DNA from: the human T2T-CHM13v2.0 reference genome, Homo sapiens
DNA: 64,000 nt
Assembly: GCF_009914755.1 (NCBI RefSeq)
Contig: NC_060936.1
Direction: 5' to 3' (one strand)
Positions 1 through 64,000 of the stretch are shown here, one piece after another (position 1 is the stretch's first letter; every line of letters begins with the position of its first letter). Both the position numbers and the translations under genes were made by a program. The notes below the pieces were generated by a model. The model was not told the origin of the DNA and searched no databases. It worked only from the letters and a program-made list of their open reading frames with translations.

Positions 1-610
<610 letters not shown>

Positions 611-1327
611 CTACTGCTCCTGGCTGATAATACACAATTCTTTTTCTATATACAGACTCACAGCCAAGAGAATGCATCATGTTAACGCCTGTGAGAATAA
701 AAGTTGTGTTCAGCAGGCCATGTCATGAGCTGTTAAATGAGGGTATAACTTACTCCAAGAGGTGAAATGCCCCAGGTTAGTGAAATCTCAAGGATGTGTG
801 AGTGTAACTAAGACTAGGATGATAAACTATCCCCAAGCAGGATCAGGATGCTACAAAATGATGAAGTAACAACAGGTGCTTTTATAGACCAGGAGAGACA
901 ACTGCTATAGTTACCCTACAAATACTGCAGACTTGTTTAGAGTCTTTTAATCACCTAAGGTCAGTACCAAAGTTGAGAACTACTGTGTTTTAATGTATTA
1001 TCTAGGTAGAAGTAATGTTCTTATTCAAGCAGTAACTGCTTTGGAAATACCTACCTATGGGTGAGTCCTTGGGTCCTGACGCTGGCTGCCTACTTGACAA
1101 TGACTCCCAACCTTTCTTCAGTCTTCAGTACCTGAATACCGTCCTTCCCACCAACTTCCCCACCCCAGCTCTCTCACCACCCCTTTCCTAGCATACCTCA
1201 TCCAGACTCTAAACATAACTGAATCTACAGGTTTTAAGACCCTTCTCCATATCCCACCCACTGTCCGGTTTCCATCCTTGGGTTCTTCCAAGATGTTTTA
1301 TAAACATTTGTTTATAAAACAGATGTT

Positions 1328-1923
<596 letters not shown>

Positions 1924-2050
1924 TTATCAGGTAATTATTTTTGTCAGGTAATGTGGGGTGATACAGTAATGGATAACAACTACAAGTACGTTATGCTAAA
2001 TGGGTCATGAAACACTTTAAGAAGGACAGAAAGACATACCAAAAAAAAAA

Positions 2051-2488
<438 letters not shown>

Positions 2489-2635
2489 TACCAATTTCTT
2501 AAAAACTTTAGTAACAAGACTGCAGTAGAAATTGCTATATGAATGTATAGGGTTTGCTCATTTGAAGTAAAACCATTATGACAAACCTGAGAATATCAAT
2601 TTACTACCATTAGCAAAAAAGAATAACCATTTATT

Positions 2636-4664
<2,029 letters not shown>

Positions 4665-4890
4665 TCAGAAGGTTTCGTCGTCATTGCAGTTGGTGGCCCA
4701 GTGTCCAAACATCTCACAGATTTCACAGTATGGGCGTTCCTCACCCCGACTGCCATGGTGTGTGGAATGGGGAGGGTCCTCTGACATCTGTGCCTGGGTA
4801 GGACAATCCTCTGTGTCGTGGAGATCAAAGCAGTCACAAATGTCACAGAAGAGGCGAGGTTTCTTCTTGGACTGTTTCTCCTGATCATCA
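4665..4890 (-). CDS. CLIP1: CLIP1 last coding exon: two CCHC zinc knuckles and C-terminal DDETF (EEY/F) motif
   Basis: atttgtag|T acceptor; [15 protein letters not shown] and [14 protein letters not shown] motifs; DDETF then TGA (4665-4667) and a second in-frame TGA. Confidence 0.98.
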
Positions 4891-5016
4891 CTACAAATGT
4901 TAATGTGTGAAATCAGAAAATTTATCAGAAGAAACTGAAGAGACAAGAACACTTGCAAAAAATTTAAAAATTAAGCAAGAACTAATTATGGCCAAGTCTG
5001 TGAGCTTCCAGTATAA

Positions 5017-7481
<2,465 letters not shown>

Positions 7482-8174
7482 TTAGTTCTTCCATTAAACT
7501 CTACAATCCATCCAGGACTTTTCTGTTCGGCAGATTTGAAAAAGTCACATGGAAATTTCCTTCAGACTCTCATTTATCAACTGACTGATAATGGTGGAGC
7601 AATAAGTAAACATGTCCTCAGGGAAAATGGAGAAGGCTAAAGCTCCCTCCCAACCTAGGAGAGACAGCCAGGCACGCCAACAAGGCGGTGTTCAGGTACC
7701 ACCCAGAGGGAGAGTGCCCATGCCAAGAGCTGGGGCAGTGGGGACAACAAGATGGCCAACAGGAGGGACCGCTCTTATCCTGAACATTTCCTTTCAATCA
7801 AAGGGCATTTTGACTTAAAAACAAAAAATTTCTTCCTTCTACAAATAATGAAAAGTCTCATTTCTCTAAACTGAAAGATCCCACTTTACAATATTTAAAA
7901 TATATATAGATATACACACACATATACATAAATATTTTACTTTTTAAAGAAATATTTGGTCTTTTTCTCCTGCTGGGGAGTTATGAACAAAGTTAGCAAT
8001 CACTGCAGTCTTTCTCTGCAGCATATCCCAGCATCATGGAGGCCACCTCTGAAGGCAGACCTACTGAGTCTACCTTCACTTCTCAACGTGCATTTTCTAA
8101 GTCATTATCGTGTTAAGAGCTCCATTTCAGGAAGAAGAAAAAGCCACAAAATGGACATAAGTATAGTGGGAAAC

Positions 8175-8197
8175 CACACACACACACACACACACAC
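8175..8197. repeat. (CA)n repeat, read as (UG)n in the pre-mRNA just downstream of the 6-nt microexon
   Basis: Direct reading. Confidence 0.9.
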
Positions 8198-8230
8198 GTG
8201 TGCACGCAAATTAGGAAACATGAAACGAAC

Positions 8231-8236
8231 CATTTG
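8231..8236 (-). CDS. CLIP1: CLIP1 6-nt microexon CAAATG (adds QM: ESQ-QM-IDFLN)
   Basis: actaac branch-like motif 8312-8317, ~70-nt pyrimidine-rich AG-free stretch with tgctgc, ttccaatcag|CAAATG|gttcgt; phase 0-0; (UG)n downstream. Confidence 0.7.
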
Positions 8237-8599
8237 CTGATTGGAAGAAAAGTGTTGTCAGCAGCAGATGAAACAAACCGAAGCAGAAAGGAAGGGGGAA
8301 GAGAAGACACTGTTAGTTATTAAGCCCAGTAGACATACAAAGAGGACAATGCTAATCCATGGTAAGTTTGTACAGTGTTGAATCGTTTTGTGCCCCTCAA
8401 AGGAGGTGTCTGGCAACTAACATCTCAAGGTGAGTTTTTCTTTTATTTAAATATAAAATGTGGCTTTTGTACTTTTGAATTTTGAACATGACTAATACAT
8501 ACAAAGTATATTAAAATTAAAAGACAGATGTTTGTTGCTATATACAATTATATTTCCAAGTACAGAATAGTTTGCCTTTATATAATCCCTTTTTACAAA

Positions 8600-9273
8600 T
8601 TTTTGTTTGTTTTGAGACAGGGCCTTGCTCTGTCACCCAGCTTGGAGTGCCCATGTTGCGCAGGCTGGTCTCGGGCTCCAGCGATCTGCCTACCTTGGCC
8701 TACCAAAGTGCTGGGATTGCAGGTGTGAGCTGCTGTGCCCGGGCCCCCCACCCCACCTTTTTTTTTTCTGAGACAGGTTCTTGCTTTGTCAGTCAGGCCT
8801 AAGTGCGGTGGCATGATCATGGCTCACTGCAGCCTCAACCTTCTGGACTCAAGTGATCCTCCTGCCTCAGCTTCTGGGGTAACTGGGACTATGGGAGCAT
8901 GGCGCCATGCCTAACTAATTTTATTTTTTGTAGAGATGGGGTCTTGCCATTGTTGCTCAGGCTGGTCTCGATCTCCTGATCTCAAACAGTCCGCTTGCCA
9001 CAGCCTTCCAAAAAGCTGGAATTATAGGCGTGAGCCACTGCACCTGGCCCAGGCCCTTAAAAACCTTTTTTTAATTAAGTAATTGTTTTGAGACAGGGTG
9101 TTGCTCTGTCACTCAGGCTGCAGGATTGTTTTTTGTTTTTTTTGTTTTTTTTTTTTTGTAGAGATGAGGTCTCGCTATGTCCAGGTTGGTCTCAAACTTT
9201 TGGGCTCAAGCAATCATCCCACCTTGGCCTCCCAAAGTGCTGGAATTACAGGGATAAGCCACCATTCCTGGCC
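8600..9273 (-). mobile_element. Three deleted or degenerate antisense Alus
   Basis: Alu fragments with internal deletions. Confidence 0.85.
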
Positions 9274-9945
9274 TAATCCCATTTTTAGTTTAAAACTAAA
9301 GTTGTTTTGTTAATTTTCGCTTTAAGAGACTGAGTTTTCAAGAAACCAGTCTTTTTAAGGTTCAGATGAGTAACAAACCCTTTGACAGAGCAATTCTACT
9401 TCTAGGAATTCATCCTGCAGAAATACTAATATATAAAATGATAGCTGCCCAAGATAATTCCTTACGGCATTGTTTATAATACACCCAAAGGATCAGAAAC
9501 ATCCCAGTGTCATTGTCAACCAATAGGGAACTGACTAAATTATAGTAAATCCACGTAATGGAACACTACATAGCTATAAAAAAAATAAGTGCAGAACCGT
9601 TTATGTAGTATGCCATTATTTATGTTAAAAAAAAAAAAGGGAGGGAAGACTGTATTAGTGCTGGCTTGTATACACACTTTAAAAAATCTCTGAAAAGGAA
9701 AGACACAAATAACAGTAATTAACTGTTTGCAGGGTTGGGAACTGAGCAGAAGAGAGAGAAGGTTTGGAGGAAGACATTTAATGTATATATTTTTAATTCT
9801 GTTTAATGTTTGGACTAGAGGAATGCATTACCAATTCAAAAGACTAAATGATACAAAAGGCATCAAATGAGAAGGAAAATAAACGAAAAGATTCAATGAT
9901 TTTGAAAAACAGCAAGAAAGTAAAGCAATAAGGCAGGAACATTAC

Positions 9946-9995
9946 CTGACTCTCCTGGGCTCTTTCATCCTCGTCTGCCTGAGTGTCTGTATTAC
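9946..9995 (-). CDS. CLIP1: CLIP1 constitutive exon, 50 nt ([G]NTDTQADEDERAQESQ)
   Basis: poly-T...caaatataag|GT acceptor, CAG|gtaatg donor; phase 1-0. Confidence 0.94.
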
Positions 9996-10583
9996 CTTAT
10001 ATTTGAGGAAAAAAAAAAAAAAACAAGTGGAGGGAGAATATATGTATATTTTTAATCACAATCTAAACTGCAGTGAAAGGGCCTGTGTTCAAAACTCATT
10101 TTCCTGTGGACTTCCCAGATGCACCACTTTCAGCACATGTGGATGAGTTTGTGTCCCCTTGCGGGACCCTACAGGGTCTCACAGACACCAGCCTTGCCCT
10201 TCACGTGCTCTCCCTCAGGCCTGCTAACTCCTGGGTTAGAATGCCTGTCACGTCCATCTGAATGTACAGAGGCAATCCACCCTTCTTCACCAAAGGGACC
10301 ACCTCTTCTCCTGCACTGTTATGTACTTTAAGACCCCCCAGTCTGGATGGCAGCAGGCAGCCATCATAGTAGGTTTGTGACAATATTGACAGACCACAAG
10401 AAGCCCCAGGAACGGGGATGGCAGGCACATGGGATTAGCCCTTGATTGATTAAGTGGTGGAAGAGCTAAGGAGAGTCAGGGTCAGGGCAGCATGAGAGCT
10501 GTCTTCGAAGAGCATCTCTACTAGAAAGGGCTCCTCGGGAGGACGCGGGGTGTACAGAGAAGCACTGGGCAGGCGCCCTTTAC

Positions 10584-10734
10584 CTGAGGAGCTGCTGAGC
10601 TGCCTCTTGTTTTCTTTGAGTTGAAGCTCCAAGTTCTTTACCTTGAGCTCGAGCTTCACCTTATCAGACTCTAGAGTCTGAACAACTGAATGCAAGGACT
10701 TGGCAGAGGCGTTTTCTCCCCTGAGCACTGTGAC
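10584..10734 (-). CDS. CLIP1: CLIP1 constitutive exon, 151 nt ([12 protein letters not shown]...KRQLSSSS)
   Basis: tgtttcag|GTC acceptor, TCAG|gtaaag donor; 50 codons+1. Confidence 0.96.
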
Positions 10735-10819
10735 CTGAAACACAGTTGTTTAGCTTAGGCTGAGGGTTTGAACGAAAGGAGGCCGCGTGAAAGCTCGTGC
10801 ACCCTGGGTGGTACTCTAC

Positions 10820-10937
10820 CTCATTTCTCAGTTTCTCCAGCTCGGCATCCTTTTCTGTGAGTAAGGCACTAGTTATACTGATGGATTTCTGCAAGGAAGC
10901 TTTCTCTTCATCTGCGTCTTTTATGAACTTGGATTCT
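10820..10937 (-). CDS. CLIP1: CLIP1 constitutive exon, 118 nt ([17 protein letters not shown]...EKLRNE)
   Basis: tcttttag|A acceptor, GAG|gtagag donor; 1+39 codons; 85-nt downstream intron. Confidence 0.96.
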
Positions 10938-11116
10938 CTAAAAGACCAAAGAGTTAAAAGTTCCACAAATCAACCGAAAGACTGGTCAGTGTACAACTGT
11001 TCTAGAACAAACACATAATTAATGTTAGTTAATGTAAAAAAAAAAATATAACAGGGAAGTTTTATAGGGAGTTAAGGCCATTATGCTCACAAAATTTTAC
11101 TTGAAATTTTACTTAC

Positions 11117-11185
11117 TGTGAGGGGAGAAAAAGTTTACCTATGCATAGACATGCCAGAGTCTGCATGTGATTGTATCCATTTGAA
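11117..11185 (-). CDS. CLIP1: Candidate 69-nt in-frame CLIP1 cassette exon (SSNGYNHMQTLACLCIGKLFLPSQ)
   Basis: ttaacttgtttctttaag|T...CA|gtaagt; phase 2-2, no stop; no transcript evidence. Confidence 0.4.
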
Positions 11186-11856
11186 CTTAAAGAAACAAGT
11201 TAATAAATTTGGAAGAGGTAGAATTAAAAAAAAAAAAAACGGTTGCACCCTCCCCAATATTCTACTAAAATCTAACCCCAAGTTGAAGTTTGTTAATTCT
11301 TGAATAAATTATTACCAAGCAATAACGACAATTAAAATACACACATGCAAAGCAGTTATACAGATGTCATGCAGAGCAGCTTTATGCTGGAAATATCAAT
11401 TGGTTCTCACTAATTTCAGTAACTTTTGTAGCAAGTTCCAAGAATGGGTGTTTAAGATGTTATGGGCCAAAACAGTAGTAAAGATTATTATTATTACTCA
11501 AACTGAAGGATTATTACTTTCCAGCCATAGACTCTGAAGAGGACATTAAATTAGCTCATAGAAATTAATGGTAATTACATAAAGGCTAGAACAGAAAATG
11601 TTAAAATGGTTTTCTCAGGTGCAGAATGAAAGCATGGGGAGCCTGGAAGGAGAAATTCAGAGCGCCTGGTTTATGTTCTCGGCCTGACTCAGCACTTGGT
11701 TATCAGCAGAGGGCGGGGATGAGGCCTTTAATGAGAGGGTTGTGGGAGTGAGAAGAGAAAGGGAAAGACGAAGGAGGAACAGGGAGGAACGCAGGACACA
11801 GTGAAAACAGCCCAAAGAGCAGGCTAGCATGTGTTTACATATGTGTACCTATTTAA

Positions 11857-12158
<302 letters not shown>

Positions 12159-12189
12159 CATACTGAAAGTTTTGTTATAAAAACTACAT

Positions 12190-12530
12190 GCATTTCAAAA
12201 TGCCAAGGTCATTAAATACAAGAAAAGGCTGAGAAACTGTCACATATAGAGAAGACGAAGGAGATATGACAACTAACTGCAAGGCGGGATCCTAGTTTGG
12301 ATGCTGTAACACAAAAGGACATTAGTGAGCAAACTGGTGAAATCTGAATGAAGTCCCTTGTTTCAGCTGAGAGTATGCTGCTCATGGGAGTTTCTCAGTT
12401 TTGATGAGTGTGCCGGGGCTGTGTAGGATGTTCAATTAGGGGCCTCTGGGGGAAGGTCTGTGAGAACTGGATGCACTACTTTTGCAACTCTTCTGGAAAT
12501 CTAAAATTATTTTAAAATAAAAAGTTTTTT
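12190..12530 (+). mobile_element. Old L1 (L1MC/L1ME-type) 3' end fragment
   Basis: Resembles L1MC4-like 3' UTR (aaggacattagtgagcaaactggtgaaatctgaat...ctactttgcaactcttctggaaatctaaaattatt). Confidence 0.65.
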
Positions 12531-13196
12531 AAATGACATGCAGTGTGAAACACGAGAGGAAAATGACAAAAATACTTTAGGAAAAACAAAACTGGAGAAA
12601 AGTTTCCTAGGCTAGGCCACAGGCCATATGACCTAAGACACTACATTACCACAGTCACCAGTGAGTGGTCATAACCTTAACAAGAAGCCAAATCACACCT
12701 GGTTCTATTCCAAGGAACTGGGAAAATGCAGAGGATGTACTGGTTGTCTGTTTTGGAACCAACTGGAGGAACAGAAAACTGAGGCCCAGGTTAGAAACGG
12801 CAGAATGTATGTCTGGTTAGTGAGACCCAAGATATCCGGCACACAAGTTACAGAAATCTCATGACTTATGGCAAATTGAAACTCTACACAAAGATGAAAA
12901 TATAAGTGTTGTATTTATCTCATTGTGTGGCTTACACTTACACTCCAGAATGAGAAGTAGTAAGAAAAGAATCTGAGACAGAAATTTCTTGAATTAAAAA
13001 CCCCAGCATTACTCACGCACTGGCAACGGGTGGGCATCAGTGCGGGTAAATTACTAAGCTAGTAACCTTGTTAGGACATAGGCTCTTGCTTAGGTTAAAA
13101 CAGCAACTTAAATGAAAGGAATGTACAGGTGCTTTTTGCCACCTGGGAAGTAAAAATATCTGATGTCACCCAAAGATGCAATAAAGCCTGGGTTTC

Positions 13197-13514
13197 AGCC
13201 AGGCGCGGTGTCTCATCCATGTCATCCCAGCATTCTGGGAGGCCAAGGCAGGAGGATCGCTTGAGGCCAGGAGTTCGAGACCAGCCTGGTTGACACAGTG
13301 AGACCCCCGTCTCTACAGAAACTTACAAAAAAAAAAAATTAGCTAGGCATGGCAGCGCATGCTTGTTGTCCCAGCTACTAGGGAAGCTGAGGCGGGAGGA
13401 TGGCTTGAGGCGGGAGGATGGCTTGAGCCCAGGAGCTTGAGGTTGTAGTGAGCTGTGATAGTGTCACTGCACTCCAGCCTGGGCAACAGAGCAAGACCCC
13501 GTCTGAAAAAAAAA
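13197..13514 (+). mobile_element. AluJ with internal 18-bp tandem duplication (13388-13423)
   Basis: tgaggcgggaggatggct x2. Confidence 0.88.
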
Positions 13515-14302
13515 ATCCTGGGTTTCTTATGTTTCTATTAAATGCATTTAGTAGTTGATTCTGTTAAAAAAAAAATGATTTCCAGAGCTTCACTTGCTAT
13601 AAATCCAACTCAAATTTGAAAAAATGTAATTTTAAATGTTTTTACTAAAAAAAACCAGGATTTTGGGTTATCAAGAAGAGATTTAGATTTCCCTATAATC
13701 AGGACTCTATTTGGCCAAGATCCCACAGATGCTTAGTGCTGGGGAGGGATAAACAAACCTCCAGCTGGCAGAAGGAAAAAGGGACAGGTGCCCTTCTCTG
13801 GGGCCACCAAACAAACTCTGCTCATCATCACACACACACACAACCTCTCAGCCTGGCTGCTTTCTAAGGAGATCGCTGCCAGAATGCTTCTTATACAAGT
13901 TACCAACACGTGCATGGTTAAGAAAGAAATTTGACTTGTGATTTATACACCAAATGACAGGATAAGTAGACTCTGGCAGCTCATCTTTGTGACCTATTGT
14001 CATTGCTAGCTTCTTAGGCCATCTCTAAGCTCCAATTCCACTATGCAAACCACCAGGAGGGACTACATTAAACCATTGTCTATGCCAACATTACTGACGT
14101 CTGAGTCACAAATCGTATTAAGCCATTAGCTGGAATGACTTGGTATTACCAAAAAAAATCAAGAAGGGAAAATAAACATAACATGAAAGAAGGGATAGAG
14201 GGAACAGAAATCTTTCTCTCTCCATCTCCCAAGGGAACATTTTACCCAGATTCTTTCCTTACTACTTATATAAGAAACAAATTCCAGTAATGAAGCAAAT
14301 AC

Positions 14303-14323
14303 CTTAAAGTGTTACTGGGCAAG
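14303..14323 (-). CDS. CLIP1: CLIP1 21-nt alternative microexon (MKK-SLPSNTL-RESKF)
   Basis: ttatcttgcatttttaaag|CTTGCCCAGTAACACTTTAAG|gtattt; phase 2-2, frame-preserving, stop-free; UGC just upstream of acceptor. Confidence 0.8.
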
Positions 14324-15232
14324 CTTTAAAAATGCAAGATAACAAGAACCAAATATTAGAACCATGAAGAGAAACGCAAATACAGTAAGGAGACTAAATT
14401 TGCACTGAAGTTCTTTGCTGTATATAGATATAAAAAGGAAATATATGTGTGTGTTTGTGTGTGTATATATATATGTATATATATATACTGCTGAGAATAT
14501 TTTACAAAACAAAAGCAAGACACAGAGGGACAAAGGCAGCCAAAAAATATATACAACAATTTGGTTTACTAAAAATATATGAAATTTATTTATTATAACG
14601 TGGATAGACTTTCTTTAGTCTTACCATTAAAGACACACAGATATAGCAAAGGAAGCAAGAGTAGGAAAGGGAAAAGAGAGGGGTGAAATGAGCATTGGTA
14701 AGTAGCGCAAGCTCGGAGACAGTCAGACAGTTAGCAACCCACAGTGAGCCGGATGAGCTGAAGTAGCACGGGACCTCCTCAGAATTTGGGGGCTTTATTG
14801 TCAAACCAGTTTTTACTCCTAACAGAAATCCTGCACTGGCACTGACAGGATGAATTCTGACTCCAAAATCCATGCCTCGCGCCTTTGGCTTTGGAGCCCC
14901 TTCTTTGACACTAAAAAGCCTAGAGAATGGAGCAACCAAACCGGCTCCCAAATCTGCATCAGGCTTCAGAGGCACAGATGAACAAACTCCCCCAGTTCTG
15001 GCAATTAGAGCAATGCAAGGCATACCCTGCTTTACCCATTAGACTCTTAGAGCCTGTTTTAAAAGGCTTACCCAACTTGAGAGTTTTTCAAAGAAATGAT
15101 TACATTTTTATGCTTGGGGAAAAATTTTTTACTACATACTGCTTGCAACTCAATGTTTAAAGTTACAAAAAAACAAAAAACAAAAAGAAAAAAAACCCCA
15201 CAGCAAATAAAGAAGGATTCCACTAATTCCTT

Positions 15233-17626
<2,394 letters not shown>

Positions 17627-17812
17627 TGATAACTCCTTACATAAGGGTTTTTTTTTTAAAAAAGAAACAAAAATCTTATTTATGTAAAATTAAATACCCC
17701 GAGGCCCACAGAGACAGAATTGTGGCTATAAACAGGGACGAGGTTTAGGCATGGCAAACTAGGCATCACTTTTCAAGTTCCCTGGAGAACATCTGGCTGG
17801 GCTGGGAATCAT

Positions 17813-18027
17813 TGGTTATGCTATTCTTTAAGGTTTGTTTTTAGTTTTAGTTTTGTTTCTAATAAGCAAAAAAGCACATCACTGTTGTGATACGCACCTA
17901 TTTAGTATTCTGCAGCAACTGCTGGATAGGCTGTTGTTCTCAGCAGTAGCACCCACTAAACCTGCTTGGCACCGTGTAAAGCACAGACATTCTCTAAATA
18001 AAAACCGCACATTTTAAAAGAGCAGAC
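17813..18027 (+). repeat. Copy 1 of a ~220-bp local direct duplication (resumes at ~18350-18364 after an Alu)
   Basis: Aligns by eye with 19214-19427. Confidence 0.9.
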
Positions 18028-18028
18028 A

Positions 18029-18990
<962 letters not shown>

Positions 18991-19213
18991 AAAGAAAATG
19001 CATCCCTGGACCAAGGCCTAACGTCCTTTAGAATGTGGCTTACGGAATCCAAATAGCTAAATCTAAATAAATAAAGCCCTCAACTCCTAAGCAACTGCTA
19101 CGCTGGCAGAGGAGACAGTGCTGCGTAAAACATACGCTTCAGTAGGTCGGTGGGGAAACCTCCTCTGCCCTGACGAGTGGGAATAATACTTCACAAGAGC
19201 ATGGAGAAATTAC

Positions 19214-19427
19214 TGGTTATGCTATTCTTTAAGGTTTGTTTTTATTTTTAGTTTTGTTTTTAACAAGCGAAAAAGCACATCACTGTTGTAATATGCACCC
19301 ATTCTGCAGCACCCACTGGACAGGCTGTGGTTCTCGGCAGTAGCACCCCCTAAACCTGCTTGGACCGTGTAGCACAGACATTCTCTAAACAAAAACTGCA
19401 CGTTTTAGAAGAGCAAAGACTTATCAG
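19214..19427 (+). repeat. Copy 2 of the ~220-bp local direct duplication
   Basis: tggttatgctattctttaaggtttgttttt...agcacagacattctctaaa...caaagacttatcag shared with copy 1. Confidence 0.9.
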
Positions 19428-19766
19428 CTTATAGAAGCATGAAGCTTCTACACAATTATTTCTGTGAGCTATGTTCTTCCTTATTGGAAAGTACTGAAAA
19501 AGTTATCCTAGTTTTTAATTTGAGTATCATTTGACTATCATGGGAGAGTAAGTAAGAAAGCCTTTTAAAGCAAATAGAAACACTTAAAATCACATTACCC
19601 ATTATTAGTGAACATTAAAATTTTCATATAATTGAAATCAGTATTTATATCCAGATCAATAACTGTATGTAAGATTCTAGTATGTTTAGTTACTGAAACT
19701 AGGAGGTAACAGTGGTGTAACATGAGACAATCTGATTTTAGATCACTTCTGAGTGAAAGCAACTGA

Positions 19767-24455
<4,689 letters not shown>

Positions 24456-24459
24456 GTTG

Positions 24460-27175
<2,716 letters not shown>

Positions 27176-27239
27176 GAAACTAGATACATAAGGCTATATA
27201 ATGTTTTGAATTTCCCAAATTTCCTTATGTATAATGTCT

Positions 27240-27910
27240 AATGTTTTCTACTGTGGTAAGGGAAAATAGTTTGAAATATTTCACCTTTTTAAATTGACTG
27301 AAAATCATTTTATGGTCTAACACATAACCTGTCCTGGAGAATGCTCCCTGTGCACTTGAGAAGTGTGTGTCTTCTGCTGCTGTTGGATGGAGCAATCTGC
27401 AGATGACTGTTAGGTCCTGTTGATTTAGAGTGTTATTCAAGTCTTCTGTTTCCTTCTTCATCTCTGCATAGTTGTTCTACCCATCACTGAAATGGGGTAC
27501 TGAAGCCTTCAGCTATAATTGTTGAATTTTCAATTTCTCTTTTTAATTCTGTCAGTTTTTGCTTCATGTATTTCGGGACTCTGTTATTAGGTACATCTAT
27601 GTTTAAAATTGTTATATCTTTCTGATGGATTGACATTTTTTCGTTGTTCTCTGTCTCTAGTAACAATTTTTGCCTTAAAATCCATTTTGTCTGATAGTAG
27701 TATAGTTTCTCCAGCTTGCTTTTGGTTACTGTTTGCATAGTATGTCTTGTTCCATCCTTTTACTTTCAACCTATTTGTGGCTTTGAATATAAATTGCATC
27801 TCTTATAGACAGCATATAGTTAGATCATGTTATTTTAAAAATCCATTCTGCTAGTCTCTGCCATTTATTCAGAGTGTTCAATCCATTTATATTTACTGTG
27901 TTTATGAATA
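27240..27910 (-). mobile_element. Degenerate L1 ORF2 endonuclease-domain fragment
   Basis: Frameshifted peptides RLKVKGWNKTYYANSNQKQAGETILLSDKMDFK, DITILNIDVPNNRVPKYMKQKLTELK, KETEDLNNTLNQQDL match the L1 APE-type endonuclease. Confidence 0.88.
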
Positions 27911-28503
27911 AGGTTACATACTGTTTTGATTCCATTTATGTGACCTACTAAAAAAGGTAAAACTATTGGATCAGAAAAGAGTTTTCAGGGAGTGAGAATG
28001 AACTGACTATAAAGGAGGATAAGAGAACCTTTTGGGGTGAAGGAAATCTTGATTGTGGGGTCAGTTTTATGACCATATATATTTGTCAAAATTCACCCAA
28101 CTATACACCTATGAAGGGTAAATTTTATTTGATGTAAATTAGACCTTAATAAACATGACTTTGAGAAAAAGAAAGCAAGTTGGAGTAATATGTACAATAT
28201 GGCTTTTGTAGAAAACAAAAACAATGTGTGCATATATGCATTTGCATATGCTGGTATATACACGAGGAACACCAAGGAAAAATATACCATTTATAATGTA
28301 GCTTCAATGAAATGGCAATGAAGAGGAGTAATAACTTTTAAATTACACATATTTGTATTGTTTCATATTACAAATGTATTATATTTCTAATTTAAAAATA
28401 ACATTACAATTTAAAATAAATAATTCTTATTTCTTTGGAAATAAAAAAATTATAGATGAAATGACAGGGTATCTAGGATTTAGGATTTGCTTCAAAACAC
28501 TCA

Positions 28504-28647
<144 letters not shown>

Positions 28648-29619
28648 CTACCTCAAAAAAAAAAAAAAAAAAAAAACATGCAGGGCAAACAAGGTAGAGA
28701 GGATGAATGGGAGTACAGCGTAGACGAGTGGCCAAGAGTTAATTGCTAATGAAATTTTATACACAGAGATTCATTGTACTGCTCACTCTGCTTCTGTGTA
28801 TGCTTGAAACTTTTCATAATAAAAGGTTAAAAAAGAACATGGATATGTAAAGGGGAAAAAAGGGAGAGTTAAAGAAAAATATTTCAGAGAACAATGTTAC
28901 AGTGAAAGTGATGCACAAATAATCATAGTTCGGGGAACACTGGACTGGAAAATCTCCAAGAGCTCATGTATGCATAACCCTATTTTGTAAATAAACATGG
29001 TGGGTACTTGGTTTTATGTCTGTCAGCTACGCTAAGAAAAATAGTAGCTCGGGTGAAATGAAGGACATTAGAAGTCCATAGTCATGACATACACAACTTC
29101 TGCTTTGTAGGCTCAGTAAAACCACTTGAACAAAAAATCTCCGGAGAGGAGAAGCGCCTCTCTGTTTATTGTGATCTCCCCTATTTTTGGAACACAGGCA
29201 CACAGTAGGCACTCAATAACCACGCACTGTGTGAACGAATGTGTCATAGTCAGTATGCTGGTGCTCTCAATGGGTATGAGTTAGTAGTGGTACTCAGAAG
29301 CCAGGATTCTCACAGAATGAAGAACTTTCTGCTCAACTGAGGTGTTCACATTTGGGCTATTTTAGTCTCTTCTCGAACCAAGCAAGTGTTCTGAGGTCCA
29401 AAATAGCAGCTCTACCTTGACAGCACAAAACCCATTCCCTGTGTCTGAGAAATTCTAGTCTCGCCTCCCACACACCGACTTCTGCTCCTGGAAGTGCAGA
29501 AGGTAATGGGAAAAAACGGAAGAGGAAGCCTCAGTCATTTTTGCATGGCAAAGCCCTTTCAGAGAAGAAGGGAGTGGCGCAGACACAGTGATCGGCTGCA
29601 CAGATCCCCCTTTTCTAGG

Positions 29620-30001
29620 CGAGCCGTGTTGCCCAGCTTCTGGGACAGCTTAGCTGGTGGCCCCATCAGGGATCACCACAACTACGGAGCCACTTCCGGC
29701 AGGGTCATGTCGCCCTCCCAGCATGGATCACATCCAGTGACTGATCCATGTGGGATTACCGAAAGACTGGCCATCTCCGTCCAGTTTGGGACGAATCTGC
29801 ATGGCCACTCCAGCTCCAGAGCTCCCCACGGCATTGGTCAAGGCTGTTGCTGGGCCTGCATCATGGCTCAGTTTCTCCAACTGCCTGATCCTGTTTCTTT
29901 CTCCTCCTTTCCATCGGAGCTGCCCCGAGAGCATACTTCGGTAAGTATCATCACACTAAACTCTCTCTTGGCCTGTTTCCCAGGGAACTCAACCTGCAAC
30001 A
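29620..30001 (+). mobile_element. ERVL-class solo LTR, LTR16-like
   Basis: cacatccagtgactgat...ctccagagctcccc...gggcctgcatca...tttcccagggaactcaacctgcaaca resembles LTR16C 3' half. Confidence 0.65.
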
Positions 30002-30120
30002 GTACGCATTATGCTACCAACTAAAGTTCTGTATTATGCAGGAAAGACCACATGCCTTAGGACTGGTTTAAGTTGATATGAATATGTACATGAATTATGT
30101 AAGAATATTTACATCTTCAC

Positions 30121-34823
<4,703 letters not shown>

Positions 34824-35893
34824 CTTTCCTTTATATTTTAAGAAATGCTTATAAGGCTGCTTCCTGTTTATGATTTATTTAGTAGTCTTGATCTGGTGTG
34901 GTTTGGTCTTCAATTTGTTTCCTTAATTCTTCAATCTCCCTGTTAAACTTGTGTCATTTTATCATCTTCTCTTTGAACAGTTGTTTTGTTTTATTCAAAT
35001 AACTTGAGTTTTACATAACACAAAGCACTATTTTCCCTGGGTAACAGCTTCTCTTGGCCTGAATTCCTGTCTCTCTCTGGCTCTTGATGTTCCGTTCTTT
35101 CTCTTTTCCCTCTTAGGGTGCAGAATGTGTACACTTCATCTTATTCTCGATGGCTCTACCTAGACCTTCCCTTGGCTCACATATACCGTGAGTTTCCCCC
35201 AACACCCTTCCTACCTTATCTGAGGCCTTTATCTTTAACCCCACGTTACAGCTAAAAGTTAAGCACTGTAATTGACACATTTCTGTAGCCAGAGGTTTCT
35301 GGATAGAGTCAAGGTTGGGATAGTTGAGGCTACACATAGACTCCGTTGGTGATCTCTTTCCTGAGATTTTTCTTCAGTGTTCTATGCACATCACTCACTC
35401 TACCTGAACACAGGTAATCTCATTCCCACAGGAGAACATCCTCAGCCTTGGGGCACGCATCCCCAGTCAGCTCTTTCCACAGTGCTCCTACTGCTTCTGC
35501 TACCTTCCCTTCCTAGAGACTGGAACACAGCCTCTCCTGTGATTGGAGGTGGTTATGTGATACGATCATAGAAATGTGAACTTTCTTCCCCAAATTAGAA
35601 GACAGAGCCATGTGAGAAGCCCTTTGCATTTCCCTGCCTTGTCCTCCCCCTGATTCCATCCAGAAAGCTCTGCGATGCTTGAGGTACAATAGCCAACCGG
35701 GGATCAGACGGACAAGAACTACACGCCTAGCAGAGCAGCAAGCAGGAAGGAAGGGCCAGCTCCGTGCAGACGTTCCTGAGGGGGTACCCGCCCGGACTGC
35801 CTACTGCGGACTTATTATCACTTGAGAAAAATACCCACAGTGCCCTGTGCCTGTCAGCTGCAGTTTGTTGGCTGGACTAGCTACAGAAAATGA

Positions 35894-36453
<560 letters not shown>

Positions 36454-37061
36454 TTGGGTGCCAATTTAAAAGTTTATAGCATGAAGTTGACTGGCTTTGT
36501 TGGCTTCTGCTGGACACATTTTTTAATACAGAAAAACTGTGTTCATAGCATTGGGTACTGAAGGGAGACAGAGTCTGTGATCCAGCTTCAATCAGCCCTA
36601 GTTGCCCAGAAGTCCCCTGAGCCCAGATTAAAATTATGATGGCTGATAACCACCATTTTTCCAAACTAATACACAATAAGCTAAAAATAGCTTTCCCTTT
36701 CTAAGCATTCATGTCTGGGAATTCAGGCTCATTTAAATGGCAGGTGACTATTCATGATCAATTTAGATGCTAACCCCAATTTTTTTGTATAATACATCTG
36801 CTATAACCTCTGTCAGGAAAAACTGTTCATGAAATACAGTTATTGAGTCATTTAATCCCTGTCCGGTTTCCATAAGCAAACTGTAACCTCATTCTACAAA
36901 TAGCCAGGGGGAGAATCAGCTCTGTTCCCATAGTGATAGCTCACTGTATTTGCTATCTTTACAAGGTGGAACACATGTGAGGTTTGGAAATGATAAATCA
37001 GACATATCAAAAGTGACTACCTAAGGTGACTATTTCTATAGAAGAATCAACATTATTTTTA

Positions 37062-37223
<162 letters not shown>

Positions 37224-37384
37224 TTAAAAAAGAAACGAATGCTCTGTATAGTTTCCATTAATCTTAAACTATATGACCTTGCCTGAATTTACACTGTATG
37301 CTTCTACCAGCCACACAAAGAGCAAATGCCCCACTAAGTTGGTGATCAGGTTTTCGGCCACCACAACTCTGCAACAAAAGCTAC

Positions 37385-38121
37385 TGCGATGGTTAATACT
37401 GAGTGTCAACTCGATTGGATTGAGGATGCAAAGTACTGATCCTGGGTATGTCTGTGAGGGTGTTGCTAAAGGAAATTTCACATCTGAGTCAGTGGGCTGA
37501 GAAAGGCTGCCCACCTTTCATCTAGGTGGGCACAACGTAATCAGCTGCCAGCTTGACCAGAATAAAAAGCAGTCAGATGGCTGAGCGCAGTGGCTCATGC
37601 CTGTAATCCCAGCACTTTGGGAGGCTGAGGTGGACGGATTGCCTAAGCTCAGGAGTTCGAGATTACCCTGGGCAACATGATGAAACCCAGTCTCTACTAA
37701 AATACAATAAATTAGCCAGGCCTGGTGGCACGCGCCTGTAGTCCCAGCTGCTAGGAAGGCTGAGGCATGAGAATCACTTAAGCCCAGGAGGCCAAGTGAT
37801 CGAGCCACTGCACTCCAGCTTGGACTACAGAGTGAGACTCCATCTAAAAAAAAAAAAAAAGCAAGCAGAAGAACGTGAAAAGACTAGACTGGTTTAGCCT
37901 CCCAGCCTACATTTTTCTCCCATGCTGGAAGCTTCCTGCCCTAGAACATTGGACTTCAAGTTCTTCAGCTTTGGGACTCGAACTGGCTTCCTTGGTCCTC
38001 AGCTTGCAGATGGCCTCGTGTGGGACCTTGTGATTGTGTGAGTTAACAGTCCTTAATAAACTCCCCTTGATATCTATCTATCCTACTAGTTCTGTCCCTC
38101 TAGAGAACCCCGACTAATTCA
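37385..38121 (+). mobile_element. MLT2A-type (HERV-L) solo LTR with an Alu inserted at ~37578-37860
   Basis: Starts tgcgatggttaatactgagtgtcaact, ends ctagagaaccccgactaattca (TG...CA); 5-bp TSD gctac/gctat. Confidence 0.85.
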
Positions 38122-38789
38122 GCTATGAAGCTGGAAGTAAAGTGAATCATCTAAAAAATGGAAAGAGCAGTCACAAAGTCCTCTGTCTTCTTCTGTAAAA
38201 CAGAAACTGGGGCCCTGGCTAAAAACAAGATACTCACCAAACACCCATGCATTCATTCAAACCTACACGTCGTGCTCTATGATTCCTACTTTCTCACTGT
38301 CTGTGGGAGAAGCAGAAGCACACGATCCTGACCAAAATGCTGGGTTCTAAGGTCAGGGCACTGCAGAGCCCGCACCTGACCACAAAGGGGCAGCAGCTTG
38401 CTCTGCTCAAGATCAGAGGCCATGACCTTTAACATGGGCCTTTAACAATGAGGACATGATCACCAAGTGAGAAAGGAGACAAGAAAAGATGCAAAAGCAG
38501 ACCTGTGAATGGCAAGATTCTGGGATGCACTGGGTTTTCTAAGCAAAATAAATATTTGAGGCAGAAAAAAAAAGTACCAGTAGGGTTCAGAAGCCATTTT
38601 TAGAGCAATGTTTGACCCCACCTACCCCATTTCTAGCTCACAGCTTTTTAAAATCTTGAACAATAATCATGAAGTAAGCAGAAAAAAGTTTTATTCTCAG
38701 AATAGAACAGCAGCTGGACAAACAGGCTTTCAAACACAATTTCAAATCTCAGCTCCTCCACTGCCTATCTGTGTATCCTTGGTAAGTTC

Positions 38790-38791
<2 letters not shown>

Positions 38792-38820
<29 letters not shown>

Positions 38821-39099
38821 GAGACAGAGTCTCACTCTGTTGCCCAGGCTGGAGTGCAGTGGCACGATCTCGGCTCACTGTAACCTCCACCTCCCAGATT
38901 CAAGCAATTCTCTCCCTCAGTATCCCGAGTAGCTGGGATTACAGGCGCCCGCCACCATGCCTGGTTAATTTTTGTATTTTTAGTAGAGATGGGGTTTCAC
39001 CATCTTGGCCAGGCCGGTCTCGAACTCCTGACCTCATGATCCACCCGCCTCGGCCTCCCAAAATGCTGAGATTACAGGTGTGAGTCACTGTGCCCAGCC
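38792..39099 (-). mobile_element. AluS inserted in a MIR-like fragment
   Basis: Alu consensus; flanks resemble MIR core. Confidence 0.85.
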
Positions 39100-41554
39100 A
39101 TTAGTTCACTTTTGAGCCTGTTTCCTGTCTAAAAATAATCCTACTATCTCTGAGGTAGGTTGTGATGATTCCATGAAATAATGGTAAAGCAATCAGCTCA
39201 GTTCAACAAATTATGGTGCTTCTAAATAAAGGAATCAGGAGAGAACCTAGGTCGTGGGTCAGTACTTACCTTTCCCAAGTCAATCTAGTCTCCACTGTCT
39301 CGATTTTAGAATGAAAAAGCAAATTTTTCTGTAGTACTACAACTAAAATTATTTTTTTTAAATAGCATTTCTGCCAAATACTGTAGCTCTGTAATACATT
39401 TCTAACACAGCTGATCAATAGTCTGACTTAACTGGAGAAAGCAACTAAGTGAAATTTTATAGAATTCTTGGAGATGATACAATAAAAGAGTAACAGAGCC
39501 CGATGAATTAATCGGTCTTCATTAAACTAAGGTGGCTTCTAAGTTACTTTAAACGGGTGGCTCACTCCACTCTTTTGAAATATATATACCATGGAAAGAA
39601 TGGTCTATAATCTTTCTTGGTAATCAATGTTTTTCACAATCTCCATCATGAAAGCCTATCACATTTTAATTCACATACACATTATTTCTCCTTCTGAGTT
39701 ACATACAGAAAACTACCAGTGGCTTAAGAATCCACCCATTCTTTAAAAGTAAGTCACTTCTTAGCCATTCCTGTAGGCATTACTTTCTAACACTCTGCAA
39801 AGTGCCTGATTTTTACATTTTTTAATCACAAAACCTTTTCAGTAGGAAGCTAATTGAAATCTCTACTGCAAAAGAGAACAGAGCTGCTAGGATGGAGAGG
39901 AGCCCAAGTCAGGCAAAGAAACTGTGGGAAATTCTAAACAAGGAAGCATGATGTCTCCTGAATCCCTTCTGGTTCTGAGTGACAGAGACAAGAACTGTAA
40001 TCATCAGTCCAGTTAAGGTCACAGCATAAGTCAAGAGGATGATCTCTGTAAGTTCCTCCTATTTATGGAACCCACTCTCTCTACCAGAGATGTTCAATGA
40101 AATGACAGGAGATGGCAATAGACTCAGCACTTAGCCAAAGTCCTTCTCTTCCAAGTCCCTGTGGACACACTGATGCTGGAGATGCCAAATGCTGTAGGTG
40201 TTTTAGCTTGTGCCAGGAAAAAAGAACCCCTGCTGGTCAATGGGCTTCCATTCTTCATGACCTCCAGTTTCTCACAAACTCATCAAAGGAGAGTGCAGTG
40301 ACCCTAGTTAAGTCAACACACTGATACTCTCCTTGGCCCCCATCAGAAGATGACATCTCTTGACACTAGTCGCCAAATGATGCTGAACAAATTACTATCA
40401 TCTTTGTGCTTCCGTTTCCCCTTTTACAAATGGGGATAATAATAGTGCTATTGCTTAGAATTATGGCAAGGACTGCGATGACAGCTAGCACTTATTTGTG
40501 CCTGTCACATAGCAAGAGCCCATAAATGTTAGCTACTATCACCAACAGCATCATCATCATCTTGGAGTCTGAAGAGATGTGGCATTTCTTCCACAAAAGC
40601 AACAATGAAGATTTTAAAGTCTAAAGTTAACTCTCCAAAAAGTGCTTTCACCACAAATTGCACCATGTCAATGGGTACTCAGTACAACTACCCCAAACTA
40701 ATCCATCCCAAGTAAGAATTAATGTTTGCAACACACAACGGGAAAAAAAATTTTTTCCCCTTGGAGTACAAAACAAGAATGAATGACTACACAGCAAAAG
40801 TCTCTTAAAAATGTAATTTTAAGCTGCTGCTCTGAAGTCAGATGTGACTCACAATTCAGCACTTTGATTCAACTGTTAGAGAAGAATAAAAGGCAGATAT
40901 AGCTTCCTTTAAAATCAGTTTTGTTGCCATGTTTAATCAACTTCTATAAGAAACCTTTGTAATTTAAATATAGAAGTAAATAGGTTGTGGTTTGCTTATA
41001 GTTCATGCCAGTTGTAACATATATTCTATATTTACCAATGCACACAAGTGTACATGTATGCACAGTTTCATTAGAAAAGGCTTAAGCATGTTTTTTAATT
41101 TAAACAAAAGCAGAGTTCTATTTAAAATCAGCTGCCAACACTTACACCAAATCTATATTCTTGGAATCTGTTTCTTCAAAATCAATTTTGATGAAAGTGA
41201 AAAAAATCTTAAGAGAAAAATAATTTTGTAATCCAAGTAGTAGTAGGGTGAAGATACTGTCCCCTTCCATTTAAATGTTGAGCTACAAGATTGTCTAATA
41301 AAGATAGTATTTTCTACTTGCTTGCAAGTTCCAGTGTTCTGTGTGTTTTTTAAAGGACCTGTCAAATCTCTCCTACCCTAAATCCTACAGCAGCACGTTT
41401 GAAAACAAGGAGACACATAGCACAGGTAACTTGGAATTCCATTTGGAATGACCCCACCACACTGAGCAGACCTCCGAGTGGCCTCTGAGCGTGCTGCCAA
41501 CAGCAGCAGCACCCAGCATGGCACAGCTGGAACCCCTCGCCAAAGGACACTGAC

Positions 41555-41675
41555 CTTTTGATGACTTGTGACTTCGTCCCTGCTTCTCCCCAGCTCCTCA
41601 GCAAGTTTAACGTTCTCTTCTTGCAACGCTGAAAGCTGCTGGGACTTCTGAGCTGCTGCCTGCTTTAGGGTTTCT
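41555..41675 (-). CDS. CLIP1: CLIP1 constitutive exon, 121 nt ([14 protein letters not shown]...DEVTSHQK)
   Basis: ccttgcag|A acceptor completes ATA (Ile); AAG|gtcagt donor; 1+40 codons. Confidence 0.95.
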
Positions 41676-43164
41676 CTGCAAGGACAGTGAGTGCAGGGTT
41701 ACCATAGAAACAAGACAGGCAAGGAAACTGTGGGAGACAACCAGCTTCACAGCACTGAAGAAAATATATCTGGGTCACGTGCCTGATAGGATCTATAATA
41801 ACAGCAGACAGTATTATCTACATGCAGAAGGGGTTAAATGGCCATAACCTCCCAAAAGGAGGGCTGCCACCCACAATTATTACATTTTTCAGAACCTAAT
41901 AAACCCTATGCCCACCCTCCCACCACCCAAACTTACCCCATAAAAAAGGAATTTTGCTATAAAATAAATGACAAATGAGATGGTCAGTACAGCCCTCCTG
42001 TCTTTAGGAATATTTCCATTAGATGATTTTACTAAAACCCACTTCGTTGATAAAGTGATTTAATTTGCTGCCAAGGCACTCTGTTCTAACTGCACAGATC
42101 TATAATTTGTTTTTTTCTGGAAGAAATAAAAATCCAATGGTCCCATTTACCAGTATCTGTCAGAGTCAAGTGCTGATGTAAATCTGAGTATATTTTTAGG
42201 ACAACTAGAGGCGGAATGCCCCAAGGAAATATAGTTTCCTAATTACATAACAGGTGTTTTATTTTATAGTAGTCTTTCCACAATGCTAATTTATAATTGA
42301 AAGAAGCAAATAAAAATATAATACAGACTGCTAACTTATACCGTGAATATCAGCATAGAAAAAATGAACAGGATAGGTATATTTATTAAACATCTTCTTG
42401 TTCTTAAAATAATCCAAAACATACATCCTAAACATTATCCTTTATACATGAATATGCACAATATTTGATCACTAAATCTTAGTTTTATGCTATAGAGGGT
42501 TTTGATGGAATTGTGAATTTTAAGTACATCTGTGTTGGTTAAACTCCATTTAGCAAGCTGTCATACATGGCTGAATTCTGAATCAAGTCATCTGGGTATG
42601 AATCCATCTGCTGATGCATGAACACATCTATTTTTAACTTCAATTGTCTAATGGGTGGCAGTTCTCGGCACATTCGATTTTCTCAATTTTTAATTCTCCA
42701 TCCACCTATAATATGCACACTGGGATGACCTCAGGAAGACTTAGGGAAATAAATCCACACAAAAATTCTCTTAGCACACTAAATTAGGCTTTTTACAGAG
42801 ATGTTTATTTAGCAATTGAAGATAAACTGAGAAGGAATTTTAGCCTCAGCTAGTCACTCACAAAAGAGATGCATATATATGAATCTCTCTCTATATATGT
42901 ATATATGTATATACATGCACATACACACATATCACAGTGAAAGTTCATCTGTCCAAAGTCCATCAATCTTTGACAAATCAAATTTCCTTATGGTAAAATT
43001 ACCATAAGCTAAACATATTTCCCAGGTGGTCACTGCCTTCATGAGTGGCTACATGGTGTCTGCATGTGTGTGGCCTGTCAAAGTGCTACGCTTATACTCC
43101 TGTTCCTTCTCTCTCAAGCCCACAGGAAGGAAAATAAAAACGACACATCAAGGAAGTAATCTAA

Positions 43165-48305
<5,141 letters not shown>

Positions 48306-48548
48306 CCCAAAGTCACATCTGAATCCCCAACTGAACTCATCAGCCAGTACACATTTCATTCTGATCCTTTAACTTAGCTGTGGCTCTGACCTCACGGTGG
48401 TTACTGATGTTGCTTCTGGGGTATGCAATAGAGTCTGCATACGTTTACTTTATGTACTTCTCAAATAATTTTTAAGTAATTAGCATTGTGTTCACATTTT
48501 CAATTTAAAATAAATTCCATATTTTTTTCTCAAAGGATAGAAACTTAC

Positions 48549-48655
48549 ATTTCTTTCCTAAATTCTTCCATTTTTTGATTCTCTACAGTCAGGAGTTCTT
48601 TTGATTTGTTCAGCTCTTCCACATTTTTCAAGTTGTTTTCTTTAAGTGTGTCCAA
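48549..48655 (-). CDS. CLIP1: CLIP1 constitutive exon, 107 nt ([19 protein letters not shown]...EEFRKE)
   Basis: tctttaag|TTG acceptor, AT|gtaagt donor, 35 codons+2. Confidence 0.95.
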
Positions 48656-50051
48656 CTTAAAGACCAAGAGAAAAAAACTTGATGAAATTATTTCATTTTC
48701 CAGTGACATGAATGAACAAATTATTCATGAAAATGTGTACTGAAAAGACAGATGAAATTAGTCACTCGCAAAAAAAAAAAGTCTCCTGGGTGAAGAGATT
48801 ACAGATGACAAGTCTATTACAAACTGCAAACCTCCTCCTTACATTTAGTCTGATATATATATATCCTGTACACCTGGCCAAAAGGTCAAACTAGATTGCT
48901 ACACAGAAGTAAAGTTTTCTTTTATCTTGTGTACAATTATCAGCACTTATCACTGAACTTGCTATTCAAATATGATTAAAAACAAGAAATAAAATGCAAA
49001 GCAATGACATCAGCAAGGATTATTCTTTGTAATGAAAAGAAACCCTTTTCTTTCCCCAAAGATTAGTGATTTAGGATACGATATTTTTCAATGTCAGTAC
49101 CAGATTTACATAGTCCTCATTACAAAAATTATTTATTTGAATCAAAATTATTTGTAGACTGGAAAAAAATTTAGTTACCCATCTGAACTTGAACCTGAAG
49201 AGGAAAAAGCCATGTCGTGGGACTGAAGGGCACTTACACCCACCTGGCTCCATCATTGGCCCACGGGGATGCAGCCAGCTGAGGGCCTGGCTCTTGGTGG
49301 AAAGCCAGAGCTGTCACTGGGATGAGTGGGGATATGACTGATCATAGGCTGTGGCAGGTGGTTGGAGCTCTAGGTGCAGAGCCACCACCAAGGATGGTAG
49401 CTCATGTGGGCCTCCATTCCTCAAGGTGGCTCCTGGGGCCATGCTGGCTTTCTGGGCCTTGAGAAGTTGTCTCCTACAGCCAGAAAAGGGAGCTATCTCC
49501 TTTTGCCATGCCACATGCCACCAGTCAGGAGTCCTAGAAAATGTCTTGCTAGTTTTACAACTACCATCTTCCTTTTAACACCTAACATTCCAGATTAACA
49601 GAACAAGAAAAATAAAATATCACAATGGGTCCGAAAATATGGTTCATCCAACCCTGAATTCTGGCTATAACAAAGACACCAAGGGATCTGTTATAGAACG
49701 ACACAGTTCCCCCTGGTTCCACTGCTGCAGGTTAGACACATTCCCTAAAATCCTCTCATTTACTTCAGCTTCTAATTTTGATTAACAGCTATGATTTTTT
49801 AATGCTTTTATACTTTTAGCTTAAGTCATCTTCTCTTAGGATTGTCAGTTCTATAAATGTACTTCCTTCTATGTGAAGTGTTGTTATTTATCATATCATT
49901 ACCTCCAAATGTTCATCTCCTTTGAAAAGTTGATCCTTGACCTCCACAATGAGGAGGCCTGGTCTTTACAGTGGCTCCTCAGTTTGGCCACTGCCTCCCC
50001 CTTGCTTTCCTTCCTTAATGTCTTACCTGCCTATTACTTTTAAAAGTATCT

Positions 50052-53636
<3,585 letters not shown>

Positions 53637-53854
53637 TAAGCTTTTTCATAAAGTTTCTCCTTAGATTAAAAAATAAATCCTTTTTATTCACAGTTTGCAA
53701 TTTTTTTCAAATGGGGAGAGACTACTACAGTGAGATACTTAGTAAAGAATCCCCCTTTCAGACTGTAACGAACAGCTTGAGACATATAAGCAACTGACTT
53801 AATGAGGTGGATTTCCATAAGCAGAAATGAAGAAAGATGACCTACACCACTTGA

Positions 53855-53874
53855 GTTAGTGCACAGTGTTAGTA
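53855..53874 (-). promoter_or_regulatory. Paired ACUAAC (QKI/STAR-type) motifs 40-60 nt downstream of the giant exon donor
   Basis: Minus strand reads tactaacactgtgcactaac. Confidence 0.55.
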
Positions 53875-53913
53875 AGCAGTCTGGGTGCTCAATACTTGAC
53901 CCTCTCACTTTAC

Positions 53914-56181
53914 CGTAAATGACTGAAGAGTCTCGAGCTCTCTAATTTTAAGAGTAAGCTTGTTCTTGTCTTTTCTCAAAGTACGGTTTTCATTTTGAGA
54001 TTCTAGGAGATTGGCTGAAATATGGCTGTTGGTTTTGGCCAACTGGCTGATCTCTTTCTGAAGGATGAAGTAGCTTTCTGCCAGGGTTTCCTTCTCCTTC
54101 AGGAGCTCATCCTTTTCCAGCATCATTTCGCTCTTCTCAGCCAGGAGGTTCTGGTTGTCTTGCATCACCTGGGCTTTTTCGGCCAGGGTCACCTCATGGT
54201 TCCGCTGAAGGTCATCCAGAATCTTGGTGAGGCAGCTGTGCAGTTCCTGCAGCTCTGCCTTGGATTTGGACAAGGCAGCAAAATCACTTTTCAGAGTCTT
54301 TATATGGGCAGCAAGTTGAGCTGCTTCTGCAGTCAACAGTTCCTTCTCCTCGATTATCTCTGCCAGTTCTTGCTCTGATTTGCTCTTCTCTTGAAGTAGC
54401 ACAAACTTCTCGGACTGCAGCTCCTCGATACACACTCTTAACTCCTCCACCTCCTGCTCCAGGAGCACCATCCTCCCGTGAAGTTGATTGTTTTCGTACA
54501 AGGATGACTCGCTCTCCTTTGCTCTGGCTTCCTGTTCCAGGATTAAGGACTGCTGCATTTCCTGGATCTCCTTGCTTAATTTGTGACACTCTTCTTGCAG
54601 GTTCAAGCCATCTCTCAGCAACATGTTCTTCTCGGAACAACACGTGTTAAGTTGAGCATCCAAACTCTCCTTTGCTTGCAATATGTGAGTGTGTTCTTTT
54701 TCCAGATTCTTTTTGGTATTTTGAGCCTCTTTCAGCATCAAAGAGAGGTCGCACTTGCTGGCCACTAGTTCTTGGTTTTCCTTTTTTCTCTCTTGAAGCT
54801 CCTTCTTCAGAGCATCAATATTACTGAGGAGTTTCATATTCTCTTGCACAACTAAACTTCTGTTTGCAGACTCTTGATCACATTGCCTTTTGAGGTCTCC
54901 TATGGCTTTGATGGAATTCTCTCTCTCTGCAAGTAAAGCTCCATTTTGCGTTTCCAGTGAGGATTTTTCTTTCAAGAGACTATCCTGCTGCTTTTTAAGT
55001 TCAGTCATTTTCTGAGAAGCCATCTCCTTCTCGGAAGTCAGGTAAGTGATCTTCTCATTCAGGCTCATCTCAGTATGGGCAGCCTCTTCTAAGCATTTGT
55101 GGAGTTTTTCAGTGATTATTCTATTTTCACTTAAAAGTTCCTCTTTCTCAGCCAAGAGCCTTCTCTCGGAGGCAGCCAAGGTTTCTTTCTCATGCAGAAG
55201 CTGGATGCACTCGGAGTCCGTGACCGCCCGCCTGGCCTTAATTTCCTCCAAGAGCTTCGTGAGGCTTGTGTTTGCGGCCTCGAGTTGCACGGTCTCCAGC
55301 TCTGCCTTCCTCAGGGCCTTGCTGGCATCATCCAGCTGTGCGCGGAGCCCACTGGCTTCTGAGCGGAGCAGCTGTTTGACCTGGAGAGCGGCCTGGAGGC
55401 TGGCATTCAGCTTTTCCTGATCTTGAAGCAGCATGTCCGTCTCTAACTGCAGATTTCTGTTGTTCTGAAGAACATTATCTCGTTCTACCTTTAAGGCTAT
55501 GCACGTGTTATCGAGATTGGACAATTTCTCTAAAGCTGACTTTTTCTCAGCTGTGAGATCTTCAGTCTCCTGTACCAAAGCTTTCTGATCTTTGACTAGC
55601 TCCTCATAAGACCTTTGAAGCTTCTGAATGATGTCATCCTTATCTTTGGCCAAGATGAAGTTTTCGGTAATAAGTTTCTTGATCTGGTCCTCCAGGTGAT
55701 CTTTTTCTTCCTGGTCCTTCTCAGTCTTAGCAATCAAAGTATCTTTGCTGAGCTGGAGCTCTTCAATGAGTGCCTGCATGCTCACCTTGGAAGCTTGCAA
55801 AGAGTCATTTTCCACATTTATCTTCAAGAGTTCTTCCTGTACAACATTGATTTCTTTAAGCAATTTCTCTCTCTCAACAGCCAAAGCTTCTTTATTGAGA
55901 TGTTCCTGCTCATAATACTTTTCGGCATCTTGCTTTTCTTCTAAGAATTTCTCCTTTTCTAAATTAAGAGTTTCATTCACTGACCACAGTTTCTGCTGGT
56001 CTCCCTGAAGTAAAGCTATTTTGGCCTCCAATTCTACAAGCTTGGATAAAAGTGAACCGTTTTCTAACTTTAAATCATTTCCCTCCTGAGAAAGAAGCTG
56101 CTTCTCTGATTTCAGACCCCTCAGCTCTTCTGACATTAGTTCAATTTCTTTTTTGGCTGATGTTAACAAATAAGTTAGCGA
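53914..56181 (-). CDS. CLIP1: CLIP1 giant alternative cassette exon, 2268 nt / 756 aa of coiled coil (SLTYLLTSAKKEIELMSEE...ELETLQSFT)
   Basis: Open frame across 2.27 kb (ORF 53905..56169); long pyrimidine tract ending tttctgtag|TCG; donor ACG|gtaaag; phase 0-0 matches flanking exons; E/K/L/Q-rich, no proline. Confidence 0.9.
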
Positions 56182-56817
56182 CTACAGAAACAAAAGATGG
56201 AAAGAATGGAAACAAAAATGAAATCAAGCAGACAAATGCAAGCCCAAATAACTTAATGTAACCTAAATGATAAAAACTTTACAATTTCTACAATAAACTT
56301 TACAGAAACTATCTGAATAACAAGGGAAAGAAACTAAACAGAGCCCATAAAAAGGTAAGTCAAAAGTGTAGTTTTGCAAAGTGCTTCTGTATCTGTTAGC
56401 TTATTTTATCTTTGAAACAACTTGTGAAATTATTCCCAGTAGCTACCTAGAAGATAAAAATAGTAGCTTGATTTTAATATCAGGGCATAAGATTCTTTCC
56501 TGCCATTCCAATTATCAAATTACTTTGAAAGCAGAAAGGATTCATAGAACAATTTTTAAAAATACAATTAAAAGAAGTACAAAAACTCAGTATATTTTAA
56601 TGAAAAAAGGAAGGGGCATAACAAGGGAAAATAAACTACTGCCTTCCAAACTCACCACAGGACCTTACTTAAGGGTAGCTGAGGGGCTGAGAGTGATTTA
56701 GTCCCAATATCACATATAACTTAAAAACTACAGCCTAATTTCTAGGCTTTGCTGACTAAAAGGAATAGTTTTTTTTTTTTATTTACTGAATTATAAGATA
56801 ATTTGACCACAGTGTCT

Positions 56818-57812
<995 letters not shown>

Positions 57813-58045
57813 ATAGCCCACTGGCTCTTAAAAGTAGGGAATAGGAGGCTTCATGGGTTCCAGGAACCTTGTTGAGTGCACACGTAAACTTTCCTGAAAA
57901 AATATCTGTAGATTTCATTAGATTATTCCAAAGAGTCTGGGACTGATTACGATCCACTGAAATTAGATACTAGACACGTTTGGAGGGGAACAGTCCTGGC
58001 ATTTTTAACTCAATGACTCTTGCACAAAACCAACCAACAAAATCA

Positions 58046-58237
58046 GTGAGACTGGCCAGGAATGGTGGCTCATGCCTGCAATCCCAGCACCTTGTGAGAC
58101 TGGCCAGGAATGGTGGCTCACGCCTGCAACCCCAGCGCCTTGTGAGACTGGCCAGGAATGGTGGCTCACGCCTGCAATCCCAGCGCCTTGTGAGACTGGC
58201 CAGGAACGATGAATCACGCCTGCAATCCCAGCACCTT
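58046..58237 (+). repeat. 48-bp x4 minisatellite made of 8 bp of flank plus the first 40 bp of an Alu (Alu continues to ~58490)
   Basis: Unit gtgagactggccaggaatggtggctcacgcctgcaatcccagcRcctt starting at 58046, 58094, 58142, 58190. Confidence 0.95.
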
Positions 58238-58315
58238 GGGAAGCTGAAGCAGGTGGATCGCTTGCATCCAGGGGTTCGAGACCAGCCTGAGCAACATAGC
58301 GAGACTCTGTCTCTA

Positions 58316-58541
<226 letters not shown>

Positions 58542-59746
58542 CTGAAACATTTTAAAGGAAATACAAAAAAAAAACTGAAGTCTGCACAGATAAAGGAAAC
58601 CACAAAGACAAAAGATCTGGGAATTGTATCTAGTGTTAAATGGCTCATAAAACTGGAGGTATTTCACAGAAAGAAGAGAAATCCTCAACTATCAGCATGT
58701 AGAAGAGGGAGAATATGGGCCTCCCAGATGACATGCACGGCACACACATACCATGTCATGTCCACTTAGTTAGCAAGAGGCTTTTCATGAGATTGGTTTC
58801 AAGTCCTATATATGCTCTTTTATCATTTCTTTCTACTAAACTCCTATAAACACATTAAAAATAAAGAAAGGTGAATATTTACTTTCCTTTGAGCAATAGA
58901 AGGTTAAACAGTGGGCAAGGTTGAACTTCGTGAAGTTACCAGAGTCACAAAATGTACTGGGCAGGCCAGGCATGGTGGCTCACACCTGTAATCCCAACAC
59001 TTTAAGAGGCCAAGATGGGAGGACTGCTTGAGCCCAGGAGTTTGAGACCAGCCTGGGCAACACAGCAAGACCCCATTCTCTACAAAAAAAAGAAAAAATA
59101 TATATTGGGCACAGATACAATCCTAAAACCATAAAATGAAATCCAACATATCAAATTCTGCTCTATCTACTAACAAGGTGTTTCCTCCCTGCCCTTGAAT
59201 CCAGCTTCCTTGTCAATAAGCTCACAGTACCTTCCTGGGGACACATAAAGCCCTCTGTGGAGTTCTCAATTCTAACTCTTCCTAGAAGAGCTCTGTTCCT
59301 CCAACCAGGCTCTCTCTAGTCCTGATTCCTTGCTTGCTTACTTCATGTGACCTCTGCCTCTTGCTTTATCGCAACATCTCTCCAAACCCTAGTGCAAGGC
59401 AGCAACAAGCACGGCCAAGATTAGAGGAACAAGCAGGCAAGCAGAGCTCAGGCAACGAAAGAACCTTTGTGACCTCTGGGAAACAAGCAGCACAGGGGTG
59501 ATGGCTACACAGTCCATTCCAGGAAAGACTGGCAGGAAACACCATCCGAGAAGGAACAGCAGCTGGCACAAAACACTTGAAGCCATAGGAAATGTAATGT
59601 ACCACCCTGCCACGCACTCAGAAGGGTAACGTCTGTAGAGGCCACCTTAACTTTTCCCACTGGCTGCTGCTTTCTAAGCACCCTTCCTGCCTCGACACAG
59701 AGCTCAGGCAAGCTACAACACAAGGAAATTCTCTCGCGTCACGTAC

Positions 59747-59962
59747 TTTGGCTTTCTCGGCTTGCTTTCTCAGCTCCTCCAGCTCCTGCAGCAAGCCACT
59801 GTTCTCCTCCCGTGCGCCCTTCAGCTTGTCCTCTGTGTCCAGCAGCGTCTTCTGGAGGTTCTGTAGGATTTCTTCATGCTTGGTTTTTGTCTCAGAAGTG
59901 GCTCTCTCATACCTGGCTTTCAGCTCCTGACACTGGTTGTGGCTTGTTTCCATTTTCTTTTC
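59747..59962 (-). CDS. CLIP1: CLIP1 constitutive exon, 216 nt ([10 protein letters not shown]...RKQAEKAK)
   Basis: ctgcag|GAA acceptor, AAA|gtacgt donor, 72 codons, phase 0-0; 98-nt upstream intron. Confidence 0.96.
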
Positions 59963-60060
59963 CTGCAGAGACCCCGAATGAGGGAATGAGTCATCTGCCC
60001 ATGCGTGTACTATCCCTTGCCTTCCTTGCCAGCCAACAGGCCCACTGAGTATCTCCTTAC

Positions 60061-60226
60061 CAGGTCCGACAATTTCCTCTCCAATTCTTTCTTTTCTTCC
60101 TCATGCTTTTTAGCTGCTTCTTGCTGGCTCTGTTCAGCTTTGACAGTCATGTCCTCAATACTTTTTTGCAGAAAACTTGCATTTTCATTAGCCTTTGTAA
60201 GTTTTAGCTGTAATTCTTCTACATCT
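60061..60226 (-). CDS. CLIP1: CLIP1 constitutive exon, 166 nt, coiled coil ([11 protein letters not shown]...ERKLSDL); most 5' exon in window
   Basis: Acceptor ttttctag|A (AG at 60228-60227), donor CTG|gtaagg; 1+55 codons; peptide recognised as CLIP-170 rod. Confidence 0.96.
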
Positions 60227-60283
60227 CTAGAAAAAGTTTCAATATAAGGTGTCAGATTTTTCATAAGAATGTTTTAAATTTAA

Positions 60284-64000
<3,717 letters not shown>

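What the first reader, a model, noticed from the sequence alone, without database searches (positions are those of the whole stretch)
53914..56181. Giant 2268-nt cassette exon that could nearly double the CLIP-170 rod: 756 aa, no proline, exactly 108 heptads
Seen: a repeat-free 2.27-kb open frame in an Alu-saturated intron. It has a strong acceptor (long pyrimidine tract, tgtag|TCG) and a donor (ACG|gtaaag), and is phase 0-0 between ...AEKAK and AAQTAEDA..., which join directly in the canonical protein. The peptide is E/K/L/Q-rich with zero prolines, and 756 = 108 x 7. Known: CLIP-170 is a parallel coiled-coil dimer with CAP-Gly heads and a zinc-knuckle/EEY-F tail that binds p150Glued and LIS1 and folds back for autoinhibition. 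Inference: inclusion could preserve heptad register and add about 110 nm (0.15 nm per residue), making an extra-long CLIP-170 with altered reach and autoinhibition, like the giant exons of ankyrins or MAP4. I recall long CLIP1 isoform models containing this sequence, so it may be annotated, but I know of no functional study.
Basis: partly seen in the sequence, partly recalled or inferred. Interest (0 to 1): 0.9.

Follow-up and report, generated by a model that had tools for sequence, protein, structure and literature searches.

The report
Known giant spermatid exon of CLIP1
This is a real, deeply conserved 2.27-kb coding exon of the microtubule-tip protein CLIP-170 that is already published as its spermatid-specific "giant exon"; what looks new is that it is built from four ancient 172-residue coiled-coil repeats of strongly conserved length.

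Summary
It is not new. Ilik et al. (Nature 2024, PMC10901741) list a "CLIP1 giant exon, 2268" that SAFB proteins repress in somatic cells and that is included in spermatids, in mouse too. Five testis peptides published under the label "CCDC150P1" are tryptic peptides of this frame. CLIP1 models from mammals, a snake, birds, an axolotl, frogs and two fishes carry the exon. The CCDC150 pseudogene label is unsupported: BLASTP against human CCDC150 gives E 0.18 and hhalign probability is 1.5%. The "exactly 108 heptads" reading fails. The exon is four tandem 172-residue units (24 heptads plus a 4-residue stutter) and a 68-residue tail (0 of 1000 shuffles reach the signal). Frogs carry a fifth unit. 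Length is 756 aa in 9 of 13 other mammals, and human and eagle align without gaps at 46% identity. The function of the long isoform, probably a long structural tether at the spermatid manchette, is inferred.

The parts
53914..56181 (-). Giant CLIP1 cassette exon: 2268 nt, 756 codons, phase 0-0
   Evidence: Open frame and splice sites. Same length as the published 'CLIP1 giant exon 2268'. Orthologs sit in CLIP1 models of tetrapods and fishes. Five testis peptides map to it.
56182..56241 (-). Acceptor: long pyrimidine-rich tract ending in ctgtag. The tag is also the in-frame stop that bounds the ORF upstream.
53905..53913 (-). Donor gtaaag followed by an in-frame TGA. Mammalian ORF translations all read ...FT-VK here, and conservation collapses just beyond.
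55666..56181 (-). Repeat unit R1 (exon aa 1-172)
   Evidence: 172-aa periodicity. In-register BLASTP to R2 (30-143 with 30-143, E 1.7e-4); R1-R3 E 9e-8 with starts offset by 14 (16-149 with 30-149).
55150..55665 (-). Repeat unit R2 (aa 173-344)
   Evidence: R2-R4 aligns 1-171 with 1-171, E 2.8e-7. The frogs' extra unit is most like this one.
54634..55149 (-). Repeat unit R3 (aa 345-516)
54118..54633 (-). Repeat unit R4 (aa 517-688)
53914..54117 (-). 68-residue tail (aa 689-756). It opens with the unit's EK-x-x-LL start but is otherwise not repeat-like. It is the best conserved part among mammals (84% identity).
59747..59962 (-). Upstream constitutive CLIP1 exon ending ...AEKAK
   Evidence: hub table
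51032..51148 (-). Downstream constitutive CLIP1 exon starting AAQTAEDA...; 355 residues remain to the C-terminus.
   Evidence: hub table
53974..55647 (-). Span annotated as pseudogene CCDC150P1 (exon aa 179-736). This is a mislabel of part of the coding exon.
   Evidence: No homology to CCDC150. Two of the five 'CCDC150P1' peptides lie outside this span.

Best explanation
Window 53914-56181 (-) is the known alternatively spliced 'giant exon' of CLIP1 (CLIP-170).

Shown here: it is an intact coding exon under long-term purifying selection, present at the same place in CLIP1 across tetrapods and in two ray-finned fishes. It encodes an acidic, proline-free heptad coiled coil inserted 355 residues before the C-terminus. 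It consists of four tandem 172-residue units (24 heptads plus a stutter-type 4-residue discontinuity each) and a 68-residue tail.

Taken from the literature: in somatic cells SAFB proteins bind the long A-rich exon and keep it out of the mRNA. In spermatids, where SAFB is low, it is included. The peptide is made in human testis.

Inferred: the insert lengthens the parallel dimeric rod by about 112 nm (four steps of about 25.5 nm) without touching the CAP-Gly heads or the zinc-knuckle tail. That would give a very long CLIP-170 acting as a structural tether at the plus ends of manchette microtubules and the perinuclear ring, with altered head-to-tail fold-back. The annotation 'CCDC150P1 pseudogene' is a mislabel of this exon.
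For: ORF, phase and splice sites.

Published identity: the main text of PMC10901741 describes a spermiogenesis-expressed, SAFB-suppressed giant exon of CLIP1/Clip1, and its Supplementary Table 1 lists 'CLIP1 giant exon 2268' (passages).

Translation: the five testis peptides in the supplement of PMC8062694 equal predicted tryptic peptides 89-97, 133-146, 258-269, 407-420 and 614-628 of the exon.

Conservation:
- 37 near-length relatives, 34 of them at 71-82% identity, all with open frames.
- 84 longer relatives, of which 77 are named CLIP1 / CAP-Gly linker protein 1 by a source. They come from mammals, a snake, birds, an axolotl, frogs, Polypterus and Lampris.
- Insert length is 756 aa in 9 of 13 non-human mammals. 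Aquila is 756 aa and aligns to human with no gap at 46% identity.
- About 9 of 22 inferred indel events are 7 or 14 aa.
- Heptad a/d positions are more conserved than b/c/f (0.71 against 0.54).
- Human-mouse identity is 76% in the exon and 79% in the 127 aa of constitutive rod just upstream.

Coiled coil: hydrophobic power at period 3.5 is 2.74 against a shuffle maximum of 1.13. Three stutters are conserved between human and mouse.

Repeats: BLOSUM autocorrelation is 0.507 at offset 172 and 0.677 at offset 344. The null maximum over offsets 8-400 is 0.098, so 0 of 1000 shuffles reach it in each of two nulls. Unit pairs align in register. The frogs' extra 151-158 aa is another unit.

Not CCDC150.

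Clip170 knockout mice have an irregular manchette and abnormal sperm heads, and CLIP170 localises to the perinuclear ring (passages).
Against: Inclusion in human CLIP1 mRNA was not seen here. It rests on the hub's RefSeq table and on a statement and a supplementary figure of PMC10901741 that I could not view.

No ortholog DNA was available, so there is no dN/dS. Selection is inferred from open frames, indel pattern and position-specific conservation.

Dimer formation and a straight geometry are untested. An antiparallel fold-back of the four units is not excluded.

The knockout phenotype is not isoform-specific.

The repeat is not detectable by BLAST self-comparison in the two fish sequences or in one unnamed 938-aa relative. 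In Polypterus it is only the third-ranked offset.

The heptad model is a simple two-class Viterbi of my own. An earlier window method suggested more register changes.
Confidence: 0.8

Rival explanations
1. The stretch is what the annotation says: a pseudogene derived from CCDC150 (retrocopy or duplicate) sitting in a CLIP1 intron, transcribed in testis and occasionally exonised.
For: The hub table lists CCDC150P1 at 53974-55647 (-). A single intronless 2.3-kb block inside a gene of 50-230-nt exons looks retrocopy-like. One 41-column patch resembles a CCDC150 exon (32% identity).
Against: BLASTP of the exon against human CCDC150 isoform X2 gives a best E of 0.18. Profile-profile probability is 1.5%. 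tblastn against 200 kb of the CCDC150 locus gives a best E of 1.1 (locus identity confirmed). The six-frame search of the human genome finds only the exon itself at E <= 0.001, and below that only two E > 3 matches, on chr1 and chr8, with none at the CCDC150 locus (a strict filter applied). There are no disabling mutations. The block lies at the same CLIP1 position from fishes to mammals.
Confidence: 0.02
2. The exon is real, but its inclusion in testis is permissive splicing noise in a low-SAFB cell type. The long protein would have no function of its own, or the conserved function would lie in the RNA.
For: Testis is known for promiscuous transcription and splicing. Splice sites derepressed on SAFB loss are most upregulated in testis (passage). 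No isoform-specific phenotype is published.
Against: A 756-codon frame is kept open in every relative seen. Human and eagle show no indel. Indels are biased to 7 or 14 residues, and a/d positions are the most conserved. These are protein-level constraints. Peptides are detected in testis.
Confidence: 0.05
3. The insert does not lengthen the rod by 112 nm. Its four units fold back on each other (for example 2+2 antiparallel), forming a side arm or thick segment so that head-tail spacing changes little.
For: There is an even number of like units. The strongest self-similarity is at two units (offset 344: 0.677 against 0.507 at offset 172). Glycines are conserved near the start of the exon. The model places register breaks near both junctions.
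Against: There is no proline and only 9 Gly in 756 residues. Heptad continuity runs for 170-200 residues between stutters. Nothing in the sequence marks a turn between R2 and R3.
Confidence: 0.12

Closest known systems
CLIP1/Clip1 giant cassette exon of Ilik et al., Nature 2024 (PMC10901741)
   Same: Same gene and same length (2268 nt). A-rich (35.2% A). Conserved in mouse. This is the same object.
   Different: In the passages and tables I saw, the paper treats it as an RNA target of SAFB. It gives no protein architecture, no depth of conservation beyond mouse, and no comment on the CCDC150P1 label.
Giant tissue-specific cassette exons of cytoskeletal linkers (ANK3, ANK2, MAP2, MAP4, NIN, MPRIP)
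   Same: Single very long, in-frame, adenosine-biased exons that are bound and suppressed by SAFB and included in one cell type (passage).
   Different: This one is included in spermatids rather than neurons or muscle. It encodes a regular repeated coiled coil. The other CLIP1 coding exons in the window are just as A-rich (37.4%), so its length rather than its composition sets it apart within the gene.
Long-period repeats with regular discontinuities in coiled-coil rods (myosin II rod: 28- and 196-residue repeats with skip residues; recalled, not tested)
   Same: A heptad coiled coil carrying a superimposed long repeat and one register discontinuity per repeat.
   Different: The period is 172 and the discontinuity is stutter-type. 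No 28-residue or other long charge periodicity rises above shuffles. No sequence relation: the best PDB hit is a myosin-7 fusion at E 0.0099.
CCDC150
   Same: A generic E/K/L/Q-rich coiled coil. It is the source of the annotated name.
   Different: No significant similarity.

Membership tests
Published CLIP1 giant exon | 2268-nt exon within CLIP1 | tested here: met
   2268 nt; Supplementary Table 1 of PMC10901741 lists 2268
Published CLIP1 giant exon | In-frame cassette between constitutive exons | tested here: met
   Phase 0-0 with AG/GT sites
Published CLIP1 giant exon | Adenosine-biased (over 33% A) | tested here: met
   35.2% A, 59.8% purine
Published CLIP1 giant exon | SAFB binding and spermatid-restricted inclusion | not testable with these tools
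   Literature only; the figures are not held
Pseudogene of CCDC150 | Significant sequence similarity to the parent gene | tested here: not met
   BLASTP E 0.18; hhalign probability 1.5%; tblastn on the locus E 1.1
Pseudogene of CCDC150 | Disabling mutations or neutral decay | tested here: not met
   No stop in 756 codons, where shuffles give about 46; open in all relatives
Two-stranded alpha-helical coiled coil | Heptad (3.5-residue) periodicity of core hydrophobic residues | tested here: met
   Power 2.74 against a shuffle maximum of 1.13. Power 39.6 at period 3.51 against a shuffle 95th percentile of 8.5. Viterbi log-likelihood -440 against -555 +/- 8 for shuffles.
Two-stranded alpha-helical coiled coil | No helix breakers over long stretches | tested here: met
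   0 Pro in human, and 0 Pro in 18 of the 24 aligned species
Two-stranded alpha-helical coiled coil | Parallel in-register dimer | not testable with these tools
   Three +3 register jumps near residues 185, 363-377 and 548-570, at the same places in mouse. The repeat period of 172 equals 4 mod 7.
Tandem-repeat protein module | Self-similarity at a fixed offset beyond heptad periodicity, with units aligning in register | tested here: met
   0 of 1000 shuffles reach it in each of two nulls. Identity is 20.5% at offset 172 against 7.5-14.4% at six nearby offsets (165, 168, 171, 173, 175, 179). 5 of 6 eagle unit pairs align in exact register and the sixth (A3-A4) ends 3 residues off, with E from 1.8e-9 to 0.011.

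The most novel reading that the evidence does not exclude
The giant exon encodes a length-constrained spacer or 'ruler' module: four 172-residue (about 25.5 nm) coiled-coil repeats, each with one stutter. Its total length has been held at exactly 756 residues in lineages separated since the amniote ancestor, while more than half of the residues changed. On this reading, physical length or the four-fold periodic surface is the selected property, rather than specific sequence. The module would convert CLIP-170 from a dynamic plus-end tracker into a roughly 250-nm static tether that sets the spacing between manchette microtubule ends and the perinuclear ring or nucleus in spermatids. Copy number can change, as shown by the fifth unit in frogs, which could be compared with sperm-head geometry across taxa.
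Probability: 0.3. Interest if true: 0.6.

Novelty: already known. Interest (0 to 1): 0.4.

Why it matters
The exon is annotated and published, so the finding as posed adds nothing new. Three points from this check may be useful.

1. The 'CCDC150P1' gene model is really CLIP1 coding sequence. Expression and peptide calls for it, such as testis-specific expression in GTEx and 'non-coding' peptides in proteogenomics, are therefore probably read-outs of giant-exon inclusion rather than pseudogene translation.

2. The exon has a 4 x 172-residue repeat architecture with regular stutters. I found no description of it in the held library.

3. Its length is conserved exactly between human and eagle, a snake model differs only by six residues added at the donor end, and the indels that do occur are biased to whole heptads. 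This points to selection on rod geometry.

Recent manchette studies localise 'CLIP170' without considering that the spermatid form may be about 85 kDa larger. An exon-specific deletion in mouse would directly test what the long rod is for.

Tried and rejected
- Pfam on the exon peptide: only APG6_N at E 0.019, below its cut-off.
- ESM Atlas via the stored homologue P0002: only generic coiled-coil clusters (GCC2, CEP135, GOLGA2, HMMR, CEP250) at 0.91-0.93 with low shared-feature counts. I treated these as composition matches.
- Exhaustive profile search of 1.84 billion representatives: 63 hits. Seventeen have E <= 1e-10; two of them are named CLIP1 and the rest are unnamed, mostly short fragments that I take to be CLIP1 exon pieces. 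I scanned 21 of the hits against Pfam. The weak tail below 1e-9 includes coiled-coil stretches of C-type lectins, methyltransferases, glycosyltransferases and a butyrophilin-like protein, so no paralogous family emerged.
- Three of the unexplained weak hits mapped to unrelated coiled-coil exons on chr6, chr7, chr17 and chr19, not to CCDC150.
- PDB by sequence profile: one hit at E 0.0099.
- Internal duplication from the rest of the CLIP1 rod: rejected. The 172-residue periodicity is confined to the insert, starting at most about 20 residues before it, and secondary HSPs to the rest of the rod are weak.
- DNA-level Tandem Repeats Finder found only an 8-nt micro-array. Its longest period is 500, so the 516-nt unit was out of reach. 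Nucleotide autocorrelation does peak at 516 and 1032.
- No long charge periodicity.
- BLAST self-comparison of Polypterus, Lampris and one unnamed 938-aa relative (P0125) found no repeats.
- A first, window-based register scan suggested many register shifts. I replaced it with the Viterbi segmentation.
- Complex prediction and structure prediction were not available, so nothing was folded.
- Akhmanova et al. 2005 is not held. What I say of it comes from citing papers.
- Literature searches for a 172-residue repeat (20 papers, none on CLIP1 by title), for CCDC150 together with CLIP1 and for a Clip1 target in the Tra2-beta paper gave nothing relevant.
Full report
**1. Observation**

On the minus strand, window 53914-56181 is 2268 nt and translates into 756 residues without a stop.
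- The stop-to-stop frame is 53905-56181. The other six ORFs of 100 aa or more overlapping 53000-57000 are 109-139 aa.
- Base shuffles of the exon give 45.7 stops per frame on average.
- The acceptor is a long pyrimidine tract ending ctgtag|TCG. The donor is ACG|gtaaag.
- The upstream exon (59747-59962) ends ...AEKAK and the downstream exon (51032-51148) begins AAQTAEDA..., both in phase 0.
- The peptide has no proline and 9 glycines, and is rich in L, E, K and Q.
- Codon-position composition is typical of coding sequence: GC is 0.54, 0.26 and 0.54 at positions 1-3.

**2. It is already described**

A search for 'CLIP1' plus 'giant exon' found Ilik et al., Nature 2024 (PMC10901741; passages read).
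- CLIP1 is listed among giant coding exons bound by SAFB and spliced in more efficiently after SAFB depletion. The giant version is said to be expressed during spermiogenesis.
- The mouse Clip1 'spermatid-specific giant exon' is spliced in after SAFB knock-down in 3T3 cells. It is suppressed by SAFB1 over-expression in N2A cells.
- Supplementary Table 1 lists 'CLIP1 giant exon 2268', the same length as here.
- The exon is 35.2% A, which fits the paper's criterion of over 33% A. The 11 other CLIP1 coding exons in the window are 37.4% A, so within this gene it is the length that is unusual.

A proteogenomics paper (PMC8062694) reports five unique peptides for 'pseudogene CCDC150P1' in testis, with testis-specific expression in GTEx.
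- Its supplement gives the five peptides and their GRCh38 positions.
- All five equal fully tryptic peptides of the exon frame, at residues 89-97, 133-146, 258-269, 407-420 and 614-628.
- For the two peptides I compared, the published GRCh38 positions differ from the window-derived T2T positions by the same 4,200 bases.
- Two of the five lie outside the pseudogene span given by the hub (aa 179-736).

**3. Conservation**

The near-length protein search returned 37 relatives. Thirty-four are 71-82% identical and three are 39-41% identical, and all are open frames. In the alignment of 20 of these, similarity ends within a few residues of the donor site.

The search among longer proteins returned 84 relatives.
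[quoted passage not shown] They come from many mammals, a snake, about 20 birds, axolotl, frogs, Polypterus and Lampris.
- The other seven carry other or no names: one marmoset 'hypothetical protein', one 'unnamed protein product' from a finch, two frog 'lava lamp' or 'uncharacterized' fusion models plus one more of that kind, and one metagenome record.

I located the insert between the conserved flanks in 37 chosen models.
- Anchoring failed for four: two truncated models (Saguinus, Callorhinus), Ranitomeya and Polypterus.
- The insert is 756 aa in 9 of 13 non-human mammals. The others are rabbit 752, pika 750, and a bat and a shrew at 742.
- Aquila is 756. Candoia and Haliaeetus are 762. Chicken is 760 and pheasant 759. 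Passerines are 738, 739 or 744, and tits 729. Axolotl is 773 and two frogs are 912 and 920.
- Most non-mammal models end the exon 6 codons further downstream than mammals. Bird models exist with either donor.

For the multiple alignment I kept 24 species, one model each. I dropped duplicate isoforms, extra passerines, Haliaeetus, the four mis-anchored models and Lampris.
- Human and eagle align without a single gap at 46% identity.
- Of about 22 indel events that I infer from that alignment, 9 are 7 or 14 residues.
- 18 of the 24 sequences have no proline.

Identity to human in the exon compared with the neighbouring constitutive sequence:

| Species | Exon | 127 aa upstream rod | 355 C-terminal residues |
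|---|---|---|---|
| Mouse | 76% | 79% | 96% |
| Chicken | 43% | 51% | 73% |
| Axolotl | 40% | 37% | 67% |

The exon therefore evolves about as fast as the adjacent constitutive rod. Heptad a/d positions are more conserved than b/c/f positions (0.71 against 0.54). Among mammals the first and last 42 residues are the best conserved, at 89% and 87% against 73% overall. I had no ortholog DNA, so no dN/dS was computed.

**4. Not a CCDC150 pseudogene**
- The six-frame search of the human genome with the exon peptide found only the exon itself, even at E <= 10. The tool applied a strict first filter to those searches.
- I bracketed the CCDC150 locus with Pfam hits to HECW2 and PGAP1; the gene order is recalled. 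I then fetched chr2:197.02-197.22 Mb.
- One coiled-coil exon in that stretch retrieved proteins that sources name CCDC150, from human, apes and many other mammals.
- tblastn of the exon against the 200 kb gave a best E of 1.1.
- BLASTP against human CCDC150 isoform X2 gave a best E of 0.18.
- Profile-profile comparison with nine CCDC150 orthologs gave probability 1.5%.

Together with the intact frame and its fixed place in CLIP1 since before tetrapods, this makes the pseudogene label a mislabel.

**5. What the peptide is**

No Pfam family matches. The exhaustive profile search finds CLIP1 orthologs and fragments, then only generic coiled-coil noise.

Hydrophobic residues show strong 3.5-residue periodicity. 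A seven-state Viterbi segmentation gives three register jumps, each equivalent to a stutter.
- They lie near residues 185, 363-377 and 548-570.
- They are stable over three penalty settings.
- They fall at the same places in the mouse protein.
- The same model puts a register break 4-5 residues before the upstream junction in both isoforms, and another 12 residues after the downstream junction in the long isoform.

'108 uninterrupted heptads' and 'register preserved' are therefore not supported.

**6. The repeat**

Profile autocorrelation over ten spread species singled out offsets 172, 344 and 516.
- In the human sequence alone the mean BLOSUM62 score is 0.507 at offset 172 and 0.677 at offset 344.
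- Shuffling heptad blocks, or shuffling residues within heptad positions, gives a maximum over offsets 8-400 of at most 0.098. So 0 of 1000 shuffles reach the signal in each null.
- Identity is 20.5% at offset 172 against 7.5-14.4% at six nearby offsets.
- The same period is among the two best offsets in mouse, eagle and snake, in the top five in Hyla and third in Polypterus. It is absent from the top five in chicken, axolotl, Pseudophryne and Lampris. The first three of those carry indels that break an ungapped measure.
- Units 1-172, 173-344, 345-516 and 517-688 are 19-23% identical pairwise without gaps.
- BLASTP aligns 3 of 6 human unit pairs in exact register, with R1-R3 (E 9e-8) nearly so. 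In the eagle, 5 of 6 pairs align in exact register and the sixth ends 3 residues off, with E down to 1.8e-9.
- The last 68 residues share only the opening EK-x-x-LL motif.
- The periodicity is confined to the insert.
- 172 = 24 x 7 + 4, which explains the one stutter per unit and the average period of 3.51.
- The frogs' extra 151-158 residues are a further unit, best matched to the following unit (E 3.7e-13 within Hyla).

So 756 = 4 x 172 + 68, and its divisibility by 7 is a coincidence. I found no description of this repeat in the held library.

**7. Mechanism**

Shown: a conserved coding exon with coiled-coil character, the repeat architecture, and peptides in testis.

From the literature:
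- SAFB represses the exon in somatic cells and it is included in spermatids.
- CLIP170 lies at the perinuclear ring and manchette, and the knockout gives irregular manchettes and abnormal sperm heads.

Inferred:
- At about 0.1485 nm per residue (textbook value) the insert adds about 112 nm, in four 25.5-nm steps, 355 residues before the C-terminus.
- The heads and tail are unchanged, so partner binding is probably kept while reach and fold-back autoinhibition change.
- The long form would act as a static tether in the manchette.

Dimer formation and straightness could not be tested. None of the manchette papers I looked at discusses the long isoform.

**8. Verdict**

The exon is real but already known, so novelty as posed is low. 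The heptad-number argument is wrong. The new items are the 4 x 172-residue architecture, the exact length conservation across amniotes, and the correction of the pseudogene label.

Noticed in passing
window 8231-8236 (-): A 6-nt micro-exon of other CLIP1 transcripts (hub table) has intact AG and GT sites...ccaatcag|CAAATG|gttcgt....
   Followed up: partly
window 53896-53913 (-) and orthologs P0036-P0038, P0074-P0111: Most non-mammal CLIP1 models end the giant exon 18 nt further downstream, adding six residues of the form V-x-Q-K-x-E. Bird models exist with either donor: 756 against 762, and 738 against 744. In human the frame hits TGA two codons after the donor, so only the upstream donor can serve.
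   Followed up: partly
P0113, P0114, P0119 (frog models): Frog proteins of about 3100 aa, named 'lava lamp' or 'uncharacterized', combine CLIP1 domains with a Sec1 domain (PF00995). They look like read-through fusions of CLIP1 with its downstream neighbour; VPS33A is that neighbour in human according to the hub table.
   Followed up: no
window 53914-54039 and 56056-56181 (-): The first and last 42 codons of the exon are the most conserved among mammals (89% and 87% against 73% overall). This may reflect splicing-regulatory information overlapping the coding sequence, or structural demands at the junctions.
   Followed up: no
P0071-P0073 (Peromyscus), P0039 (Saguinus), P0042 (Callorhinus): Some gene models contain only part of the giant exon, or lack the zinc-knuckle end. 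They look like truncated or mis-joined predictions rather than evidence for internal splice sites.
   Followed up: no
G000:C2:197142825-197210156 (+), loci L014-L021: Five coiled-coil-like open exon candidates lie on the plus strand. The one at 197205556-197205747 is a CCDC150 exon. This fixes CCDC150 on T2T chr2 at about 197.1-197.2 Mb.
   Followed up: partly
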